DNA from: a virus
IMG/VR virus record: IMGVR_UViG_3300045988_174371
Location: 296,644-360,643 of that record
Reading direction: 5' to 3' (one strand)
Length of the DNA stretch: 64,000 nucleotides
Positions 1 to 64,000 of the stretch are shown here, in pieces. Position numbers and translations under genes: made by a program. Within the stretch, counting starts at the first letter, position 1; each line of letters opens with the position of its first letter. The notes under the pieces are model-generated. The model was not told the origin of the DNA, did no database searches, and saw nothing but the letters and a program-made list of their open reading frames with translations.

Positions 1-1471
1 TTTTCACCCCCTTAGAGATGCGGTTCTTCCTCTTAGGAGTAGAAGCATTCTTAGTCCTGTCGCGCCCTGGGTGCTTGAGGGATGCCCTAGCAACCGGAGT
101 CTTAAGAGCCGCCTGTGGCTGTAGTGCGCGGTTCTTAGCACGAGTCTTCCTCGCCTTCTCCACCTTCGGCACGGCGCGGGCGGCAATATTAGCGGCGGCA
201 TTAACATCCCTACCCATGTCACCATGCTTGGAGCAAACGGAAACCTTGTGAGTAGGATGAGTAATTTTCTCGCCGCACAGGTGGCAGACCTGCGACGTGT
301 TAGCCGCGTTCACTGACACAACCCAGCCGCCATTCTGCGTGACGTAGTGGGTGAGCCACTGGGTGAACGCGCCGCGATTCCAGCGCCCGTTCTGCATGGT
401 GTTGCTAATCCAACCAAGGTCTTCCACAGCCACAACCGCATTGCCGTAGAAGTGCGACAGGTAAGCAATTTCCTGCGCCGCAACAATCGCCAGCTCCCGT
501 TTCTTCCTAGAAGCGGCTTCACGATGAAGTTGAGCCTCATCAATCGCACACATGTGCGCCTGGCGGTCATAAAGAAGCTTGTCTGCTTTCTTGTTGAGCG
601 CTCGAACCTGACGCTCAGACGCTTTAATAGAGTTCCACAGGGAATGGACGCGCCGTGAGAGGGTGGTTTCATGAACCACACGCCCAGTGGTGGAGTTGCG
701 AACCACAACAGTAGCATAATCATTGATACCAACATCCACACCGACAACGTAATCACCTGAGAACTGCACGATAGGGTTATCAGTAACAATCGTGAAAATG
801 AAGATGGGGTGACCCTTTTCAACCTTGACCAGCGGCAAAGTCACTTTACCCTCAGTGAAACGCACGTTATCGAAATTAAAGATTAGCCGGCACCACTTGC
901 CCCAAATAATCATTTTCAAGATGATTTCACCATTAACAACAGGGTCATTCTCGATGACCGCGTACTGCTTATCTACCGCGCCAAGATTAATGTAGTCCTC
1001 GCCATACGACGGCGCAGAAGCGTTCACAGTGCGCTTCCAACCCTGCGAAACGTACTTACTGCTCTCGCCGCTTGCCGCCGCAATACGCTCCTGCCAGGCG
1101 CGATATTCCGTCACCACGCGATGCCTAAACAGGCGCTCCTTGCGGGACCTGCCCGTCTTGAGTTTGATAGGCTCACCATTCTTATCTGTGAGTGGATTGC
1201 CATCCTCGCCTTTTTTATCAGGCACCAGAAAATCAGGCATAGTGACACCAGCCTGGCGACCAACCTCAGCAGGCGCAGTAGCAGTAGCGGGCGACAGCTC
1301 AGCACCTAGCACCTCATCGTTACGGACAGTATAGGTTGCGTAAGCTGAAAGGTTACGAACCTCAGATGCAAGCTCAGCCATGATGAGCCTAGTATCAAGT
1401 ACCTCACCATCCAGGTCTAGGATGTGGGAAGGGCGCGCCACAAAAGCCCTATAGGTTTGGTTTCTTGCCAA
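1..1471 (-). CDS. tnpB: TnpB-like RNA-guided endonuclease (IS200/IS605-family accessory protein); C-terminus runs off the left edge of the window
   Basis: Own minus-strand translation; absent from the ORF track because no stop lies in the window. RuvC-like GVDVGIND and VAVEDL, zinc finger CHLCG...CSKHG, GRDVNAAANIA. AAGGAG lies 6 nt before TTG at 1471; the first ATG is at 1381. Confidence 0.8.
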   Translation of the reverse strand, partial: MARNQTYRAFVARPSHILDLDGEVLDTRLIMAELASEVRNLSAYATYTVRNDEVLGAELSPATATAPAEVGRQAGVTMPDFLVPDKKGEDGNPLTDKNGEPIKLKTGRSRKERLFRHRVVTEYRAWQERIAAASGESSKYVSQGWKRTVNASAPSYGEDYINLGAVDKQYAVIENDPVVNGEIILKMIIWGKWCRLIFNFDNVRFTEGKVTLPLVKVEKGHPIFIFTIVTDNPIVQFSGDYVVGVDVGINDYATVVVRNSTTGRVVHETTLSRRVHSLWNSIKASERQVRALNKKADKLLYDRQAHMCAIDEAQLHREAASRKKRELAIVAAQEIAYLSHFYGNAVVAVEDLGWISNTMQNGRWNRGAFTQWLTHYVTQNGGWVVSVNAANTSQVCHLCGEKITHPTHKVSVCSKHGDMGRDVNAAANIAARAVPKVEKARKTRAKNRALQPQAALKTPVARASLKHPGRDRTKNASTPKRKNRISKGVK

Positions 1472-1545
1472 CGCACCCTCCTTTCTGGCATCCTTAGTTA
1501 CTGTTAATCCATCTAATGTTACCAATATTACCAATATTAAATCAT
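1..1545 (-). mobile_element. tnpB-only IS200/IS605-type element, upstream (left-end) boundary approximate; no tnpA seen
   Basis: tnpB ORF plus a tandem direct repeat taccaatat/taccaatat at 1520-1540 just upstream of it. The guide-RNA (3') end would lie outside the window. Confidence 0.45.
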
Positions 1546-1802
1546 GGGCGCAATACCAATGAAAGTGGCGACAGTTGTCTAGCCTTAGTATGCCAGGGCT
1601 TCCACTCTTCCCACGTCTGCTCCCTCGAATCCTTGAAGAAGGGCTCGATAGCATCACGAAGCTCCGCCTCATTGGGGGTGTTATCGGGGATGGGATGGGT
1701 CTGGTCTTCGGTCACGGTGCCGCCTTTCTGCTCTTCGAAACGTTGTGATGTACAGCATACCACAGTATTCACCTGGGGCGCAAATACATGAAAAAGGGGC
1801 AC
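1542..1802 (-). CDS. hypothetical acidic protein or gene remnant
   Basis: ORF-track ORF with only GTG starts, wedged between the tnpB upstream end and a hairpin. Could be the 3' remnant of a gene disrupted by the IS. Confidence 0.25.
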   Translation of the reverse strand: MPLFHVFAPQVNTVVCCTSQRFEEQKGGTVTEDQTHPIPDNTPNEAELRDAIEPFFKDSREQTWEEWKPWHTKARQLSPLSLVLRP

Positions 1803-1822
1803 CTTATTTTCAGGTGCCCCTT
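1793..1822 (-). terminator. hairpin terminator aaaggggcacc/ggtgccccttt
   Basis: 11-bp inverted repeat directly downstream of the stop at 1835. Confidence 0.6.
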
Positions 1823-1834
1823 TGTGAAGGAGAG

Positions 1835-2368
1835 CTATTCTGCTACACTCTCTTCCGCATCTGAATCCTCCACCCAGATAACAGTGTCAGTCAGCATGGG
1901 TGCAACATCATAGAGGGAAAGTTGCCAGATGTACGAGATGGCGAGCGCAACGATAGACGATAGTGGCAGGAATGCGTCGGTATTCATTGCCAGAGATAGA
2001 GATGCGCCGCCTACCGTGAGAATTGGGATGATGATAGTGAAGGCTCTGCCGTAATCCAGTGAGTTCCAGAACCCAATTCGAGCGGCATACTGCTTGGGGG
2101 TAAGCTCTTCATCATGACACCGGACGTATCCCTCCGACTTGGAGTATCTATACCTCAAGATATTGATTACCACTATAACCAGAATTAGTAGAGCCGTGCT
2201 GGACATGAAGTAGTCCACTGGTCGAATAGTCGATGACCTGAGGTTACCCAGTTGTAGCCATTGAAGGAAATACCAGAACAAAGTGTTCGCTGTCATGTAC
2301 GCGCCTGCCTTGCGCAGTTTCTTGTTCCGCTCTTCCTTGGTTAGCTGTTTGAAGCTTGGATGAACCAC
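1835..2368 (-). CDS. hypothetical membrane protein (about four hydrophobic segments)
   Basis: AAGGAGG lies 5 nt before in-frame GTG at 2368. The longest ORF (to 2521) would have to be translated through a 14-bp hairpin terminator. Confidence 0.6.
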   Translation of the reverse strand: MVHPSFKQLTKEERNKKLRKAGAYMTANTLFWYFLQWLQLGNLRSSTIRPVDYFMSSTALLILVIVVINILRYRYSKSEGYVRCHDEELTPKQYAARIGFWNSLDYGRAFTIIIPILTVGGASLSLAMNTDAFLPLSSIVALAISYIWQLSLYDVAPMLTDTVIWVEDSDAEESVAE

Positions 2369-2479
2369 CGCGCCCTCCTTGAGGGGGATAGCTTCTCCAG
2401 TTACAGAGTCGATTACTTCCAAAATGTTCCTTTGTTTGCATGTGAATAAGTCGATAACCGTCCTTATCGTACCACAAAA

Positions 2480-2522
2480 GATGCGGCATATAAACTCTTG
2501 GGTTGAGCTTATATGCCGCATC
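2480..2522 (-). terminator. perfect 14-bp hairpin gatgcggcatataa/ttatatgccgcatc followed by TTTTG on the minus strand
   Basis: Inverted repeat read directly; lies 13 nt after the stop at 2536. Confidence 0.6.
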
Positions 2523-2535
2523 TAAGGGCTCATAT

Positions 2536-2766
2536 TTAGAACTTGATTGGGTCGATAAGTGTCGCCCCTCCAACGCCAGTACCTCGCGTCTGAGTACGCG
2601 CCACATCAAGAGTGTTTAGTCGAATGACGCGAGTATCTACCTGACCTGCTCCACCCTCTACAAGGGGGACATCCGAGACTGGCTTCGGGTCTTTACTGAC
2701 CTCCGTAGAATAGCCGCCTTCAGGCTCAGTGGGCTTCTTGAAAATCTTCACTAGTCCAGAGAACAA
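2536..2766 (-). CDS. hypothetical small protein
   Basis: ORF-track ORF, TTG start preceded by AAGGAAAGG. Confidence 0.45.
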   Translation of the reverse strand: MFSGLVKIFKKPTEPEGGYSTEVSKDPKPVSDVPLVEGGAGQVDTRVIRLNTLDVARTQTRGTGVGGATLIDPIKF

Positions 2767-2823
2767 AACGGAACCTTTCCTTGGGTGTTTCGTAGCATGT
2801 ACTACTACTATAGCACCACGCTC

Positions 2824-3408
2824 CTAATAGTCGCTAAGCTGTTTCTTTGCAACTTCAAGCAGGATTGCGTACAGCTTCTCCGTTGCTTCAGGAGTCCCGC
2901 CAAGGGAACTGTGGAGCTTGTTGTACAGGTTGATACCTGCCTGCAACATCTCCTCGAAGGATGCATACTCCTTACCGGACTCGTCAGTCACAGCAACCAT
3001 ACCAATTTCAGCAAAGACGAAAGTGGGGTCTGCGGCAATGCCAAAGTCTCCGCGCTGAGCATACGCTTCCCGAGCAATATCCTCATAGATGCTTGCCATA
3101 GTGTTAGCGTAGGCGTTACCGCCGTGTGCTACCGCCTTGCGGAGGGTATTGGCGTTCTCCTTGATGATGGAGTCGTTGAGTGCATCTACTGCGTCTGCGG
3201 CAACTTCCTCTGAAGCCTGCGGGTAGGTATCCAGGTAACCGTCAATGGTCATAGCTTCCTGCATGTCAGTGTTCAGGGTGGGTTCGGGTGCGATGGGTAG
3301 GCGCATGTCGTTGCTGATTGTCCAGCGGGGGTTCTTGGCGAGGGCTTCCCAGATGCCAGACTTGGCGGCGGGAGCGATGAAAGCATTTGTAATCGAGTTG
3401 GTGTCCAT
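2824..3408 (-). CDS. hypothetical protein
   Basis: Internal ATG at 3408 preceded by TAAGGAG and by the promoter motif at 3454-3464. The ORF-track start at 3465 lies upstream of that promoter. Confidence 0.65.
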   Translation of the reverse strand: MDTNSITNAFIAPAAKSGIWEALAKNPRWTISNDMRLPIAPEPTLNTDMQEAMTIDGYLDTYPQASEEVAADAVDALNDSIIKENANTLRKAVAHGGNAYANTMASIYEDIAREAYAQRGDFGIAADPTFVFAEIGMVAVTDESGKEYASFEEMLQAGINLYNKLHSSLGGTPEATEKLYAILLEVAKKQLSDY

Positions 3409-3453
3409 GTAAAACTCCTTAATCGGGGTTACGTAAAAATATCCTCTAGAAAT

Positions 3454-3464
3454 ATTGTACCACA
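3454..3464 (-). promoter_or_regulatory. extended -10 promoter TGTGGTACAAT
   Basis: Member of the recurrent motif family; about 45 nt upstream of the start at 3408. Confidence 0.55.
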
Positions 3465-3543
3465 CATTTTATGCGAGTTGCAGGTGAAATGGTGGTGCAA
3501 GTTCATTACGCGCCCCTAGTCATAACCAGGCCCACGTTCACCC

Positions 3544-4404
3544 CTATATACAAGGCTCACACTTCACCACAAGATTGTACTTATAGCCAAACCCAAACGT
3601 ATTACCGTATGCTGAAGCCCCATCATCTCCTACCTGTGCTCCAGCGCACGTAACAAGCCATAGTGACCTTGCGCCATCCCTGCGCCACATATCTTCAATG
3701 TCGGTCAGCTGACTCTGAGGAACCGTATACATCTGCGTTACATGCCACTGGGTCACCTTCCCCCCACCGTCAGTCACGAACACCCGCTCACAGCCCTTCA
3801 AGCGATGCAAGTACCCCCACGGGGACAAATAGTAGTTCTGCCTATTGACATGCCCCGCAAGGATTGTTGAGCCCTCTGCGGCTGAAATCCTATTCGACGG
3901 CGAATACCAAATACCGGAACCATCAGTTGTGATAGGTAGAACCATCTTCCCGCTCTGGACACCACTAGGGGTTAGCCTAGTAGAAACACCTAAGGATGGG
4001 ATGCTCCACCCAAAGGCGGGGAGTCCCGCCGGAATATTAGCAGTAATCTTGTTGGCGTCCGCTTCGCAAGTAGGCTCATGCACGGGCTCAGCAGGCTCAG
4101 GGGCGTACAAGGTGTAGTCATCTAGCACAGGCATCTTTTCGTCACCCCCCGCATCTGGCGTAGGCTGATACACCGGCTGACCGGCATCACTCGTCGCAAT
4201 AGGCGTAGCATCCTGATGTGTAGCCGTGTAAGGCACACGAATAGTGTTGTCTTTGCCGACATATGGGCGATATGTAGCCATACCCCACCAAGCGCCGCCA
4301 CCAAGCGCCGCCGCCGCTCCACCAAACACCAGAGCACGCCTAGAAACTAGCGGACTCGACTTATTAGCTTCACTAGATGTAACATTCTCGCTCTGTTTAC
4401 GCAT
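3544..4404 (-). CDS. sortase-family transpeptidase, class-F-like, with N-terminal membrane anchor
   Basis: STILAGHVN (His), LWLVTCAG (Cys), and anchor RRALVFGGAAAALGGGAWW. The position I expect to carry the catalytic Arg reads GYKYNLVV (Lys). Confidence 0.8.
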   Translation of the reverse strand: MRKQSENVTSSEANKSSPLVSRRALVFGGAAAALGGGAWWGMATYRPYVGKDNTIRVPYTATHQDATPIATSDAGQPVYQPTPDAGGDEKMPVLDDYTLYAPEPAEPVHEPTCEADANKITANIPAGLPAFGWSIPSLGVSTRLTPSGVQSGKMVLPITTDGSGIWYSPSNRISAAEGSTILAGHVNRQNYYLSPWGYLHRLKGCERVFVTDGGGKVTQWHVTQMYTVPQSQLTDIEDMWRRDGARSLWLVTCAGAQVGDDGASAYGNTFGFGYKYNLVVKCEPCI

Positions 4405-4418
4405 ACCACTACCATATC

Positions 4419-4427
4419 TGATATTCT
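4419..4427 (+). promoter_or_regulatory. possible extended -10 TGATATTCT for the lipoprotein gene
   Basis: TG-n-TATTCT about 75 nt upstream of the ATG at 4502. Confidence 0.3.
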
Positions 4428-4501
4428 AATAGGAACAGGTGAACACGAAAGAGTACCCCAAAGCAGGGGCACCTCACCTCGAATACTACAAAGGATAACA
4501 C

Positions 4502-5302
4502 ATGAAGAAGCCCGTGGCTCTAACCCTAATCACCCTAACCTTCGCGCTTTCCGCTTGCAGTGCACAGCAGGACGCAAGCAACCATACGACGAACAGCCCC
4601 AGCGCAATGGCAACCGCCACCGCATCTGCCACCCCGACTGCACCAATTACCGTAGAGCCCAGCAAGGACGCTGACCACCCTGAGCGCGCCCAGGGCAACG
4701 ACTACGCCACCGGAATGATTGGCGCAGAGGAGCAGACCCCCGGAACTATCAGCACCGTAGCTCCTGACGCTACCGCCTCCCCTACCTCGAACGTCGTAGT
4801 ACCCAACCCCGACCATAACGCTGTTGCAAGCGACGCAGACAAGCAGAAGCTCACTGACATGCTGAACGCCCTTGAAGGTTCCCCTGTTATCTCAGGGAGG
4901 AATGTCGTCGCCCAGCCTCTACGCGAGTACAAGATTAAGCCCGGCGACAGTAAAGAGCAGAATGGCGAGCTATCAGCCAACAAGTATGCAGAAATCGTCA
5001 TCCTAGATGACGTTAGCGAAGGCGGCGAGGAGTACGCCATCGTCTCCCCGCAAATCAAAGGCAACGAAGCGGACATCCGAGCTAATGGTCTACGCCCCGT
5101 CAGCCTCAACACTGCACGCGAAGCCATCAAGAACGACTATAACACTCGAATCCAGGGCTTCCTGCACTACGAACCGAACGCCACATACACCGGCGAAACC
5201 ATCCTAGTGCTCCACGTGAAGCAGGCTAACCACGGAGCCTACGTCAAGGGCGGCGCAACCGCTGTAGACTCAGCCCCCACCCCCACGAACACCCCTCAGT
5301 AA
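4502..5302 (+). CDS. secreted lipoprotein
   Basis: Signal peptide with lipobox: MKKPVALTLITLTFALSAC. Low-complexity T/A/P-rich linker. AAAGGA before the ATG. Confidence 0.8.
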   Translation: MKKPVALTLITLTFALSACSAQQDASNHTTNSPSAMATATASATPTAPITVEPSKDADHPERAQGNDYATGMIGAEEQTPGTISTVAPDATASPTSNVVVPNPDHNAVASDADKQKLTDMLNALEGSPVISGRNVVAQPLREYKIKPGDSKEQNGELSANKYAEIVILDDVSEGGEEYAIVSPQIKGNEADIRANGLRPVSLNTAREAIKNDYNTRIQGFLHYEPNATYTGETILVLHVKQANHGAYVKGGATAVDSAPTPTNTPQ

Positions 5303-5322
5303 CCAATAAACCCCATCAACTA

Positions 5323-5360
5323 GAAATGCCCCTCACCTCCGAAGAGGTGAGGGGCATTTC
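5323..5360. terminator. bidirectional hairpin gaaatgcccctcacc/ggtgaggggcatttc
   Basis: 15-bp inverted repeat 20 nt after the stop at 5302. Confidence 0.7.
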
Positions 5361-5600
5361 AGCCAGCTACGAGCAAGCACCGCTGGATAGCGAAAGCATT
5401 ACCAATCACAGACGGCGAGGTTGCAACCCCGGAACTAAGAACTCATTGGTGGGGTATACCATTCCATCCACCTGAGGTGTTCCAAGATGCGACAGATACA
5501 CCGAATGCACACCAGCAGAAAACTCAAGCAAGGGCTGAAGACCCTACCGTAACCAATGCCCTAGCAGGCACTTAACATGGTCGGTAGCTAAAACATCAAC
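5361..5600 (-). ncRNA. candidate non-coding transcript antisense-downstream of the lipoprotein gene
   Basis: Bounded by the promoter motif at 5609-5617 and the hairpin at 5323-5360. No ORF of 60 aa or more. Contains ACCTCGCCGTCTGTGA, resembling the H2 motif of the tRNA-linked repeats. Confidence 0.25.
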
Positions 5601-5608
5601 CATTACTT

Positions 5609-5617
5609 ATTATAGCA
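5609..5617 (-). promoter_or_regulatory. extended -10 promoter TGCTATAAT
   Basis: Exact TGnTATAAT on the minus strand, with no downstream ORF. Confidence 0.45.
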
Positions 5618-5620
5618 GAA

Positions 5621-5667
5621 GAAATTCTCCCCCTGCAACCAGAAAAGGTTACTAGGGGGAGAATTTC
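5621..5667 (-). terminator. hairpin gaaattctccccct/agggggagaatttc
   Basis: 14-bp inverted repeat about 100 nt downstream of the adhesin stop (5767). Confidence 0.6.
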
Positions 5668-5766
5668 TTTGTGGCGCTACAGCCCCATATGCGGCTTTAA
5701 ACACTCTACTGCGGAGAACTTATGCCCTGCACAGTAGATGGAGCCGCTAAGAAGCTCCCAGGTGCT

Positions 5767-8475
5767 CTAGGAGGCATCCTCAGCGTTCTTCTTGCGACGC
5801 TTCGTGAAGTACACAGCGCCACCCGCAAGAGCCAGAATACCAATACCGCCAGCAACAGCCACAGTAGTAGCATCCATACCGGTAATACCGTAACCAGTGT
5901 CACCAGTCTCAGCCTTAGCCTTCTCAATAGGCTTAGGCTGTTCAGGCTTAGCAGGCTCAGAAGGCTTCGGGGTCTCGGGGGTTACAGGCGGAGGGGTAAC
6001 CTTGGTGACAGTCATGTCGCAACCGTCAGTGTCTTCATCCACGGTAGCGTTCACCTGGCACTCCTTCGGAGGGGTGGTGGGGGTCGGGTCTTCCGGGGTG
6101 GGGTTATTCGTTAGCACGATAGTGTTGAGAATACCCTCAGAGGCGACACGAGCCATGTCAAGGTCGTTCTTGAGAGTGACCTCAACCTCAAACTCGACAG
6201 TCTCACCCGCCTTAAGCTCACCAATTTCCCAGACATTGCCGTTTACGACACCGCGACCGTTAGTGTTCAGGAACTTCACCGAAGCAACATCGAACTGCGC
6301 GTTATCCGGGAACTCGGAGATAACAGCCTTCTCCATGTCAGCACCGGAGGCGTTCTTAGCCTGAGCCTTCCAACGCAAGGTAGCGCCCGGCTTCACCTCA
6401 GATGCAGGAGTCATCAGCTCCTTATTCACCTGACCAGTAATTTCCTTCACACGGTGGATGGAAGTGACGATAGGCTTATTATTGATGGTCACAACACCAA
6501 GGTCACGCATCTCATCAGCCTTAAAGTCGTTCAGGGACTTAGACTCCACCTTAAGAGAGTAGGCGGAATTAACAGCCAGCTTACCCGGCTCCTTAGCGGT
6601 AGCGGTAACCACGTCAGCAACATGACCGTCAAAGTCGGTGCCAGTACCAGAGACGAGCTTACCCTTCTCAACCTTGATGTCGAAGAGGTTGGTTACGTCC
6701 TTGCCATCAGCGTCCACAACCTTAAGCTTATCCTCAGTAATGGACACCAGAGCACGCCAATTGCCGTCGCCGTCCTTCGCATACTCCACAAGGTCAGTGA
6801 TGGAGAACTGCTCAGGTGCCTTCACGCCGGTATTGCCCGTAACGGTCTGAGTCGGCAAATCGTTACCAGCAGGAATAACAATGTCCTCGTTCGCAACGGT
6901 CTTCTCAGGCGCAACATTAGCCAGCTTAATGACCTTCTTGTTCACCTTAACCTCGGGAACCGGCTTCGGGGCAGGCTTAGCCACCGGAGGAAGCTCAGGG
7001 ACAGGCTTCAGAGGCTTCAGCTGAGGCTTCACCGGAGCAACAGCGGTAGGCGCAACAGTGTTAGCGCTCAACATCAAGTGGTTGTAGGAAGCATCAATGG
7101 AGTAGTCGCTGTAGCGGGAAGCGCCGGTGTTCTGCGGGTCACCAATAACACCGTCAGTGCCAGGCACACCCTCATTGCCAGTGGTGCCGAAGAAGAACGT
7201 GCCACCATTCTCCATCAGGTAAGTGACACCCAGGTACTTCAACGCATCGTCGTTCTCATCAAACACTGCGCCGCCCTGGTTCGAACCAGCCTTGATGTAG
7301 AAGCCACGGTCTACCAGCTGAGAAGCAGTACCGTGAACCTTCTGAGCCTCAGGCGCGATACGAGAGTCCTTATTCACGAACGTAGCAAGGACACCCTTAC
7401 CCGGCGCAGTAATCTCGTAACGAACAGCAGACTCAGTACCATTGTTCTCCTGAGCATTCAGAGAACCAACAGTGTTGTAAATCTTCTTCTCGTACTTCTC
7501 ACCAGTATCACCATAGGTGAAGTACAGCTGAACCTCAGAAGCGTAAGACTTCTGCATAGCCACAATGTCATTGTAAGAAGAATAGACATCGTACATGTTC
7601 TGCCACTTAGGAGAACCATCAGCGCCTACCGGAGAGCCGTTCGGGTTGGATACGAAACGAAGAATCTTCACTTCAACATCCAGAGGACGCTTCGTTTCCT
7701 TGTCAATCGCCACACCCTTGTACTTCATGGTCAAGTTCGGGTTGTTCGGGTCAAGGTTAGTGAAACGGTAGGCGTACTCAGACGACCAGCTATCCGGGAA
7801 GTCGGTACGGTCAGCGGTTGAGCCAGCCGGTGCCTTGCCGTTGATGGTTGCGAGGTTATTCGGGCTATCTACAAGCTCGAAAGGCTGTTCCAGCGCAAGC
7901 TTATCAACGTTGTTGATAGCCTTGTACGGGTTAGCGTTGGATACCTGCTCAGCGTACAGCTTGTCGTAAGCCGCCTTCGCCTCGTTGTACCGCTTGGTAG
8001 CTTCCTCGTTTTCCTTGGTAATCTTCTCGTTCTCAGCCTTGATGTCAGCAATCTGCTTCTCAATCTGAGAGCGGTCAGCATTAGCCTTCTCAGCCTTCTT
8101 AGCGTCAGCCTTATTATCAGCGATGGTCTTTACAGCTTCACGCAACTTGGCAATGGTGGCAGTACTTTCCTTCTTAGCCTCAGCAACCTTAGCCTCAGCC
8201 TCAGCCATAGAAGAAACAGTCACCTCCTGAGTCTCACCAGCAGACACCTTGACACCCTGCGCCTCAGCCGCCTTCACAGCCTCATCAAGCGCAGAATAAT
8301 CAACAGGGATGTCCTGCGTGGTCTTACCGTAAGCCTCAGCAGACACAGCACCCTCATACTTGAGGGGCTTCGCCTCATCGGTCGTGATGGCATTAGCCGC
8401 ACCTGCAACAGAGGTCGTGCCAATAAGTGCAAGACCGACACCAGCGGTCATCTTCTTCATAGAACTCTTAGACAT
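5767..8475 (-). CDS. cell-wall-anchored surface adhesin (Ala-rich coiled coil, globular region, Pro-rich linker, DUF11-like Ig domain, sorting signal)
   Basis: Signal peptide MSKSSMKKMTAGVGLALIGTTSVAGAANA. P-rich APVKPQLKPLKPVPELPPVAKPAPKPVPE. C-terminus AKAETG, then a hydrophobic stretch, then KRRKK (LAxTG-like sorting signal). Confidence 0.85.
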   Translation of the reverse strand: MSKSSMKKMTAGVGLALIGTTSVAGAANAITTDEAKPLKYEGAVSAEAYGKTTQDIPVDYSALDEAVKAAEAQGVKVSAGETQEVTVSSMAEAEAKVAEAKKESTATIAKLREAVKTIADNKADAKKAEKANADRSQIEKQIADIKAENEKITKENEEATKRYNEAKAAYDKLYAEQVSNANPYKAINNVDKLALEQPFELVDSPNNLATINGKAPAGSTADRTDFPDSWSSEYAYRFTNLDPNNPNLTMKYKGVAIDKETKRPLDVEVKILRFVSNPNGSPVGADGSPKWQNMYDVYSSYNDIVAMQKSYASEVQLYFTYGDTGEKYEKKIYNTVGSLNAQENNGTESAVRYEITAPGKGVLATFVNKDSRIAPEAQKVHGTASQLVDRGFYIKAGSNQGGAVFDENDDALKYLGVTYLMENGGTFFFGTTGNEGVPGTDGVIGDPQNTGASRYSDYSIDASYNHLMLSANTVAPTAVAPVKPQLKPLKPVPELPPVAKPAPKPVPEVKVNKKVIKLANVAPEKTVANEDIVIPAGNDLPTQTVTGNTGVKAPEQFSITDLVEYAKDGDGNWRALVSITEDKLKVVDADGKDVTNLFDIKVEKGKLVSGTGTDFDGHVADVVTATAKEPGKLAVNSAYSLKVESKSLNDFKADEMRDLGVVTINNKPIVTSIHRVKEITGQVNKELMTPASEVKPGATLRWKAQAKNASGADMEKAVISEFPDNAQFDVASVKFLNTNGRGVVNGNVWEIGELKAGETVEFEVEVTLKNDLDMARVASEGILNTIVLTNNPTPEDPTPTTPPKECQVNATVDEDTDGCDMTVTKVTPPPVTPETPKPSEPAKPEQPKPIEKAKAETGDTGYGITGMDATTVAVAGGIGILALAGGAVYFTKRRKKNAEDAS

Positions 8476-8600
8476 AGTTCGAATCTCCTCATAGGGGAAG
8501 TGTGAATGAACGAGTTATGCCACTGAACCTAAGCGTTGAACCTAGTCAAACACCCCGGCAGGCAAAGAAACATCACCCCTAGCCAGTGCATATACACAAC

Positions 8601-8609
8601 TATATAGCA
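8601..8609 (-). promoter_or_regulatory. extended -10 promoter TGCTATATA
   Basis: About 125 nt upstream of the adhesin ATG (8475), which carries a GAGGAG RBS. Confidence 0.5.
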
Positions 8610-8747
8610 TCAGCACCCGCCGTGCATACCCCGAAGGCACAGGGAAAATAAAGAACCCCCGAAAATGTTCCCAGGGCACAGAATGAGTGGGGAGCTAATT
8701 CGAACACTCGAACTAACACCCCACTCATTGCCATATTGAGTTATGAG

Positions 8748-8819
8748 AGCCGGTTGTCGGAATCGAACCGACGACTTGCAATTTACGAGATTGCCGCTCT
8801 ACCACTGAGCTAAACCGGC
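8748..8819 (-). tRNA. tRNA-Thr (anticodon CGT)
   Basis: Hand-folded cloverleaf: GCCGGTT..., anticodon loop CTCGTAA, T-loop GGTTCGATTCC. No encoded CCA. Confidence 0.85.
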
Positions 8820-8918
8820 ATGAACAACGAAAAGAGCGAAAACACACCATTGCTCTAAGGATAGTACATGCGTACCATCAATACGTGTAATACAAAGGTT
8901 AGTACTTCTCGTTGCCCG

Positions 8919-8992
8919 TCGGGATGACAGGATTCGAACCTGTGACCCTCTGCTCCCAAAGCAGATGCGCTACCAAACTGCGCCACACCCCG
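8919..8992 (-). tRNA. tRNA-Pro (anticodon TGG)
   Basis: Cloverleaf CGGGGTG..., anticodon loop TTTGGGA, T-loop GGTTCGAATCC. Confidence 0.85.
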
Positions 8993-9074
8993 GAAAGATA
9001 AGCTCTAAGACTGAATGATGAACGCATTCGATAGTGTCCAGCATTCTGACTAGCGCTTACTTTACCAGCTGAAA

Positions 9075-9116
9075 GCTATGAGGCTCTATCCCGCTAGGGG
9101 ACGCTAACCTCATAGC
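9075..9116 (-). terminator. hairpin gctatgagg/cctcatagc
   Basis: 9-bp stem 27 nt after the stop at 9143, followed by TTTC on the minus strand. Confidence 0.5.
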
Positions 9117-9142
9117 CCCAACCGGCTTTGGTCTTAATTATC

Positions 9143-9928
9143 TTACCCCAAGCTTGCAGACAATTGCAAGTCACGAGACTCACTTTCCCGTATGACATGC
9201 ATCACACCAGCCCAGTCAAGCCTGAAAGTCTCTACAGTACATAGCAAACTGTCAAGAGGAATCGGATAGAAGTAAGCCATACAGCACCTCAGGAACTCTG
9301 CTACCAGCGGCAAATCGGCGTTAAGGCAGATGTCGAATAGGTCACGGTTCTCGCCCTCAGCGATGGGTAGGAGCCAGTCGGTTGAGGTGCTCAGGAAGTC
9401 CTCGATAACTTTTCGAGCATGTCCTTCAGGCGTATCCGCCTGCAAGTCCACTTCCTTATTCTTAATAACCTCAACGTCCCCGAAGTCTGCGCCATTCACT
9501 TTAGGGATGACATACAGTTGCAGGAAGTTGTAGATAGGGTTGGAAATCTCTGGTGATAGCAGGAGCGCCCGAGCGTCCGCAGGAACATTCCAGCCCGTAG
9601 CGTCGATAGTTGCCGCCGCTTTCCCAGAAACACCATCGCCCTTTACCGTGGTACCCTCCGCATCATCTCCCTCAGAGTCACCTGTAGTCGTGATACCAGC
9701 TTCCGCTAGGATGTTAGCGAGTGTAAAGTCCTCCTCTGAGGGGATGTACCCCTCAGGTCGGGCGCGCCACAAGAAAATGCCTGTAACATCGAGCACTCTA
9801 TGCCCCGAACTCTCAGCGGAATCTGAAACCGGAGTCATATTCACGATAGGGATACCAGCCAAATACTGAAAGTCCAGACCAGGCTCTTCGGGCTTCGTCG
9901 GACTCAAAGGAGTTGAGTGATTACTCAT
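9143..9928 (-). CDS. hypothetical acidic protein
   Basis: ORF-track ORF. Its ATG overlaps the upstream stop (TAATG), suggesting translational coupling. Confidence 0.6.
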   Translation of the reverse strand: MSNHSTPLSPTKPEEPGLDFQYLAGIPIVNMTPVSDSAESSGHRVLDVTGIFLWRARPEGYIPSEEDFTLANILAEAGITTTGDSEGDDAEGTTVKGDGVSGKAAATIDATGWNVPADARALLLSPEISNPIYNFLQLYVIPKVNGADFGDVEVIKNKEVDLQADTPEGHARKVIEDFLSTSTDWLLPIAEGENRDLFDICLNADLPLVAEFLRCCMAYFYPIPLDSLLCTVETFRLDWAGVMHVIRESESRDLQLSASLG

Positions 9929-10218
9929 TAGAAGGGTGCCTCCTGACGCGCATCAACTAGACCAGCCACATATGAAAGCGCCTCTACAGGGGTAGGAGCC
10001 CGGTTAAGGTTCCTTGAATAAGCGATAGCTTCCACAGCAAGCGCCTCAGCTGGAGTGCCAGAATAATTCCTGCTCCTATATAGCTTCTGCGCCACAGCGG
10101 TCAATGCACCACTCTCATCGGCATTCAGGCGAGCCTGCCAGAACCCCACGGTGAGGGTGGTCATCGGGACACGCCGCAAAGCACCTTGTGTACGGCGAGA
10201 AAACTTATGATAAGCCAT
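9928..10218 (-). CDS. hypothetical protein
   Basis: ATG at 10218 (MAYHKF...) preceded by GGAGGA. The longer ORF-track start lies upstream of the promoter motif. Confidence 0.55.
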   Translation of the reverse strand: MAYHKFSRRTQGALRRVPMTTLTVGFWQARLNADESGALTAVAQKLYRSRNYSGTPAEALAVEAIAYSRNLNRAPTPVEALSYVAGLVDARQEAPF

Positions 10219-10258
10219 ACATCCTCCAAAGGTAGTAGCGAACCTATTAGCACTAAAC

Positions 10259-10267
10259 ATGGTACCA
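10259..10267 (-). promoter_or_regulatory. extended -10 promoter TGGTACCAT
   Basis: Motif family member about 40 nt upstream of the start at 10218. Confidence 0.45.
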
Positions 10268-10318
10268 CTAAACCCACACCCACGCACCTTAACCGGAAAC
10301 ACCTGAGACAAAAAGGAT

Positions 10319-10351
10319 GGGGAACCTAAGCGTGAAAACCTTAGGTTCCCC
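10319..10351 (-). terminator. hairpin ggggaacctaag/cttaggttcccc
   Basis: 12-bp stem 45 nt after the stop at 10396. Confidence 0.65.
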
Positions 10352-10395
10352 ATCCTGTAGTGCCCCTATTCGCTGGCTAGGAGCATCGTCCGAAA

Positions 10396-11826
10396 TTACC
10401 AGACTCGAAGCTTATCGCCGTACCTGTTCTTATCAGAGATTGGCTGAACGTTAAGCGTCTGGTCTTCCATCTCGTAGCGGCGCAACACGTTCTGAATAGC
10501 ATACTCAGAAGTGGTAGCCTGGAAAGCAGTTGCCCTGCTACCGTCAGGGTCACTCAACCTGTCCATCGGCGTAAGGTTCTCACGTATCTGAACCATCAGC
10601 CCCTTCTTATCGTCTACAACGACGTAAGTCTCACGAGTGCCATCCTTATCTGGAGCATTACCAATAATAAGGTTGCCCTTCTCAGCGTCCTCAATCTTCA
10701 CAGACTCAGTGTTCCAGTTCACACGCCTAGATGCCACAGGGTTATGCTCCGTGAGCCTCGGCTCAAACGCGCCCGCGAACTCATCAGCCTGCGCCGTAAT
10801 CATATCGCGCTTACGTCGAGCACTATTCATGATGGATACACGAGTTTCCGGCGAAACGTCAGGGTGCTCACTAAGGATACGCTTCATGTCCTCAGCCTCA
10901 TTGTACTGTTTCACCGGCTCACGCTTAGAAGCCTTAAACTCCTTCGCGTTAGCGTCAAACTCCACCTTACCAGCATCAATCTGCTCCTTGAGGTACTTCC
11001 TCACCTCACGCTTGAGCGCACCTTCGTTACCTGCCTTGAGCGCATTACTGGACTTACTGATGGCGGGCATACCGAACTGCTTGCGGGCAACCTCATAAAG
11101 CTTCCCGGCGTCCATAGAGTCCACACCATCCGCAAGCTCCCTATTGCGGCGAGACTGCTCAGTTAGAGCACTCTCACGTTCCTTAAGGTAGTTCGTCACA
11201 TTATCAAACATCTCCCCATAGGTTCCACTACCTTCATAGGTGCTCACAATACCAGGGTCAGCAGAGCTACGCCCAGCACGGAAATGACCGCCGTTATCGA
11301 GTGCCGCATACTCGTATAGCTCATCCTCATTAGAGTAAACGCGGGCACCGCCTGAGTGAAGCAGGTTCGTACCATCAAGGTCATGCATCGCACCAGTCTT
11401 CAGGTTCACATGACCCCACAACGCCCCATTAGGCGCACGCAGGGAACCGTCTTCCCCAATCTTGTAAACGAGAGCGTCTTGGTCGTTTAGCATGACGTAA
11501 GCGCCAGGCTTGACCTTTGCCTTCAACTTCGCGCCAGCTTCCTTGTGGTAAGCCTTCACAGCTGGCGAAGAATCATGCAGATAGAAGTTCTTACTGATAG
11601 GTGAATTTTTCAGCTGGTCAAGGCTGGAAGTATTGGACTTAATACTTGCCTTAATATCCTCCAGCTTCGCCGGGCCACTCTTTCGCGCCGCCTCATGCTT
11701 TGCATTAGTCGCATCCTTAAGCGCATCACCATACTTCTCAGCGTACAGCTGGTGACGCAACTTATTCAGCTCAACCTCCGGGTTCAACCCAAGCTTGGAC
11801 AGCTCATCAGGCGACACATCCCCCAT
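10396..11826 (-). CDS. family-A paralogue, C-terminal fragment (frame stays open upstream to 11961)
   Basis: Aligns with the C-terminal ~480 aa of the 13016, 15721 and 18237 proteins (PGAYVMLN.QDA.VY, FAGAFEP.LTE.NP..RR, terminal LRVW). Confidence 0.6.
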   Translation of the reverse strand: MGDVSPDELSKLGLNPEVELNKLRHQLYAEKYGDALKDATNAKHEAARKSGPAKLEDIKASIKSNTSSLDQLKNSPISKNFYLHDSSPAVKAYHKEAGAKLKAKVKPGAYVMLNDQDALVYKIGEDGSLRAPNGALWGHVNLKTGAMHDLDGTNLLHSGGARVYSNEDELYEYAALDNGGHFRAGRSSADPGIVSTYEGSGTYGEMFDNVTNYLKERESALTEQSRRNRELADGVDSMDAGKLYEVARKQFGMPAISKSSNALKAGNEGALKREVRKYLKEQIDAGKVEFDANAKEFKASKREPVKQYNEAEDMKRILSEHPDVSPETRVSIMNSARRKRDMITAQADEFAGAFEPRLTEHNPVASRRVNWNTESVKIEDAEKGNLIIGNAPDKDGTRETYVVVDDKKGLMVQIRENLTPMDRLSDPDGSRATAFQATTSEYAIQNVLRRYEMEDQTLNVQPISDKNRYGDKLRVW

Positions 11827-12908
11827 GTAACGCCCCCAAGCCTCACTACTATCAATGCCGTCATTGTGAATGACATCTGCGTTGATATGGTTATAAGCCG
11901 CCTTACGGAAGTATGGGTTAGAGTCCCCGGATACTGAATCATCATATTCTGCATAATTGCGTCATTGACTTGGTTGCCATCTTCACCGTAGTCAGTGATA
12001 GAACGCCAAGCGCGAGTATCGCGCTCACCAGCAACACCATCATACGCCGCGTCAGCCGCCTCATTAAGGAGCTTAAACTCATCCTCATAGTTAGAGGCAA
12101 TAGTCCGCTCCTCAACGTTCAGTTGGTCAGTCTGACCTGTGCGCATAGCCGTCAAAGCTACCCCAAAGTTATGGTACTCACCTTCCAGAGCCTTGTAGTA
12201 ATCGCCGCCCCTGTCCCCATAAGAGTAAGAGTACCCTTGCCTGTCCAATGCAGGCGGAAGCTCCTCAAAGTCGCTCCTAGCAGACATCTTGTAGGTACTG
12301 AGAACTTCCTGGAACTTAGCGAAACCCTCTTCCGTTTCCAGGTCAATGTCTTCCGGCTTAGACCTTTGAACCAGCGGGTGCGTCTCACCTGTCAAAGAGT
12401 CTCGCAATGAAGCCTCTCGCTTAGCCATAAATTCGCCAACAGCTTCACTCATTGACGCGGGAGGCTCATAATCCTCATAATCATCGTCATCCTCCAGGTC
12501 ACCCAAATTAGCGCTCAGCGCTTCTCGAAGTTCCTTCAACCCATCAGACTCAGCCTCAACGGTAGGTTCCTCTGCTACGACATCCTTACCTACGTTCTCG
12601 CGGGCGTACTTCGGGTCAGTCGGCTCACCAGCCAGTAGGTGAGCAATATCTTCAGGGAAGCCCATTTCAACCGCTTCATCGAACGGAATTTTCGACTCGC
12701 CCATAGCCTGAACGTGAATCTGGTACCCTTCCCTTAGGGTGGGTTCAAGAGACTGGAAAGCATTAGAAACTTCTTCCAAGTAGTTGTGCGCTTCCGAAGG
12801 GTCTGCGAAGTGGTTACCGTAAGGGCAACGTCCCTTATCGGCGCGGCATGTACCGCTGGTGAGTTCACCCTTCTTATTGAAACCTACGTGAGTTTTCTGT
12901 GCTGTCAT
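11784..12908 (-). CDS. family-A paralogue, N-terminal fragment
   Basis: MTAQKTHVGFNKKGELTSGTCRADKGRCPYGNHF. Homology to the paralogues ends near ...VNDAIMQNMM; the last ~50 codons are out-of-frame read-through. Confidence 0.6.
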   Translation of the reverse strand: MTAQKTHVGFNKKGELTSGTCRADKGRCPYGNHFADPSEAHNYLEEVSNAFQSLEPTLREGYQIHVQAMGESKIPFDEAVEMGFPEDIAHLLAGEPTDPKYARENVGKDVVAEEPTVEAESDGLKELREALSANLGDLEDDDDYEDYEPPASMSEAVGEFMAKREASLRDSLTGETHPLVQRSKPEDIDLETEEGFAKFQEVLSTYKMSARSDFEELPPALDRQGYSYSYGDRGGDYYKALEGEYHNFGVALTAMRTGQTDQLNVEERTIASNYEDEFKLLNEAADAAYDGVAGERDTRAWRSITDYGEDGNQVNDAIMQNMMIQYPGTLTHTSVRRLITISTQMSFTMTALIVVRLGGVTWGMCRLMSCPSLG

Positions 12909-12941
12909 ATTAGTTATCTATCCTTTTCATTGTTTCAAGTG

Positions 12942-12987
12942 TGCGGTGTGCGCCATGTAAGCAATAAGCCACATGGCGCACACCGCA
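12942..12987 (-). terminator. 17-bp hairpin tgcggtgtgcgccatgt/acatggcgcacaccgca
   Basis: Between the stop at 13016 and the start at 12908. Confidence 0.6.
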
Positions 12988-13015
12988 TATTGCCCTCTAT
13001 CGGGCGAAAAATGTC

Positions 13016-15544
13016 TTACCAGAGAATAAGGTCGTAATCGTTATCACTCTCGTAAGGCATATCCAGGACTTCAAGGCTAGTATCGCCCATCTTGTAGCGG
13101 TTAAGGATGTCAGTGACCGCATAGTCGGAAGTCATAGACTGATGGCTATCAGGAACCAATAGACCCTTAGAGTCGCTAGTGCTCTTCGCGTTCCTATGCT
13201 GTGAAGTGACCGTATGGAGAGGCACCATGCGCCCCTTCTCGCGGTCTACCACAACAAACGTAGGATGCTGGTCTTTCTCCTTATCCACTGAGTTGAACAG
13301 AATGTCGCCAGTTCGAGCATACTTAGGTGCCACACGCTTATTGTCCCAGACCCTACGCCTATGGGCGGATGGGTTGTTCTCAGTGAGCTTAGGCTCAAAA
13401 GCTCCCGCAAACTCATCGCCCTGCGTGGTGACACGGTTACGTGAACGCCTTGCCGCATTGATGATAGACATCTTCGTGGCTACAGGGGTGGTAGTGCCCA
13501 ACAAATCAACAAGAGACTTCTTAGGCTTGTAGTCACTCAACGGCTTACGGTTAGCCTTGACGATACTGCCAGTCTTCGGGTTGTACTTAGCCTTACCGTC
13601 ATTAAACTGCTTCTCCAAGAAATCCTGAACCATGATTTCTTTCTTAAACTGCCCCTCAGCACTATTGTCATCAGCAAGTTCCTTGTCGAAGGCGGGCATC
13701 CCAAACCTTGACGTAGCAACCTTGTACAGCTCGCTAGTGTCCTTGCCGCTAATTGCAGTGCTGTACTCCTGACGGATGGTTGAAGCATGGGCTAGAGCTT
13801 TCTCTTCACGCTTCAAATACTCCAGAGCACGCGCATATTTCTTCGCGTACTTCGGGTCGTCCTCGTAGCGGGAGCGGTAGCCAGGGTCGGAAGAAACAAT
13901 CTCATCGTCAGCCAATCCCGGACGGTCATCAAGCGCCGCATGGCTAATCAGCTCATTCTCATCAGCGTAAACAGTGACACCGCCACTATCTCGCGTAACG
14001 TTCCTACCGTGAGCGTTATACACCTTGCCCGACTTCGTATCCACGTAGCCCCACGTCTTACCATCAGGAGTAATGAGCGCGCCTTCATCGTCAATCTGGT
14101 ACACCTCAGCATCGTGCCCGTGAAGCATGACGTATGCGCCTGGCTTCAGCTTCTCCGCAACACGGCGACCTGACTCCTCATAATAATCGTTCGCAAGGAA
14201 ATTGTCGTCCCTATATGCGAATGGCTTCTCCAAGATGGAGCTATCTACTGACCTGGGGATGGTTCCGTAGGCTTCTATGTTCGCCTTAATCTCATCAACG
14301 TACAAGCCCTTAGCGGTCGCATTCGCGGACTTCTTCGCGCCTGCGTCCTTAGCGAGCATGTCAGTGTACTTATTGATGAACATGCGGTGACGGAACCTAT
14401 TCATCTCAATGTCTGGCTCGTACCCCATCTCAGTAGGAGCACTTCGCGGTATGCCGTAGGGTCCAATGACGCGATGCCAGTCAGCATCCCCTGCTACACC
14501 GTCATTGTGGATAAGGTCGCCGTTAATAGCTTCATCCGCCTGCCTGCGGAGCGACTTGTCTTCCCCTTTCATCTTCCTGAAAAGAGTGTCTTGGGTAATC
14601 AAGTCGTTAATTTCGTTGCCGAACTCGCCATAGTTTGCCATAGTCCTGAACGCTGGCGACCCTGGGAGATATATCCCCTGCGCATCATAGGCTTTACCAG
14701 CCTCATAATCAGTTTCAATATGGCTCAACAGGACATTGTTAATCATGTCTCGACGGGCTTTGTCGCGCTCATCCAGTCGCTCAAGGTTCCCGGTACGAAG
14801 AGCATTAACTGCTCCTGCGTACCTGTGAAGTTCCTTCTTCATCCGGTCACGGTCGCCGTTAGGGTCATGCCCCTCATAGATTGCGTCACGCAAGTAAGGG
14901 GACATTGCTTCAAACTCTTCCCCGTCCGAAAGCCTATAACTGTCCAGTACCTTACGGAAAAGGCGATACCCTTCATCTGTATCCAATTCAATCGGAACCA
15001 TAGGGTACCTATCATGGTCAATCCCTGCGGCACCTATCTCCTCTAGAAGTTTAGCCTTAGGGTTCGAGGCATCCACGGATGCTACCTTAGGTTCCTCCTG
15101 GGGGGGGGTGGGGGCGGCTTCTTTCGACTCAGGTTCAGCTCCCATAGGTGAGCCCTTAGGCTCCTCAACGGGTTCCTCCTTTACCTCTGACACCTCAGAG
15201 ACAGGCTCAGTGGGCTCAACGTCCTTGCCGACGTTCTCGCGCGCGTACTTCGGGTCAGTCGGCTCACCAGCCAGTAGGTGAGCAATATCTTCAGGGAAGC
15301 CCATTTCAACCGCTTCATCGAACGGAATTTTCGACTCGCCCATAGCCTGAACGTGAATCTGGTACCCTTCCCTTAGGGTGGGTTCAATGCTCTGGAATGC
15401 TAGTGAGACCTCCTCAAGGTAGTTATGGGCTTCGGCGGGGTCTGCGAAGTGGTTACCGTAAGGACAACGACCCTTCTCGGCGCGGCATGTACCGCTGGTG
15501 AGTTCACCCTTCTTGTTGAATCCTACGTGGGTTTTCTGTGCCAT
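13016..15544 (-). CDS. family-A large protein (N-terminal His/Cys module, conserved C-terminal region)
   Basis: ATG at 15544 gives MAQKTHVGFNKKGELTSGTCRAEKGRCPYGNHF. The ORF-track start at 15556 is TTG. Ends ...DYDLILW. Confidence 0.8.
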   Translation of the reverse strand: MAQKTHVGFNKKGELTSGTCRAEKGRCPYGNHFADPAEAHNYLEEVSLAFQSIEPTLREGYQIHVQAMGESKIPFDEAVEMGFPEDIAHLLAGEPTDPKYARENVGKDVEPTEPVSEVSEVKEEPVEEPKGSPMGAEPESKEAAPTPPQEEPKVASVDASNPKAKLLEEIGAAGIDHDRYPMVPIELDTDEGYRLFRKVLDSYRLSDGEEFEAMSPYLRDAIYEGHDPNGDRDRMKKELHRYAGAVNALRTGNLERLDERDKARRDMINNVLLSHIETDYEAGKAYDAQGIYLPGSPAFRTMANYGEFGNEINDLITQDTLFRKMKGEDKSLRRQADEAINGDLIHNDGVAGDADWHRVIGPYGIPRSAPTEMGYEPDIEMNRFRHRMFINKYTDMLAKDAGAKKSANATAKGLYVDEIKANIEAYGTIPRSVDSSILEKPFAYRDDNFLANDYYEESGRRVAEKLKPGAYVMLHGHDAEVYQIDDEGALITPDGKTWGYVDTKSGKVYNAHGRNVTRDSGGVTVYADENELISHAALDDRPGLADDEIVSSDPGYRSRYEDDPKYAKKYARALEYLKREEKALAHASTIRQEYSTAISGKDTSELYKVATSRFGMPAFDKELADDNSAEGQFKKEIMVQDFLEKQFNDGKAKYNPKTGSIVKANRKPLSDYKPKKSLVDLLGTTTPVATKMSIINAARRSRNRVTTQGDEFAGAFEPKLTENNPSAHRRRVWDNKRVAPKYARTGDILFNSVDKEKDQHPTFVVVDREKGRMVPLHTVTSQHRNAKSTSDSKGLLVPDSHQSMTSDYAVTDILNRYKMGDTSLEVLDMPYESDNDYDLILW

Positions 15545-15626
15545 AATGTTATCCAATCAAAAGATGCTTTTACTATGGTGTTTGTTATAGGCGGCTTATC
15601 GGTCGTTGATTTCCGCTTATAACACC

Positions 15627-15635
15627 TATATATCA
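15627..15635 (-). promoter_or_regulatory. extended -10 promoter TGATATATA
   Basis: Between the paralogues, preceded by the long inverted repeat ggggcgggtgcctca/tgaggcgcccacccc. Confidence 0.45.
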
Positions 15636-15720
15636 GGGGTGGGCGCCTCATTGCTGAATAGGAATCCCTACAGCACGTGTGAGGCACCCGCCCCTGGAAC
15701 TACATCCGTCACCTATCGCG

Positions 15721-18117
15721 CTACCATAGTTCCAAGTCGTCATTATCTTCAAAGGAGACGTTCTGCACGTTGAGGGATGAATCCTCTACCTGGTGGCGGT
15801 GTTCTATATTCTCAATCGTGTACTCAGAAGCCAGTGCGTTAATTCCGGTTGAGGTGGGGGTGGTGTCCAGCCTATCCACGGGTATCTTGTTGTTGCGGAT
15901 AGCCGCGATACTGCCTTTCTCCCTATCAACTACCACGTAGACATCGCGAGTGCCATCAGGTTTAGCTTTCTTACTGTAGAGCAGATTGCCGTTCTCGGCT
16001 TCACGCAGAGACATCTTCTTAGCGTTACCCCAATTCCTGCGCCTATGCGCCGATGGGTTACTCTCAGAGATTTTCTCCTCAAACATACCAGCAAATCGGT
16101 CTGCCTGAGAAGTGACCATATCGCGTTGCCGCCTTGCCGCATTAACAAGAGAAACCTTCACCTCAATAGGCAAAGACCCGTCTATCGTGTCATAGGGACT
16201 CCCTGTGGGGGCGAAGGACTCCACATTCGGTCGCTTCGCGGGAACGATAGTTTGCCTCTTAGATGAGTAGCGGATAGAGCCCTCGTCAATTTTCTTGTCC
16301 AAGTAATTGTGGAGAGCTCTCCTGCCTGGCTCGTCAAGCTTGCCTCTGAGCTTTGCTATGGGCGGCATCTCAAACCGCTCCACCGCAAGCTTATACATCG
16401 CATCAGGCGTAGGGTGCCCAGCTAGGAGGCTCTTCTCCCTATTGCGGGCGGCACGCTCCCTCGCGGCACGTTCTTTACGGCGGAAGAAGTTCAATACGCG
16501 CTTGAAGGGTCGCTTATACTTTGGCTCTTGCTCATACTTGCTGAAGCGCCCTGGGTCTGCCGAATCCTTACCTGCCTCGTCGTGAGGTGAATCGTCAAGA
16601 GCGGCGTACTGCATCAACTCTGCCTCATTCTCATATACGCGGGCACCACTTGTGGTGAACACTTCGTGACCGTCCTGCCCAATGATAACGCCGGTTTCGT
16701 AGTCCACTCGCCCCCATACACCACCACTGGTTGTTCGCAGGTTACCGTCCTCGTCCAGGCGGTACACTTCAGCGTCTTGCCCATTAAGCATCACAAAAGC
16801 GCCAGGCTTAAGCTTCTCACGGGTGCGCTTAACTGCTGACTGGTAGTACTCTTCGGAGATAACCCTCTTATCTTTACTTACGTAAGATGGTTCCCATTTA
16901 GGGGTTCCAGTGCTTTGGGGAGCCTTAGGGGTAGGCGGTTGGTTCTCAAGCATAGCTTGTTTCCTGAGGGCGGCTTCTTTCCTGAACTTGCTGTCTTGAA
17001 GCTCGCTCAGGTACATCCGTACAGCTCTAGAATGCTTTTCTGTAGCCATAGTGAGCTCAAGCTGTGCCTGTAGCTTCTCGTCACCGTCTTCCATCTTGCC
17101 GATAGCTTTAATGAGCTCATCGTAATTCGGCTTATGTGGGTCTTCTGGTGGTACCCCATATTTTGCCCGCAGTGCCGCCGCAAGGCGCTCACTCTGCCCC
17201 CTAACTGCTTCACGATGAATGAGTTTACCATTGATTGCCTTACGCGCCTCCAGGAACTCGCTATACGTATCGCCATTCGACATCTCCGCAAGCCTATCCT
17301 GAATAAGCCTGTCTTCCAGCTCATGACCATCTTCACCGTAATCAGTGACAAATTTCCACTTGTCATCATCATCGGTCTTCTTCACAGGTATGCCCTGCTC
17401 AGCGGATGCCTGCCTCATGACTTCCTTAAAGTACCTGGCGCGCGCAGTAAGCTCCACCACCCGCTCGGCATCAGCCGAAGAAATCTCGTCAGTCAAACCC
17501 AAACGCATCTTCGCCAAGGTCTTACCGAACCTACGGTATTCCTCAACGAAATTGTCCTTCTTCACGTCACCCTCACCCTCCAAGGTTTTAATGTCTTCGA
17601 GGATATACGGCGGAGGTGAGTCGAAATCTTCCGGCGCTGACACCTTATAGCCCCGCAAGATTGTGTACATCTTGCGGACATCATCAGGGTTATCCAAGTC
17701 CAGCTTAGGGGCTTTGCCGCTACCCTCCTGAAACTCGCTCTCGCTCTCCACAATGAGTGGCGCAGACTCACCCTTAACCTCTGCTTCGACGTACTCTCGG
17801 GCGTACTTCGGGTCGGTAGGCTCACCTGCAAGAAGCTTCGCAACCTCCTCAGGGAAACCCTTAGCTTCAGCAACTTCTAGAGGTATCTTACTGAATCCAC
17901 CTTCCTGCTTCGCCTGCTCATCGATATAGCCTTTAAGCTCCGGGGACAGAGAATTGACAAGCTCTGACGTGCGCTCTAGATAGTCATGAGCATCTGATGG
18001 GTCGGAAAAGTGGTTGCCGTAAGGGCAACGACCCTTCTTCGCGTCGCACTTACCGCTAGTGAGCTCACCCTTCTTATTGAACCCAACGTGAGTTTTGTTT
18101 TCCATAGTGTCTTCCAT
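15721..18117 (-). CDS. family-A large protein
   Basis: MEDTMENKTHVGFNKKGELTSGKCDAKKGRCPYGNHF (alternative ATG at 18105). Ends ...DDLELW. Confidence 0.8.
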   Translation of the reverse strand: MEDTMENKTHVGFNKKGELTSGKCDAKKGRCPYGNHFSDPSDAHDYLERTSELVNSLSPELKGYIDEQAKQEGGFSKIPLEVAEAKGFPEEVAKLLAGEPTDPKYAREYVEAEVKGESAPLIVESESEFQEGSGKAPKLDLDNPDDVRKMYTILRGYKVSAPEDFDSPPPYILEDIKTLEGEGDVKKDNFVEEYRRFGKTLAKMRLGLTDEISSADAERVVELTARARYFKEVMRQASAEQGIPVKKTDDDDKWKFVTDYGEDGHELEDRLIQDRLAEMSNGDTYSEFLEARKAINGKLIHREAVRGQSERLAAALRAKYGVPPEDPHKPNYDELIKAIGKMEDGDEKLQAQLELTMATEKHSRAVRMYLSELQDSKFRKEAALRKQAMLENQPPTPKAPQSTGTPKWEPSYVSKDKRVISEEYYQSAVKRTREKLKPGAFVMLNGQDAEVYRLDEDGNLRTTSGGVWGRVDYETGVIIGQDGHEVFTTSGARVYENEAELMQYAALDDSPHDEAGKDSADPGRFSKYEQEPKYKRPFKRVLNFFRRKERAARERAARNREKSLLAGHPTPDAMYKLAVERFEMPPIAKLRGKLDEPGRRALHNYLDKKIDEGSIRYSSKRQTIVPAKRPNVESFAPTGSPYDTIDGSLPIEVKVSLVNAARRQRDMVTSQADRFAGMFEEKISESNPSAHRRRNWGNAKKMSLREAENGNLLYSKKAKPDGTRDVYVVVDREKGSIAAIRNNKIPVDRLDTTPTSTGINALASEYTIENIEHRHQVEDSSLNVQNVSFEDNDDLELW

Positions 18118-18136
18118 CTTTCAACATGCATTTAGC

Positions 18137-18177
18137 AGTAGTGGGGGTGAAAGTCGAAAACCTTCACCCCCACTACT
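18137..18177 (-). terminator. hairpin agtagtgggggtgaa/ttcacccccactact
   Basis: 15-bp stem between paralogues, immediately downstream of a -10 motif. Either a terminator or a 5'-UTR hairpin. Confidence 0.5.
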
Positions 18178-18180
18178 AAC

Positions 18181-18191
18181 TATATATCGCA
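18181..18191 (-). promoter_or_regulatory. extended -10 promoter TGCGATATATA
   Basis: Motif directly upstream of the 18137-18177 hairpin and of the start at 18117. Confidence 0.4.
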
Positions 18192-18236
18192 TATAACCAG
18201 CGCTATGAAGCACCTACCAGTAAGGTTGTATGTATA

Positions 18237-20690
18237 CTACCAGCGGCGCAACGGTTGCCGCGCCTTATCGTTCTCTTCATCCGTAGGAATCTGCATCACC
18301 GGCAGGTACGGGTCAGCAGACTTGTAACGGTTGATGATGTTCTGAATCGTGTACTCTGATGCAACAGGGTTCGACAAGCCGGAGCCCGTACCCACAATAC
18401 GTGGGTCTAGGTTAGCCTGAGGGGTAAGCCCCTCATTCACAGGAACCATCAGACCCTTATCGCGGTCTACCACAACATATGCGGGGGTAGCGCTCACCAT
18501 GTCGCCAACATTTTCGACTAGTATCTGCCCGTTGCTCGCGCCGCTAATTCGACTACTCGCACCATCTGAACGGCGGTGAGTAACAGCCGCATAGTCATTC
18601 GGTGGAGCGTCCATACCGCCCGCGAACTGGTCAGCCATTCCAGTCTGAAGCTCACGCTTACGCCTTGCCGCATTCACAACTGAAACACGCTCAGTGGGCG
18701 TAAGGTTCTCGGTGCCTGCCACATACATAGCGTCACCCTCAGGCTTGAACGCATCAATGGGCTTACGGTTCGGGTTGTAGAACCCGCCCTTACTTGCGTC
18801 ATATCCCAGCGTACCCGCCTGAACCTTCTTATCGATGTACTTTCGAGTGTAGCTCTTGAGCGCACCCAAGGTTCGCGGGTTTGGGTTGGAGTCGTATGCC
18901 TGAGACCTGGGCATACCAAGCTCAGCTACCGCACGCTCGTACAAGTCTTCGACATCTTGCGAATTGACAGCCTTAGTGACCTCATGGGCACGCTTGGAAC
19001 GCTCAGTGAGGAGAGCTTCCTCCTGCTTCAGATGGTTGTATACATTGGCGAACGCATCCGTGTACTTCGGGTCGCTCTCGTAGCGGCTCTTGTAGCCGGG
19101 GTCAGCAGACGTAACGCCAGGCTCATTGTGGGAGCCGTTATCAAGGGCGGCGTAGCGCATCAGCTCAGCACTGTTCGCGTAGACACGTGCACCGCCAGCA
19201 GACGAGATGTTCTGACCATCAGCCGTGTACATGTTGCCCGACTCAAAATCAACGTAACCCCACAGCTTGCCATCATTAGTGCGAATACCGCCCTCATGGT
19301 CAATCTGATAAGCCTCAGCATCCATACCGCCCATCATGACGCAAGCGCCAGGCTTCAGGATGGACTTAGTGCGCTCTGCCGCACGCTCATAGTACTCCAA
19401 CTCTGCCGGGGTACTTGCGTGAGCGGTGTTGTCGTAGAACGGTGTGCTGTGGACGATGCCTGCGTTGCGCTTCTTAACTGCTTCACGAATCTCTTCAACG
19501 CTATTTGGAACCTTGGCATTAGCCGCCGCCTTAGCCTCACGGGTAGCCCTCAGCATGTCGCTGTATGCGTTGATGTAGTTGTGTTGCTGAAGCTTACGCG
19601 CTTCGCTAGGTGCAAACTTTGCATATCCAATGGGGCGCTTAACGTCAGGGGTTTCGCTCCCCCTATCCTTACCGCCATAAATCTGCACAACCCTGCCATC
19701 AATCGCGTTGTACGCCTCCTCACGGTCTTCAGGTAGCTCGCCCTGAACCTTACGTGAGAGAAGGTCGTGAACAATCTTGTCGTTGAGTTCGTTGCTCTCT
19801 TCGCCGTAATGTTTGAGGTCTGAGCGAACCTTAGTCTCCATCTCTTCATCGGAGTAGTCACCGTTCAGGTCTGCGTCCCTATCAAGCTTCGCCATAGACT
19901 CGACAAGGTACCCGAACTGCTCCTGTTCCTCAGGGGGGAGCTGGTCAAGCATATTGACGCGGTAAGCGGCTAGGGCTTTACCAAAGTTCTGGTAAGCCTC
20001 AAGGGGCGCAGGGTCGCGCTCCTCAGCAGGAGTGAAGATGCCGCCACGTAGAGCCTTCAACTCATCTGGGAGGTTTCCCTCGCTAAAGTCTGCCGGTGAG
20101 GACATCTTGTAGGCGCTCAGAATCTCCTGAAAGCGCTCCATATCCTCAGGAGTATCTAGTGATGCAGGAGGCTCCACAGCTTCAGGCTTAGGCTTCTCCT
20201 GGCGCTTACGTCGGGGCTTCTTCGGCTTCTCCTCAGGAGCAGTCTCCGCCTTTACCTCTGCGACAGACTCAGGTTCGGCTTCTCCAACCTCTTCCACAGG
20301 TTCAGCCTTAGGCTCCTCGGCAGGCTCAGGCGCGACTGGCTCGGGCTTCTCTGCAACAGGCTCAATGTCCTTGCCGACGTTCTCGCGCGCGTACTTCGGG
20401 TCAGTCGGCTCACCCGCAATAAGGTGTGCAATGTCCTCAGGGAAGCCCATATCAACCGCCTCATCGAACGGAATCTTTGACTCACCCATCACTTCCACGT
20501 GGATTTGGTAACCTTCCACCAGCTCAGGCGGGAGCGACTGGAAAGCCTCCGAGACTTCCTCCAGATAGTTGTGTGCTTCGTTGGGGTCAGCAAAGTGGTT
20601 ACCATAAGGGCAACGACCCTTCTTTGCGTCACATTTACCGCTAGTCAGCTGACCATCCTTATTGAAGCCGACGTGGGTTTTCTGCGTCAT
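18237..20690 (-). CDS. family-A large protein
   Basis: MTQKTHVGFNKDGQLTSGKCDAKKGRCPYGNHF. E/P/K-rich linker. Ends ...QPLRRW. Confidence 0.8.
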   Translation of the reverse strand: MTQKTHVGFNKDGQLTSGKCDAKKGRCPYGNHFADPNEAHNYLEEVSEAFQSLPPELVEGYQIHVEVMGESKIPFDEAVDMGFPEDIAHLIAGEPTDPKYARENVGKDIEPVAEKPEPVAPEPAEEPKAEPVEEVGEAEPESVAEVKAETAPEEKPKKPRRKRQEKPKPEAVEPPASLDTPEDMERFQEILSAYKMSSPADFSEGNLPDELKALRGGIFTPAEERDPAPLEAYQNFGKALAAYRVNMLDQLPPEEQEQFGYLVESMAKLDRDADLNGDYSDEEMETKVRSDLKHYGEESNELNDKIVHDLLSRKVQGELPEDREEAYNAIDGRVVQIYGGKDRGSETPDVKRPIGYAKFAPSEARKLQQHNYINAYSDMLRATREAKAAANAKVPNSVEEIREAVKKRNAGIVHSTPFYDNTAHASTPAELEYYERAAERTKSILKPGACVMMGGMDAEAYQIDHEGGIRTNDGKLWGYVDFESGNMYTADGQNISSAGGARVYANSAELMRYAALDNGSHNEPGVTSADPGYKSRYESDPKYTDAFANVYNHLKQEEALLTERSKRAHEVTKAVNSQDVEDLYERAVAELGMPRSQAYDSNPNPRTLGALKSYTRKYIDKKVQAGTLGYDASKGGFYNPNRKPIDAFKPEGDAMYVAGTENLTPTERVSVVNAARRKRELQTGMADQFAGGMDAPPNDYAAVTHRRSDGASSRISGASNGQILVENVGDMVSATPAYVVVDRDKGLMVPVNEGLTPQANLDPRIVGTGSGLSNPVASEYTIQNIINRYKSADPYLPVMQIPTDEENDKARQPLRRW

Positions 20691-20720
20691 TTTCTATTAT
20701 CCTTATCTTCATTTAGTTAC

Positions 20721-20757
20721 AGGTGGAGAGGCGAAGCTATTCTACGCCTCTCCACCT
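20721..20757 (-). terminator. hairpin aggtggagaggcg/cgcctctccacct
   Basis: 13-bp stem between the stop at 20792 and the start at 20690, immediately after a -10 motif. Confidence 0.5.
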
Positions 20758-20759
20758 CA

Positions 20760-20768
20760 TATATATCA
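20760..20768 (-). promoter_or_regulatory. extended -10 promoter TGATATATA
   Basis: Same promoter-then-hairpin arrangement as at 18181 and 58112. Confidence 0.45.
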
Positions 20769-20791
20769 AACAGTCCGCACCACCAGGGAGC

Positions 20792-22213
20792 TTAATGACC
20801 GCCGCCGCGTGCGCCGCCGTAAGGGGCATACCTAACACCCGTATCGTAACGTACCCATCCACATACAGCTGAACCGTTCACAATGTACGCCTGCATGGAG
20901 TGGTCTAGCCCCTCCCATGCGAAGCCTCTTTGTTCGCGAGGGTTCGGGGCGTTATCCCAAAGCTCCTTACATTCGTCAAATACGAGCATGTCAATCCCCG
21001 CATCATGCAGTTTCTTCCAATCGATACTGTATGTGTCTGCCGCTTCATCGTAAGTAATGAACCTATCCTCGAAGAACCTTGCCTCAGTTGGGCTTTTGAT
21101 GTTAAGCACGGTACTGTTGCGGTTAAACACAGGGGCATAGACGTGGGGGGTCTGAATGTAGTCGCCGTTTTGGTCATTCACTCGAAGATGGTCAGTAGTG
21201 ATGGTTGCAGAGTTGTAGTTGTAGAACCCGCCCGTCATCTCAAAAGCACCAGACCTATACGCATTGCCGGTGATGCTTTCTCCAGCCTTTCGGCGCGCCG
21301 CCCACGCCCGCTCCTTATCGTCAGCATCCTTACGGATAAGAGGGGCACTCAGTACGACATCGGGGAAGTCGTAATCTGGGCGGTTCGGTAGCCCGTCCAC
21401 CTTCGGGTTGTCGGCTAGTGTAGGGGTGAAGTATGGGCGGGCACCCCTGTACCCCTGAATGTGCTCTACAGACATGCCGGAAAGTATGGGGTTGTTGTAG
21501 TCACATTCCACCCGGTCGATACGTGCAGGGTTCGATTCGTAGTCTGCGATGAACAGGTACTCTTCGTTCTGGTCTAGGTTGAGGATGCCGCCGTGGTTAG
21601 CTTGAATGAATGGGTCTCGCGTGTAAATAAACACGTCGTGGCTTGCCATGTCTGTAGACGGGGTGCCGGTAATCGCCTGAGATTCGTCTTGGTACTCGTA
21701 ATCCAACGTGTACGCTTCACGCCCGTTATACTGCGTGATAGTGGGCTGTTGCCTCGTCTCAATCTCAATCTTCTTCCTAATCCACTTCTCGGAAGCCTGA
21801 GGGTATTTCATCCTAAGCTCAGCACGTTCCTGCTCATTCTGGAAACGCGGCATAAACTCACCATTTGGTAGCCACGGAGCCCACGGGTCATCATTGGCAT
21901 ACCCTGCGCCTTCCATCTCACGGATAGGTGGATTCGTCTTATCTCTCAGCTTCCGCGTAAGCCACTCTCGGAACTCTGGAGTGTCCAACTTCTGCCCGCT
22001 AGCGGCTAAAGCAGTGCTTTTAGCGGCTATCTCAGCATTCACCGAACCGACGTATTCCATGACGGAAGTCATGAACGCTAGGTCACCGTGAACCTTAGGG
22101 ACACCAACGTTTTCACTATTGAGGTGCTTGTAAGGGCACCCTTCAGGTGATGTGCAGGGGAGCATACGTAGCTCACCCGTCTCTGCGCTAGGGGAAAAAT
22201 GCATGAAAGCCAT
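20792..22213 (-). CDS. hypothetical protein with N-terminal H-C-C-H (CPY) module
   Basis: MAFMHFSPSAETGELRMLPCTSPEGCPYKHL... No purine-rich RBS; GGGTATACT lies just upstream. Confidence 0.75.
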   Translation of the reverse strand: MAFMHFSPSAETGELRMLPCTSPEGCPYKHLNSENVGVPKVHGDLAFMTSVMEYVGSVNAEIAAKSTALAASGQKLDTPEFREWLTRKLRDKTNPPIREMEGAGYANDDPWAPWLPNGEFMPRFQNEQERAELRMKYPQASEKWIRKKIEIETRQQPTITQYNGREAYTLDYEYQDESQAITGTPSTDMASHDVFIYTRDPFIQANHGGILNLDQNEEYLFIADYESNPARIDRVECDYNNPILSGMSVEHIQGYRGARPYFTPTLADNPKVDGLPNRPDYDFPDVVLSAPLIRKDADDKERAWAARRKAGESITGNAYRSGAFEMTGGFYNYNSATITTDHLRVNDQNGDYIQTPHVYAPVFNRNSTVLNIKSPTEARFFEDRFITYDEAADTYSIDWKKLHDAGIDMLVFDECKELWDNAPNPREQRGFAWEGLDHSMQAYIVNGSAVCGWVRYDTGVRYAPYGGARGGGH

Positions 22214-22357
22214 AAAAGTATACCCGCCGTCATAGGAACTAGTTTAAGGAAACCAGCATCCAGCACGGCGGGCACACGAAGCAGAGCTGACCGCCACAAA
22301 GCGCCCAACCCTCACCCAAAACAAAGAGACGGATATATAGACCACAGGGAGCTCATG

Positions 22358-22363
22358 TATAAT
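22358..22363 (+). promoter_or_regulatory. -10 TATAAT inside the inverted repeat gagctcat/atgagctc
   Basis: About 80 nt upstream of the ATG at 22443. The palindrome at 22350-22388 could be an operator. Confidence 0.35.
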
Positions 22364-22442
22364 AGAGGTTCGAGCAAAATGAGCTCACCTGCGCAACCAC
22401 ACACATCCACCATAACCATAGCAACCACAAGAGAGAAAGCTC

Positions 22443-22727
22443 ATGACCGAAGAAACCGAGTTCGTAAACATCCAACCTAACGTCTATGCAGTCATCACGG
22501 CAGGCGACACTACTCACACCGTCACATACCTGCATCTGACCGGCGAGAAAGAAACGCTAATCAGCCACCACCCAGTTATCGATGAAGGCATAAACATTGC
22601 GCATGAGTATGCTGTAGACGCAACACCTGAAATTGTTGCTGACATCCTGCAAAAGACTACCAACGCCATCATTCAGCATTACGCGAACCTAGGCGTAGAA
22701 GTAGAAGTCGATTTCCCCAACGAATAA
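22443..22727 (+). CDS. hypothetical small acidic protein
   Basis: ORF-track ORF; a plus-strand island among minus-strand genes. GAGAGAAAG before the ATG. Confidence 0.6.
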   Translation: MTEETEFVNIQPNVYAVITAGDTTHTVTYLHLTGEKETLISHHPVIDEGINIAHEYAVDATPEIVADILQKTTNAIIQHYANLGVEVEVDFPNE

Positions 22728-22816
22728 GAGCTACCCCAAAGACATGAAGGAAGCCCCTCACAGACATCAAATTGTCTGTGAGGGGCTTCCTTCATGTTAT
22801 AGCTGTTTACTCAAGC

Positions 22817-23692
22817 TTAGTTGGACAGCTCACGCTGTTTAGCGGCAAACTCTGCCGCCGCATCCAACTCCTCAAAGTCAGGCTCCAGCCACTGAGAAAC
22901 CACATAGCCAAGCAACCTGGAGTACTGGTTACGTTCCTCAGGGGTGGACTTCTCACTGTCAGGGATAATCACAGAGAACACCTTAACGGCAGAATCCTCA
23001 TCCACATAGTCCACCTGAGGCTCATACTCCTCAACCATTTCATCAGAGTCACGCTCATAAATGCGGACACGACGCTCAGTGGTGCTCAACAGAGTGGAAG
23101 TAGCCCAGCACGCCATTGCGCCACGGTCGCTCAACTCATCAACAGGCACAGACCTGAAGATGAGCGCGCGAATCTCCGCATCAGTACCATCAGGGGTAAT
23201 GACATGGGAATACAGCACCGTATTACCGTTACCGTGGTCTACAACCGGGGACTCGCCAAAGCCCTCAGCGGCAAGACTGGTGACCAGCCAATGCGCCTCA
23301 AGGTTGTTCATCTCAACATCCATGCCACGCCCCTGAAGGTTCATGGCAAGACCGGGACCAATGACAGGTTCCTTAATGTCAGTAACATTCTCAGGGAAAC
23401 CATCGTAAGGCGTAAGAGCGCTAATGTCAGGAATCTCAATATCCAAGGGTGCCTTCAGTGCACCCAAGAAGTCGTAAACCTCAGCGACAGAGTGGAAGTC
23501 GAAGTCCTCATCCGGTGAATACGAGAGAACGGTGTTGCCAACACGGATAGAGGTAGTGCCGTCTTCGTCACGAATGGGCACACCCTCAGGCAACAGGTCA
23601 TCAACAGCGATGCCCTCAACGGGGTTCTGAGGCGCGTTACGCAGTTCCTCAGACACAGAGTTATCGCGGGGGGAAGTTACGGACTCAGCCAA
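22817..23692 (-). CDS. hypothetical acidic protein
   Basis: ORF-track ORF with coding-like composition. Confidence 0.7.
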   Translation of the reverse strand: MAESVTSPRDNSVSEELRNAPQNPVEGIAVDDLLPEGVPIRDEDGTTSIRVGNTVLSYSPDEDFDFHSVAEVYDFLGALKAPLDIEIPDISALTPYDGFPENVTDIKEPVIGPGLAMNLQGRGMDVEMNNLEAHWLVTSLAAEGFGESPVVDHGNGNTVLYSHVITPDGTDAEIRALIFRSVPVDELSDRGAMACWATSTLLSTTERRVRIYERDSDEMVEEYEPQVDYVDEDSAVKVFSVIIPDSEKSTPEERNQYSRLLGYVVSQWLEPDFEELDAAAEFAAKQRELSN

Positions 23693-23748
23693 GATAGGCT
23701 CCTAACGTAAGGTGAAACTAAAACGTGTTGTGTTGTTGCGACATAGAA

Positions 23749-23757
23749 GATATAGCA
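23749..23757 (-). promoter_or_regulatory. extended -10 promoter TGCTATATC
   Basis: About 55 nt upstream of the start at 23692. Confidence 0.45.
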
Positions 23758-23772
23758 GAACAAACAGAGAAT

Positions 23773-23817
23773 GGGTGTACCCTCCACTAGTCATAAGCGA
23801 CCAGCCGGGGTACACCC
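23773..23817 (-). terminator. hairpin gggtgtaccc/ggggtacaccc
   Basis: Inverted repeat about 50 nt after the stop at 23870. Confidence 0.5.
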
Positions 23818-23869
23818 ATTTTCAAATACACAACACGAATCAGGTTACGTCATAACCAGAGGGGCGACG

Positions 23870-25573
23870 CTACTTCTTCTCAGCTTCACCCTTATCCTTG
23901 TTCTTCTTGTGCGGTGAGACACTGATAGAAGCCTTAGTGTAGGTGAGGTCAGCCAGCTCTTCAGGACTGAACTCCATCTCCATTAGCTCGTAGCTGTATG
24001 CGGCGCTTCGAGTACCGTAGGTGCGTATCAGCGAATCAAACCTGGGACCCAGCACTTCCTTCTGCACAGCCTTAGGTGCAGACTGTTGCCTTGAAGACTG
24101 GACAATGTTCGTGCCAATGTCACCGCTATCAGTGCCCATAATGACGTTCATGTTCGGGGCATACTCTTTCGCCAAGTGCCCCTTAATGGCAGTTGAACCA
24201 GCGCGAACTTCCTTCTCCAAGTCAGCCACAGTCCTACCGCCGGTCTTCTCCTCGAAGTGCTTCGTGGCAGTAGCCAAGTCTCGACACGCATCGTTCAAGG
24301 TGGAGCGGACATCCTTAACCCTGTTGGTAGAGCGGTTTGCAGACGGAGGCGTGAACTTGATGCCAATCTCATTCTCTGCCTGAGCTGATAGGTTCGGAGA
24401 CAGGTAGTTAATCTCGCTCACGTTGCGGGTGACCTGCTGGAACTCTTCCTCGGTGATGTCGCCGTTATCCCTAGCCGCACGCCAGCCATCAATAGTGATG
24501 GAAACCGTGTGAGGCGCGGTAATCCTGTCGCGGACTTCCTTAGGAAGCTTATCAACCTTAGCGGTATCAATCGCGTTGTAATCAAACTGCACCTCGACAA
24601 GCTTGTCATCGTGAACAACAGCAATGTGCTCACCGATACCAGTACCGTTCTTAACGGACGGGTTGCCGGAAATGCTCATGATGTACTGAAGGCGCTTGAC
24701 GGTTGCCTCCTCATTAGCCTTCTGAGCTTCTAGAAGAGCCTTCGTCTCGGAAAGCTCCTGGAAGTCTACGACCTTCTCCGTGCCGCCCTTACCCTTTGCG
24801 GTAACGGAGGTTACAGGGAGGTATACTGAGCCGCGAACCTTGTCGCGCATGTACTCCTTGCCCCTCTTCTTGGGGACAAGGTTGCGCATCTCTCGGTACA
24901 GACCATTGAGCTCTTCACGGCTTGCACCTTCCTCCTTGCGCTTCTGGTACTCAGCCTCAAGCTCCTTGTACTTCGCTTCCTTCTCTTCACGAATCTTAGC
25001 GCGGTCACGCTCATCCTTCTCATTAACAGACCTGCTGTTACTCGGAGCGAGCTGACGGCGCAGGTATTCGTCTGCGGCGAGCTTACGTGCGTTCTCTTCC
25101 TCCAGGTTGCCCCTACGCTCCTGGATGAATGCCTTGTAGCGCTTCGCACCTTCCTCAGGCCCGTGAGCTTCCATATAGCTCTTGGAGTATGCGAGGGTCT
25201 TGCCACCGGCGAGAGCACGCATGACCTTGATGGTTTCACGACCCTCAATCGTCTTTGCGCGGCGGCGGCTACCAGAAACGGACTTGGAAATGTAGTTACG
25301 CAAGATACGCGGCGCAACTGCGTCAGTCTGGAACTTCATCAGCATACGGGTACCAGCGGTAGCCTTCGCGTTTTCCAGAGCCTTATTGATGGCACTCTTG
25401 GGCGGGTAGACGGGCGGGTCGCCTAGGAGCTGTTCCTGCATCTCAGGCGGCAGGTACTCGGTGACGATGTGCATATCCATACCACCGTAGGGGCAGGTGT
25501 CTGCGCCTGCCGCCTTACAGCGACCTACGCCGGGGAACGGGGGGAGGAAGGGGCTAAAGTGTAGACCAGCCAT
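23870..25573 (-). CDS. hypothetical protein with N-terminal H-C-C-H (CPY) module and K/E-rich coiled-coil region
   Basis: MAGLHFSPFLPPFPGVGRCKAAGADTCPYGGMDMH... GGAG RBS. Confidence 0.75.
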   Translation of the reverse strand: MAGLHFSPFLPPFPGVGRCKAAGADTCPYGGMDMHIVTEYLPPEMQEQLLGDPPVYPPKSAINKALENAKATAGTRMLMKFQTDAVAPRILRNYISKSVSGSRRRAKTIEGRETIKVMRALAGGKTLAYSKSYMEAHGPEEGAKRYKAFIQERRGNLEEENARKLAADEYLRRQLAPSNSRSVNEKDERDRAKIREEKEAKYKELEAEYQKRKEEGASREELNGLYREMRNLVPKKRGKEYMRDKVRGSVYLPVTSVTAKGKGGTEKVVDFQELSETKALLEAQKANEEATVKRLQYIMSISGNPSVKNGTGIGEHIAVVHDDKLVEVQFDYNAIDTAKVDKLPKEVRDRITAPHTVSITIDGWRAARDNGDITEEEFQQVTRNVSEINYLSPNLSAQAENEIGIKFTPPSANRSTNRVKDVRSTLNDACRDLATATKHFEEKTGGRTVADLEKEVRAGSTAIKGHLAKEYAPNMNVIMGTDSGDIGTNIVQSSRQQSAPKAVQKEVLGPRFDSLIRTYGTRSAAYSYELMEMEFSPEELADLTYTKASISVSPHKKNKDKGEAEKK

Positions 25574-25728
25574 AGTTATTTTTCTCCATCTTCATATAAT
25601 ATGCCGTGAACCCCTAGTGTGGCTTGCGCCACATCATTCCATTGCGGGGTTCATGTCGAAACTTATCCATATAACACATTCCGTTTCAAACTTAGGGGTT
25701 CTAGTGGTGCAATGGAACTGACGTATAC

Positions 25729-25737
25729 TATATAGCA
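25729..25737 (-). promoter_or_regulatory. extended -10 promoter TGCTATATA
   Basis: Upstream of the start at 25573. Confidence 0.45.
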
Positions 25738-25834
25738 GACAGGAAGGGGGTTCGCCCCAAAATGGAGTGAAGCCCCACTTTTCCGGTGCCAGAGTAATGG
25801 CGGGGAAATGTGGGGCTTCTATAGCTAGAGGCAC

Positions 25835-28318
25835 TTACAGTAGCGAGCCTAGACCGACGCTATCGACAATAATAGCTTCCTGGGTCTTACCCAAAGCCTC
25901 AGCAATAAGCGACAGCGGGACACTCTGTAGGTTCAGCCCAGCGTTAGCGCTAATGAGTGTCTTCATGGCTTCCTGCATCGTGACACCTGCAAGCTGGGGT
26001 ACGGCGGAGAAAGGAATGTTCGGGTCAATCCTCTTCACAAAAGTGCTGAACATCGTGTCCGGGTGAAGACTTACCAGCGCCGCCAGACCCTCAATTGCAG
26101 AGTCCCACCCATGCTCACGGGTAAGAACCGTAACGACATCCATTGCGGAGATGTTCAACATCTGCGCCACTACACTCAGCGGGGCGTTGAGCACCTTCTC
26201 CTCGTTCGCTTCAATGATGCGTTGCATCACCGTGGGTACAGCTCGTGAAGTCTTCACCGAAACGTCGCCAAGAGTAGGACCCGTGTGCTTCGGCGGGGCA
26301 GGTAGCGGCGGGAACGGCGTAGCGCGGGCTACACGTTCTTCCTCCTGCTGGGCGCGGCTGAGTGCTCCGTGGTCGGTATGCTCCTGAATCTCTGGCAGGG
26401 CGAAGTTGATAGCCAGCTTGCTATCGCCAGGGAGCGGCTTGTACACGGTAATCGACTCGTTAAATAGCGACTGCTGACCATCAGCTACGCAATTCTTAGC
26501 CGATAGACTGTTCGCCATTTTCGGCTTCGGTTTTGCGACACGCGGAGTCTCCTGCTTCTTTCCCTGAGTCACCTCAGAAACTTCTTTCTGCGTAGGGAGG
26601 TTCGCGGTGGTGTTCTCCTGCTGGGGTGCTTCCTGCGGGGGTGCTGAAACTCCCTTGAGCACCGTCACCTTCGCGGGCTTCTTCGTGACTAGTCTAACCA
26701 TAGACTCCATAAACTCATCCTTTGTGGCGGCAGGTTTAGCCACCTCATCTACCTGCTGTGAGGAAGTCTCTACAGTCGCTTCCTCATCGTTCTTCACCGG
26801 CGGCTCTTCTTGTTCAGTCTCGACCGTTAGCGGGGCTTCCTCAGGCGTGGGCTTACCCGCCGTGAATGCGGCGTGGAAGTCCCAATCGGTATTGATAGCA
26901 GAGCCGCCCAGAGCGTTTAGGTGCTCATAGTACAAGACGGTCTCAGTTGAGGGGTCATACACTGCTTCAAAGGGCACGGGGTAAGGGCACGGCTCAGTAA
27001 CACACTCCATCTCCTCAGGAGTTCGCTTAGCCTTATCCAGGTAATCCTCGACGGTTACACCTCTGGTAAACCCATTAAAGTCCTTGCTGGGGGTGTATAG
27101 CGCCACGTAGCGGGCAACTTCACGGGCAGGGTAGTTGAGGCTCAACATCTCTAGGTACCTGCGCTCATTCAGGGATACGCCGGTGTAGCGCTGGGTAACG
27201 TTCTCCCACGGTTTGATGGTGTACGACTTGCCGTTACGACCAGTGAAAGAGATGGTCGGCTTGTAGTATACGTTCGGGTGGTATGCCGTGAGTGGTGCCT
27301 TCGAATCAGGTGAGATGTAAGACACTGGCTGTGGCGCGCCCATTCCACCATCACGCCTCGTCTTCACCGTATCGGTCAGCATCTTATTGACATTAGTCAA
27401 GGCAATGCCAAATGAAGCGCCCACCACTTTCTGCGTATACTCTCTCGAAGCGCCACACCAAACCATAGACAGCGTAAGGCTCTGCGGAGTTACCGTATGC
27501 CCTGCGTCGTTAGACAGCTTCTCAGTGTCGATACAGGGGTGCTCCATGCCTTCCATGCGGGAGAGCGCGCTCAGCGCGTGCTCATCCGCTGAGATAGGGA
27601 GAGGGTTATAGAGGTAGGTCGGGTTAATCGCGGTGAACCTGCGGCTAAGCCCAGCCTGCACATAGTCACCATAGGAGAGGACATAAGGGCAGGGCACAGG
27701 CGAGTCATAGTGCTTTTTCGCGCCGCTCTTGACACGAGCATAAGCACGGACACATGACCGCGTTTCCATCGGCGTAAACAGGATGTAATACGCGAGCAAG
27801 TCGGCAGGCATTGACTTGCCAGAGTATTCACTGGAGATGTAGTCCAGGTACGCGAGGTCTTCATCACGCCAGGTACTCCAGCTCATATCCGTATCGATAC
27901 CAAGGTCGTAGAGCGCACCGTGGGAACGGTTCTCTCTGCGCGTCGGGTCATCCGCGCTACGCCTATCATCGGTGTAAGGATAAGGCGGTGGAGCCTGAAT
28001 ACTGTTCTTGTACTCGATACGCATCTCCACCACAGCATTCTGAGACTCGGCGGACTCCTGAATAGCGCGAACCACCTCAGGGCTACAAAGACCATTGAGC
28101 GATTCAGAGATAACCTCAACCGGCAAGCCAATGTAAGTGAAGAAGTCAATCCAACGCTTCTCAAGGAGCGTGCGATTACCCTCCGGGACGTTCTGTGCGA
28201 CTGCCTGCGACACAGCAGTCTGCGCCATAACACTGAAGACAGACTCGGAACTGGGTGAGCCCCAAAGGTTCTTGATGTGCTCACCGTACCTCTGCTGAGG
28301 TTCATAAGTGGGGGACAT
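25835..28318 (-). CDS. hypothetical large protein with two internal CPY motifs
   Basis: ORF-track ORF. Internal HYDSPVPCPYVLSYG and ECVTEPCPYPVPF. P/E/Q-rich central linker. Confidence 0.75.
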   Translation of the reverse strand: MSPTYEPQQRYGEHIKNLWGSPSSESVFSVMAQTAVSQAVAQNVPEGNRTLLEKRWIDFFTYIGLPVEVISESLNGLCSPEVVRAIQESAESQNAVVEMRIEYKNSIQAPPPYPYTDDRRSADDPTRRENRSHGALYDLGIDTDMSWSTWRDEDLAYLDYISSEYSGKSMPADLLAYYILFTPMETRSCVRAYARVKSGAKKHYDSPVPCPYVLSYGDYVQAGLSRRFTAINPTYLYNPLPISADEHALSALSRMEGMEHPCIDTEKLSNDAGHTVTPQSLTLSMVWCGASREYTQKVVGASFGIALTNVNKMLTDTVKTRRDGGMGAPQPVSYISPDSKAPLTAYHPNVYYKPTISFTGRNGKSYTIKPWENVTQRYTGVSLNERRYLEMLSLNYPAREVARYVALYTPSKDFNGFTRGVTVEDYLDKAKRTPEEMECVTEPCPYPVPFEAVYDPSTETVLYYEHLNALGGSAINTDWDFHAAFTAGKPTPEEAPLTVETEQEEPPVKNDEEATVETSSQQVDEVAKPAATKDEFMESMVRLVTKKPAKVTVLKGVSAPPQEAPQQENTTANLPTQKEVSEVTQGKKQETPRVAKPKPKMANSLSAKNCVADGQQSLFNESITVYKPLPGDSKLAINFALPEIQEHTDHGALSRAQQEEERVARATPFPPLPAPPKHTGPTLGDVSVKTSRAVPTVMQRIIEANEEKVLNAPLSVVAQMLNISAMDVVTVLTREHGWDSAIEGLAALVSLHPDTMFSTFVKRIDPNIPFSAVPQLAGVTMQEAMKTLISANAGLNLQSVPLSLIAEALGKTQEAIIVDSVGLGSLL

Positions 28319-28629
28319 ATATAGTTACCATCCTAAAACTTGTAGTACAGGCGGGCTTCCTACCAACATGCGGCATACGGCACCGACCTACTGACACATT
28401 CTACCACAGTTTACGGATGTACTACGGAGTGAACTACCGGCACCACTCACTAAATGTGTGGTAGGCGTATCTAACTGCTTCGATGGGTGCCTAAATGGGC
28501 GACCAAAAGCGGGATGAAGTAACAGAAGCGTGGCGGTGAGCTCAAGTAACCATAATGAGCTCACCGCCACGCTTCTGTGAAAATAAATGCGGAACCCCTA
28601 ACAAGCAGGGGTGGTATTCAGTTGTGAAG

Positions 28630-28718
28630 CGGATAGAGCGGGATTCGAACCCGCGGGGCACCGCTAAGCACCCTCTGGTTTTCAAGACCAGTGCCTTCAG
28701 CCACTCAGCCACCTATCC
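28630..28718 (-). tRNA. tRNA-Ser (anticodon TGA), class II
   Basis: GGATAGG..., anticodon loop CTTGAAA, long variable arm, T-loop GGTTCGAATCC. Confidence 0.85.
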
Positions 28719-28747
28719 AAATACAGCTAAACTGGGTTTAGCTGACG

Positions 28748-28819
28748 CTGAGGCGCTAGGACTCGAACCTAGAACTTCGGCTTCAGAGACCGACGTGTTG
28801 CCAATTACACCACGCCTCA
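28748..28819 (-). tRNA. tRNA-Gln (anticodon CTG)
   Basis: TGAGGCG... (U1-A72), anticodon loop CTCTGAA. Confidence 0.85.
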
Positions 28820-28843
28820 TTAAACCCATATTCAATTATGGTG

Positions 28844-28916
28844 CTGGGGTAACAGGGTTCGAACCTGTAACTTCCGCGTTCAAAGCACGGGGTGTTGCCA
28901 GTTACACCATACCCCA
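28844..28916 (-). tRNA. tRNA-Gln (anticodon TTG)
   Basis: TGGGGTA... (U1-A72), anticodon loop CTTTGAA. Confidence 0.85.
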
Positions 28917-29004
28917 TAGGGGGCTGGCTACTCTGCTCGGCTTGAGAGCACCCAGCCCCACAGTAAGGAATCGTAAGGAAACCTTGGGAAGAATCGCAAT
29001 ATCT

Positions 29005-29013
29005 ACTATAGCA
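29005..29013 (-). promoter_or_regulatory. extended -10 promoter TGCTATAGT for the tRNA trio
   Basis: About 90 nt upstream of the tRNA-Gln 5' end (28916). Confidence 0.45.
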
Positions 29014-29044
29014 GGGATATTGCCAAGATGCAACTCCAGGAGTG

Positions 29045-29458
29045 TTACTTTCGGGAGGTGCTTCTTACTGGTTCCAAGGAACCATCATACACTAGTCGGG
29101 CGCGCTGGCAAATCTCCTTCAAAGTCATCTCAGCAACTTCCACGCTTTCACTAGTGCACAGCTCTGAGACTGTCTCTAGGTCGTCGTCGGCTAGGACGAC
29201 GATACGCCACAGCTCGGGCTTACTGCGAACGTTTGGGTTAGTGCATACATCCTCCAGCGTCCGATAGAGTGAATCCCTATCTGGTGTTGCGCGTTCTCGC
29301 ATCTTGAACATGATGCGGGCTCTTCCTGCAACCGCCTCTAGGGGGATGTCGCCTGTTTCGGACTGTACGGTCACTCCTGGCGCGACAATAACTCTATATG
29401 TTCCAGTTCGCCTATTCTCGTAGGTGAGGGTGATGACGGGGTATGTGTGGCGTGCCAT
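29045..29458 (-). CDS. hypothetical protein
   Basis: ORF-track ORF. Confidence 0.6.
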   Translation of the reverse strand: MARHTYPVITLTYENRRTGTYRVIVAPGVTVQSETGDIPLEAVAGRARIMFKMRERATPDRDSLYRTLEDVCTNPNVRSKPELWRIVVLADDDLETVSELCTSESVEVAEMTLKEICQRARLVYDGSLEPVRSTSRK

Positions 29459-29510
29459 TTCGCGTAATTATTCCTTCTTTCGAATACTTATGGTATCTGT
29501 ATAGCTCACG

Positions 29511-30860
29511 TTAGGTGACTTTAAGCCATCGGTCTTGGAAGCGGATACCTGATTCCTTGGGGAACTGATTGACGGGCTTCCAGTAGGCAGTGACTACCTG
29601 TTGCTGTGGCGGGTCGATACTGAGCACCAGAATAAGGTTGCATTCCTCAGGTGGGGCACCTTTCTCGGGTGCCACGACTCGGCTGTATTCTGATGAGCGG
29701 ATACTAATGGAACGCCCCGACTTGCGCTTATCATCATACTCAGTCACGGAGTACGTTCCAGGGGTGTATGACTGTAGCGTGAAGTAGACATCTTCAGCGG
29801 TGAGCTCTGCAAGCTTTCCGCTATTCAGCTTCTCATACACGTGCCCACTGAACTCTAGGCTCACTGGGTTGATAGCCTTCACGTGCTGATGGAAGCGTTC
29901 AATGGACGCTTCGTCCATCTGTGCGTAGGTGATTTGGCGCTGACCCTTAGTGAGGCGGGGCCAGTGAGCTCGCGTACCCTTTTTGCGTGCTGTTTTCTGC
30001 TTGAAAGCCCAGAGAGCTCGAATCTGAGGGACATCCCACAGTACACCGTTCTTCTCTGCCTGAGCTTTCTCTCGCTCAATCTCGCGGTTAAGCTTGCGTG
30101 CCACATGCGGTGGTGTCTTCGAGTTGCGTATCTTTTCGTCGCGCTCGGTAATGTACCGTGCGCGGTCAAGGTAGATGCGCTGTTTCTCAAGCTCAATAAG
30201 GTACTCTTCCTCAGTCTCAGGGACACGTTCCTTTGGTGACGGGAGGATGTAGGTGCGACCATTTAGCCCGGAAACCCTAATGTCGCCAGGCTGGAGCGGC
30301 GCATCTTCCACAGACTTGACGCTCGGAAGTGTGCGCGGCTTCGGTGGAGGCACTGCGCTAGGGCGAGGCGCGCTTGGCTTCGGGGCGGCTGGCTTCGGAG
30401 AACTTGGCGTAGGTGATGGATTTGGGGTGTTGCCGGAAGTAGGCTTCGGCGGCTGAGGCTCCCTCTTCTGTTCTTGCTCTTTGAGGGATGCCGCTTCGCG
30501 GCGTGCTTTCTGTCTAGCTTCCTTTGGTGTGGTGTACCTATTCTTGGCGCGAGATTCGCTCTCGTCGCTAATGTTCTTAGGGGTTGAAGGCTTCGGCGTG
30601 CCAGTTTGAGGCTCGTTGCCGTTCTTCTGTGCTTTTCGGCGTGCGGCTTTCTCGCGGCGCGCTTTCTGCTTCGCGTACTTTGGGGCGTACTTGGCTTCAG
30701 AGCGTTCCTCGACTACATCGCAGACATGCTCTAGGGAGCCGTGCGGCTCATCGCAGAAGGGGCAGTCTGCTGGGTCTTTCGCGGAGCATTTACCGTATTC
30801 GTCTTGTTTATTGACATGGTACTTGACCGTAGGTGGTCTTACGTTTGCCGTGGTAGACAT
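29511..30860 (-). CDS. hypothetical basic/Pro-rich protein with N-terminal H-C-C-H-like module
   Basis: ...KYHVNKQDEYGKCSAKDPADCPFCDEPHG... Followed by K/R-rich and P-rich tracts. Confidence 0.7.
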   Translation of the reverse strand: MSTTANVRPPTVKYHVNKQDEYGKCSAKDPADCPFCDEPHGSLEHVCDVVEERSEAKYAPKYAKQKARREKAARRKAQKNGNEPQTGTPKPSTPKNISDESESRAKNRYTTPKEARQKARREAASLKEQEQKREPQPPKPTSGNTPNPSPTPSSPKPAAPKPSAPRPSAVPPPKPRTLPSVKSVEDAPLQPGDIRVSGLNGRTYILPSPKERVPETEEEYLIELEKQRIYLDRARYITERDEKIRNSKTPPHVARKLNREIEREKAQAEKNGVLWDVPQIRALWAFKQKTARKKGTRAHWPRLTKGQRQITYAQMDEASIERFHQHVKAINPVSLEFSGHVYEKLNSGKLAELTAEDVYFTLQSYTPGTYSVTEYDDKRKSGRSISIRSSEYSRVVAPEKGAPPEECNLILVLSIDPPQQQVVTAYWKPVNQFPKESGIRFQDRWLKVT

Positions 30861-30927
30861 TTGGGCAGTTATTCTTTCTGTGCTTCATGTATGGCTACAT
30901 TGTGAGTGTAGTTGCTCTGTACATAGC

Positions 30928-30970
30928 AAAAATGGGAACCCTTGCTGGTGAGGCTAAGGGTTCCCATTTT
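30928..30970. terminator. hairpin aaaatgggaaccctt/aagggttcccatttt
   Basis: 15-bp stem flanked by A- and T-runs, inside the divergent intergenic region. Confidence 0.5.
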
Positions 30971-31164
30971 ATTAGCGGGGCGGTACCGACACCTGGGTAT
31001 TCGGGATGGGGTGCGGGTACCGCTTGAGCACTAGCGTCTCGCTGGCTTGGGGTGGGCGAGAAGGGGTGGCTAGTGCTCCAGGTGTGTAGAGGTGGTAGGC
31101 TCTACATATGCCCACGGGTTGAGTGGGCTTCGGGCGACGGTGTTAGTTTCGCCCGTTGATAACC

Positions 31165-31173
31165 AGTATAGCA
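31165..31173 (-). promoter_or_regulatory. extended -10 promoter TGCTATACT
   Basis: Faces the gene starting at 30860 across a ~300-nt hairpin-rich leader. Confidence 0.4.
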
Positions 31174-31353
31174 GTTCCTACCCGTTTAGCAAACTCGACC
31201 GTAAGGTTTTTCGGGTGGTATGCATCACAGCTGTTGGCATGGGTGTTTCGCTTGCCTGGAAGGGGTACTACATCGTATGCTTGTTCTAGAAGTTCAATGT
31301 AAGGCGGCAATGTTACCCAGCTCGGGGAGGTTGCCGCCTTACGTGTCTGAGCG

Positions 31354-31362
31354 TGGTATAAT
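31354..31362 (+). promoter_or_regulatory. extended -10 promoter TGGTATAAT
   Basis: 32 nt upstream of the ATG at 31394. Preceded by the inverted repeat ggcggcaa/ttgccgcc (31304-31340). Confidence 0.5.
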
Positions 31363-31393
31363 GTGTGAAATAATAGTATTTCGAAAGGAAGTA

Positions 31394-32164
31394 ATGGCTG
31401 TTCACTCACGCAAACCGTTTACGGCAGATGAGCCAATGGAGTTTAACTTCGATAATGGTAATTCACTGCTTGTCTCCCCTGCGGGTGGTAATGTGCATGG
31501 CGCGTTCCTAGAGGCAGTTCAGGTCGCCCATCTTGAAGATGAGGATGAGGTGAGCTTTAAGTCTGCTCATATTGTGCTTAGTCCCGTTCAGATTATCGCT
31601 TTTTTCGCATCAGTTATACGTATGACGGGTTATTCTGAGCCTCAGCTTCGCGAGCTTGCCTTTGAGCGTGGGCTTATTGAAGACCCTGACGCGGTAAAGG
31701 AACGTCTCCGCACCTCGCCGCGAAGGAAAGCACCCAAGCCAGGTCGCCCGAAGGATAATTTCTGCAAGTTTACAGACCAGTATGGAGATGTTCTACTGGC
31801 TAAGCCTGTTGCTAATGTGCCAGGTCTTGTAGAGTTTACGTTTAGCGTTGATGGTGAGGATGCTACCTTGATTATCCCTCCAGATATGATAGTCATCCTC
31901 TTCGCGACATGTTGCCGGGTGGTGAACTACACCCCCGAAGAAATGCGTGAGCTTGCTACCCGTGAGGGCTACGTGAAGGTGGACACTCGAAGTGTTCCGG
32001 TTGGGCGTAAGGAAAAGCGCCGCAATGCCCAGCAGTCAAAGAAACAGCCGCAACCTGCTACTGCGTCACCGTCTCTCGCAAGTCTTGTTGCCGGGCGAAC
32101 AGCTGAACTAGGTATCACCTCTAGCAAGCCGTCTATGCCTGTGCGCTCGACGTTCAGCAAATAA
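31394..32164 (+). CDS. hypothetical protein with an internal two-fold repeat
   Basis: ATG at 31394 (MAVHSRKPF) after GAAAGGAAG. The two halves both end in ..Y.E..RELA.ERG / Y.PEEMRELATREG. Confidence 0.65.
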   Translation: MAVHSRKPFTADEPMEFNFDNGNSLLVSPAGGNVHGAFLEAVQVAHLEDEDEVSFKSAHIVLSPVQIIAFFASVIRMTGYSEPQLRELAFERGLIEDPDAVKERLRTSPRRKAPKPGRPKDNFCKFTDQYGDVLLAKPVANVPGLVEFTFSVDGEDATLIIPPDMIVILFATCCRVVNYTPEEMRELATREGYVKVDTRSVPVGRKEKRRNAQQSKKQPQPATASPSLASLVAGRTAELGITSSKPSMPVRSTFSK

Positions 32165-32213
32165 CTCGCTACACCACAGCACACTTAACACATAAGCAAG
32201 AAGGGAAGTAAAC

Positions 32214-33023
32214 ATGCAACAGAACATTGATGGCGTTGAACCTGTACGCCTCACATCCCCTGACTTTGAGAAGTTCACCCAATACATCTTGAAGGACTGC
32301 GCAAGCACCCCCTGGGACTCTTATATGCGCCGCGTCTATCGCCTACTCGGATTCCCGGAAGATATGAGCATCCCCCCGGCTCCTGTAAGTCGCTTCGGTA
32401 AGTATGGTATGTCTCCGGGCATGTGGCATAAGGCGGCTTTGGTGGCGGGCTCATACAGTGTGGCGCTCGAATCTTTGGGTGTAGCAGATGCGTTTAATGT
32501 TGATGCGGGTGTGGAAGCGCTAAAGGAGCTTTCTTTTGCCGCTCACAGTCACCCCCTAGCGCCCGTATTTACTCACGGTGTCCGCAAGTTCACTGCTGAA
32601 CAGCAGGCTACCTTAAACCTTATGGTTTCACCTCACATGCAGAAACTCGTGGAGACTGTCGGCATTAGCGCTCTTCTCGGGTTCTTGCCCGCTGTAGAGT
32701 TTATGGATGGTTACGACTATGCAGACTTGGCTCGCCTCATTGAGGCAGATGGTATTGAGTCTGTAGTTCCTCTGAAGCCGTCTCAGGTTGCAGACTCGCC
32801 GCTAGGTCGGGTACTTGCGGGAGCTTTCGACCGTATGGACTCAGTGTTGGCTGAAATGCTGAGTATGCCTGAGACTGTCGCCCGTGCTGGGTGGCTCCTC
32901 ACTCATGACTCAGGGGAATGGTCTAGCCTGGATGCGCCTATCACTGTCCGAAAAGTCCTGCCCGGTAGTGAGCTTACAGAAGCTCCTGTAGCCGCACATT
33001 TTGTAGACATGGCATTGTTCTAG
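32214..33023 (+). CDS. hypothetical protein
   Basis: ORF-track ORF; GAAGGGAAG RBS. Confidence 0.7.
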   Translation: MQQNIDGVEPVRLTSPDFEKFTQYILKDCASTPWDSYMRRVYRLLGFPEDMSIPPAPVSRFGKYGMSPGMWHKAALVAGSYSVALESLGVADAFNVDAGVEALKELSFAAHSHPLAPVFTHGVRKFTAEQQATLNLMVSPHMQKLVETVGISALLGFLPAVEFMDGYDYADLARLIEADGIESVVPLKPSQVADSPLGRVLAGAFDRMDSVLAEMLSMPETVARAGWLLTHDSGEWSSLDAPITVRKVLPGSELTEAPVAAHFVDMALF

Positions 33024-33045
33024 CAAAATCCTCGCCAAGCGCGGC

Positions 33046-33088
33046 AGAAGCCCCTTAGAACCTTATCTGTGGGTTCTAGGGGGCTTCT
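33046..33088. terminator. bidirectional compound hairpin agaagcccc...ggggcttct
   Basis: Between the convergent genes ending at 33023 (+) and 33104 (-). Confidence 0.6.
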
Positions 33089-33103
33089 TTCTGCTCGTCA
33101 ATC

Positions 33104-33652
33104 TTAAAGTGATGGTGATGGTTGGCTTTCGTGTCCTGCGCTCAAGTCAGACAAGGCAGGGATGTCAATGTCCACCTGCGTGCCAGCCAAGGGGTAGGCA
33201 AACTGGATTCGGTTATATTCAGGCTGGTACATTGCCCAGTAGAAGTTCTCGTAAATCCATGCGTGCCCAGAAATTTCTGAGGTGTGGGCATGGATGCTGT
33301 GAGCTACTGCACGCGGAATAATAGGCTTCACATTGAGGGTGTGTAGGTAGCCGTCTAGGTTCTCGATGGAGTCGCCGGTTGCGTTGTTCGTCACGTCACA
33401 CTTCATACGGTAAGAGTCATCCTCGGTGAGCTCTTCCTCAATACTGGAAATGTTTATCAGTGGGCGAATGAGAGAATTGGGTTCCAGCCCTAGCTCAAAC
33501 GGGAGGTTGCTAGGTAGCTCGATGGTTGCATACAGATACTTGGGCGCATCAATGAGGGCGAGGCGAAGCTCCGCCTCGGAGAATGGAAGCTCTTCGTTCA
33601 AATCATCTTCGTACTCATATTCGAACTCATAGTCGGTGTGGTTTGCTGACAT
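33104..33652 (-). CDS. hypothetical acidic protein
   Basis: ORF-track ORF. Confidence 0.65.
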   Translation of the reverse strand: MSANHTDYEFEYEYEDDLNEELPFSEAELRLALIDAPKYLYATIELPSNLPFELGLEPNSLIRPLINISSIEEELTEDDSYRMKCDVTNNATGDSIENLDGYLHTLNVKPIIPRAVAHSIHAHTSEISGHAWIYENFYWAMYQPEYNRIQFAYPLAGTQVDIDIPALSDLSAGHESQPSPSL

Positions 33653-33763
33653 TGGTTAGCGCCCTTCTGGTCTATACGCAAAAACTTAGGGAAGCTACCA
33701 AGAGAGCTTGTAGGTGCTCAAATTGATAACTTCCCTAAGTTTATAGCGTCCGGCTAGGGGCTT

Positions 33764-34531
33764 CTAAGCGGTGTAGATGCTCTGGGTTGCAACCCAGCCG
33801 TTCAGAGCGTGCATACGTCGCCATTCCAGCGGCGTAATGAAGTTCGAGACGTTGTGCAGGCAGGTGAAGCCACTGTCGCGGAACTCATCGATAGTCGGCT
33901 TGTCCTGCTCGCGCGGCTCTTCTGCTCGGAGGACTCGGAAGGTTCGGGTACCGAAGTTATGCAGGTCGCTGTACGGCTGGATGCGGAGCGGGTTACCACT
34001 GAAGCCGTTCTGTCGAGACTGCCACTCTTCAACGTCCATAAGGTTCAGGTTGCCCGGCTCGTAGGAGATGACGGGCATCAGCTGAACCTCATTGTCTTCA
34101 ATCTTGTAGACAATAGCCTCAACAGTGGTATCCCAGTCGTCGTCCTCATGCCAGTGCTGGTCATCTGCCGGGTACACCTTTACGGTGACCTTACCGCCGA
34201 TGGTATAGGTTCGACCGCCCATGCGGGTGGTATAGAAACCGGCACCAATGCGCTTGGTGTGAACCTTGCGGATTGCAGATTCGATGTGCAGGGGGTGAAC
34301 GTCCAGCGGGAAGTCGAAGTCTTCACTGAGAAGGTCTTCGGTGCTCATACCTAGGTGCGCGGCGATTTCCTCTGCCGTGATACCCATGTCCTTGAGGGTT
34401 TCAAGGGTGGTTTCCTTGGTGATATTGTCGGACTCGCGGACAATAGTCAGGGCTTCGATAAGGTCCTGCGGGCTGTCCGGGGTGATATTGGTCGGCAGGG
34501 TGATGCGGGGTACGTCAATGCTCTTATGCAT
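33764..34531 (-). CDS. hypothetical protein
   Basis: ORF-track ORF. Confidence 0.7.
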   Translation of the reverse strand: MHKSIDVPRITLPTNITPDSPQDLIEALTIVRESDNITKETTLETLKDMGITAEEIAAHLGMSTEDLLSEDFDFPLDVHPLHIESAIRKVHTKRIGAGFYTTRMGGRTYTIGGKVTVKVYPADDQHWHEDDDWDTTVEAIVYKIEDNEVQLMPVISYEPGNLNLMDVEEWQSRQNGFSGNPLRIQPYSDLHNFGTRTFRVLRAEEPREQDKPTIDEFRDSGFTCLHNVSNFITPLEWRRMHALNGWVATQSIYTA

Positions 34532-34637
34532 GTGAAAGAGTAGTTCCTTTCAAAGATAGTGTTTAGTTAAGTAGTGAATGAAACTCAAAGGCACTCGTAA
34601 CTAAGTGTATGGGTGCTCTTTCGAGAGTCATACGATA

Positions 34638-34648
34638 AGTGTAACACA
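34638..34648 (-). promoter_or_regulatory. extended -10 promoter TGTGTTACACT
   Basis: About 105 nt upstream of the start at 34531. Confidence 0.45.
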
Positions 34649-34764
34649 TAATGCAATATTCTGCAAAGAAGTGTACTAGTGCGTTCGGCGCTCTTCGCCA
34701 GTTGCGCCTGCATCCTGTACAATGGCTCTGAATAAACCAGTACACCATTAGAAAGGATTTCATT

Positions 34765-35382
34765 ATGCAGGAACTATCTGGCAACATGACCATCTCAACT
34801 TTCATTGAGGCTACCATTATACCACATACTAAGACCGCAGGCGGCTCAACTAGCCCTGCCCGATACTACAGGGCAATGACACTCAGTGAAGCGCCAGCAA
34901 GCCTAAAGCCTTCACAGTTGCCTGCAACCGCCTCTCAGTCCTTTTACCTTAGCACACACAGCAGTTCAGGTGAGGAGATGGGCATTACAGGGCGCGTCAT
35001 CACCAAAGTAGTCCACAACGAACACCTTGAACACTACCTGAGAGCCGTATTCAATCGGACAGTAGACGACGACCAGCGACTACTAGCTCTCTACCACCAA
35101 GCGAACCCATCCAATGTTCACGTAGTCAAGGAAGTATACACCCTACCTACCGGCGTAACCCCTCATGATGCCGTATGCGCATTCCTTAACGAAACCGCCA
35201 ACACAGAGTCTCCTACCCCGGCAACATGGGCGGAGCTAGTGAGGAAATTTCATGACCTCCTCAGCCCCGCCGCCGTCAAGAGTGTTGAGTGCCCCGGTCT
35301 ACTGGAACGAGTATGTCACGACCCCGCTTATGACCATGTGCCAGGCATGTTAGGCATGTGCCCCTGGCTGGATGACAAGTAG
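34765..35382 (+). CDS. hypothetical protein
   Basis: ORF-track ORF; GAAAGGA 8 nt before the ATG. Confidence 0.65.
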   Translation: MQELSGNMTISTFIEATIIPHTKTAGGSTSPARYYRAMTLSEAPASLKPSQLPATASQSFYLSTHSSSGEEMGITGRVITKVVHNEHLEHYLRAVFNRTVDDDQRLLALYHQANPSNVHVVKEVYTLPTGVTPHDAVCAFLNETANTESPTPATWAELVRKFHDLLSPAAVKSVECPGLLERVCHDPAYDHVPGMLGMCPWLDDK

Positions 35383-35392
35383 CAGAGCCGAC

Positions 35393-35444
35393 GCAAAGAG
35401 AAAGCACCCCGAACCATTGGTTTTGCGGGGTGCTTTCTCTTTGC
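35393..35444. terminator. bidirectional 18-bp hairpin gcaaagagaaagcacccc/ggggtgctttctctttgc
   Basis: Between the convergent genes ending at 35382 (+) and 35467 (-). Confidence 0.7.
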
Positions 35445-35466
35445 GCTCTACGCAATTCAGTTACGG

Positions 35467-36066
35467 TCAGTTGGAGGTCTCATTCAATTCTGGGCGGACG
35501 GATGAGACGTACTTCGTGACAAGGCTGTCTGCAAGGTTGGACTGAACCTGCAAGCTGGTCAGAAACGCGGTCTGGACATTCTCGGAGAGAACGGAGATGC
35601 CGGTTACCTGATGTGCGCGCTGAAGCTTCTCGCTATTATCCTTTGCCCATCCTCGACTTGCAGAGATGAGGTGGCTCAGTTCTGCCTGATGTGTGTTCAC
35701 GAAGTCCTGAACGAATTTAAGGACGGCGGAGCTGTCGGTAATCCAGAGGCTTGCCGCCGTACCACTATGCATACCTCCGTCAAGTAGACCGTCAGCGCCG
35801 CCGCGTCGCTCCTGCGGTTCGCTCTTGAAGAGAATAAAAGTCTTCTTGTAGCCAATGGTGCCGTAAGAGAATGTGTTCGTCACTTGGTATGAGCGTGGCT
35901 TGAAGGTGAACTCGGTGCCGTTAATCAGGCTCGGTATCAGGTTATTGCCTTCTGGGGTTACTGTAACTCGGTCAGTTACCAGCACGCTAACAGATGCTTC
36001 TTTGTCTGAGCTGTCTGCTGGATGGGTTTGCGTAACGGTGTAAACGAACTGGGTGTCTTGAGCCAT
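35467..36066 (-). CDS. hypothetical protein
   Basis: ATG at 36066 (MAQDTQF...) 9 nt after AAGGAG. Confidence 0.7.
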   Translation of the reverse strand: MAQDTQFVYTVTQTHPADSSDKEASVSVLVTDRVTVTPEGNNLIPSLINGTEFTFKPRSYQVTNTFSYGTIGYKKTFILFKSEPQERRGGADGLLDGGMHSGTAASLWITDSSAVLKFVQDFVNTHQAELSHLISASRGWAKDNSEKLQRAHQVTGISVLSENVQTAFLTSLQVQSNLADSLVTKYVSSVRPELNETSN

Positions 36067-36186
36067 ATTTCTGTTCTCCTTATTGGTAGAGTGAATTTCG
36101 ATGCGCCGCATGGCATGAAACTATGAATGATTGCACACCTCTTCTTTTCTGAGGTAAACACAAGTATACCAGAGGCACCTATAGCG

Positions 36187-36223
36187 CCCTAGTGGGAGGA
36201 CTGTGATAATCCTCCCACTAGGG
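36187..36223 (-). terminator. hairpin ccctagtgggagga/tcctcccactaggg
   Basis: 14-bp stem downstream of the small gene ending at 36350. Confidence 0.55.
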
Positions 36224-36349
36224 CAGATGGCTGTAGATGTCTCTTACGCGCTGACGATGACGTAGGTCATACAGGGGCGTTCTACGAAGACCATCAGGGC
36301 TTCATTGAGGCTGTTTCCCTGAGCGGTTCACCCCTTATGCATGGTCGGC

Positions 36350-36508
36350 TTAGTGGTTCCAGATGCCTTCCAGCGCCCAGCGCCCAGTGCCGGGTCGTAG
36401 GGCGGATTCCTTATTGCGTTTAATAACGCCTACCATGTTGCCGTTCTCGTCAATGATTCGGTACATGTTCTTCTGAATGAGCTTGATGCTGTAGCCGTTG
36501 AACTTCAT
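36350..36508 (-). CDS. hypothetical 52-aa protein (below the ORF-track cutoff)
   Basis: Own translation: MKFNGYSIKLIQKNMYRIIDENGNMVGVIKRNKESALRPGTGRWALEGIWNH. GAAGGAG 8 nt before the ATG. Confidence 0.5.
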   Translation of the reverse strand: MKFNGYSIKLIQKNMYRIIDENGNMVGVIKRNKESALRPGTGRWALEGIWNH

Positions 36509-36572
36509 GGTGTGAGCTCCTTCTTTGGCTTGAGTGATGATTGATGGGTCCTGGGTGACTAGTGGGCTGTGC

Positions 36573-36896
36573 TTAGTTGCCCGCTTGCTTGATGGTGTAG
36601 GGGGTGATGAACTCTCGGTAGTTCTGGTAAAGCTCCTTGAGGGTGGTTGCGTGCTGTTCTGCGCGTGCCTTAGCGTCCTGGAGGCGATTCATTGCCTTTT
36701 CGTATGCGGTACGGGCAAGCGCGAGTGCGCGGACACCGATTTCCTGTACGGATTCTAGGGCGGCGTGGTAGGCGCTTTCGGCTTCCTGAAACTTTGCAGT
36801 CCAGTGGGTGACCCAGCCTACGGCTACCTGGAGCAAGCTCTCTTCTTTGGAGACTTCGTTATTCAGTTCTGCTTCGGTTGCGTAGGTTGCGTTCAC
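36573..36896 (-). CDS. hypothetical helical protein
   Basis: ORF-track ORF; GTG start after GGAAGGGG. Confidence 0.6.
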   Translation of the reverse strand: MNATYATEAELNNEVSKEESLLQVAVGWVTHWTAKFQEAESAYHAALESVQEIGVRALALARTAYEKAMNRLQDAKARAEQHATTLKELYQNYREFITPYTIKQAGN

Positions 36897-36938
36897 GATG
36901 CCGCCCCTTCCATAGGTCTAAATCATTGCTACATAAAT

Positions 36939-36949
36939 AGTGTACCACA
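36939..36949 (-). promoter_or_regulatory. extended -10 promoter TGTGGTACACT
   Basis: Consensus copy about 45 nt upstream of the start at 36896. Confidence 0.55.
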
Positions 36950-36993
36950 TATTTTAAGAGCTATGCAAGCGATATGTTTGTGGCGCAAAGAAA

Positions 36994-37031
36994 CCCCCTG
37001 CTTGCAACGACTAACAGTTGCAAGCAGGGGG
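36994..37031 (-). terminator. hairpin ccccctgcttgcaac/gttgcaagcaggggg
   Basis: 15-bp stem 17 nt after the stop at 37048. Confidence 0.65.
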
Positions 37032-37047
37032 TAATACTCAAGCCCTA

Positions 37048-38217
37048 TTAGCTATCCATTTCCAAGGAAGCCCAGAACCTCTCCTTGGAAAGTTCAACAT
37101 CTCCAAAGGAGCTGAAATCTTCCAACCCACAGAACTCGGTAATACGGCTACAAATAGACTCAGGACTCAATCGCGCCCTATCCCACGAAATAGCTGTCAC
37201 ATAGTCACCAGTAAGCATGTATGTGCCACCGAACGTGCGCTCAGTACGTTCAGCAACAAGCCTACGCAAACCATCCTCAATTTGGCGCACAGAAAGGAAC
37301 CTATACGCAGTTGGGATAGCCGACCTAAGACCAGCCTGCCACAAGAAGTAGACAATAGCCAGCGGGTCACCACCAATAAGGAACGGGTAATACAGTCCAC
37401 ACCGACAACCATCCTCAAGATGCACACTAGGCGCAATGCAGAACTCTTGAATATGCGCCCCAGTAGCCAGTAGCGATGCGGAGCGAATCAAAGTCCGCGC
37501 AATGTTGCTAGATAGCAAATCATCAATGCGCTTACCCGCAGTACCCACCCTCAGCTCCTCATCTGACATGGACAGAAACGCAGAGGGCACATACCAGACT
37601 TCACCCGAAGTTCCTACGGTAGCAGGCTTAACACCGCCACCAAACACGCTATCTCCAGCCCGGAAATAATCCGCCGGGTCATCAATCTTAAACGAGCCTT
37701 CCCCTACAAAGGTTGCCCTGAGGAGTGAGAAATTGCCAGAGAGCGTGAACTCGCTCTTTGGGCTGACCTTACAGGAGTCAAGCTGAACATCCCCAAAGGT
37801 ACTAAGGCTCGAATTGTCCATCAAGGTCACCTTGTGCGCATCCCCACCAAAGCCGCTATAGGTAGCGCCACTATGCAGTGTCAGCGATTCAACATTCGAG
37901 TTATGTAGTGTTAGCTTCACACCGTCATGCACGGTCACACCTGAGGCGTTACTATTTTTCAGGTCGAGGGTGATTCCTGAACCTTCTGCTGTGGCATCAG
38001 AGACAATCTGGACACCATCAACGCTACTATCTTCAATATGCACATCAACTGCCCCCTGAAAATTGCCAGGCTGAGAAACCTTATCCAAAGAGCTGTTGAT
38101 GATTTCTCCTGAGCAGTGAAGCTGAACATCGTCACCAAACGAACAGCCACTCACCACCACATCTCCAGTTAGCAGATTACCGTCATGTAGCCCACTCGGT
38201 TTTTCATGCGTAGCCAT
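37048..38217 (-). CDS. family-B protein: beta-helix-like repeats plus C-terminal C-H-C-C domain
   Basis: ATG at 38217 after GAAAGG. Repeats such as VSGCSFGDDVQLHCSGEIINSSL. C-terminal FCIAPSVHLEDGCRCGLYYPFLIGGDPLAIVYFLWQAG. Confidence 0.8.
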   Translation of the reverse strand: MATHEKPSGLHDGNLLTGDVVVSGCSFGDDVQLHCSGEIINSSLDKVSQPGNFQGAVDVHIEDSSVDGVQIVSDATAEGSGITLDLKNSNASGVTVHDGVKLTLHNSNVESLTLHSGATYSGFGGDAHKVTLMDNSSLSTFGDVQLDSCKVSPKSEFTLSGNFSLLRATFVGEGSFKIDDPADYFRAGDSVFGGGVKPATVGTSGEVWYVPSAFLSMSDEELRVGTAGKRIDDLLSSNIARTLIRSASLLATGAHIQEFCIAPSVHLEDGCRCGLYYPFLIGGDPLAIVYFLWQAGLRSAIPTAYRFLSVRQIEDGLRRLVAERTERTFGGTYMLTGDYVTAISWDRARLSPESICSRITEFCGLEDFSSFGDVELSKERFWASLEMDS

Positions 38218-38236
38218 AAACACCTTTCAGTAGCGA

Positions 38237-39796
38237 TTAGTCCTCAGAGCCCAGGAACCCCTTGTCGGGTGCACTGAGATACTGGGCGGGAGTGGAATCC
38301 GTGAGAGAGCCAGCGAATCGCTCAAAATCACTCACGCCGCAGAACTCGAAGATGCGCTCCCTCACGGAGGTGAAGTTACACTCATCCGTCCAGTAAAGCT
38401 CAGTGAGACTCCATAGGTCGTAAATGTTCGATGCGCTCAAAATGGCTTCCTTCACCATATGGGTAAGCTCAGCGTCGCTGTAGGCGTTATGTTCATCCGA
38501 CGCAGAGCTTGACATACCGGCGGCTCGCAAGAAGTACAGGATGCCCACTGAATGACCAGCAAGTAGCAGGGGGTACGCAAGACCGCAGACACAGCCACTA
38601 TTGGCGTGAATATCGGGCGCAACACAGAACTTGTGTACCGTTGCGCCAACACTCAACAAACGCGCGCTGAGACGGTACGCGTCGTTGGCGGTCTGGCGGA
38701 TAATCTCACCCTGCTCAGCGGAGGTTAGAGATTCCCCTGGATGGTGCTTGAGGATGCGCGAAAGGGTGTAGGGGATACGGGCTTGGGTGTTGATGGTCAT
38801 TACCTTACCCTCTGCCTTACCCCACCATGCGGCAACCAAATCGTCTAGGCACATGCTGTGGTGAACATCTAGCGACATTGCGCCTACAAAGCTACTTGCA
38901 CTAATGGAGAGCTTGCCTCGAATGTCGAAAGTGCCAGAATTAAACACGGACTTGAAGATAGCTACCGACCCATCAACCTTAACCGAAGCGCCATTGCGGA
39001 CATATGCCGTATCAATGCTAGGCTTAGTGCCCTTCGCTTCCAGCTTGCCACCCTGCAAGTATAGGTGGTTGATTTTAGTATTCTCGCAAACGAGGGCATT
39101 GGGTAGCTCATGAGAAGACGCGCCCAGGTAGCAAAGCTTACTGTTACGCGCATCCAGCGTACTGAAATGCTCTAGTGTGTAGCTATTCCGCACGTCAGTG
39201 TTCTGGACAGTAATCTCCTGCTTGCCCATTGCGGGTGAGCTCTGGAATCCAGACCCGTTCAATCGAGAGTTCTTGAAGTGCCCGCTGTAGAGGTTAATGC
39301 CGTAGTCCATCTTTACAGTGGACGGGTCTACCACAGCGTTACCTGCAATGACGTTGCCACCAAGAAGATTGTGAGCCTTCTTCGCAGGGACGATAAGCAC
39401 ATCCTCCACACCATCAATGGGTGAAAAGGAATCCAACAGAGTAGGTACGTTTACCTGAACGTCCTCAATGAGAGTGGGGGCATCTTCTTGCAAGGTTCGC
39501 TCAACGCCTGCAACAATATCCCTCTCCCACTTGCGCAAAGGCTGGGTAGCATCGTTCAGGTGGTTATTCCAGCCGCGATACAGCACATACTGGAACTTGT
39601 TACCATGTTCGCGGATAAACTCATGCATATTAGAGGGGAAAGCGTTACGCACCTTAGCTGGGTGGGTTCGCCAAAGAAGCTCGCCGTCGGGGGATAGGCG
39701 GGGCGTAGGTAGTCGCGTATCGAGGTTTACGCCGTCGGTCTTGTAGAGTAGGTAGAAGCGCTCCTTGGGCTCCTGCCAAATGTTCTTGTGGGTCAT
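38237..39796 (-). CDS. family-B protein
   Basis: FCVAPDIHANSGCVCGLAYPLLLAGHSVGILYFLRAAG. N-terminal LLGGNVIAGNAVVDPSTV repeats. Confidence 0.8.
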   Translation of the reverse strand: MTHKNIWQEPKERFYLLYKTDGVNLDTRLPTPRLSPDGELLWRTHPAKVRNAFPSNMHEFIREHGNKFQYVLYRGWNNHLNDATQPLRKWERDIVAGVERTLQEDAPTLIEDVQVNVPTLLDSFSPIDGVEDVLIVPAKKAHNLLGGNVIAGNAVVDPSTVKMDYGINLYSGHFKNSRLNGSGFQSSPAMGKQEITVQNTDVRNSYTLEHFSTLDARNSKLCYLGASSHELPNALVCENTKINHLYLQGGKLEAKGTKPSIDTAYVRNGASVKVDGSVAIFKSVFNSGTFDIRGKLSISASSFVGAMSLDVHHSMCLDDLVAAWWGKAEGKVMTINTQARIPYTLSRILKHHPGESLTSAEQGEIIRQTANDAYRLSARLLSVGATVHKFCVAPDIHANSGCVCGLAYPLLLAGHSVGILYFLRAAGMSSSASDEHNAYSDAELTHMVKEAILSASNIYDLWSLTELYWTDECNFTSVRERIFEFCGVSDFERFAGSLTDSTPAQYLSAPDKGFLGSED

Positions 39797-39819
39797 GATT
39801 TACTTTCTCTTAGGGTGCG

Positions 39820-39865
39820 GGGTGGGGCGCTCCGCCGTATTGGTATCGGTCAGAGCGCCCCACCC
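39820..39865 (-). terminator. hairpin gggtggggcgctc/gagcgccccaccc
   Basis: 13-bp stem between the stop at 39883 and the start at 39796. Confidence 0.55.
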
Positions 39866-39882
39866 TCAACTATAGGTTGTGC

Positions 39883-41424
39883 TTAGCGGATGCCCAGAAG
39901 GTCAGCCGGGGCAACATGGTACTTGGAGGCAATGTGCTCGTTCCATGCTTCGTGGTCGTAGATGTCGTTTCGCTCCTGCCAGATGGTGTAGTGTGCGGCG
40001 CTTCCACCACGTGCAAGGCGGCTACCAAGCTCGGCGGTCTCATGGTTGAGAACCTGTTCCAGCTCAACCCAGCTCTTGCCCTTGTGCTCCTCTGGGATGT
40101 GGTTCTCCAGCCCGTTTGCCTTGAGGTAGTAGGTTACCGCAAGCGGGTTGCCGAACAGTAGCACGGGATAGTAGAGTGCGCAGAGGCAATTGTCTCGCTT
40201 GTGAACCTTCGGCAAGGCACAGAATCGCTCCATCTTAAAGCCGCCCTCAATCATCTTACTGCTGGTGATAAGGGTGCTGTCTGCGCTTTCCGTGAAGTCC
40301 ACATTCTCCACCTTACCGTGGTTCTTCCGTACTCGGTACTCGAACTTCGGCTTGAGCAGGAGAGGAAGCAGGTAGAAGCCGGTAAGGTCAGACATAGGGG
40401 TATGTGATTCTAGTGCTTTGAGGTCGAACCAGCCACCAAAGTTGCTGTCCTTAATGTGTGCATCACCGCTAATGGAGATGTCGCCGCCACTGAAGAATAC
40501 CTTGTCTAGTAGAACATTTCCACTGAGGTTTAGGTTGGCTCCCATGCGAACATGGACGTTGGTCAGCTCGCCGCCAGTAACAGAAATATTCGGAGAATCT
40601 GCCTTGCGGTGAACGCCAGTAAATTCACTGTGACTAACGGTGGTGTCGCGCAGGGTAAGGTTCAGTTCGCCAGTGGTGAAGACACCCTCGATGGTGCTGT
40701 CTTCTACTAGGGTGTTGCCAGTCAGTTCCGCCGTGTGGTAGATGCCGCTATTGCGAACGGTGGTGTCACCTGCAATGATGATGCGACTTTCGCCCTCGTG
40801 TGAAGAGTGAGTCAGCTTATGACCCTCAGTGGGCATATGCTCCTTGGTGATAAGACCACTTTCGACATTCGCGGAGCCAGAGATACGACACTCTGCATCT
40901 CGCATGTCCACATGGCGAGGGTCTACAGTTGCGTAGTCGAAAATGTGATTACCACCCAGAAGGTTCTCAGCACATTCCGGGAGTGCGTACACGCTATCGT
41001 ACTTGTAGAGCACGCTCTGCATCTCACCGAAGATGGTTGGGATGTTGAGCTCGGGGAACTGGATGAAAGTCTTCTTCGGCTGACTCTTATCCATCTCAAT
41101 CTTGCCAGTCTCGCGGTTGAAGACTCCTGAGGTGCTGTAAAGTACGGAGCTGTAAGGAACCTTCCTACTGCCGAAGGGGTCGTTCTCACCCCAATTGTTC
41201 GACTTCGGGTATTTGAAAGCACTGTACCACTTCTCCCAAAGAGCTCCGTTAAGGGGGACGCGCCACACGCTATCGAGGGTTCGCTGGTTTCGAGTGGTCT
41301 TCTTGGGGAGAGAGACGCTATTGGAGTCATGTACCCAGATGGGGACGGTGGTTGCAGGGGTGATGTATTCAGGGGTGTTGAGGTGCTTGAGAAGCACACT
41401 GACATTCTGTGGCTTGTCGGTCAT
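39883..41424 (-). CDS. family-B protein
   Basis: ATG at 41424 (MTDKPQNV) after GAAAGG and the promoter at 41461. FCALPKVHKRDNCLCALYYPVLLFGNPLAVTYYLKANG. Confidence 0.8.
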   Translation of the reverse strand: MTDKPQNVSVLLKHLNTPEYITPATTVPIWVHDSNSVSLPKKTTRNQRTLDSVWRVPLNGALWEKWYSAFKYPKSNNWGENDPFGSRKVPYSSVLYSTSGVFNRETGKIEMDKSQPKKTFIQFPELNIPTIFGEMQSVLYKYDSVYALPECAENLLGGNHIFDYATVDPRHVDMRDAECRISGSANVESGLITKEHMPTEGHKLTHSSHEGESRIIIAGDTTVRNSGIYHTAELTGNTLVEDSTIEGVFTTGELNLTLRDTTVSHSEFTGVHRKADSPNISVTGGELTNVHVRMGANLNLSGNVLLDKVFFSGGDISISGDAHIKDSNFGGWFDLKALESHTPMSDLTGFYLLPLLLKPKFEYRVRKNHGKVENVDFTESADSTLITSSKMIEGGFKMERFCALPKVHKRDNCLCALYYPVLLFGNPLAVTYYLKANGLENHIPEEHKGKSWVELEQVLNHETAELGSRLARGGSAAHYTIWQERNDIYDHEAWNEHIASKYHVAPADLLGIR

Positions 41425-41460
41425 GATGGTTGCCTTTCTATAGCTAAAATATCTACAAAA

Positions 41461-41471
41461 AGTGTACCACA
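41461..41471 (-). promoter_or_regulatory. extended -10 promoter TGTGGTACACT
   Basis: Consensus copy 37 nt upstream of the ATG at 41424. Confidence 0.55.
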
Positions 41472-41541
41472 TAATCTGTGGGTATTGCAATGCCCCGACA
41501 CGCGAAGGGAAAACGCTTGCCAGGGGCATTGCTTTCAGTGG

Positions 41542-42537
41542 TTATGGCGTGGGGTCTTGCCCGGTCAGTCTCCTGTAGTGAGCCAGCCAACTCTCAGGTA
41601 GTTGTCTAATATACTTCTCCCACGTCAGATGGTCTTCCGGCTTGAAGTCTTCCTTAACCATATGGAATACCTCAGATGAGCTAATGTATACCGGCTGTAT
41701 ATGCTGAGTGAACTCAAGAATGATGTTATTGACCCACTTCAAAGGCTCCCCCTCCCTCCGATATTCAGCATGGTAAACACCCCAGGGGTGAAGCTCCCTA
41801 TTCCGGGATGCCAACTCGTTGTACGGGGACTCAATGAGTGACCTCACCTTCCCTGCAAGCGCATTCTCTAGCATTGTCCAGCTGAGCGTGCTGAGCGGGT
41901 TGCGGACAGTCCCATCTAGTGCTGGATAGTCTGAATTGCGAATACCTGACTGAATAAGTCCCTCTACTCTGAAGAGGTAATGTAGGGCTACAGGATTACC
42001 TGTAAGCATTAGAGGGTACCAAAGGAGACAATGGCAGTGCGGGTTTACTTGCAGGTGGGTGGAAGCCTTGAGACACATGGTGGAGTCGCGCCAGGCAGGG
42101 TGCTTAATGAGCCCATAGGTAGCTACGGCAGTACGCAGTATTCCCGCGCTTGGAGACACGAAGCTACTGTCACTCACCGTGTCTGGGTATTCAGGATGCG
42201 GCATGATGTCATAGAAGGCGTAGCGCAGGGATTCGCAATCCCCAGCCTCAGTGTCAATAACGGCAGAAAGCGCCATAGGCGGCTCTAAGTCATTAGGTAC
42301 ATCAATTAGCACGCCTCCATCAAGTGAGACTTTCTGGAGGCGTATAGAGCCTCTTACGGTGGCGTTGCCACGCATCTTTAGACGGTAACTCCACGAGTTG
42401 CCAGCAATAACAGTATCATCACCAGCGTCTAGGTAGTGATGCTGTCCACCCAATATTTGCGCGTTCCCCTTGAGTGACTTGAGCCCAGACAGCTCAACTT
42501 TCTCACCAATAATAACGCCTGACGCTTCGCCCTGCAT
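41542..42537 (-). CDS. family-B protein (short repeat region)
   Basis: MCLKASTHLQVNPHCHCLLWYPLMLTGNPVALHYLFRVEG. GGAAGGAG RBS. Confidence 0.8.
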   Translation of the reverse strand: MQGEASGVIIGEKVELSGLKSLKGNAQILGGQHHYLDAGDDTVIAGNSWSYRLKMRGNATVRGSIRLQKVSLDGGVLIDVPNDLEPPMALSAVIDTEAGDCESLRYAFYDIMPHPEYPDTVSDSSFVSPSAGILRTAVATYGLIKHPAWRDSTMCLKASTHLQVNPHCHCLLWYPLMLTGNPVALHYLFRVEGLIQSGIRNSDYPALDGTVRNPLSTLSWTMLENALAGKVRSLIESPYNELASRNRELHPWGVYHAEYRREGEPLKWVNNIILEFTQHIQPVYISSSEVFHMVKEDFKPEDHLTWEKYIRQLPESWLAHYRRLTGQDPTP

Positions 42538-42552
42538 AGCTAAAACTCCTTC

Positions 42553-43269
42553 CTAATTGGGTGTGGCGATATTTAGGCACAAGTCAGTCTGACCAGTCAC
42601 CCGGCACCAATGGTTATACCAGATAGTGCGAGATAGCGGGACAGGGATATTGTCATCTCGCGGGATGTAGGACTTAATCTCGCTCTCCCACTTGCGGTAG
42701 TTCAGCTTCGCAAAGCCGCCACGATACTCAGGAAGATAGCTCTTGGCATCAGCATAGCCGTCAGTGAATACTTCAACGATTCGCTGACGCATACTCTCCT
42801 CCAGAACAGATAGGGATAGTATTGAGTATGGGTTTCGCGGCGACTTTTCCAGGTGAATAGTAGGCGCTTTACCTAGAGGCTGTAGAAGCCCCTCTGCGCG
42901 GAAGAAGTAGTGCATTGCAATAGGGTTCCCCATGAGGTACAGCGGATACCAGAGAAGGCAACGGCAGGTATGCATTGTCCCACGATGCTTCTCATAGTCC
43001 AGGCACCACGTGCCAGTCATGGCGGCAGAATCTTCCAACACCTGCATGGTTAGTTTAGCCATTGCAAACAAACTGTCCCGACGAAAAGATTTCCCGTCGT
43101 TAAAGAACTTCTTTGTCTTCAGATTCGGCTTCGTTTCGCGCATATTATAGACAAGACTAGCACCGCCCACATTAAGCATGAGTGGTGTTTCTCGTTCAGG
43201 AATGATGATGCGGGCTTCTTTCCCCAGCTTAGCGCTATTGATGGTCACGCTATCTGTACTATAGTTCAT
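42553..43269 (-). CDS. family-B protein (mainly the C-terminal domain)
   Basis: WCLDYEKHRGTMHTCRCLLWYPLYLMGNPIAMHYFFRAEG. AGGAGAG RBS. Confidence 0.8.
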   Translation of the reverse strand: MNYSTDSVTINSAKLGKEARIIIPERETPLMLNVGGASLVYNMRETKPNLKTKKFFNDGKSFRRDSLFAMAKLTMQVLEDSAAMTGTWCLDYEKHRGTMHTCRCLLWYPLYLMGNPIAMHYFFRAEGLLQPLGKAPTIHLEKSPRNPYSILSLSVLEESMRQRIVEVFTDGYADAKSYLPEYRGGFAKLNYRKWESEIKSYIPRDDNIPVPLSRTIWYNHWCRVTGQTDLCLNIATPN

Positions 43270-43298
43270 GATTCTCTCCTAAATAAGTAAGTAAAATC

Positions 43299-43309
43299 AG
43301 TGTACCACA
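43299..43309 (-). promoter_or_regulatory. extended -10 promoter TGTGGTACACT
   Basis: Consensus copy 30 nt upstream of the ATG at 43269. Confidence 0.55.
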
Positions 43310-43338
43310 CAAAATAGCTACTATGTAGTTCCAGTGCA

Positions 43339-44202
43339 TCACCTCCCCATGTACGGGGTTCCTAGAGCCCGCTCAAGGAAGCAATGCCAGTCGCTCAGCT
43401 GATACTCTTTGCTGGTCTCTTCCTTACTAAAAAGCTCTTCGATGCCGTGGCTAGAACAGTTTGCTTGAAGGATTTTGCGGGGTGCCAGCCAGTAGTCCTT
43501 GAGAATCTTGTCCAGTGATACGCGCATCAGTTTTTCAAGGCGGGTGGCGCTAAATGCGTAGTAGGGATTACGGAGGGTGCCTTCGGCATAGATGCTTCGA
43601 TGCGTATCACCGTGCGGCTTGAGTCTCCCCTCTGCGCGTAGGAAGTAAAATGTGGCGGCAGGGTCGCCTAGGAGGATAAGCGGGAGCCAGAGGGCGCAAC
43701 GACAGCGCGGCATATTCTGCGAGTGAACTTCACCGTTGAGACAGAAGCGAATATTGACATACTCGGGGTGCTTATCCATGAGGTTTGCGGCGAATGTAGC
43801 TACCGACTGGAATGTCTGATTGGTGATAGCCGTATCTTCGGTGATGAGTCGAGAGATGTCAGTCATGATGGGGGTGTTCCAGTAGCTATTGATGCTTACT
43901 GTCTCCGGCAGGGCGTTGAAGTCGTGGAGCTCAAATTTTCCGCCGTATTCGCCGCCAATGATATGGAAATTACCCTTCACGGTAGCGTTGCCGGTAAAGG
44001 TTGCAGTAAGGTCGGTTTCTCGGCAGGCGACATGGGCATTGTCAGATGCTCGCAGTATGTAGTGCGTTCCACCTTCAACGTATGCGTTATCGCGAACCTC
44101 GCAGGCGGTTAGTTCCGCGTCGTGGACACGGGCGTTGTCGCTGATGCGGTTCATGTCGCCATGAAGGACGCTGTTTCCGGTCACGTTATCGACATTTTTC
44201 AC
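43339..44202 (-). CDS. family-B protein
   Basis: GTG start after AGGAAG. FCLNGEVHSQNMPRCRCALWLPLILLGDPAATFYFLRAEG. N-terminal NA.V..... repeats. Confidence 0.8.
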   Translation of the reverse strand: MKNVDNVTGNSVLHGDMNRISDNARVHDAELTACEVRDNAYVEGGTHYILRASDNAHVACRETDLTATFTGNATVKGNFHIIGGEYGGKFELHDFNALPETVSINSYWNTPIMTDISRLITEDTAITNQTFQSVATFAANLMDKHPEYVNIRFCLNGEVHSQNMPRCRCALWLPLILLGDPAATFYFLRAEGRLKPHGDTHRSIYAEGTLRNPYYAFSATRLEKLMRVSLDKILKDYWLAPRKILQANCSSHGIEELFSKEETSKEYQLSDWHCFLERALGTPYMGR

Positions 44203-44250
44203 GGGTTTCTTCCTGAGTGTGAGTAGTGCATGATTTTCATTAAGATTTAG

Positions 44251-44318
44251 GGGTAAAACCGTACCAATTTAAGGGTTTTCACTTAGTGTTTTGCCTTAAA
44301 TTGGTACGGTTTTAGGGG
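44251..44318 (-). terminator. long (~22 bp) hairpin ggtaaaaccgtaccaatttaagg/ccttaaattggtacggttttagg
   Basis: Inverted repeat 13 nt after the MoxR stop (44331). Confidence 0.65.
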
Positions 44319-44330
44319 TGATGGTGGCGG

Positions 44331-45896
44331 CTACATTTCGTTGTTGCCTACCGCGAAGAGCGCGGGGTAGAGTCGGGCACTTAGAGCACCTGCAATGGTT
44401 AGCGGGTTGTGCTCCAAAGACTCAAGGTGGCTATCCAACTTTTCCTGCTGGCTACTAGTGGTAGGATGCAGGTTAATCGACTTAGGCAGACCCAGCTCTT
44501 CAGTAGAGAACGCCTTCAGTAGACCCTCGCTGTGGCTCTTGGAGAGCATCTTGTGAGGAACCATAACCATAGGGTCATCCACACCACCGCCCGTAATGTC
44601 GGTACGGTTAGTGATGCTGTTGATAAGGTACTCCAGGACTGCGTGTAGCGGCGCGCGGAACACGCGGTTGCAATACGGCGACTCTTCATCCACTAACTCC
44701 GAAATAAGGTTCGTCACATTGACGATACCTTCCAGCAGGCGCGCCTTAGCTTCCTCATCAGGGGCAGTATCGGACTTCTCTGGGAGGAAGTCATCAATAT
44801 AGGTGTTTAGGCGCTCTGCAAGGCGGGAGGCATTGTCCTGGTCGTTCTCTGCGGTAGTTCGAGAGACCTTCTCAGGGTTCTCGAAAATTTCCGTAAGCGA
44901 CATGGTTGCAATGGCAGAACCGCCGCCGGTAAGGGAGTCCGCATAGTTCTTGAGTGCGTCAGCAAAGGCGTTGTATCCGTCAAAGCCGATGGTCATCTGG
45001 GTAAAGTGAATCGCCAGGTCGTAGAACTTCTTCGGTTCTTCGGTGGGAAGCGAAGCAAGAAGGTCTGCGAGGTTTTCCCAGCTTCGCGGGGAGCGCCATG
45101 CGTAAGTTGCCGCGTCACGGCAGTTCTCATCCATGCTCTCTGCGAAGCGTTCAATGCGGGCATCACGGTTCATCTCATACAGGGTTCTGTCAGTGCGCTT
45201 GTCGAGATAGGTCGCAATCATCTCTCGGATGCGGCGCTCGTTATCAGTCATAGGCTTACCCCAGGCGACCTTGAAGCCTTCCAGCCAGTCACCAATCGGC
45301 TGGTGGACAGGAATCCAGGTGACGCGGTTCTGCGTGGGCGGCGCAATGGGAGTGGGGTTCACGGAACTAGCCATTGAGTTAGTTGCCAAGACGATAACCG
45401 TCTCAGTAGGGATGGGGGTGCCATCAGGGAAGCGGCGCTCGTTAAAGATGTACAGCATAGCCGCCTGAACGCTCTCGTTCGAGTTGCTGTATTCATCCAG
45501 CAGGAGAATGACCTTGCGGTGCTTGAGGATGCGTACCTGGAACGGTTCGTTGAGGTAGGTCGTAGACGGAACCTCGGTGAAGTTACCTTCTTCGTCAATG
45601 ATGGTGGTAGAGCCTACGGAAGGGATACCCCCGATGGATTCAGGGGAAAGCTGAGCGCCAACAAGCACTTCTACGCTGTGGTAACCCATTTCGTCCTTGA
45701 GGGCGTGGATGGATGCGGTCTTGCCGATGCCGGGGCTACCGATGAGTCCGATAGATTTGCCGGGCTTCAGCTCACCGTTTGCGCCCATATGGGGGAATGC
45801 GCCGTACTTCACTAGTTCCATTGCGGTACTCAGAGATACGGGGGTGACGTTAATTGCGCCGGTGGGCTTTTCGTCTGTCATTACTGCATTAGACAT
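44331..45896 (-). CDS. MoxR-type AAA+ ATPase
   Basis: Walker A GSPGIGKT, Walker B VILLLDEY. GAAGGAG RBS. Immediately downstream of a VWA gene. Confidence 0.9.
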   Translation of the reverse strand: MSNAVMTDEKPTGAINVTPVSLSTAMELVKYGAFPHMGANGELKPGKSIGLIGSPGIGKTASIHALKDEMGYHSVEVLVGAQLSPESIGGIPSVGSTTIIDEEGNFTEVPSTTYLNEPFQVRILKHRKVILLLDEYSNSNESVQAAMLYIFNERRFPDGTPIPTETVIVLATNSMASSVNPTPIAPPTQNRVTWIPVHQPIGDWLEGFKVAWGKPMTDNERRIREMIATYLDKRTDRTLYEMNRDARIERFAESMDENCRDAATYAWRSPRSWENLADLLASLPTEEPKKFYDLAIHFTQMTIGFDGYNAFADALKNYADSLTGGGSAIATMSLTEIFENPEKVSRTTAENDQDNASRLAERLNTYIDDFLPEKSDTAPDEEAKARLLEGIVNVTNLISELVDEESPYCNRVFRAPLHAVLEYLINSITNRTDITGGGVDDPMVMVPHKMLSKSHSEGLLKAFSTEELGLPKSINLHPTTSSQQEKLDSHLESLEHNPLTIAGALSARLYPALFAVGNNEM

Positions 45897-45935
45897 GGTG
45901 GTTAGTCTCCTTCTTAGGTGGTGTAGAGATGTTGC

Positions 45936-47723
45936 TTAGTGTGCAACTCGGATGATGGTTGGTTTGTAGTTTGCTGGTAGCGACTTGAAATATTCATGCA
46001 TATGCAGGATGTCCTTGTCGCTATGCTTGGAGGTTAGAACGATAGCCAGCCCGTAGTTATGCTTGCACTTAAGGGCGTTGGCTACGTTCTGCCAGTCGAT
46101 GTATCCGTCGGTAATGAGGATGCCCAGTGCGGCGGGAGGGTTCTTCTTCTCTCGGCTCGTCTCATACTCGTTGAGAGCGTTGATGAAAGGAGTCATGGCG
46201 GTACCGCCGCCACCCTTAAACACCACGTCAGATAGTTTCTTCACCGGCTGGAAATCGCCTAGAACAGTGTCAATAGCGCTAATGCGTAGGTCTGCTCGGT
46301 TCTTGAAACTATCAATAATGCGCTCAATATTACCTAGCACACGCCCACTATCTTCCCTGGTATGCATGGAGCCAGAGGTATCCACTCCAATGTACACGGT
46401 CGGCTTGACTGCATAACGAGTTGGAAGTAGCACTCGCTTATCTGGCAGGGCGGCGTTTAGTCGGTTGAACCTACGGAAGGTGCGGTGAGTACTGCCGGTG
46501 GTTCGGTGAGAAGACGCAATAGTGAGAACCTTCTTGAGCTGTGTAGACCATACGACATAGTTGCCTGCGTCAATCTTGAGCACCCAGTTAAGAATGTTGT
46601 CCAGGTGGGTGTTGCCGATAGACTTACGCATCTGCTCTGCACGTACTAGGGCGAGCATGTCGTTACGGCTTTCACGTTTGATAAGCTCGTCAGCCGCCTG
46701 GATACCCAGCGCGTCCATGAGGCTCTGAAGCATTTCAGCAGTAACAAACTGGTCGGTCATCTCGGTAAACTTCCCCTGCTGGGTATTGCTCTCGGGGGAA
46801 CCTGCTTCGCCGGGGGTGCCACCATTGCCGCCAGAAGCTCCCTTATCGCTGTCACTAGTGCTATTGCCCTGCTGGTCACCATTGCTGGGATTTGCGCCGC
46901 TATTGGAGCCGCTGGTGTCGCTATCAGAGTTACCACTGGAGGTATCGCTGGAGCCGGTATCCTCATTATTGGTATTAGAGGTGCCGTCACCTTCTTCACT
47001 GTTCTTATCGTCGCTACCGCCATCATTACTGAGGCTTGAGCGCTGAGAGGCACCATTATTCGATTTAACATCAGAGCTATTATCCCCCTGCGGTTCGCCG
47101 GTAGGCGAAGCAGACTCATTGCTCTGCGGCTTACTTTCAGCAGAGCCGCTACCTCCACCAGAGCCTTGCTGTCCTAGGGCTTCTGCGTCATCCCTAAGCG
47201 CGTTGTGGAACTCCTCTGCGATGCCGCTGGCGGGGAGGTTGTAGTCTGCGGGAACAAAGTCAATGCCGGGAGTGAGGCGGAAGCGACCGGAGATGCCACT
47301 GATGCGCTGGTTAATTTCAAGGTCGAATGCCAGGCGGGTAATCTCGTCATCTTTGTAGCCTCGGGTAGCAACGCGCTTATCCTGTAGGATGATGATTCGC
47401 AAAATTTCACGGAGCGCCACCTTGAGGGTTTCCGCGTTGCGATAGGTGTCTAGAGAGCCCTCAGGGAGGCTGATGCGCCAGTCCTTGTCGATGCTTGCCT
47501 GCTTGGAGTTGATGATTGCAGGGCGCACCTGTCGAATGATGGGTGCAAAGTATGGTGAGATGCTTGTCAGCTCGTCCGTGAGGTGAATGAACACGTCAAG
47601 CTCTTTAGGGGTGAGCTTACGTAGCATGATGGGCACTTTCTTAGGGCTATTTGCCGGTAGCCCAGTAATGCTGTTTACAGCGGGCGCGCCGGGCGGCGGT
47701 GCCATCTGAATAATAGGGAGCAT
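45936..47723 (-). CDS. VWA-domain protein with MIDAS motif, N-terminal DUF2201-like (putative metallopeptidase-like) region and an S/G/D/N-rich linker
   Basis: ATG at 47723 (MLPIIQMAPPPG) 8 nt after AAGGAGGGG. YIGVDTSGSMH (DxSxS). Linker of about 130 aa. Confidence 0.85.
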   Translation of the reverse strand: MLPIIQMAPPPGAPAVNSITGLPANSPKKVPIMLRKLTPKELDVFIHLTDELTSISPYFAPIIRQVRPAIINSKQASIDKDWRISLPEGSLDTYRNAETLKVALREILRIIILQDKRVATRGYKDDEITRLAFDLEINQRISGISGRFRLTPGIDFVPADYNLPASGIAEEFHNALRDDAEALGQQGSGGGSGSAESKPQSNESASPTGEPQGDNSSDVKSNNGASQRSSLSNDGGSDDKNSEEGDGTSNTNNEDTGSSDTSSGNSDSDTSGSNSGANPSNGDQQGNSTSDSDKGASGGNGGTPGEAGSPESNTQQGKFTEMTDQFVTAEMLQSLMDALGIQAADELIKRESRNDMLALVRAEQMRKSIGNTHLDNILNWVLKIDAGNYVVWSTQLKKVLTIASSHRTTGSTHRTFRRFNRLNAALPDKRVLLPTRYAVKPTVYIGVDTSGSMHTREDSGRVLGNIERIIDSFKNRADLRISAIDTVLGDFQPVKKLSDVVFKGGGGTAMTPFINALNEYETSREKKNPPAALGILITDGYIDWQNVANALKCKHNYGLAIVLTSKHSDKDILHMHEYFKSLPANYKPTIIRVAH

Positions 47724-47752
47724 ACAGCAACCCCTCCTTTCTTTCAAAGAAT

Positions 47753-47763
47753 AGTGTATCACA
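47753..47763 (-). promoter_or_regulatory. extended -10 promoter TGTGATACACT
   Basis: 30 nt upstream of the ATG at 47723. Confidence 0.55.
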
Positions 47764-47816
47764 TATATTGCAGGCTAACAAGAACCTGCAACATTTTCTC
47801 CACAATAAGAGAAAAC

Positions 47817-47865
47817 ACCTGAGGTGCATGTTGGTCATAGCCTTAACCAACATGCACCTCAGGTG
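47817..47865 (-). terminator. 19-bp hairpin cacctgaggtgcatgttgg/ccaacatgcacctcaggtg
   Basis: 15 nt after the stop at 47880. Confidence 0.65.
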
Positions 47866-47879
47866 TTGAGCGCTAATCG

Positions 47880-48143
47880 TTATTCGCCGCTGAAGCCACA
47901 GTCCGAAGAGCCAGAATCCGACGAAGAGTAAGAAGAAGAGGAGCAAGAATCGCTGTAGCTACTGCTCGAAGAATAGCTATCTGAACTGCTACTCGTAGAG
48001 TAGTCGTAACCGCTGTCTACGTCGCGTGCGTCGTCAAAAACAGTAGAGTTGCTAGTGCTTGACGAAGTGCCTACACCCGCCGATGCGCTCGAACGACGCA
48101 GGGATTCCTTCTTCTTTGCGCGAAGCTTGCCAAAAGAAAACAT
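47880..48143 (-). CDS. hypothetical Ser/Asp/Tyr-rich low-complexity protein
   Basis: ORF-track ORF. Basic N-terminus, then STSSSSDSYSSSSSYSDSCSSSSYSSSDSGSSDCGFSGE. Confidence 0.5.
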   Translation of the reverse strand: MFSFGKLRAKKKESLRRSSASAGVGTSSSTSNSTVFDDARDVDSGYDYSTSSSSDSYSSSSSYSDSCSSSSYSSSDSGSSDCGFSGE

Positions 48144-48165
48144 GTAAGGTCCTAACTAGGTATAC

Positions 48166-48528
48166 CTACGGTGAGGTAGTGTTCAAATCTTCGTACAGCA
48201 GAAACCCGCAATACCTAGAGTAGGTCACCCCAAGGCTACGGCTCTCCGTGTAGGGAATCGATTGAGATACCCGATGCCCAACACTCTTATATCTTACCTT
48301 CCCAGGCGCAGGGTAGGCAACCCAGCTCTCCTTCTTACTCCTAGAGTTCTTACGCATAATGTGCGCCACTGGCTTAGGTGGCTCTACTGACCTATTAACC
48401 ACTGTATAGATTTTCGGGTTGCCGGTAGTCATTAGCGCTGTGTTAGTTTCGTAGTTCGTGGCGACCGCCTGCCATTCAGACGCACCCATAACAATATGGT
48501 CTACATCCTCAGCTTTCATAGTACCCAT
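48166..48528 (-). CDS. hypothetical protein
   Basis: ORF-track ORF. Confidence 0.6.
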   Translation of the reverse strand: MGTMKAEDVDHIVMGASEWQAVATNYETNTALMTTGNPKIYTVVNRSVEPPKPVAHIMRKNSRSKKESWVAYPAPGKVRYKSVGHRVSQSIPYTESRSLGVTYSRYCGFLLYEDLNTTSP

Positions 48529-48536
48529 AACAGCCC

Positions 48537-48986
48537 CTAACGCCTATTACCAGTAGCGATAAGGTTATATGCCTGCAACATGCAGTCCTTACCGCCATCT
48601 TGAGCCTCTGCAATAGAGGCGAACATGGCAACTTTCATGCCGCGCTGGTGTGCTTCTCGCGCGAAGTTAGCCGCACCTACTCCTACAGATACCGCAAGGG
48701 ATAGCCCGCTATCCTGCAACTCTGCCAATACCGACGGGTGGGGGATGGCAACAATCGTATCTGGCAAACCAGGTTCCATAGGCATAACCGTAAATAGAGA
48801 GGGGGCTTTACTGTGCATGGCTGAGGATAGTTCCTCAATGGTGGTTGCATGACGGAATGGCTCCAGTATGGGCTCTGTGCGATGCAGGTCATACTGTGAG
48901 GCACTAATGAAGAACGGTAAGTAGCTGTCCTCCAGGCGGTATGTCTGGACGGGTGTCCAGTTCGGGTTGTTTTCAAAACGGGGCAT
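48537..48986 (-). CDS. hypothetical protein
   Basis: ATG at 48986 (MPRFENNPNW) downstream of the stop at 48998. The longer ORF-track start overlaps the upstream gene. Confidence 0.6.
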   Translation of the reverse strand: MPRFENNPNWTPVQTYRLEDSYLPFFISASQYDLHRTEPILEPFRHATTIEELSSAMHSKAPSLFTVMPMEPGLPDTIVAIPHPSVLAELQDSGLSLAVSVGVGAANFAREAHQRGMKVAMFASIAEAQDGGKDCMLQAYNLIATGNRR

Positions 48987-48997
48987 GGGTCGTACCT

Positions 48998-50170
48998 TTA
49001 TGCATGGTCTGGTTTGATGTTGGTAAGTCGAAGAATCTTGTTCACCCATTCCTCTTTGCTGGCGGGAATGTCGTGAAGGGATGAATGTTCTTCCCATGTT
49101 TTGCGAAGCTCAGCTTTGAGGGCGACTTCAAGCTGAGGAATCGTTAGGAAGTTGTAGGGGTGCCCTGCGGGAAGTTTAGAGACCCTGCTTCCCGATAGCG
49201 CCATATACTGCACCGCCGCCGGAGTCCCCATGATGTAGAGCGGGAAATAGAGTGCACAGCGGCAGGGACGGCGATGGCGGGTGGAATCGAGGCAGAACTC
49301 CCATTCTCCTGTGCTCCAACCCAATGCCTCACAGCTTATCTCTAGAAGATGCTGAATGGAACTGGGTTGAATTAGGGTTTCACCGTTCAGGTGGTTGATA
49401 AAGTCGGAAACGTAGTATGCATCATCAACACAGACTTTCGTCTCATCGCTTGAGGCGACTTCATGCAGGGCATTGAAGTTCCCGCTCATGAAAACGTCGC
49501 CTTCAAGGGTGACGTTTCTTAGCATTGCGAAATGCACAGAGATATTTCCTCCCAAGTGGCACCCTGCAAGATATGAATCATCTCCAACGTATATGTCTCC
49601 GCCATGTAGCGTAGTATTACTGACGGTTGCGTAGCCAATGTCTACCTTACCACTGGTGAACACGCCGCCTTCAATTAGTGCGCCATCATGTACGTGCGTG
49701 TCATCACGAAGGATGCACTCAGGGGTTCCCTCGTTGCCGCTATCTGTATGAGTGATAGCGCGTGGCGGTTTGAATGACCTTGGGGACTCAATACAGCTTC
49801 GGTCAAGCACTAGCACCGTGGGCGACTGCCAGCCAGTAGAGGTTATTTCTACAGTTTCGCTTACTTCCGCTTCCCCTTCCTGAATTTTTCCAGGTTCCTT
49901 AGGGTGTGTCGCGTCTGCTTCATCCATTGTTAGCCAAGGTGCCTGCCATTCAGGGTCACTGTATAGGGCGCAATGAATTTTCTTTGCGCGCTTACCTGTG
50001 CGCTTATCCAGCTGTTCGTGGGTCAGATAGGTGAGGTTTACCTTTTTGTCTGCTAGAGCGTACAGTTCTTCCTTAATCCTGTCGCCGGGGAAAGTGTAGG
50101 TGTTGAGGATATGTCGGGCGGTTGCCACCGTATATGTGGTTTTCTGCTCGATACTGGGGGTGAACGCCAT
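48998..50170 (-). CDS. family-B protein
   Basis: AAGGAG RBS. FCLDSTRHRRPCRCALYFPLYIMGTPAAVQYMALSG. Repeats such as GDIYVGDDSYLAGCHLGGNISVHF. Confidence 0.8.
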   Translation of the reverse strand: MAFTPSIEQKTTYTVATARHILNTYTFPGDRIKEELYALADKKVNLTYLTHEQLDKRTGKRAKKIHCALYSDPEWQAPWLTMDEADATHPKEPGKIQEGEAEVSETVEITSTGWQSPTVLVLDRSCIESPRSFKPPRAITHTDSGNEGTPECILRDDTHVHDGALIEGGVFTSGKVDIGYATVSNTTLHGGDIYVGDDSYLAGCHLGGNISVHFAMLRNVTLEGDVFMSGNFNALHEVASSDETKVCVDDAYYVSDFINHLNGETLIQPSSIQHLLEISCEALGWSTGEWEFCLDSTRHRRPCRCALYFPLYIMGTPAAVQYMALSGSRVSKLPAGHPYNFLTIPQLEVALKAELRKTWEEHSSLHDIPASKEEWVNKILRLTNIKPDHA

Positions 50171-50432
50171 GATGATACTCCTTGTAGGGCGCTAGGTTAG
50201 GTGCCTAGTTCGTGGACGGTTAGGATAGCTAATGTGGCGATAATAATGAATGCTACGTAGTGGTGGTGGCGGTGGTGTTTGCTTTCTGAATGGGGCTCTT
50301 CTCGGGTGTACCTATTGTTAAGCATGTATTTACCTTCTTGGTGTTGGGTTAGTGCGAGCCGCCCCTCAGCCCCCGTCTTTAATGATGTAGGGGTTGAGGG
50401 GCGGCTCATGTAGAGTATTTGGTTCTTGTGTG

Positions 50433-50506
50433 TACGCCGTGTGGGGATTGAACCCACGACCTAGGGATTATGAGTCCCTTGCTCTAACCTGCTGAGCTAA
50501 CGGCGC
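50433..50506 (-). tRNA. tRNA-Met (anticodon CAT; initiator / elongator / Ile2 not resolved)
   Basis: GCGCCGT..., anticodon loop CTCATAA, T-loop GGTTCAATCC, G1-U72 first pair. Confidence 0.8.
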
Positions 50507-50528
50507 ATATGCGGCGGAGTGTCCGTCA

Positions 50529-50547
50529 CATGTACCACTTTACCACA
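50529..50547 (-). promoter_or_regulatory. two overlapping extended -10 motifs (TGTGGTAAAGT, TGGTACATG)
   Basis: 20-40 nt upstream of the tRNA-Met 5' end. Confidence 0.45.
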
Positions 50548-50572
50548 TATCGACTGGCGGCGCAAAACGCAC

Positions 50573-51094
50573 TTACTGGTGGGTGTAGTAGGCGCTCTGG
50601 GTTACGGGCTCATCAGAGGCATACAGAGGGTTTTCCGTGTAGGTGCCTGCCGAAATGGTGATGTCGCGGATGTCGCGGTATGTGCCGCTAACCATAGCGC
50701 CGCCCGTAATGTGCGTGTAGCCGCCTAGCGAACTGTTGCCGCCGGTCTGACTGTACCCATACTGCTGAGCCTCACCAGTCAGAGTGGAGCTTCCTCGGTG
50801 AACTGCATATTCATATAGCATTGCGTTGCCGGTAACAAGGGCGTTTACCATGCATACAGCATTGTCGAATACCTTACCTTCGCCTGCTACCCAAGCATTA
50901 TTTCCCTGCGTAAGGTTGTGTTCAGATTCAATCCATCCGCCTAGCTGACCTGCAATGACATTATGCTCGGGAATGTCGCGGGTCGCCTTGATGCGGTGTA
51001 CGGTAACTTCCCGTCCTTGCCAGCGGGGGTGGGGGAAAGTCGCCGTCTTATCGGTGAGTACGTACTTGCGGTTCTTATTGAAAGTATTGCTCAT
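50573..51094 (-). CDS. hexapeptide/bactofilin-like beta-helix repeat protein (no C-H-C-C domain)
   Basis: ATG at 51094 (MSNTFNKNRKY) downstream of the promoter at 51148. NNAWVAGEGKVFDNAVCMVNALVTGNAMLYEYAV repeats. Confidence 0.65.
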   Translation of the reverse strand: MSNTFNKNRKYVLTDKTATFPHPRWQGREVTVHRIKATRDIPEHNVIAGQLGGWIESEHNLTQGNNAWVAGEGKVFDNAVCMVNALVTGNAMLYEYAVHRGSSTLTGEAQQYGYSQTGGNSSLGGYTHITGGAMVSGTYRDIRDITISAGTYTENPLYASDEPVTQSAYYTHQ

Positions 51095-51147
51095 TCTATG
51101 GTTCTTTCTGGAAATATTCTGCACCCAAAAAGCTGGGCTTGATGGTA

Positions 51148-51158
51148 AGTGTACCATA
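51148..51158 (-). promoter_or_regulatory. extended -10 promoter TATGGTACACT
   Basis: About 55 nt upstream of the ATG at 51094. Confidence 0.5.
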
Positions 51159-51192
51159 GATTTAAGGCGGCTTTTGCACCCCATCAGGGGCA

Positions 51193-51201
51193 TGGTAAAC
51201 T
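51193..51201 (+). promoter_or_regulatory. extended -10 promoter TGGTAAACT
   Basis: 37 nt upstream of the ATG at 51238; divergent from 51148. Confidence 0.4.
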
Positions 51202-51237
51202 TAAACTCCCAAGCGAAACAACCTATTGAAAGGAAAT

Positions 51238-51600
51238 ATGAACCCCCAAAAGAAACACATGAAGAAACACCTGACCACTGCCGCGCTCGCACTTGGCTTC
51301 AATTTGCCGGGCATCATGTTCGCCGCATACCTCATCCTCGCCAACTCTCTGCGCTCAGTCCCCGGAGACATACACCTAATCACCACCGCCACAGGTCAGG
51401 ACATCAATCTTATCGCCCTAGGAGCCGCATGGTTCATTGGAGAGAGTATTGCGGCAGTCATCGCCGTAGTAGCAATCACTGCAAAGGAAGCCGCCGTCAT
51501 CGCCTATGGCAAGTCCCGACAGGCGCTTACTATCACCAAGAGAGCCCTTGTACGCTTCCTTGGGGTTGAAGTACACGAGAACCCACTGAGGAGCCGATAA
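51238..51600 (+). CDS. hypothetical membrane protein
   Basis: ATG at 51238 after GAAAGGAAAT; three hydrophobic segments. Confidence 0.6.
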   Translation: MNPQKKHMKKHLTTAALALGFNLPGIMFAAYLILANSLRSVPGDIHLITTATGQDINLIALGAAWFIGESIAAVIAVVAITAKEAAVIAYGKSRQALTITKRALVRFLGVEVHENPLRSR

Positions 51601-51657
51601 GCACTCAGAGGGGCTATAGAAGCCCGCACAGTAGTAAAAGCTTACCCATGTAAGACA

Positions 51658-51703
51658 TGGAAGAGGGGCGGAGGTGTAGTCGATACACCTCCGCCCCTCT
51701 CTT
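51658..51703. terminator. bidirectional hairpin agaggggcggaggtgta/tacacctccgcccctct
   Basis: 17-bp stem between the convergent genes ending at 51600 (+) and 51719 (-). Confidence 0.7.
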
Positions 51704-51718
51704 TAGACACATATAGAG

Positions 51719-52678
51719 CTACAAACCAAACATGAACCTAAAGAACTTAGAGCCAAACGACTCTTTCTGCTCCTCAACCTCAATCGCATCTTCAGTCTCT
51801 TCAGTCATCAATTCCACCTCCTCACTGAACTGCGTAGGCGACACATCGCCGTGTGTTTCCATTGCCCGCTCCTCCATATCCCAAAACCACTTTTCTAGCA
51901 TGGGATAGCGCCCATGCGTTACATCTTCTCTCTGGAACACCCTTGGAATATGGTCTGACAAACCCATAGGTGGAAGCATCTTATACCGTCTACCCGAAGT
52001 ATCCATCCGCTCTAAGATGCGCTCCCGCACATCCGCCATATACGACAGATACGGAATAGTAATTGTCACCACAGGTTTCTCACCGAACAGTATCGCCGGA
52101 GTACGCCCCGTCAAGGCATCTATCGCAACACAGTAGCCCAGCTTTTCCAACCTGCGACTCAATGCGTCCATCTCAGCATAGTTATCCCGCGCCACAACCA
52201 TAGGGACATCGAACCCGTCACCCGTCCCAGCCCGCGCCTCCACCTCAGGATACTCAAGATGCTTAAATAGAAGTAGGTCACCGTCAGTACCGTAAGCATC
52301 CTCACGCGGCGGCTTACCAAGCAGATATGCCGACGCATCTAACCCCGACACCTCAATCACACAATGCGTATAGCTCTTCCAAAGAAGTATGCACGTATCG
52401 CACTCCTGTGATGCGCAGGTATGCGCCTGTAACTGCAAAGATACTTGCGCGCTCTGCTTTTCGAGCTTGTCGAAAGTCCTCCGGGATAAGTACTGATTGG
52501 GGAGGTGACGTTTCTTCTCCTTGCTCTCCTGCGTGGCAACGTGGAGAAAACCGTCTTTAGAGTGGGCTTCATTAGCGGCACTCACCCATTCCCAATGATT
52601 CAGCATCATCTCAAGGGAATCAAGCATCCGCATGTAGTCGGTCATACTGTTCGGTGTCATAGCTCGTTCATCATGCAT
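51719..52678 (-). CDS. hypothetical protein, candidate leaderless mRNA
   Basis: ORF-track ORF. No RBS; TAGAAT ends 6 nt before the ATG. Confidence 0.7.
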   Translation of the reverse strand: MHDERAMTPNSMTDYMRMLDSLEMMLNHWEWVSAANEAHSKDGFLHVATQESKEKKRHLPNQYLSRRTFDKLEKQSAQVSLQLQAHTCASQECDTCILLWKSYTHCVIEVSGLDASAYLLGKPPREDAYGTDGDLLLFKHLEYPEVEARAGTGDGFDVPMVVARDNYAEMDALSRRLEKLGYCVAIDALTGRTPAILFGEKPVVTITIPYLSYMADVRERILERMDTSGRRYKMLPPMGLSDHIPRVFQREDVTHGRYPMLEKWFWDMEERAMETHGDVSPTQFSEEVELMTEETEDAIEVEEQKESFGSKFFRFMFGL

Positions 52679-52684
52679 GAGAAG

Positions 52685-52690
52685 ATTCTA
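52685..52690 (-). promoter_or_regulatory. -10 TAGAAT positioned for transcription to start at the A of the ATG at 52678
   Basis: Minus strand reads TAGAAT-cttctc-ATG. Confidence 0.4.
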
Positions 52691-52718
52691 CCGCATTTGA
52701 TGGCATATACGGAAACGT

Positions 52719-52760
52719 GGCATGGACACTAGAGGTTCTTATATCTCTAGTGCCCATGCC
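52719..52760 (-). terminator. hairpin ggcatggacactagag/ctctagtgcccatgcc
   Basis: 16-bp stem 18 nt after the stop at 52778. Confidence 0.65.
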
Positions 52761-52777
52761 ACATCTGTCTATGCGTG

Positions 52778-53557
52778 TTATGCGTCAGTGCGGCGCGAGA
52801 GAGTCACCCACACAGGGTAAGCGAGAACCGTGCCGTCGTCGTAACTCTGAACCTCAAAGCCTTCTTCGTGGTTGGCGGCTACGCTACTGAAATGAGTCCC
52901 TGCGGCGAAGGGGTTGCTACCCTTCACATCCTCAATTTCCTGTGCGTGGACAAGTTCGCGGAGCTTACCTGCATCGTCAAAGAGCGCTCGGTGAGGTAGG
53001 CTGTTCGTAATGCGAATAATTGGGCTGTGGATTGCTCCACCAGCGGCGGGCGGCGCACCCAAAGCCACAAAAGTATTATGAGTGTCTTTCTGCTCGGTGT
53101 CACAAACAACCCAGCCAGATAGAGTGAGTGCATCCTTCTTTACGTAAGGGGCTACAGTGACCTTCACAGGGGTGATGAACACCAAGTCGCCTTCGCGGTA
53201 GAACTTCTCATTGATGGTTACGGAACCTGTCGTGTCAAGAGGTCGCGGGTCATAGGAACCTACGACGCGGGCGACGACGGAAGCGCCAGAATGGATGATG
53301 CCGCCCGTGGAGAAGGTAATCGTCTTTACGATTCGCTTAATCTGCTCTTCCAGGTCGTCGTTGCTGTCCATCCTGCCTGCCTGCAACATCATGCCCGTGG
53401 GACGGATAGGTGCAATGACTGAAGCGTTACTATCTGCCGCATCAGGAAGTGCTAGAAGGTGTTTCTTCACAACATACCCTACACCAATCTCTTTCGGGGT
53501 GATTACGGTGAGAACGGCGGCTTCCTTGGGAGAAATAGTCTCAATTTCGAAACTCAT
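52778..53557 (-). CDS. hypothetical protein
   Basis: ORF-track ORF in a tightly packed operon. Confidence 0.7.
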   Translation of the reverse strand: MSFEIETISPKEAAVLTVITPKEIGVGYVVKKHLLALPDAADSNASVIAPIRPTGMMLQAGRMDSNDDLEEQIKRIVKTITFSTGGIIHSGASVVARVVGSYDPRPLDTTGSVTINEKFYREGDLVFITPVKVTVAPYVKKDALTLSGWVVCDTEQKDTHNTFVALGAPPAAGGAIHSPIIRITNSLPHRALFDDAGKLRELVHAQEIEDVKGSNPFAAGTHFSSVAANHEEGFEVQSYDDGTVLAYPVWVTLSRRTDA

Positions 53558-53559
53558 GG

Positions 53560-54207
53560 CTAGTTACCTGCTTCCTGCTCGTCAAAGTACTTGTTCATGG
53601 CGGCTACTAGTTCCTTAGTGATGACCAGTGCGTCGCTCCATTCCTTATGGAAGCCGTACACAGGCTCAAGACCTAGGTCTGCTCTGACCTTCCCCGCGTA
53701 AGAAACGCCTTCAAGGACATCATCGACGCGGTACAGTGAGCCTGCTAGACCCTGTGCGCCAATCTTGCAGTACACAGGGTGAAGGTTCATCGATTCCCAC
53801 ATCCTTGAACGGTAATTGTTCGTGGAGTCCTTCGGCGGGTAAGAAATATAGTTGTTGCTCAGGGCAGTAGGAACGACAAGTAGCTCAGGCTCCTTACCAG
53901 CACTCGAAGGTAGTGGCTTAGGGTATGCCTGAGCGATAGCTTTAGCGGTGTCCTCAGACCATAGCATCGGAGGCATGGTTCGTTTATTGCCTCTGCTCAT
54001 GCGTAGGGTAACTGCGTCTGGTCGGTAGGTTGCTGAGAGACTGTCTGCGGTTAGGTTGGTGTCGCCGCGCAAGTCTTCACGTTTGTCCTTAATGTAGTCT
54101 ACAAGACCCTTAGGGTTGTACATCTTGGGTAGCGCCGCAATCTTGTCGCGGTCTACGGGTGGCTTGCGGTTCGGCGGGGTGGTGACGTTCTCGTCTAGGA
54201 AACCCAT
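53560..54207 (-). CDS. hypothetical protein
   Basis: ORF-track ORF; 2-nt gap to the next gene. Confidence 0.7.
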   Translation of the reverse strand: MGFLDENVTTPPNRKPPVDRDKIAALPKMYNPKGLVDYIKDKREDLRGDTNLTADSLSATYRPDAVTLRMSRGNKRTMPPMLWSEDTAKAIAQAYPKPLPSSAGKEPELLVVPTALSNNYISYPPKDSTNNYRSRMWESMNLHPVYCKIGAQGLAGSLYRVDDVLEGVSYAGKVRADLGLEPVYGFHKEWSDALVITKELVAAMNKYFDEQEAGN

Positions 54208-54223
54208 TTGTTCTCCTTCGTGC

Positions 54224-54499
54224 TTATTTCTTAGTGGGGTGGGTTACGGTCTTGTTGGGCAGAGGGGCGAAGCAGAACTCTGCCATGTCCTCGTAGACAT
54301 ATTCGGCTACTCGGTTGAGGCTATCTTCAACGGCTTTAGCGGCTACTGAAATTTGGTGCTCAACTGGCTTATTGACGTTTATGCGTTTTAGCTGTTGAGC
54401 AAGTAACGGTGCGGACTTCTTGCAATCCAGGATGTAATGGTGGCGTATAGTTGCCGCGCGGAGAGTGTGCTCCACGTTGCTGACGTTATTCTCAGTCAT
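54224..54499 (-). CDS. hypothetical protein
   Basis: ORF-track ORF; its start overlaps the upstream stop. Confidence 0.6.
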   Translation of the reverse strand: MTENNVSNVEHTLRAATIRHHYILDCKKSAPLLAQQLKRINVNKPVEHQISVAAKAVEDSLNRVAEYVYEDMAEFCFAPLPNKTVTHPTKK

Positions 54500-54867
54500 T
54501 AGGACACTGCACCTTCCTGCGTGGAGGCTACTTCAAAGAGTACTCGGTGGTGAGTCTCGCCACCTGCCCCAGCTTTCTCCTGGTGGTATACGGGGGTCAT
54601 CTTATACTTCCCCCCAGTTTTCACACTGAAAGCGTCAGTGAGCTCATGTACGGTGTAGTCGAAATTGTAGCTAGGTGCCTCAGTCCCTACCGACCACGTG
54701 CCTTTGAATGCGCTGTATGCTTCTGCGTAGACTTCGCGGGGTAGCTTTGAAGTGACACCAGCGGTAGGGGCGCATTCTTCGAAGCGGGCACTCTTAACAT
54801 ACATGTGTGAGCCTACGATGCATTCTGCTACAACGTAGTTGATGAAGTTGATTTTACTGGTTGCCAT
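54499..54867 (-). CDS. hypothetical protein
   Basis: ORF-track ORF; overlaps the upstream gene by 14 nt. Confidence 0.65.
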   Translation of the reverse strand: MATSKINFINYVVAECIVGSHMYVKSARFEECAPTAGVTSKLPREVYAEAYSAFKGTWSVGTEAPSYNFDYTVHELTDAFSVKTGGKYKMTPVYHQEKAGAGGETHHRVLFEVASTQEGAVS

Positions 54868-55492
54868 TGTGGGTTTCCTCCTTAACCTTCTTCCAGGTCT
54901 CCCTTGCGGCTTCAGTTTGAGCCTTCAATACCGCAGACGCATTGACTACAGCTTCACGGAGTACCTTCTCTGCGGCAATCAAGCCCTCAGTAGTGTTTCC
55001 GGTATGCACCGCCTCAGCGATAAGGGACTCAATATTCTTCGTCTCCTCGCGGGTTACACCTCGCTCCTGTAGAGCTACAGCTCGGGAGCGCCAGGTGGCG
55101 AGGCGGTTCTGAACGACAAGTTCTGAGATGCACTTATCTAGTAGAGCGATACACTCCTCCACGGTCTCGGTTTCGAAGACATAAGTGGTCAGGATAGTGG
55201 TTTCACTCTCCGGGTTGGACGTTCGGAACAGCAGGAAGTAATTGCCGTTACGTTCCTTCTTCGTCGCCAAAGTTCCAACCACTTCACCGTCGTCAGTTGT
55301 CTGCACGGTAGTGCCATCAGGGGTGTATAGTAGCGTAGGGTAGCGCTCCTTCCCTGAGCTGGTGAGGTGGCGGGCGAACATCTCCTGAATGTTTTCAGGC
55401 ATCTTGTATGAGATGTTTTCTGCACGGAATGCAATGTAGCTCCCTGCGGGAATTTTCGTCTCCTCGCGGGTCGCAATTGGGATAGTCTGCAT
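54854..55492 (-). CDS. hypothetical protein
   Basis: ORF-track ORF; first gene after the promoter at 55546. Confidence 0.7.
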   Translation of the reverse strand: MQTIPIATREETKIPAGSYIAFRAENISYKMPENIQEMFARHLTSSGKERYPTLLYTPDGTTVQTTDDGEVVGTLATKKERNGNYFLLFRTSNPESETTILTTYVFETETVEECIALLDKCISELVVQNRLATWRSRAVALQERGVTREETKNIESLIAEAVHTGNTTEGLIAAEKVLREAVVNASAVLKAQTEAARETWKKVKEETHNGNQ

Positions 55493-55545
55493 GGGTTGAG
55501 CTGTAGCTCCTTTCTATGGGTATAGAGACCTTAAATTACAAGTTC

Positions 55546-55556
55546 AGTATAGCACA
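55546..55556 (-). promoter_or_regulatory. extended -10 promoter TGTGCTATACT (hybrid of both motif variants)
   Basis: About 55 nt upstream of the ATG at 55492. Confidence 0.5.
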
Positions 55557-55574
55557 TAACAAACCGGGTTGCAT

Positions 55575-55621
55575 ACTTATGCCACGGGGTGAGTTGCAAA
55601 TGCTCATCCCGTGGCATAAGT
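55575..55621 (-). terminator. hairpin acttatgccacggg/cccgtggcataagt
   Basis: 14-bp stem about 50 nt after the stop at 55673. Confidence 0.6.
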
Positions 55622-55672
55622 GGTTACATATTCAGCTACCTGGCACCCCCTGCATGGGAATACGGTGGGCGC

Positions 55673-56272
55673 TTACTTCGAGTTGTTAGCGCCACGCTTG
55701 AGCTTGCTAACTCGTCGCTGTGCGCCAGACTTCGGGTAAAGCGCCAGATGTAGACGGTAGGCACTTTCAGTTAGAGCCTTGTCACCAGACTTGCCTGCCA
55801 TAATGGGGGTCTCAATGCGCATTACTTCAGTTCGATTAGCCAGCGCAACCTTGTCAAGCACACCACTAAAAGCGGAAAGCTCATAGGGCGCTTCGCGACC
55901 GTGGTCTGCAACCGAAGTGTAAGGGTTGGTAGTGAACTTAATGGGGTAGCTCACTCCAGCCACCCGTGCAGTAAGTAGGCTATTTCGCTTGTTCTTGACA
56001 CGCAGGCTGATAGTATAGCGGTTACTGTATGCATTGTATGCGGCAGTATAGGTAAGCTTACTGCCTTTCTCCTTCACCTGCTTAAGGGTTTCTAGCACGG
56101 CGAGGAAATACTCACGCTTGTTATGCCCAGCATACCAGTCAGGGTATGCCAGAGTTGCCTCTACCCCAAGCTCTCGGGGCTTCTTGGAAGACTTACTGCC
56201 ATACTGAGGGCGAGTCTTGGGCGGTCGAGGCTTAGGGGTGCTATTTGCCATAATTCGGGGCGTAGGGGTCAT
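55673..56272 (-). CDS. hypothetical basic protein
   Basis: AAGGAGGAG RBS; K/R/P-rich N-terminus. Confidence 0.65.
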   Translation of the reverse strand: MTPTPRIMANSTPKPRPPKTRPQYGSKSSKKPRELGVEATLAYPDWYAGHNKREYFLAVLETLKQVKEKGSKLTYTAAYNAYSNRYTISLRVKNKRNSLLTARVAGVSYPIKFTTNPYTSVADHGREAPYELSAFSGVLDKVALANRTEVMRIETPIMAGKSGDKALTESAYRLHLALYPKSGAQRRVSKLKRGANNSK

Positions 56273-56362
56273 TATTCTCCTCCTTGTGTTTACGATTATT
56301 GATTACTTCCAGCTGTAATGTAGGGGGTAGAGGCTGGAATCTCTACCTGAAACAATAAACTA

Positions 56363-56373
56363 ATTATACCACA
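56363..56373 (-). promoter_or_regulatory. extended -10 promoter TGTGGTATAAT
   Basis: About 90 nt upstream of the ATG at 56272. Confidence 0.5.
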
Positions 56374-56468
56374 TAATTTCAGGCTATGAAAACGGGGATG
56401 CTGAGTTAGCGACACCCAACATCCCCGCTCAATAGCCTTCAAGGGAGCCCCTATCCAACTACTAGGAA

Positions 56469-57698
56469 CTAAAGACCCTTGCCGGTCAGCTCCTTAAAAA
56501 TAGCATCGGCAGTCTTCTTCGTATACATCAAGCTAGGAAGCTTCAGCGGCTCAACACGCTTACGATTAAAGCGAACAATCTTCACCATCTCAGCCTTATG
56601 CTTACGAAGCGCATCAACAACACGCTCCTCATCACCATTACCAGCCATAGTAATAAGCGGACGACTCAGACCATACATAGTAGTGGGCTTCTTGGCAGGG
56701 AACACCTCACGAGCACGCTTAACCCAATCAGTAGACGGCTCCACCTTATCACCCTCAGCACGAATCCAAGAGCGAATCATAGTGTACTGCTCAGCAGTAT
56801 ACAGCGGAGAGTTCTCCACACCCTTACGCCACGTAAAGTCATAAGTCAAAGAACGACCCGCCGCCTTCAACAGCGCCGCAATACGCGGACGAACATCAGC
56901 CGCCAAAAACGGAACAGGCTTACCACTCGGATACCCCAACTGTCGCGCACGCTCAGGCGACAAATACAGAGAACGACAAAGAAGCTCATTACTGTACACC
57001 ACAACAGGCTCATCCACAACAGTCCCCTCAAGCGAAGGCACTACAGAGAAATCAGCAGGCGGAACATCACTCTTAGGAGCCTCCAGCATAATCGAACGGA
57101 AACCCATAGGCTGAGACTCAACAAACTTGAAGAAACCCTCAAGCTCACCCTTCTCAATAACATTCTTAAAGCCAGGATGAGCCTCACGATACAGCGAAAC
57201 GAAACTACCAACCATAGACTCACCACCAAGCTTCTCATAATGAGAAGCAAGATAACCAATGCTGTAGAATACCTTCGGCTTCACCGGCGCATAAAAAATA
57301 CTCCGCCCAGTACCAAACAGGTAGCTCTCATCAACGCTATTAAGGTCAATGAAATGCTTCATAGCTCCAGTAGCACCCGTAACAACCTGAGCAGTGATAG
57401 GCGCACCCTCAATAATAACCGGACGCTCCTGCGAAGCATTGCGCGTCAAATGCGCAACCAAAGCAGGATTCAATGGACGCTGACTAGTAGACGCATAATG
57501 ATTAACATCAACAGTTGCATAGGTCTGCGTCGGATTAGCGACGGTATGAGGTAGACCCAAAAGCTCCTTATAATAGACAGGCAAGCCAACAAAGCTAGTA
57601 CCGTTATCCTGCGCTTCACGAGCGGCAACAATGCGTGCACGCACACCCGCATCCAGCGGAGTGGAAGTCGTTCGAGTAGCCTTAGTGTTGTTGTCCAT
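56469..57698 (-). CDS. hypothetical protein
   Basis: ATG at 57698 (MDNNTKATR) 9 nt after GAAGGA. The ORF-track start at 57770 would lie in a 5'-UTR hairpin (ctctctgc/gcagagag). Confidence 0.75.
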   Translation of the reverse strand: MDNNTKATRTTSTPLDAGVRARIVAAREAQDNGTSFVGLPVYYKELLGLPHTVANPTQTYATVDVNHYASTSQRPLNPALVAHLTRNASQERPVIIEGAPITAQVVTGATGAMKHFIDLNSVDESYLFGTGRSIFYAPVKPKVFYSIGYLASHYEKLGGESMVGSFVSLYREAHPGFKNVIEKGELEGFFKFVESQPMGFRSIMLEAPKSDVPPADFSVVPSLEGTVVDEPVVVYSNELLCRSLYLSPERARQLGYPSGKPVPFLAADVRPRIAALLKAAGRSLTYDFTWRKGVENSPLYTAEQYTMIRSWIRAEGDKVEPSTDWVKRAREVFPAKKPTTMYGLSRPLITMAGNGDEERVVDALRKHKAEMVKIVRFNRKRVEPLKLPSLMYTKKTADAIFKELTGKGL

Positions 57699-57781
57699 GT
57701 AAATAAATCCTTCGATAGAGATGGGTGGTAAGACGCTCTCTGCAACCAGCAGAGAGTCCATATACCGCATAATTTACTTAC

Positions 57782-57792
57782 AGTATATCACA
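57782..57792 (-). promoter_or_regulatory. extended -10 promoter TGTGATATACT
   Basis: About 85 nt upstream of the ATG at 57698. Confidence 0.5.
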
Positions 57793-57811
57793 TAATGCGG
57801 GAAATGCAAAT

Positions 57812-57843
57812 GCGGTACCCCTACAGATAAGTAGGGGTACCGC
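57812..57843 (-). terminator. hairpin gcggtacccctac/gtaggggtaccgc
   Basis: 13-bp stem closing the RNA island on its downstream (minus-sense) side. Confidence 0.6.
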
Positions 57844-57850
57844 AAAACAC

Positions 57851-57963
57851 CGCACATACACCGCCGCAACCCAGCTAGGCATTGGTAATGTCCTTTTATT
57901 TCAACCACCTCTCCCGTTTCTCACAGGCGAGGTGAGCACACACCCTATAGAGTGTGCGTTGCG
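57851..57963 (-). repeat. tRNA-trailer structured element, copy L (truncated)
   Basis: Starts right after tRNA-Leu(CAA): CGCAAC, H1 GCACAC..GTGTGC, H2 CACCTCGCCTGTGAGAAACGGGAGAGGTG, GAAATAAAAGG. Confidence 0.7.
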
Positions 57964-58043
57964 TGCGCCCGGTGGGACTCGAACCCACACTCCGAAGAAC
58001 CTGATTTTGAGTCAGGCGCGTCTGCCAATTCCGCCACAAGCGC
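57964..58043 (-). tRNA. tRNA-Leu (anticodon CAA), class II
   Basis: GCGCTTG..., anticodon loop CTCAAAA, long variable arm. Confidence 0.85.
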
Positions 58044-58111
58044 TAGGTTGAGGGGAAGGAGTGTAAGCCCCATACGAGAAGCCCTGTGCGCTCCCCTCAA
58101 CGTATAAAACA

Positions 58112-58122
58112 ATCGTACCACA
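58112..58122 (-). promoter_or_regulatory. extended -10 promoter TGTGGTACGAT followed by the hairpin at 58048-58100
   Basis: Promoter-then-hairpin-then-tRNA arrangement. Confidence 0.45.
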
Positions 58123-58183
58123 CAGTCTACGAATTTAAAAGCTCAGACGAGTGAGTGCCCTGTGATGCTCATCCCGCCCAGCT

Positions 58184-58679
58184 TTAATCCTTGTTCACCA
58201 TGAAGATTTTTCCGGTATTGCGCGGAGCCTCAATGATGATAGGCATGTAGTATACGCCTGACTCTGCATCGTAGGCGAAACGCCCGCCTTCAAATAGTGC
58301 GCCGCCAATGGTGAACTCATCACCATTACCTGTGAACGTACCGTCCTGCACGATAGACATGAACGCCGCACCCACCGAATTAACATCAGAAGAAAGCGAC
58401 TCCACCATCCTCACAAAAACGTCCTTAAATGCAGGAACAAGCGACACAAACGGGGCAGAGCCAACCTCACCCAACGGCTCCCCAAAACCAAACCCCAACT
58501 CAAGACCAACCCCACCATCAACACTCCACTGCAACCACCCCCGGCTCCCTCACAAAATGCCCAGTATCCACCAAATCAATATTACCCAAATCCTCCACAG
58601 GCGACACCACCGGCGAAACACCCACAGGAACAGGCGCAGAAGAAGCAGAAGCAGAGCCACGACCAGCAGAACCACGCAT
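58184..58679 (-). CDS. hypothetical protein, apparently split by a +1 frame change at a G5 run (58538-58542)
   Basis: MRGSAGRGSAS...VREPG (frame 1) continues as WLQWSVDGGVGLELG...MVNKD (ORF 58184..58534) if one G is removed. Confidence 0.4.
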
Positions 58680-58804
58680 AAACGACAACAACAAAACCTC
58701 CAAATAAAGAAAACCCCCACCACAAGCAACCAACAAAGGCAACAAGTAGCAGGGGAAAGGTAAAGCAAAAAAGAGCCTAGACAACCAAGCCAAGGGAAGG
58801 CATA

Positions 58805-59083
58805 AAAGGTAGCGCCTAGCAGAGCCCCCCACGTGTCCAGGGAAGGTGCTTCCCGGCTAGGGTAAACACCCCGAATACACATGAAGCGCCTTCGGTTTCC
58901 CACGCAGTTAGGCAAGTCAAAGGCTCTCTCTGCTGGCAACCAGCCAGCCAGCAGATGCCAGCCTTCATAGTCTTTACACCGCCGCCACTCAACCGAGCTT
59001 TAGCAATGTCCGTTTAGTTTAGAAACCTCTCCCAGTCTATCACAGGCGAGGCTGGTAACGCACCCCCAAAGGGGTGTGCTACG
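58805..59083 (-). repeat. tRNA-trailer structured element, copy B
   Basis: Follows tRNA-Arg(CCT): CGTAGC, H1 GCACACCCC..GGGGGTGCG, H2 AGCCTCGCCTGTGATAGACTGGGAGAGGTT. The tail shares AAGGCGCTTCAT and GGGTGTTTACCCTAG with copy A. Confidence 0.7.
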
Positions 59084-59156
59084 TGCCCTAGACAGGATTC
59101 GAACCTGTGACCCTCCGCTTAGGAGGCGGATGCTCTATCCACTGAGCTACTAGGGC
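59084..59156 (-). tRNA. tRNA-Arg (anticodon CCT)
   Basis: GCCCTAG..., anticodon loop CTCCTAA. Confidence 0.85.
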
Positions 59157-59310
59157 TAAAAGTTAGTCGCGAAACACATCAGAAGATGCCGTCTGCCCGC
59201 GCCTAACCTAAAGGCAAACATGTAACCTGCGCAACCTTGCTAAACTCAAAGCCTAAGAAATGCAGGAATGCCTGAGCTGACACAGCCAAGCCTCATCTGA
59301 AGACTTAGCG

Positions 59311-59385
59311 TGCCCCCTGTGGGGCTCGAACCCACGACCCACGGATTAAAAGTCCGTTGCTCTAAACCAACTGAGCTAAAGGGGC
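59311..59385 (-). tRNA. tRNA-Lys (anticodon TTT)
   Basis: GCCCCTT..., anticodon loop CTTTTAA. Confidence 0.85.
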
Positions 59386-59597
59386 GAAACATAAATAAAT
59401 GGACGAGAGTGCCCACAAACGGGGCACCCGCTTTGCACTATGGGCGGGTTGCCGATGACTAGAGCCACTACCCCATATAAGGGGAAGAGGCTTCCTGGTC
59501 TTGGAACCAACTGAAGGCAATCTCCGTTTATTTCGGTCACCTCTACCAGTCTATCACAGGCGAGGTGAGTAAAACACACTGCAAAGAGCGTGTTACG
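59386..59597 (-). repeat. tRNA-trailer structured element, copy D
   Basis: CGTAAC, H1, H2 CACCTCGCCTGTGATAGACTGGTAGAGGTG, GAAATAAACGG, TCCAAGACCAGGAAG. Confidence 0.7.
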
Positions 59598-59674
59598 TGC
59601 GCCCTGCGGGACTCGAACCCGCGACACTTGACCCACTTGGCTAAAGCAGGGCTCTACCACTGAGCTAAAGGCGC
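59598..59674 (-). tRNA. atypical tRNA-like gene: Lys-type acceptor, D and T arms, aberrant anticodon arm and a 10-nt variable region
   Basis: GCGCCTT TA GCTC AGTGGTA GAGC C CTGCT TTAGCCA AGTGG GTCAAGTGTC GCGGG TTCGAGT CCCGC AGGGCGC A. The best fold gives anticodon AGC with two G-U pairs; an alternative has a 9-nt loop. Confidence 0.5.
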
Positions 59675-59979
59675 TACCGCACCCTATGGAGCCAACCCAA
59701 GGGTGCACCCGAAGGCTCATGACAACCTCCAGGGAGACATCCGTGTGCATAGAAGCTACCCACCCCCCCGGCAGAGGCGCTACCTCTGCAAAGCCTATGG
59801 AATGGGGCTGATACAGCACAGATGAGCCAAGGCTTCAATCCTTGACAGCGACCATCCAGACAGCCGAAGCTACCCTTCCTGGTCTTGACACCACCTGAAA
59901 GTGATACCCGTTTAATTTAGCCACCTCTCCATCCTCTCAATAGGCGAGGTGAGCAACACACCGCAAAGAGTGCGTTACG
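59675..59979 (-). repeat. tRNA-trailer structured element, copy C
   Basis: CGTAAC, H1, H2 CACCTCGCCTATTGAGAGGATGGAGAGGTG, AAATTAAACGG, GGTGTCAAGACCAGGAAGG. The tail shares CCTTGGCTCATCT with copy A. Confidence 0.7.
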
Positions 59980-60065
59980 TGCGCCCGGTGGGACTCGAAC
60001 CCACACGCCCACAAGGGACAACGGAGCTTAAATCCGTCGCGTGCTACCAATTTCGCCACAAGCGC
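59980..60065 (-). tRNA. tRNA-Leu (anticodon TAA), class II
   Basis: GCGCTTG..., anticodon loop TTTAAGC, long variable arm. Confidence 0.85.
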
Positions 60066-60069
60066 GCAA

Positions 60070-60078
60070 AGTATACCA
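60070..60078 (-). promoter_or_regulatory. extended -10 promoter TGGTATACT ending 4 nt before tRNA-Leu(TAA) position 1
   Basis: Minus strand reads TGGTATACT-ttgc-GCGCTTG. Confidence 0.45.
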
Positions 60079-60221
60079 GTATAGCCAGCATAGTTTGGTT
60101 GTACCCCGTAGGAATGGGGTGAGAATTTAAGAAGCCCGAGGGACACCTCATCTATAGGCGTACCCTAAAGAGTCCCCCTATAAGGTTAAGCCCTCGAACC
60201 GGCTTTAAAATCGGCGCATTA

Positions 60222-60293
60222 GTGGGGCTCTGCCAATTGAGCTACCAACAGCTTTGTGAGGTGCTGGACGGGATTCGAACCCGCATCTCCCAC
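60222..60293 (-). ncRNA. circularly permuted tRNA-like module 2
   Basis: Order on the minus strand: GTGGG, AGAT, GCGGG-TTCGAAT-CCCGT, CCAGCA-loop-TGTTGG, TA, GCTC-AATTGGCA-GAGC, CCCAC. Flanks pair GGCGC/GCGCC. Confidence 0.65.
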
Positions 60294-60338
60294 CTAGCGC
60301 CGAGTAACACAGAATAAATGAACCTATCCTACGTTACG

Positions 60339-60411
60339 TGCCCTAGGCAGGATTTGAACCTGCGACTCTCCGCTTAGAAGGCGGTTGCTCTATCCGCTGA
60401 ACTACTAGGGC
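60339..60411 (-). tRNA. tRNA-Arg (anticodon TCT)
   Basis: GCCCTAG..., anticodon loop CTTCTAA. Confidence 0.85.
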
Positions 60412-60686
60412 TAAAAAGTTATGAAGGAACCATCTCCCGCATACGGGGAAGCCGCTTCATAACTAGGGTAAACACCCAGTCAGCATATGAAGCGCCTTTT
60501 GGTTCCCCAAGGCGGTTAGATGAGCCAAGGATTCGCCTTTGATGGTATCCCTCCGGCTGGCAAACGTCAGCCTTATTGGTCTTGACACCACCGCAACCCA
60601 GCTAGGCATTGGTAATGTCCATTTATTTCAACCACCCCTCCCGCCTCTCGCAGGTGAGGTGAGCGCGCGCCCGAAAGCGCACTATG
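60412..60686 (-). repeat. tRNA-trailer structured element, copy A (full length)
   Basis: H1 GTGCGC..GCGCGC, H2 CACCTCACCTGCGAGAGGCGGGAGGGGTG, GAAATAAATGG, GGTGTCAAGACCAATAAGG, hairpin GGCTGACGTTTGCCAGCC. The terminal hairpin plus TTTTTA abuts the next tRNA. Confidence 0.7.
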
Positions 60687-60758
60687 TATCCCCGACGGGA
60701 ATCGAACCCGCGCCTCCGCCTTGAAAGGGCGGTATCCTAGCCGTTAGACCACGGGGAC
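60687..60758 (-). tRNA. tRNA-Glu (anticodon TTC)
   Basis: GTCCCCG..., anticodon loop CTTTCAA, G1-U72. Confidence 0.8.
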
Positions 60759-60788
60759 GTATTGTGTGGTTCTACGGAAAGTAGAGCG

Positions 60789-60863
60789 TGCTCCCCGCAG
60801 GATTTGAACCTGCGACCCCGACGTTCGTAGCGTCGTACTCTATCCAGGCTGAGCTAGGGGAGC
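60789..60863 (-). tRNA. tRNA-Arg (anticodon ACG)
   Basis: GCTCCCC..., anticodon loop CTACGAA. Confidence 0.85.
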
Positions 60864-60865
60864 GG

Positions 60866-60937
60866 GGTGAGTGACGGGAATCGAACCCGCTAATACTTGC
60901 GCCACAAGCAAGCGCCGCACCGTTTGGCTTCACTCAC
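60866..60937 (-). tRNA. tRNA-His (anticodon GTG)
   Basis: GTGAGTG..., anticodon loop TTGTGGC, discriminator C. No G-1 encoded (T at -1). Confidence 0.8.
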
Positions 60938-60939
60938 AG

Positions 60940-61013
60940 TGCCCTTGGGTGGACTTGAACCACCGACCTCCGCTTTATCAGAGCGACGCGCTAACCAACT
61001 GCGCTACAAGGGC
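60940..61013 (-). tRNA. tRNA-Ile (anticodon GAT)
   Basis: GCCCTTG..., anticodon loop CTGATAA. Confidence 0.85.
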
Positions 61014-61025
61014 TAGAATAATAGA

Positions 61026-61034
61026 ATTGTAACA
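61026..61034 (-). promoter_or_regulatory. extended -10 promoter TGTTACAAT for the Ile-His-Arg-Glu tRNA block
   Basis: 12 nt upstream of the tRNA-Ile 5' end. Confidence 0.5.
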
Positions 61035-61216
61035 TAATGTCATATGTGTAAGGAAGATGGCATGGAGCCCCTAGATGTCTAACCACCCTAACAAAATGAA
61101 GACACCTAGTGAAGCCAACCTACATGCGTCGGAAAGCGAACTCCGAAGCCACCTACCCGTTTTCACTCTCTCATTTTCCATAGATGAGAGAAGGCGTAGC
61201 TAATAAAAGCTATGCG

Positions 61217-61292
61217 CGGTCTGTACGGGGCTCGAACCCGCGACCTCCGCCGTGACAGGGCGGCACTCTAACCAACACTGAGCTAACAGACC
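61217..61292 (-). tRNA. tRNA-Asp (anticodon GTC)
   Basis: GGTCTGT..., anticodon loop CTGTCAC. Confidence 0.85.
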
Positions 61293-61402
61293 ATGAGAGT
61301 GCCCCCGCTAAGAGACACTATACATCCTACAAGACAGCCGGGGAGCTACCCCTATGGAAGTGTGTAGGGCACTTCCCCTGTGTGCGGCTTAAACCGGCAC
61401 CA

Positions 61403-61473
61403 ACCAGACGCTCTAAACACTGAGCTACACGTGCAATGTGGCACATGACAGGATTTTAACCTGCGACCTTCTG
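61403..61473 (-). ncRNA. circularly permuted tRNA-like module 1
   Basis: CCAGA, AGGTC, GCAGG-TTAAAAT-CCTGT, CATGTGC-CACATT-GCACGTG, TA, GCTC-AGTGTTTA-GAGC, G, TCTGG. Flanks form the imperfect helix TTACGCCGG/CCGGTTTAA. Confidence 0.7.
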
Positions 61474-61527
61474 GATAGTATATATCCGGCGTAACACGAA
61501 AGGATTAGCTACACCCTCTCAAGCTAC

Positions 61528-61602
61528 GTGCGCCCTGTGGGGCTCGAACCCACGACCCACGGATTAAGAGTCCGTTGCTCTAACCATCTGAGCTAAAGGC
61601 GC
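61528..61602 (-). tRNA. tRNA-Lys (anticodon CTT)
   Basis: GCGCCTT..., anticodon loop CTCTTAA. Confidence 0.85.
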
Positions 61603-61639
61603 TTAACACACACCTGAACGCCTAAAACAGGTGTGTGCG

Positions 61640-61712
61640 TGGACGGTACGGGACTTGAACCCGTAACCTCCTGTGTGCAAAACAGGTGCTCTCCCAATTG
61701 AGCTAACCGCCC
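61640..61712 (-). tRNA. tRNA-Ala (anticodon TGC)
   Basis: GGGCGGT..., G3-U70 identity pair, anticodon loop TTTGCAC. Confidence 0.85.
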
Positions 61713-61764
61713 TAAACCTTGACAAAAGCCAAGAAATCCGTATCACCCATATAGGTAATACAAG

Positions 61765-61838
61765 CTCCCCCGGAAGGACTCGAACCTTCAACCTAGCGAT
61801 TAACAGTCGCTCGCATCTGCCAATTGAGCTACGAGGGA
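61765..61838 (-). tRNA. tRNA-Asn (anticodon GTT)
   Basis: TCCCTCG..., anticodon loop CTGTTAA. One extra T in the 3' strand of the D-stem. Confidence 0.75.
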
Positions 61839-61869
61839 ATACACCTCCCCAGTAGGGGAAGCTTAAGCC

Positions 61870-61900
61870 CGCCTGTGGGCTACCAATTTCGCCACAGGCG
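61870..61900 (-). ncRNA. tRNA-Leu-derived mini-helix (acceptor strand plus D-loop closed on itself)
   Basis: CGCCTGTGG-CGAAATTGGTAGC-CCACAGGCG. The loop matches the D-loop of the Leu tRNAs in this array. Confidence 0.4.
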
Positions 61901-61920
61901 ATTAAAACGTAAGTACGACA

Positions 61921-61929
61921 ATCATACCA
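61921..61929 (-). promoter_or_regulatory. extended -10 promoter TGGTATGAT for the Asn-Ala-Lys block
   Basis: Downstream of the terminator-like hairpin at 61961-61985. Confidence 0.45.
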
Positions 61930-61960
61930 CGCCAACACTCAATCTCGCAAAAGAATGAGT

Positions 61961-61985
61961 GATAAAAGCCAGAAGCCCGAAGGCT
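61961..61985 (-). terminator. AGCC-TTCG-GGCT hairpin followed by CTTTTAT
   Basis: Ends the transcript that carries permuted module 3. Confidence 0.45.
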
Positions 61986-62065
61986 CCCCTATTGCAATAA
62001 GGGTGCCCCAATAGGTTACCCTAATGAGGCTGAATCCTCGAACCGGACTCAACACCGGCACATCG

Positions 62066-62136
62066 GTGAGGCTCCGCCTATTGAGCTACCAGCGACTCAT
62101 TCGTCGCTGGGCGGGATTCGAACCCACACCTCTCAC
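62066..62136 (-). ncRNA. circularly permuted tRNA-like module 3
   Basis: GTGAG, AGGT, GTGGG-TTCGAAT-CCCGC, CCAGCGAC-GAATGA-GTCGCTGG, TA, GCTC-AATAGGCG-GAGC, C, CTCAC. Flanks pair TCCTCG/CGAGGA. Confidence 0.7.
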
Positions 62137-62194
62137 CTAGTACTACTTATACGACCGAGGAACATAAACACGTGTACATCATGCTTACGTTACG

Positions 62195-62274
62195 TGCTTC
62201 CGACCGGATTTGAACCGGCGCGCGGGCACTCTCATGCACCGCAAGCGCTCCCATAGCCGTTATGTGCAGAAGGC
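62195..62274 (-). tRNA. atypical tRNA-like gene, anticodon undetermined
   Basis: Canonical T arm GCCGG-TTCAAAT-CCGGT, acceptor CCTTCTG/CGGAAGC and a CGTAAC trailer. The central 45 nt does not fold into D and anticodon arms. Confidence 0.4.
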
Positions 62275-62346
62275 TCATGAAAGACGCTCCCCTTAACCTA
62301 GCTTGGATACGGAAGCGGGCACCCACATGCACTTGTGGACACCAAG

Positions 62347-62428
62347 TACGCCCGGTGGGACTCGAACCCACATGCCGTGAGGCACAGGAACCTAAATCCT
62401 GCGTGTCTGCCAGTTTCACCACGGGCGC
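62347..62428 (-). tRNA. tRNA-Leu (anticodon TAG), class II
   Basis: GCGCCCG..., anticodon loop TTTAGGT, G1-U72. Confidence 0.8.
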
Positions 62429-62481
62429 TTAACTATCTAACTACTAAATAGCTAACACAAAGAAAAATCTCTTTGCGCGAG

Positions 62482-62552
62482 AGGCGCACACGGGAATCGA
62501 ACCCGTGACAACTGCTTGGAAGGCAGAGGTTTTACCACTAAACTAGTGCGCC
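62482..62552 (-). tRNA. tRNA-Gly (anticodon TCC)
   Basis: GGCGCAC..., anticodon loop CTTCCAA. Confidence 0.85.
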
Positions 62553-62570
62553 AAGGTTATGACTACGACA

Positions 62571-62579
62571 ACTATATCA
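62571..62579 (-). promoter_or_regulatory. extended -10 promoter TGATATAGT
   Basis: About 20 nt upstream of the tRNA-Gly 5' end. Confidence 0.45.
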
Positions 62580-62627
62580 TAGGGTACGTAGAAGCTATAG
62601 CCGAACATATTACTTAGATGTGTTACG

Positions 62628-62711
62628 TGCCGCCGGAGGGATTTGAACCCCCAAAACCATAATGGTGACAGATTTACAGTCTGCTTCCTTCGCCAATAGG
62701 AGTGCAACGGC
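62628..62711 (-). tRNA. tRNA-Tyr (anticodon GTA), class II, copy 1
   Basis: GCCGTTG..., anticodon loop CTGTAAA, long variable arm. Confidence 0.85.
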
Positions 62712-62793
62712 TTATATTGAATAGTTTGTTCTATATGGTTATCAATGAGCTTTACGTCGGCGGCTTTTTCGAACCCCCGCGTCTTATATATCA

Positions 62794-62804
62794 AGTGTAC
62801 CACA
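62794..62804 (-). promoter_or_regulatory. extended -10 promoter TGTGGTACACT
   Basis: Consensus copy about 80 nt upstream of tRNA-Tyr copy 1. Confidence 0.5.
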
Positions 62805-62959
62805 TGTTTTTCGTGGTATGCAACTCGATATGGCGTTATCTGTGCCACAATGACTTCCCCGTGTGCATGAGAAAACCCTTGCCTATCTAGGGCAGACACC
62901 CTAATAGGGGACGAAAAACATTCGCAACGCTTTCCCTCACACGGATTGGTTCTGGCATT

Positions 62960-63099
62960 TTATCAGACGGTGACCCTCAAGCCAGCTACCTAACTATCCC
63001 GGTCTTGACATGTAACCGAAGCTACCCGACCGTTTATACTCGCTCCCGTCTCTCACAGGCGGGAGGTGCCCGCCTATTGAAAGAATAGGCGGGTTTACG
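62960..63099 (-). repeat. tRNA-trailer structured element, copy F
   Basis: Follows tRNA-Phe: CGTAAA, H1 CCCGCCTATTC..GAATAGGCGGG, CCTCCCGCCTGTGAGAGACGGGAG, TATAAACGG, ATGTCAAGACCGG. Confidence 0.65.
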
Positions 63100-63172
63100 T
63101 GTCCCCTGCCAGGCTTGCACTGGCGACCTCCTGCTCTTCAGGCAGGCGCTCTACTATCTGAGCTAAAGAGAC
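63100..63172 (-). tRNA. tRNA-Phe (anticodon GAA)
   Basis: GTCTCTT..., anticodon loop CTGAAGA, unusual T-loop TGCAAGC. Confidence 0.8.
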
Positions 63173-63201
63173 CCAACACCCCTACAAGAGGGCGTTTAAA
63201 G

Positions 63202-63276
63202 TGGTTCGTGAGGGATTTGAACCCCCGACCTCCGCCGTGTAAAGGCGTTGCTCTGACCAGACTGAGCTAACGAACC
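63202..63276 (-). tRNA. tRNA-Val (anticodon TAC)
   Basis: GGTTCGT..., anticodon loop TTTACAC. Confidence 0.85.
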
Positions 63277-63315
63277 TAAAAAGATGAATCCCCCGGCTGG
63301 ACTTCACACCAGCAA

Positions 63316-63470
63316 CCTGTGTGGGTGCGCTACCAATTACGCTACAAGACAGCCAGGTGCTTGTACAGGGCACGCTGGCATACTAAGGTCTTGACCGGAC
63401 TCGAACCGGCACCTCCCTGCCCATGTTTTTAAGCCAAACAGTCGTTCAGCTAATGACTTTACACCACAGG
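63316..63470 (-). ncRNA. expanded permuted tRNA-like module 4
   Basis: Outer helix CCTGTG(G)TG/CACACAGG encloses T arm GCCGG-TTCGAGT-CCGGT, acceptor CAAGAC...GTCTTG closed by a ~37-nt loop, and D arm GCGT-AATTGGTA-GCGC. Confidence 0.5.
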
Positions 63471-63509
63471 GGAGCACGCTAGAGAGTGTACAGCTCCCTA
63501 ACGGCTACG

Positions 63510-63597
63510 TGCGCATGGCAGGAGTTGCACCTGCTATCTGTCTTGCTTCGCCTCTACAGGACGGCTCAGGACTTACTACTTCGTCCACATCATGCAC
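63510..63597 (-). tRNA. atypical class-II-sized tRNA-like gene, anticodon undetermined
   Basis: Acceptor GTGCATG/CATGCGC, T arm GCAGG-TGCAACT-CCTGC, CGTAGC trailer. No canonical anticodon arm found in the central region. Confidence 0.4.
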
Positions 63598-63603
63598 TTT
63601 AAG

Positions 63604-63675
63604 CACCCATCGCCGGACTTGAACCAGCATCCTGCGGTTTTGGAGACCGCCCGCTTTACAATAAGCTAGATGGGC
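63604..63675 (-). tRNA. tRNA-Trp (anticodon CCA)
   Basis: GCCCATC..., anticodon loop CTCCAAA, G1-U72. Confidence 0.8.
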
Positions 63676-63910
63676 TTAGGGGAGCCGTGAGGCATCCCGC
63701 ATGTATGGGAGAGTTGCTACTGCGCCTCCCCCGTATGTGAGGTAGGTCAGGGATTCTCCTGACAGTGACCCTCCAGCTGGCAAACGTCAGCCTTCCTGGT
63801 CTTGACACCACCGCCGCCCAATCGGGGCTTGGCAATGTCCGCTTACTTCACCCACCTCGCCCAGCATCTCTACAGGCGAGGTGGCGACACACCGCTTGGG
63901 GTGTGTTGCG
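63676..63910 (-). repeat. tRNA-trailer structured element, copy E
   Basis: CGCAAC, H1 ACACCCC..GGTGTGT, H2 perfect 10 bp CCACCTCGCC/GGCGAGGTGG, GGTGTCAAGACCAGGAAGG, GGCTGACGTTTGCCAGC. Confidence 0.7.
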
Positions 63911-63994
63911 TGCCGCCGGAGGGATTTGAACCCCCAAAACCATAATGGTGACAGATTTACAGTCTGCTTCCTTCGCCAATAGGAGTGCAACGGC
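63911..63994 (-). tRNA. tRNA-Tyr (anticodon GTA), copy 2
   Basis: Identical by eye to 62628-62711, including 6 nt of 5' leader. Confidence 0.85.
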
Positions 63995-64000
63995 TTATAT

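What the first reader, a model, noticed from the sequence alone, without database searches (positions are those of the whole stretch)
57851..63910. Seven copies of a structured 100-300 nt element that always begins at a tRNA 3' end
Copies lie at 57851-57963, 58805-59083, 59386-59597, 59675-59979, 60412-60686, 62960-63099 and 63676-63910. Each starts immediately after a discriminator base and has the same parts in order.
- CG[TC]A[AG]C.
- Hairpin H1, whose sequence differs between copies while pairing is kept: GCACAC/GTGTGC, GTGCGC/GCGCGC, GCACACCCC/GGGGGTGCG, CCCGCCTATTC/GAATAGGCGGG.
- Hairpin H2 with a conserved core CACCTCGCCTGTGA.A.AC...GAGGTG. Its first pair covaries C-G to A-T in copy B, and the stem is a perfect 10 bp in copy E.
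- A conserved single-stranded stretch GAAAT[AT]AA[ACT]GG.
- A variable hairpin, then GGTGTCAAGACCAGGAAGG.
- In the long copies, further hairpins (GGCTGACGTTTGCCAGCC; GGGTGTTTACCC) and a final hairpin plus TTTTTA abutting the next tRNA.
- Identity between copies looks like only about 60-70 percent by eye, so conservation of structure rather than sequence argues for function. Candidates are a processing signal, a protein-binding RNA or a ribozyme.
- I could not fit hammerhead or HDV-like (theta-type) consensus folds.
Basis: seen in the sequence. Interest (0 to 1): 0.8.

Follow-up and report, generated by a model that had tools for sequence, protein, structure and literature searches.

The report
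Cas12n guide-RNA scaffolds fused to tRNAs
The seven structured elements are real, but they are copies of the guide-RNA scaffold (tracrRNA-like part) of a miniature CRISPR nuclease, Cas12n, joined directly to the 3' ends of tRNA genes in a human oral jumbo phage; I found no published report of that arrangement.

Summary
Seven copies lie on the minus strand, each starting one base after a tRNA discriminator, and covariation supports their hairpins.

They are not a new ribozyme. A model built only from phage copies finds the tracrRNA of Rothia Cas12n loci (E about 1e-8). The conserved parts map nucleotide by nucleotide onto the cryo-EM RdCas12n sgRNA:
- H2 is stem 1.
- UAAACGG is the triplex strand.
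- The variable hairpin is stem 2.
- GUCAAGACC holds the A-minor adenines.
- Stems 3 and 4, an anti-repeat and a repeat in cis follow.

In sister jumbo phages the same element sits at the stop codon of a cas12n gene (56% identical to RdCas12n). There it precedes mini CRISPR arrays of 25-nt repeats and 33-38-nt spacers.

Across five phage genomes, 33 of 45 copies start exactly at a tRNA 3' end. Release by tRNA processing is inferred, not shown.

In this phage no cas12n lies in the window or in the 3.7 kb beyond it. Three copies are truncated. The four intact ones have at most 14 nt (F undetermined) where a guide should be, so their present activity is uncertain.

The RNA class is known. The multicopy, tRNA-fused arrangement appears to be new.

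The parts
57858..57963 (-). Copy A, after tRNA-Leu(CAA) 57964-58043. Truncated scaffold: H1 57936-57957, stem 1 57906-57934, triplex strand 57892-57902, stem 2 57858-57891. Nothing beyond stem 2.
   Evidence: R1 hit 57844-57963, 109.1 bits. No R2 hit. Coordinates.
57812..57843 (-). Strong terminator-like hairpin (14 bp, then TTTGCATTT) that closes the tRNA/scaffold array. The promoter-like site of the next gene follows at 57782-57810.
58819..59083 (-). Copy B, after tRNA-Arg(CCU) 59084-59156. The 5' core is intact. The J3/4 and stem 4 region is replaced or deleted. Degenerate cis repeat at 58819-58844. A terminator-like hairpin follows at 58774-58791.
   Evidence: R1 58962-59083, 111.8 bits. 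R2 only 35.1 bits at 58910-58977..
59401..59597 (-). Copy C, after tRNA-Ala(AGC) 59598-59674. The 5' core is joined directly to repeat 59461-59486, so stems 3 and 4 and the anti-repeat are missing. Then a 33-nt spacer 59428-59460 and a second degenerate repeat 59401-59427. 15 nt later comes tRNA-Lys(UUU).
   Evidence: R1 59490-59597, 98.9 bits. No R2 hit..
59688..59979 (-). Copy D, after tRNA-Leu(UAA) 59980-60065. Full-length scaffold with degenerate repeats at 59733-59754 and 59688-59710. 13 nt later comes tRNA-Ala(AGC).
   Evidence: R1 59874-59979, 97.1 bits. R2 59820-59889, 67.6 bits..
60426..60686 (-). Copy E, after tRNA-Glu(UUC) 60687-60758. Full-length scaffold:
- H1 60665-60682
- stem 1 60633-60661
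- triplex strand 60619-60629
- stem 2 60585-60618
- junction CAAGACC 60572-60584
- stem 3 60556-60571
- J3/4 60541-60554
- stem 4 60525-60540
- anti-repeat 60503-60524
- linker with two hairpins 60451-60502
- cis repeat 60426-60450
A 14-nt tail 60412-60425 then abuts tRNA-Arg(UCU).
   Evidence: R1 116.4 bits. R2 60518-60586, 57 bits. The MFE fold pairs the anti-repeat with the repeat. Coordinates.
62849..63099 (-). Copy F, after tRNA-Phe(GAA) 63100-63172. Full-length scaffold, more diverged, with a degenerate cis repeat at 62849-62874. A promoter-like box 62794-62823 follows, ahead of tRNA-Tyr 62628-62711.
   Evidence: R1 62994-63099, 56.9 bits. R2 62944-63009, 65.1 bits..
63681..63910 (-). 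Copy G, after tRNA-Tyr(GUA) 63911-63994. Full-length scaffold with anti-repeat 63725-63746 and cis repeat 63681-63713. 5 nt later comes tRNA-Trp 63604-63675.
   Evidence: R1 63791-63910, 115.4 bits. R2 63740-63806, 69.2 bits..

Best explanation
Each element is a copy of the guide-RNA scaffold of a phage-borne type V-N CRISPR nuclease, Cas12n. It is the tracrRNA-like part, joined in cis to a first CRISPR repeat, which makes it a natural single-guide or omega-RNA-like molecule.

- H2 is stem 1. Its loop (GAG) forms the pseudoknot with the last bases of the repeat (CUC).
- UAAACGG is the strand that forms a triple helix with stem 1.
- The variable hairpin is the dispensable stem 2.
- GUCAAGACC carries the adenines that dock on stem 1.
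- The 'further hairpins' are stems 3 and 4.
- The final hairpin region is the anti-repeat paired with the repeat (stem 5).

Shown by computation: homology, fold, and genomic association in sister phages.

Inferred:
- The scaffolds are transcribed with the tRNA operon.
- Cleavage at the tRNA 3' end (RNase Z or equivalent) makes the scaffold 5' end. RNase P at the next tRNA cuts the 3' side.
- The released RNAs load Cas12n, either with the spacer that follows the repeat or by pairing with crRNAs made elsewhere.

In this particular phage the partner gene is absent from the window and from the syntenic place. Three copies are truncated. The four intact ones carry at most 14 nt after their last repeat (5-14 nt before the next tRNA in D, E and G; undetermined for F). 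Part of the set is therefore probably decaying, or can serve only as a tracrRNA supply.
For: 1. Association with cas12n.
- In the sister phage IMGVR_UViG_3300045988_174689 a copy starts at the stop codon of a 520-aa gene, and another copy lies upstream of it.
- That protein has the Pfam domains HTH_OrfB_IS605, OrfB_IS605 and Cas12f1-like_TNB.
- It matches PDB 9J09, RdCas12n, at E 1.8e-171 with 56% identity. The RuvC D, E and D residues are among the invariant columns.

2. Homology of the RNA.
- Model R2 was built from 33 phage copies only. It hits the tracrRNA region directly downstream of cas12n in Rothia aeria (40.9 bits, E 1.7e-8) and in a Rothia dentocariosa-type contig (40.2 bits, E 2.5e-8).
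- It hits nothing in 19 other TnpB-encoding viral loci.
- With -194 set at L035:3198, nearly all nucleotides named in Fu et al. fall on the matching bases and on the phage's conserved motifs (three, -173, -172 and -107, do not): -194C, -181A, -178U, -170G, -168A, -163G, -162G, -158A, -152A, -148G, -99A, -98A, -95C, -94C, -91C, -76G, -72G, -71U, -69A, -67C, -57U, -54U, -52A, -12A, -5G, -4U, -2C.

3. Structure.
- Stems 3 and 4 on a MAFFT alignment that includes Rothia: 93% of cells paired, slid controls 15-49%, 0 of 500 shuffles.
- H1, stem 1 and stem 2: 90.2% paired.
- The pseudoknot pair is GAG:CUC in phages and GAA:UUC in Rothia.
- Anti-repeat and cis-repeat duplexes are more stable than shuffles in 26 copies (mean z -2.2), with compensating changes such as GAAGAA:UUCUUC.

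4. CRISPR arrays.
- In sister phages each scaffold is followed by 1-4 repeats with 33-38-nt spacers, period about 61.
- Rothia has the same period and a related repeat.

5. Fusion to tRNAs.
- 33 of 45 copies in five phage genomes start at offset 0 from a tRNA 3' end. Fifteen different isoacceptors are involved.
- No strong terminator-like hairpin was predicted within the array between copy B and the window end (terminator-like hits did not exceed the shuffle expectation).
Against: - No cas12n in the window or in the 3.7 kb beyond its end (tblastn, E up to 1, no hit). The rest of the 360,715-bp contig could not be read.
- In the window, D, E and G have only 5-14 nt between the last repeat and the next tRNA. 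A, B and C are truncated.
- No transcript or processing data exist. The tRNA-processing step is pure inference.
- No protospacer was found for any clear spacer.
- R1, the 5' half, matches Rothia only weakly (12-14 bits).
Confidence: 0.8

Rival explanations
1. Relics. The copies in this phage are non-functional leftovers of a Cas12n system that this lineage has lost. They persist only because the loss is recent and because they sit in the spacers of an essential tRNA operon.
For: - cas12n is missing at the syntenic site. The sister phage's segment L006:9554-12643 is replaced here by a single scaffold copy.
- A, B and C are truncated or internally deleted.
- The repeats of the window copies are degenerate: none lies within 7 mismatches of the consensus inside the window.
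- There are almost no spacers.
- Truncated cas12n genes exist in related phages (P0038, P0068).
Against: - D, E, F and G keep every conserved motif and helix. They score 57-69 bits with R2 and up to 116 bits with R1.
- The cis anti-repeat:repeat pairing is kept.
- cas12n could lie elsewhere in the 360-kb genome.
Confidence: 0.3
2. Mobile, guide-RNA-only elements. Scaffold-plus-repeat units spread by TnpB-like homing. The RNA uses the DNA that flanks its 3' end as guide. The AAC at its 5' junction (CGTAAC) is the PAM of the empty site. A co-infecting genome that lacks the unit is therefore cut and then repaired from the unit-bearing copy.
For: - Presence or absence of units differs between phages that are 95% identical. 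For example, Lys-CUU and Arg-ACG carry a unit in the sister phage but not here.
- Units are dispersed between genes in more distant phage lineages.
- The published RdCas12n PAM is 5'-AAC, and CGYAAC precedes most units.
- Cas12n derives from TnpB.
Against: - No empty site was found in which AAC is followed by the matching flank.
- The differences between the arrays are larger rearrangements, not clean insertions.
- CGTAA is also simply the Ala-stop end of cas12n.
- No Y1 transposase was seen. The neighbouring recombinase is a resolvase/invertase type.
Confidence: 0.1
3. RNA decoys. Guide-less scaffolds soak up the Cas12n of the bacterial host (Rothia-like), in the manner of RNA anti-CRISPRs.
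For: - This phage keeps nine or more scaffolds but no nearby cas12n and almost no guides.
- Oral Rothia species encode Cas12n.
- The motifs GUCAAGACC, GGGUCACCGU and UAAACGG are identical in phage and Rothia scaffolds.
Against: - The scaffolds are orthologous to those of sister phages that have their own cas12n and real spacers.
- The repeat and anti-repeat differ from those of Rothia.
- The host is not established.
Confidence: 0.07
4. One reading: a self-cleaving ribozyme or a dedicated tRNA 3'-processing signal.
For: - Exact placement after the discriminator.
- A precedent exists in the theta (HDV-like) ribozymes that lie downstream of phage tRNAs (PMC10879173).
Against: - No ribozyme family matches, even at E up to 10.
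- The fold is that of a solved, non-catalytic guide RNA.
- 12 of 45 copies have no tRNA upstream.
Confidence: 0.03

Closest known systems
Cas12n (type V-N, formerly V-U4) tracrRNA:crRNA / sgRNA. RdCas12n structure PDB 9J09/9UDI (Fu et al., Nat Commun 2025, PMC12216341). System first described by Chen et al., Mol Cell 2023, which I could not read here.
   Same: - Same helices in the same order: stems 1 to 5, pseudoknot and triplex strand.
- The same conserved motifs.
- Starts at the 3' end of cas12n.
- Followed by repeats with a 61-nt period.
- The partner protein is 56% identical.
   Different: - The phage version is present in 9-13 or more copies per genome instead of one.
- Most copies are fused to tRNA 3' ends.
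- It carries an extra 5' hairpin (H1), and its scaffold follows the stop codon rather than overlapping the ORF.
- The anti-repeat is joined in cis to a first repeat through a 50-nt linker with hairpins.
- Each copy heads its own array of zero to a few spacers.
- In this window no cas12n is nearby.
TnpB omega-RNA (reRNA) of IS200/IS605 elements, for example ISDra2
   Same: - A single RNA with the scaffold 5' and the guide 3'.
- It starts at the 3' end of the nuclease gene.
- It has a pseudoknotted core shared with Cas12n and Cas12f, as stated in PMC12216341.
   Different: - Here the scaffold ends in a CRISPR-type repeat that is reiterated with spacers.
- No IS ends and no TnpA were found.
- The protein belongs to the Cas12n clade. 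Its match to ISDra2 TnpB is only E 2e-35, over the C-terminal half.
Engineered polycistronic tRNA-gRNA (PTG) arrays for multiplex genome editing (from my own knowledge: Xie, Minkenberg and Yang, PNAS 2015)
   Same: tRNAs alternate with guide RNAs on one transcript, so that RNase P and RNase Z would release each guide.
   Different: PTG is man-made and uses Cas9 sgRNAs with the guide at the 5' end. Here the arrangement is natural, the guide would be at the 3' end, and processing is untested.
Theta (minimal HDV-like) ribozymes downstream of phage tRNAs (PMC10879173)
   Same: A structured RNA immediately 3' of phage tRNA genes.
   Different: Different fold. No match to HDV-type or any other ribozyme model. 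The present element is homologous to a guide RNA.

Membership tests
Cas12n (type V-N) guide-RNA scaffold (tracrRNA/sgRNA) | Sequence and structure homology to the experimentally solved RdCas12n sgRNA scaffold: stems 1-4, triplex strand, junction adenines. | tested here: met
   - The phage-only model R2 hits two Rothia cas12n loci at 40-41 bits, E about 2e-8. There are no hits in 19 control loci.
- Nearly all nucleotide identities named in the paper fall on the same motifs; three (-173, -172, -107) do not.
- Covariation was counted on an alignment that includes Rothia.
Cas12n (type V-N) guide-RNA scaffold (tracrRNA/sgRNA) | Pseudoknot between the stem 1 loop and the 3' end of the repeat. | tested here: met
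   - The loop is GAGAG in 33 of 44 phage copies, with the repeat ending in CUC plus one base.
- Rothia has GAA with UUC.
- Window copy C has GAU with GUC.
- There are few independent changes, so support is modest.
Cas12n (type V-N) guide-RNA scaffold (tracrRNA/sgRNA) | An anti-repeat complementary to the CRISPR repeat (stem 5), with a CRISPR array downstream. | tested here: met
   - Duplex energies against shuffles in 26 copies give mean z -2.2.
- The MFE fold of copy E forms the stem.
- Sister phages have arrays with 33-38-nt spacers.
- In the window the repeats are degenerate, and only C has a clear spacer.
Cas12n (type V-N) guide-RNA scaffold (tracrRNA/sgRNA) | Encoded next to a cas12n gene. 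| tested here: not met
   - Met in four sister phage genomes, where a copy lies at the stop codon and another upstream.
- Not met for the window: there is no cas12n in 64 kb plus 3.7 kb. The rest of the contig was not readable.
- The window copies are therefore filed as homologues of the family, not as parts of a demonstrated complete system.
Cas12n (type V-N) guide-RNA scaffold (tracrRNA/sgRNA) | Binds Cas12n and directs PAM-dependent DNA cleavage. | not testable with these tools
   One indirect hint only. A spacer of phage L031 matches tRNA-Glu of the window phage, with a 5' AAC flank.
Self-cleaving ribozymes placed after tRNAs (HDV-like/theta, hammerhead, twister, hatchet, pistol) | Match to the family's covariance model or consensus fold. 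| tested here: not met
   An Rfam 15 scan at E up to 10 over 57500-64000 lists only Twister-sister, at 20.1 bits (gathering score 34, E 1.2).
Natural tRNA-guide RNA polycistron (works like PTG arrays) | Co-transcription, with RNase Z/P cleavage at the tRNA borders releasing the guide RNA. | not testable with these tools
   - Supported only by geometry. 33 of 45 copies start at offset 0 from a tRNA 3' end.
- All tRNAs lack an encoded CCA.
- No strong terminator-like hairpin was predicted within the array between copy B and the window end (terminator-like hits did not exceed the shuffle expectation).

The most novel reading that the evidence does not exclude
A family of human oral jumbo phages matures its CRISPR guide RNAs with the cell's tRNA-processing enzymes.
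- Dozens of natural tRNA-sgRNA junctions form a native counterpart of engineered tRNA-gRNA arrays.
- Each scaffold-repeat-spacer unit is a self-contained, omega-RNA-like guide gene that can be shuffled, gained or lost by recombination.
- The system would then be a living intermediate between single omega-RNAs of TnpB and tracrRNA plus CRISPR array.
- The units might themselves spread by Cas12n-mediated homing at AAC-flanked tRNA trailers.
Probability: 0.35. Interest if true: 0.8.

Novelty: new variant of a known kind. Interest (0 to 1): 0.6.

Why it matters
Cas12n is regarded as the Cas12 closest to its TnpB ancestor. How a single omega-RNA became a separate tracrRNA plus a CRISPR array is an open question.

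These phages show a state in between. Each of many scaffold copies is joined in cis to its own first repeat and heads a tiny array.

The exact fusion of the scaffolds to tRNA 3' ends suggests that guide-RNA ends can be set by RNase Z and RNase P. That would be a natural precedent for a trick used in genome engineering.

It also marks Cas12n as a weapon of human oral jumbo phages. At least 35 related proteins sit on contigs of 140-380 kb.

For this window the practical lesson is narrower. The 'unknown structured RNA' is explained, and Rfam lacks a model for it.

Tried and rejected
RNA families.
- Rfam at gathering score, and at E up to 10, gave only tRNAs, weak YrlA-like hits and chance-level matches.
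- I tried by eye to fit HDV-like and hatchet folds, and an integron attC-like reading (R'' RYYYAAC against CGTAAC). I dropped these because the internal sequence is far too conserved and no P1-type long-range pairing is kept between copies.

Relatives of the window.
- Megablast of the region against INPHARED phages found only tRNA-sized matches.

Search for cas12n.
- tblastn of the phage Cas12n against the window and L027 gave no hit.
- The first contig look-up failed because the ORF start was wrong. It worked with the start at 57698.

Search for targets.
- Forty spacers from five phages against INPHARED: no match.
- Three spacers scanned in IMG/VR: only self or none.
- Spacers against all loci held: only tRNA-like matches and self or syntenic matches.

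Other points.
- The sigma-70 and terminator scan was not above chance overall.
- Chen et al. 2023, the first description of Cas12n, is not in the library.
- Four literature searches found no report of tRNA-fused Cas12n scaffolds. This is not proof that none exists.
- The neighbouring serine recombinase is a resolvase type, with the catalytic domain first and HTH_7 last. It is not an IS607-type TnpA.

Full report
**1. The observation**

ARAGORN and Rfam place all tRNA genes of 57.9-64.0 kb on the minus strand.

- A strict motif pattern (stem 1 plus the AANTAANNGG stretch) matches five times in the window, against 0.00 expected from shuffles.
- A covariance model built from the seven copies (R1) finds exactly these seven in 64 kb, at 57-116 bits.
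- Mean identity between copies is 64%.

Four corrections apply.

- The 3' limits are approximate. F extends to about 62849.
- A stops after the third hairpin. B and C have internal deletions.
- All 27 tRNA trailers of the window start with C, and none encodes CCA. CGYARC-like starts also follow tRNAs without an element.
- Two more copies lie just outside the window without any tRNA upstream.

**2. Relatives**

The pattern hit a single IMG/VR contig, IMGVR_UViG_3300045988_174689 (306,861 bp). It is about 95% identical to the window in its genes, but its tRNA array is rearranged.

That contig carries 16 copies. Several do not follow a tRNA. One lies behind a sigma-70-like promoter. One starts at the stop codon of an ORF that ends ...DRDLNAAINI.

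Loci L004 and L003 proved to be contiguous and encode a 520-aa protein (seen again as L006).

- It has the Pfam domains HTH_OrfB_IS605, OrfB_IS605 and Cas12f1-like_TNB.
- It matches PDB 9J09/9UDI at E 1.8e-171 over its whole length, with 56% identity.
- 9J09 is RdCas12n, the type V-N effector of Rothia dentocariosa. It was solved with a 214-nt sgRNA made of a 170-nt tracrRNA, a GAAA loop and a 40-nt crRNA. The PAM is 5'-AAC (PMC12216341).

**3. The element is the Cas12n scaffold**

The order is: a hairpin, UGAGGGUCACCGUC, a second hairpin, CCCAYC, a variable linker, and then the unit UCCCCGUACACGCGGGGAUGGCUCC.

In the sister phages this last unit is repeated one to four times, with 33-38-nt spacers and a period of about 61. 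These are mini CRISPR arrays.

The chromosome of Rothia aeria (L026) and a Rothia dentocariosa-type contig (L035) have the same layout once. The cas12n gene comes first. A scaffold with the same motifs follows: CUCGCCUCAGAAxAUGGGGAGAG, UCUAAACGG, GUCAAGACCA, GAGGGUCACCGU, CCCAUC. Then come 9-10 repeats of 29 nt with a period of 61.

With -194 set at L035:3198, nearly every nucleotide that Fu et al. name by number and base is found at its place; three (-173, -172, -107) are not. That fixes the mapping.

|---|---|
| H2 | stem 1 (-178 to -158) |
| Loop of H2 | pseudoknot partner (-170 to -168) of repeat positions -4 to -2 |
| GAAAUAAACGG | triplex strand (-152 to -148) |
| variable hairpin | stem 2 |
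| GUCAAGACC | holds A-99 and A-98 |
| further hairpins | stems 3 and 4 |
| last hairpin region | anti-repeat:repeat, stem 5 |

H1 has no ordered counterpart. In Rothia that stretch lies inside the ORF and is disordered in the structure.

As a formal test I built model R2 from 33 phage copies only, covering the junction to the start of the anti-repeat.

- It finds the two Rothia scaffolds at 40.9 and 40.2 bits (E about 2e-8).
- It finds nothing in 19 other TnpB-encoding viral loci.
- It finds D, E, F and G, and weakly B, in the window.
- R1, the 5' half, matches Rothia only weakly (12-14 bits), but at the right place.

**4. Structure support**

- On 44 phage copies aligned to R1, H1, stem 1 and stem 2 are 90.2% paired. 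20 of 27 pairs change on both sides, 0 of 500 shuffles reach this, and slid controls give 39-61%. This alignment is fitted to the model, which favours it.
- On a plain MAFFT alignment of 35 sequences including Rothia, stems 3 and 4 are 93% paired. Slid controls give 15-49%, and 12 of 17 pairs change on both sides.
- The pseudoknot is GAG:CUC in phages and GAA:UUC in Rothia.
- The anti-repeat pairs with the copy's own first repeat better than with shuffled repeats (26 copies, mean z -2.2). There are matched changes such as GAAGAA:UUCUUC.
- The MFE fold of copy E forms this stem.

**5. The tRNA connection**

The window is an exact part of ENA contig ERZ989713 k127_64826, a human oral metagenome contig of 360,715 bp.

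I collected loci from three further phages whose Cas12n is 82-86% identical. Across the five genomes R1 gave 45 hits:

- 33 start at offset 0 from a tRNA 3' end, after 15 different isoacceptors;
- 4 start at the cas12n stop codon;
- 8 lie elsewhere.

Chromosomal Rothia-type loci have no tRNA nearby.

Two more distant phage-like contigs (L036 of 160 kb, L038 of 290 kb) have five to six scaffold and mini-array units scattered between protein genes, without tRNAs. Multicopy, dispersed units are therefore a phage trait. The tRNA fusion is a trait of the lineage that includes the window.

The array in the window has no strong predicted terminator between copy B and the window end; copy B itself is followed by a terminator-like hairpin (58774-58791). 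Co-transcription, and release of the scaffold by cleavage at the tRNA borders, is the natural inference. Nothing here shows it.

**6. State of the system in this phage**

- No cas12n is found in the window or in the 3.7 kb beyond its end.
- The sister phage has scaffold, cas12n, scaffold, arrays, tRNA-Lys and scaffold at L006:9554-12643. This phage has one scaffold copy in that place (L027:3204), downstream of a resolvase-type recombinase.
- A, B and C are defective.
- D, E, F and G are complete scaffolds with a cis repeat. Only 13, 14 and 5 nt follow the last repeat before the next tRNA in D, E and G.
- Only C has a clear 33-nt spacer.

The copies are therefore either relics of a recently lost system, or a supply of tracrRNA for an effector and arrays encoded elsewhere in the 360-kb genome, or, less likely, decoys. 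I could not read the rest of the contig.

**7. Targets**

Spacers from the sister phages match nothing in INPHARED or IMG/VR apart from themselves.

One spacer of phage L031 matches tRNA-Glu of the window phage (60716-60742), and the protospacer is preceded by AAC. Another is a tRNA-Arg(CCU) fragment without that flank. These may be real anti-phage spacers or 5'-truncated tRNA pseudogenes.

**8. Verdict**

The RNA belongs to a described class, the Cas12n tracrRNA/sgRNA scaffold, which Rfam does not yet hold.

What I found no report of is the arrangement (Chen et al. 2023 could not be read). It has three features:

- many scaffold copies per genome;
- each copy joined in cis to a repeat and heading a tiny array;
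- most copies fused precisely to tRNA 3' ends.

I rate this a new variant of a known kind, with moderate to good interest. The interest is tempered by the absence of the effector gene and of usable guides in this window.

Noticed in passing
window 60211-60303, 61388-61492, 62067-62135 (minus strand): Sub-threshold Rfam matches to YrlA (Y RNA-like): 41, 30 and 33 bits against a gathering score of 69. By eye they are permuted tRNA-like modules inside inter-tRNA spacers: T arm and 3' acceptor strand first, then 5' acceptor strand and D arm, closed by a stem.
   Followed up: no
window, all 27 tRNA genes (for example 8748-8819 ... 63911-63994): Every tRNA is followed by C and none encodes CCA. Eleven trailers start CGT or CGC whether or not a scaffold follows.
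   Followed up: partly
window 62628-62711 and 63911-63994 (minus strand): Two identical 84-nt tRNA-Tyr(GUA)-type genes are found by Rfam (40.6 bits) but missed by ARAGORN. One is followed by scaffold G. The other is followed only by CGTAACACATC, which resembles the first bases of G, as if the scaffold had been deleted.
   Followed up: partly
window 5-1471 (minus strand, runs off the window start): This encodes a homologue (69% identity) of a second, very distant TnpB/Cas12-like protein of 550 aa. Pfam finds only Cas12f1-like_TNB. The best PDB matches are Cas12m and TnpB, at E 1e-6 to 1e-5. In sister phages this gene lies next to the last scaffold of the tRNA array, in either orientation.
   Followed up: partly
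L027:2430-3143 (555 nt beyond the window end, same contig): A serine recombinase of resolvase/invertase type (Resolvase plus HTH_7) lies directly upstream of the scaffold/tRNA array. In the sister phage it lies directly upstream of the scaffold-cas12n unit.
   Followed up: no
window 62794-62823 (minus strand); also L006 about 12000 and 12650: A recurrent promoter-like box, TTGCATACCACGAAAAACATGTGGTACACT, sits at the end of mini-arrays just before tRNA-Tyr. It suggests internal promoters in the array.
   Followed up: no
L031:16257-16290 against window 60716-60742: A spacer of a sister phage matches tRNA-Glu(UUC) of the window phage over 27 nt with one gap, and AAC (the RdCas12n PAM) precedes the protospacer. 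That phage's own tRNA-Glu genes differ at this site.
   Followed up: partly
L036 (160-kb contig) and L038 (290-kb contig): More distant phage-like contigs, with Cas12n 54-62% identical, carry five to six scaffold and mini-array units scattered in intergenic regions. Some lie behind TGnTACACT-type promoters. There are no tRNAs nearby.
   Followed up: partly
L027:1557-1860 and L006:7882-8175: One promoter-driven scaffold-repeat unit runs straight into the ribosome-binding site and start codon of the next gene. Its 'guide' position is therefore the 5' UTR of an mRNA. This is conserved in both phages.
   Followed up: no

What the first reader, a model, noticed from the sequence alone, without database searches (positions are those of the whole stretch)
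60222..62136. Three circularly permuted tRNA-like modules inside the tRNA array
Modules at 61403-61473, 60222-60293 and 62066-62136 carry the tRNA segments in a permuted order on the minus strand: anticodon-stem 3' strand, variable loop, T arm, acceptor 3' strand, a 6-11 nt closing loop, acceptor 5' strand, TA, D arm, then anticodon-stem 5' strand.
- The T arms have a canonical GTTCGAAT or TTAAAAT loop, and the D arms have GCTC...GG...GAGC.
- Acceptor strands are mutually complementary: CATGTGC/GCACGTG, CCAGCA/TGTTGG, CCAGCGAC/GTCGCTGG.
- Anticodon-stem strands are also complementary: CCAGA/TCTGG, GTGGG/CCCAC, GTGAG/CTCAC.
- The three differ in sequence but keep the pairing, which amounts to covariation.
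- The sequences beyond the anticodon stem do not form a U33-containing loop. Instead they can form imperfect helices and share conserved flanks (GTGTTAC.C.G upstream; GCCGGTT / GGTTCGAGG downstream).
- This topology is what is described for the tRNA-like domain of bacterial YrlA-type Y RNAs, which bind Ro60/Rsr and have been reported in some actinophages. No Ro-like gene is visible in this window, and several diverged copies in one array would be unusual.
- The alternative, true permuted tRNA genes, is known only from archaea and algae.
Basis: partly seen in the sequence, partly recalled or inferred. Interest (0 to 1): 0.85.

Follow-up and report, generated by a model that had tools for sequence, protein, structure and literature searches.

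The report
Y-RNA-like tRNA mimics in phage tRNA array
A giant, otherwise unknown phage carries, among its tRNA genes, four genes for RNAs that fold like a tRNA body with no anticodon loop. This is the hallmark of bacterial YrlA-type Y RNAs, but the usual partner gene, Ro60, is not nearby.

Summary
At 60222-60293, 61403-61473 and 62066-62136 (minus strand) lie complete tRNA bodies in permuted order: T arm, closed acceptor hairpin, D arm, then an anticodon-like stem that runs into a distal helix instead of a loop. RNAfold recovers this fold unaided. With an artificial anticodon loop, the re-joined sequences are called 73-nt tRNAs by ARAGORN.

A covariance model built only from M1 and M3 finds:
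- M2;
- a fourth, diverged copy at 63324-63417;
- the known YrlA beside Ro60 in mycobacteriophage Bxz1;
- 107 sites in 62 of 80 viral Ro60 loci, 106 of them on the Ro60 strand and nearly all just upstream of the gene.

Rfam YrlA scores (41, 32.6, 30.4 bits) are below its threshold, but the Bxz1 YrlA scores only 32.5. Stems covary: 94% of cells are paired against 36-44% in slid controls.

So these are YrlA-class tRNA mimics, not permuted tRNA genes or decayed tRNA pairs. The unusual points are their setting as cassettes in the tRNA array of a roughly 300-kb uncultivated phage, and the absence of any detectable Ro60/TROVE gene in the 64-kb window or in the flanks of relatives. The strict Ro-binding motif is also missing. 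A Ro60 partnership is therefore inferred, not shown. Multiple copies are normal for this family.

The parts
60212..60303 (-). Module M1. The tRNA-like core is 60222-60293. It is closed by the distal helix CGGCGC/GCGCCG, across a UA / AAU internal loop.
   Evidence: Minimum-energy fold is the full permuted cloverleaf, z -4.1. Rfam YrlA 41.0 bits, E 1.3e-6. Called a tRNA by ARAGORN after un-permuting. Orthologs in 13 related loci.
61393..61491 (-). Module M2. The core is 61403-61473. It has a 5' GCCGGA motif (61485-61490), a 5-nt bulge, the short helix UAC/GUG, and a 3' CCGG (61394-61397). It carries the G15:C48 Levitt pair and a 7-bp acceptor stem.
   Evidence: Found by model R1, which was built without it: 36.2 bits, E about 1e-6. 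Rfam YrlA aligns it over the full model length, 30.4 bits. Minimum-energy fold is the cloverleaf, z -3.1. An ortholog exists in the more distant relative L017 (2605-2695), and all six stem substitutions there keep pairing.
62054..62160 (-). Module M3. The core is 62066-62136. It has an 8-bp acceptor hairpin, a 6-bp anticodon-like stem, and a distal helix UCGG/CCGG plus UAC/GUG with a 12-nt 5' bulge.
   Evidence: Minimum-energy fold is the cloverleaf, z -2.6. Rfam YrlA 32.6 bits. Called a tRNA by ARAGORN after un-permuting. Nearly identical orthologs in relatives.
63324..63417 (-). Module M4, a fourth and diverged copy. It has T arm GCCGG-UUCGAGU-CCGGU, a 6-bp acceptor stem whose loop carries a 37-nt extra hairpin, and D arm GCGU/GCGC. 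The anticodon-like stem is weak. Its 3' flank is homologous to that of M3.
   Evidence: R1 gives 29.1 bits with a local match. Orthologs in 8 related loci show compensatory changes in the T stem (C-G to G-C) and in the insertion hairpin. The isolated fold is no better than shuffles, z 0.13, so confidence is lower and the copy may be decaying.
60304..60337 (-). 14-bp hairpin (GUAACGU...GUGUUAC) between the 3' end of tRNA-Arg(tct) and M1. Equivalent hairpins lie at 61491-61527 before M2 and 62161-62191 before M3.
   Evidence: Folds. The same hairpin follows tRNAs in slots that hold a different element (L017). It is therefore a general post-tRNA feature of the array, not specific to the modules.
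60188..60205 (-). Hairpin with a T-loop-like loop (AAGCC-GGUUCGAG-GGCUU), 3' of M1. Its counterpart, GAGUCC-GGUUCGA-GGAUUC, lies at 62032-62050, 3' of M3. A degenerate version follows M4.
   Evidence: Alignment and folds. It is absent after M2, and absent from the L017 slot where M3 is replaced. Whether it belongs to the mature RNA is unknown.
61961..61988 (-). Terminator-like hairpin plus U-rich tail downstream of M3, followed by a promoter-like site with an extended -10 at 61921-61950. These suggest M3 sits at the end of a tRNA transcription unit.
   Evidence: These are consensus matches only; the number found is no higher than in shuffled sequence.

Best explanation
The modules are genes for YrlA-type (Y-RNA-like) non-coding RNAs.

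What the RNA looks like. Each RNA folds into a complete tRNA body: acceptor stem, D arm, T arm, variable region and the nucleotides that make the tertiary contacts. The chain starts and ends at the anticodon side and the acceptor stem is closed by a loop, so the RNA cannot decode. The anticodon-like stem continues, across a small asymmetric internal loop, into a distal helix rich in CGG/CCG. In M2 this region carries a GCCGGA motif.

How it most likely works (inferred).
1. The modules are co-transcribed with the phage tRNAs from the minus strand.
2. The tRNA-processing nucleases release them, and terminator-like hairpins define their 3' ends.
3. tRNA enzymes treat them as tRNA-like substrates.
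4. During infection they act as Y RNAs. The distal helix and motif dock a Ro60/Rsr ring, and the tRNA-like domain tethers or gates an effector such as PNPase, reshaping RNA decay and quality control.

The Ro60 would have to come from the host, or from the roughly 240 kb of the phage genome outside this window.

What is shown and what is not. The fold, its conservation and covariation, and its membership of the YrlA structural class are shown. Transcription, processing and the Ro60 partnership are not.
For: Structure:
- The fold is recovered unaided by RNAfold for M1, M2 and M3.
- Un-permuted sequences are called tRNAs by ARAGORN.
- The sequences carry U8, A14, G18G19, U54-A58, G53-C61, G46 and A9. 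The Levitt pair covaries: A15:U48 in M1 and M3, G15:C48 in M2.

Link to the YrlA family:
- Rfam YrlA hits all three modules (41.0, 32.6, 30.4 bits). The genuine Bxz1 YrlA, about 190 nt upstream of Ro60 gp220, scores 32.5 bits.
- Model R1, built from M1 and M3 only, finds M2 (36.2 bits), M4 (29.1 bits) and the Bxz1 YrlA as the only strong hit in 50 kb of Bxz1 (30.3 bits).
- R1 also gives 107 hits in 62 of 80 viral Ro60 loci. 106 of them are on the Ro60 strand, and nearly all lie within about 1.5 kb upstream of it.
- tRNA-tRNA junctions in the window score 18.3 bits or less with R1.

Covariation over 22 distinct copies:
- 94.2% of cells are paired, against 36-44% with slid partners.
- 15 of 26 pairs show changes on both sides.
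- The covariation score is 0.453 against 0.177 in shuffles (0 of 500 reach it).

Family-specific junctions:
- CUA(G/U) before the anticodon-like stem, (A/G)AUG after it, and the closing helix.
- M2, and a fifth paralog type M5 seen only in the relative L012, carry GCCGGA with a 3' CCGGU. This is the form seen in most Ro60-adjacent viral YrlAs.

Literature:
- Phage-encoded Y RNAs with Ro60 are established (PMC4201824; PMC12135203; PMC7824862).
Against: - No Ro60/TROVE gene is detectable in the 64-kb window. The searches were tblastn with Bxz1 gp220 (best E 9.7); a TROVE HMM on six-frame ORFs; Pfam on 30 ORFs; and hhalign of all ORFs of 250 aa or more against a TROVE alignment (probability below 1%). 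None is found within about 10 kb either side of the neighbouring gene in two relatives, although positive controls were found. The family's locational criterion, within 4 kb of Ro60 on the same strand, is therefore not met.
- The strict GNCGAAN0-1G motif is absent: M1 has GGCGCUAG, M2 GCCGGAUA, M3 GUCGUAUA.
- In three relatives the 5' strand of M3's distal helix is replaced by unrelated sequence.
- Several close relatives carry single A.C or C.A mismatches in the distal and anticodon-like stems.
- A model built from genuine Ro60-adjacent YrlAs does not separate the modules cleanly from tRNA-tRNA junctions (46.5-34.7 bits against up to 38.3). It also aligns the flanks poorly.
- All Rfam scores are below the gathering score of 69 bits.
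- There are no expression data.
Confidence: 0.6

Rival explanations
1. The modules are Ro60-independent tRNA mimics. They share the YrlA-like fold but work without Ro60. They might act as decoys or sponges for host enzymes or defence nucleases that recognise the tRNA body. [quoted passage not shown] They would be one of several interchangeable small-RNA cassettes in the phage's tRNA array.
For: - No Ro60 in 64 kb or in relatives' flanks.
- The strict Ro-binding motif is absent, and the 5' distal strand of M3 is dispensable in some relatives.
- In the relative L017, the slots of M1 and M3 hold a different structured RNA plus CRISPR-like repeats. This suggests a cassette system of accessory RNAs.
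- M2 and M3 have 7- and 8-bp acceptor stems. According to PMC4201824, a 7-bp acceptor stem is the feature that makes M. smegmatis YrlA an RNase P substrate.
Against: - The distal helix, the junction motifs and the GCCGGA/CCGGU pair in M2 and M5 resemble those of Ro60-linked YrlAs.
- Every characterised YrlA is a Ro60 partner.
- About 240 kb of the phage genome, and the host, are unexamined.
- Phage Ro60 proteins can be too diverged for sequence searches (PMC12135203, PMC12282133).
Confidence: 0.27
2. The modules are decayed remains of neighbouring tRNA genes. The 3' half of one tRNA and the 5' half of the next would have been brought together by deletion, leaving no function.
For: - tRNA-tRNA junctions do score on YrlA models: 30.3 bits at 60809-60918 on Rfam YrlA, and up to 38.3 bits on R2.
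- M4 folds no better than shuffled sequence.
- Some orthologs carry single mismatches.
Against: - Acceptor strands from two different tRNAs would not be complementary. Here they form 6-8-bp hairpins with 6-11-nt loops, and the two anticodon-stem strands also match.
- Five paralog types keep the same architecture, with compensatory changes in 15 of 26 pairs.
- The modules are conserved in a lineage whose neighbouring protein is only 66% identical.
- The YrlA-specific junctions are present.
- R1 separates the modules (29 bits or more) from junctions in the window (18.3 bits or less).
Confidence: 0.05
3. The modules are true circularly permuted tRNA genes. Their transcripts would be circularised and re-cut into functional tRNAs, as in Cyanidioschyzon merolae.
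For: The segment order matches that of permuted tRNA genes, and the un-permuted bodies are tRNA-like.
Against: - Joining the two sides of the internal loop would give 5-6-nt loops (AAUUA, GAUUA, UUGUAU), with no U33 and no 7-nt anticodon loop.
- There is no bulge-helix-bulge motif: the unpaired bases face each other and are not staggered by 4 bp.
- From general knowledge, no splicing endonuclease pathway is known in bacteria or their phages.
- The acceptor loops carry no CCA.
- The sequences match YrlA junction motifs instead.
Confidence: 0.02
4. The modules are the tRNA-like domain of a two-piece (permuted) tmRNA.
For: They share the order T arm, acceptor 3' strand, intervening loop, acceptor 5' strand.
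Against: - ARAGORN's tRNA/tmRNA search of the whole window reports no tmRNA. A tmRNA-only run on the M4 region and two neighbouring stretches also finds none.
- A full D stem is present, which tmRNA lacks.
- The third acceptor pair is U.G, A-U or G-C, not G3.U70.
- No tag reading frame or pseudoknots follow.
Confidence: 0.01

Closest known systems
YrlA RNAs of Salmonella Typhimurium and Mycobacterium smegmatis (Rfam RF02553; Chen et al. 2014, PMC4201824)
   Same: - Same permuted tRNA-like domain: V region, T arm, closed acceptor stem-loop, D arm.
- Near-invariant UAGCUCA...GAGC D arm and GGUUCGA T loop.
- The Levitt pair covaries.
- YUA junction, a 4-6-bp anticodon-like stem, then a closing helix.
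- M2 aligns to the whole Rfam model.
- The 7-8-bp acceptor stems of M2 and M3 resemble the RNase P-cleaved M. smegmatis form.
   Different: - Not next to a Ro60 gene.
- The strict GNCGAAN0-1G motif is absent.
- Scores are below the Rfam gathering threshold.
- The anticodon-like stem is longer and the body closer to a canonical tRNA.
- The modules sit inside a phage tRNA array, each directly after a tRNA and a hairpin.
YrlA RNAs of Ro60-encoding phages (mycobacteriophage Bxz1/ET08 and viral Ro60 loci in IMG/VR)
   Same: - Phage-encoded and often present in several copies.
- Mutually detectable with covariance models.
- M2 and M5 share GCCGGA, AGGUC before the T arm, UGUAGCUCAG, and a 3' CCGGU.
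   Different: - Those RNAs lie 0.1-1.5 kb upstream of Ro60 on its strand.
- They mostly carry a local V hairpin instead of a true anticodon-like stem.
- Here no Ro60 is seen in 64 kb.
Deinococcus radiodurans Yrn1 and metazoan Y RNAs
   Same: The inferred logic is the same: a Ro60-binding helix joined to an effector-binding module.
   Different: According to PMC4201824, Yrn1 has only a T-arm-like element, in the opposite orientation, and metazoan Y RNAs have no tRNA-like domain.
Circularly permuted tRNA genes (Cyanidioschyzon merolae and some archaea)
   Same: The 3' half precedes the 5' half, and the acceptor ends are joined by a short intervening sequence.
   Different: There is no anticodon loop to regenerate and no bulge-helix-bulge motif, and the host domain of life is different. 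These are not decoding tRNAs.
Two-piece tmRNA, and other tRNA-like structures such as mascRNA and viral 3' tRNA-like structures
   Same: They mimic the tRNA acceptor/T-arm region and are recognised by tRNA enzymes.
   Different: Those have open, processable acceptor ends and lack a full D arm. Rfam matches to them here fall on real tRNAs only.

Membership tests
YrlA (Y RNA-like, RF02553; Chen et al. 2014) | tRNA-like domain in the order V region, T arm, closed acceptor stem-loop, D arm, with the RNA ends at the anticodon side | tested here: met
   Unaided minimum-energy folds, Rfam alignments, and un-permuted sequences called tRNAs by ARAGORN.
YrlA (Y RNA-like, RF02553; Chen et al. 2014) | Conserved tRNA tertiary-contact nucleotides, with a covarying Levitt pair (G15:C48 or A15:U48) | tested here: met
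   Read directly from the sequences, with numbering fixed. M1 and M3 have A15:U48 and M2 has G15:C48. U8, A14, U54-A58 and G53-C61 are present in all three. In M2, G18G19 and C56 are replaced (UU and A).
YrlA (Y RNA-like, RF02553; Chen et al. 2014) | YUAY at the 5' junction of the tRNA-like domain | tested here: met
   CUAG in M1, CUAU in M2, CUAG in M3. These align to the consensus CUAc.
YrlA (Y RNA-like, RF02553; Chen et al. 2014) | GNCGAAN0-1G motif near the 5' end (the proposed Rsr contact) | tested here: inconclusive
   The strict motif is absent: GGCGCUAG, GCCGGAUA, GUCGUAUA. However, only 9 of 66 distinct YrlA-like candidates in viral Ro60 loci have it within 70 nt upstream of the T arm, and most carry GCCGGA, as M2 and M5 do. 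The flanks align poorly to model R2.
YrlA (Y RNA-like, RF02553; Chen et al. 2014) | Score at or above the Rfam gathering threshold (69 bits) | tested here: not met
   41.0, 32.6 and 30.4 bits. The threshold is uninformative for phage members, because the genuine Bxz1 YrlA scores 32.5 bits.
YrlA (Y RNA-like, RF02553; Chen et al. 2014) | Encoded within about 4 kb of a Ro60/TROVE gene on the same strand | tested here: not met
   No TROVE gene in the 64-kb window or in about 10 kb either side of the neighbouring gene in two relatives. The rest of the roughly 306-kb genome is unexamined. An IMG/VR TROVE scan kept only the best 80 of 309 hits, so it is uninformative.
YrlA (Y RNA-like, RF02553; Chen et al. 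2014) | Reciprocal detectability: a model of the candidates finds genuine YrlAs in their expected position | tested here: met
   R1 (built from M1 and M3 only) gives the Bxz1 YrlA at 30.3 bits, and 107 hits in 62 of 80 Ro60 loci. 106 are on the Ro60 strand, nearly all upstream.
YrlA (Y RNA-like, RF02553; Chen et al. 2014) | Physical binding to Ro60/Rsr; modification by TruB and DusA | not testable with these tools
   Needs immunoprecipitation or gel-shift assays and modification mapping.
Functional (decoding) tRNA | Contiguous cloverleaf with a 7-nt anticodon loop and open acceptor ends | tested here: not met
   Not called by ARAGORN or the Rfam tRNA model in native order. No anticodon loop is present, and the acceptor stem is closed by a loop.
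Circularly permuted tRNA genes | A bulge-helix-bulge motif at the transcript ends, and regeneration of a 7-nt anticodon loop (or other loop) after circularisation | tested here: not met
   The unpaired bases lie opposite each other rather than staggered. Joining them gives 5-6-nt loops without U33 (sequences).
Two-piece tmRNA | G3.U70 in the acceptor stem, no D stem, a tag reading frame, and detection by ARAGORN | tested here: not met
   ARAGORN's tRNA/tmRNA search of the window reports no tmRNA, and a tmRNA-only run on three stretches including M4 also finds none. A full D stem is present, and the third acceptor pair is U.G, A-U or G-C.

The most novel reading that the evidence does not exclude
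These are 'orphan' YrlA-like tRNA-body mimics that a roughly 300-kb phage deploys without any Ro60. They would be one cassette type in a swappable island of accessory RNAs: tRNAs, tRNA mimics, a second novel structured RNA, and mini-CRISPR-like repeats. They would act on host tRNA-recognising enzymes or tRNA-targeting defences, or serve as RNase P/CCA-processed two-piece tRNA-like molecules. This would give the YrlA fold a function independent of Ro60.
Probability: 0.25. Interest if true: 0.75.

Novelty: new variant of a known kind. Interest (0 to 1): 0.5.

Why it matters
Bacterial and phage Y RNAs have so far been found, and defined, by their position next to Ro60. Here the same tRNA-mimicking fold occurs in four paralogs, with a fifth type in relatives. 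They sit inside the tRNA array of an uncultivated jumbo phage whose proteins are almost all unrecognisable, and no Ro60 is in reach.

If a Ro60 turns up elsewhere in the genome or in the host, this extends the Ro60/Y-RNA system to a new phage lineage. It would also show that the RNA genes can be uncoupled from the protein gene, so surveys based on proximity miss them.

If no Ro60 exists, the tRNA-like domain must have a function of its own. That bears directly on the open question of what the tRNA mimicry in Y RNAs is for.

Tried and rejected
Searches that led nowhere or were inconclusive:
- Near and distant BLAST of the region against 50,697 phage records found only tRNA fragments or nothing. 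No isolate relative exists.
- An exact 36-mer of M1 is not in IMG/VR.
- An exact-protein look-up of the neighbouring 433-aa ORF found nothing on record.
- The Ro60 searches in the window and in all fetched flanks were all negative: tblastn, a TROVE HMM, Pfam, PHROGs, hhalign and a MIDAS-motif search. The only vWA-like protein (45936-47762) is a DUF2201 type, paired with a MoxR-like AAA ATPase. It is not Ro60.
- A TROVE-based scan of IMG/VR, meant to show whether the related 306-kb contig encodes Ro60, returned only the best 80 of 309 hits. None came from that sample, so the result is inconclusive.
- Model R2, built from genuine Ro60-adjacent YrlAs to test the Ro-binding flanks, did not separate modules from tRNA-tRNA junctions, so it was not used as evidence.
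- R1 found no convincing YrlA next to Ro60 in Streptomyces phage Karimac, so the model's reach is limited.
- Host identification through the CRISPR-like repeat gave one Beijerinckiaceae MAG array with a near-identical repeat. This is only a hint.

Ideas considered and dropped:
- That M2's downstream GUUUAAG mirrors its own unusual T loop. The alignment shows it corresponds to M1's AUUUUAAAG, not to the GGUUCGAGG hairpin.
- That the shared downstream domain of M1 and M3 belongs to the module. In L017 most of it follows a different element.
- That the 5' GUGUUAC hairpin corresponds to the YrlA GCCGG/UCGGUUA hairpin. The hairpin also precedes non-module slots.

Full report
**Setting.** The window is 52% G+C DNA from an unknown phage-like genome. 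No isolate phage shares more than tRNA fragments with it. Of 43 distinct ORFs scanned against Pfam and/or PHROGs, only four match anything: an adhesin-like protein, a MoxR-like AAA ATPase, a DUF2201 vWA protein, and one ORF matching PHROG families of unknown function. Close relatives are metagenomic contigs of 267-319 kb, so this is a jumbo phage. From about 57.9 kb to the window end, the minus strand carries a dense tRNA array. ARAGORN finds 25 tRNAs in the whole window, and two further copies of tRNA-Tyr are seen only by Rfam.

The three modules are at the stated coordinates, with the stated segment order and complementarities. Folded alone from distal helix to distal helix, M1, M2 and M3 each give the same minimum-energy structure. 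It has a distal helix, a small internal loop, an anticodon-like stem, a 4-5-nt variable region, a T arm, a closed acceptor hairpin, UA, and a D arm. The z-scores are -4.1, -3.1 and -2.6 (longer contexts). When the two halves are re-joined in tRNA order with an artificial 7-nt anticodon loop, ARAGORN calls all three as 73-nt tRNAs at default settings. In native order, neither ARAGORN nor the Rfam tRNA model calls them. With the numbering fixed this way, U8, A9, A14, G46, G53-C61 and U54-A58 are in place. The Levitt pair is A15:U48 in M1 and M3 and G15:C48 in M2. M2 has UU for G18G19 and A for C56.

**Which family.** Rfam YrlA (RF02553) matches all three modules below its 69-bit gathering score. 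M1 scores 41.0 bits (E 1.3e-6) and M3 32.6. M2 scores 30.4, aligned over the whole model including the 5' helix and its 5-nt bulge. The same model also scores 30.3 bits on the tRNA-Arg/tRNA-His junction, the false-positive type that Chen et al. warned about (PMC4201824). Calibration was therefore needed.
- The genuine YrlA of mycobacteriophage Bxz1 lies about 190 nt upstream of Ro60 gp220. It scores only 32.5 bits.
- I built model R1 from M1 and M3 alone. It finds M2 at 36.2 bits, and a previously unnoticed fourth module at 63324-63417 at 29.1 bits.
- In 50 kb of Bxz1, R1 finds exactly one strong hit, the YrlA, at 30.3 bits. tRNA-tRNA junctions in the window stay at 18.3 bits or less.
- On 80 viral Ro60 loci fetched with a TROVE alignment, R1 gives 107 hits in 62 loci. 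106 are on the Ro60 strand, and nearly all lie 0.1-1.5 kb upstream of the gene. Many loci have 2-4 copies.

The modules therefore belong to the YrlA structural class, and multiple copies are normal for that class.

**Conservation and covariation.**
- A DNA pattern search found 13 metagenomic loci, and a protein search found two IMG/VR contigs. One of the 13 (L007) is a tRNA-tandem false positive.
- Orthologs of M1, M3 and M4 occur in most close relatives, and M2 in about two thirds. A fifth paralog type (M5, with a 4-bp acceptor hairpin, GCCGGA and GCCGGU) is present in one relative.
- On the model-fitted alignment of 22 distinct copies, 94.2% of cells pair, against 36-44% with slid partners. 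15 of 26 pairs change on both sides. The covariation score exceeds all 500 shuffles.
- Caveats: the alignment was fitted to the model, and the changes trace to a handful of paralog splits.
- In the more distant relative L017 (neighbouring protein 66% identical), the M2 ortholog has six stem substitutions. All of them keep pairing. All six are transitions, four of them at wobble pairs, so chance alone would allow this about a quarter of the time.
- Among very close relatives there are also single A.C, C.A and A.G mismatches. In three contigs the 5' strand of M3's distal helix is replaced outright. M4 folds no better than shuffled sequence, although its orthologs show compensatory changes.

**Anatomy around the modules.**
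- Each module sits directly after a tRNA and a 12-14-bp hairpin. The hairpin also precedes slots that hold something else, so it is a general feature of the array.
- M1 and M3 are paralogous units: tRNA, hairpin, module, three or four hairpins, tRNA-Leu(taa), tRNA-Asn. The Leu copy after M3 has decayed.
- A terminator-like hairpin and a promoter-like site with an extended -10 follow M3. These are consensus matches only.
- In L017 the slots of M1 and M3 are occupied by a different structured RNA, in one case followed by CRISPR-like repeats. The array therefore behaves as a set of exchangeable small-RNA cassettes.

**The partner problem.**
- No Ro60/TROVE gene is detectable in the window. The searches were tblastn (best E 9.7), a TROVE HMM, Pfam, and hhalign on every ORF of 250 aa or more (probability below 1%).
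- None is found within about 10 kb either side of the neighbouring gene in two relatives, where positive controls at 39% identity scored E 1e-160.
- The same query finds Ro60 in 354 isolate phages, down to 37% identity. In Streptomyces phage Karimac the Ro60 gene lies in the middle of the tRNA region. A conventional Ro60 next to this array would therefore have been seen.
- Phage Ro60 proteins can be very diverged (PMC12135203; PMC12282133), and about 240 kb of the genome, and the host, were out of reach.
- The strict GNCGAAN0-1G motif is absent. Only 9 of 66 distinct YrlA-like candidates in viral Ro60 loci have it upstream of the T arm, though, and most carry GCCGGA with a 3' CCGGU, as M2 and M5 do.
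- A model built from genuine YrlAs, flanks included, did not discriminate and aligned the flanks poorly.

**Verdict.** The modules are real, structured genes for non-decoding tRNA mimics of the YrlA class. I put this at about 0.85. That they work as Y RNAs with a Ro60 encoded elsewhere is the most economical mechanism but is inferred. The combined statement gets 0.6. A Ro60-independent role is the main rival (about 0.27). Decayed tRNA pairs, true permuted tRNA genes and tmRNA pieces are each contradicted by specific tests.

**Novelty.** I rate this a new variant of a known kind. The fold and its presence in phages are known (PMC4201824, PMC7824862). Three things are new: the tRNA-array cassette context in a dark-matter jumbo phage, the near-canonical tRNA body, and the lack of an adjacent Ro60.

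Noticed in passing
window 59815-59955 and 60515-60668 (minus strand); L001 1258-1380, 1892-2022, 2567-2705, 4648-4800; L017 1326-1458, 4550-4695: A second repeated element of about 140 nt occupies the same kind of post-tRNA slot as the modules. Its conserved blocks are CACCUCGCC..GAGAG..GGGAGAGGUG, GUGUCAAGACC and GGGUCACCGUC. RNAalifold on 8 copies predicts four helices with 39 pairs, 18 of which show compensatory changes. It has no Rfam match at E up to 10. It looks like an undescribed structured RNA.
   Followed up: partly
L001 1444-1645, 2079-2230, 2736-2823; L017 4742-4830 (relatives only; none in the window at 3 or fewer mismatches): Relatives carry mini-arrays of 2-4 CRISPR-like repeats (consensus about TTTTCCCCGTACACGYGGGGATGGC) with a 61-nt period, as in type I-E. 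They sit inside the tRNA array, directly downstream of the second structured element. They could be phage mini-CRISPR arrays or RNA anti-CRISPR-like decoys. A Beijerinckiaceae MAG (L099 5461-5797) has a genuine 61-nt-period array with a near-identical repeat, which is a weak hint to the host.
   Followed up: partly
L001 195-1241 (relative; just beyond the window's right end): A 348-aa ORF with a C-terminal zinc-ribbon/RuvC-like signature (CSNCG...CEHCY...DRDLNAAINI), typical of TnpB/IS605 OrfB. It lies immediately upstream of the first structured element and CRISPR-like repeat unit. No family search was run on it.
   Followed up: no
window 62194-62316 (minus strand); identical in L001 3838-3957 and L017 1176-1298: A 123-nt tRNA-like gene just upstream of M3, with a perfect 7-bp acceptor stem (GCUUCCG/CGGAAGC) and a T arm but about 50 extra nucleotides. 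Default ARAGORN and Rfam miss it. ARAGORN in intron mode calls it tRNA-Glu(ttc) with a 28-nt intron and a long variable arm, which is doubtful.
   Followed up: partly
window 62619-62717 and 63902-64000: A 99-nt direct repeat (99% identical), each copy holding a tRNA-Tyr(gta). Rfam sees both copies at 40.6 bits. For the one copy I re-ran (62628-62711), ARAGORN calls it only at a lowered threshold.
   Followed up: partly
window 61845-61905 (minus strand): A decayed remnant of tRNA-Leu(taa) (GCCUGUGGCGAAAUUGGUAGCCCACAGGCGGGCUUAAGC...) between M3 and tRNA-Asn. It shows that the M1 and M3 units arose by segmental duplication.
   Followed up: partly
window 57.9-64 kb, after many tRNA 3' ends (for example 60304-60337, 61491-61527, 62161-62191, 59950-59978): In the cases examined, the tRNA lacks an encoded CCA and is followed at once by CGUAAC... 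and a 9-14-bp hairpin ending ...GUUAC. This may be a processing or insulating signal of the array.
   Followed up: no
window 44331-47762 (minus strand): An adjacent pair of a MoxR-like AAA ATPase (521 aa; AAA_5, phrog_1297) and a 608-aa protein with a C-terminal vWA-like DUF2201 domain and a DTSGSM MIDAS motif. Together with an adhesin-like 902-aa ORF (5767-8475), these are the only ORFs among the 43 scanned with a functionally informative family match (one further ORF matches PHROG families of unknown function).
   Followed up: partly
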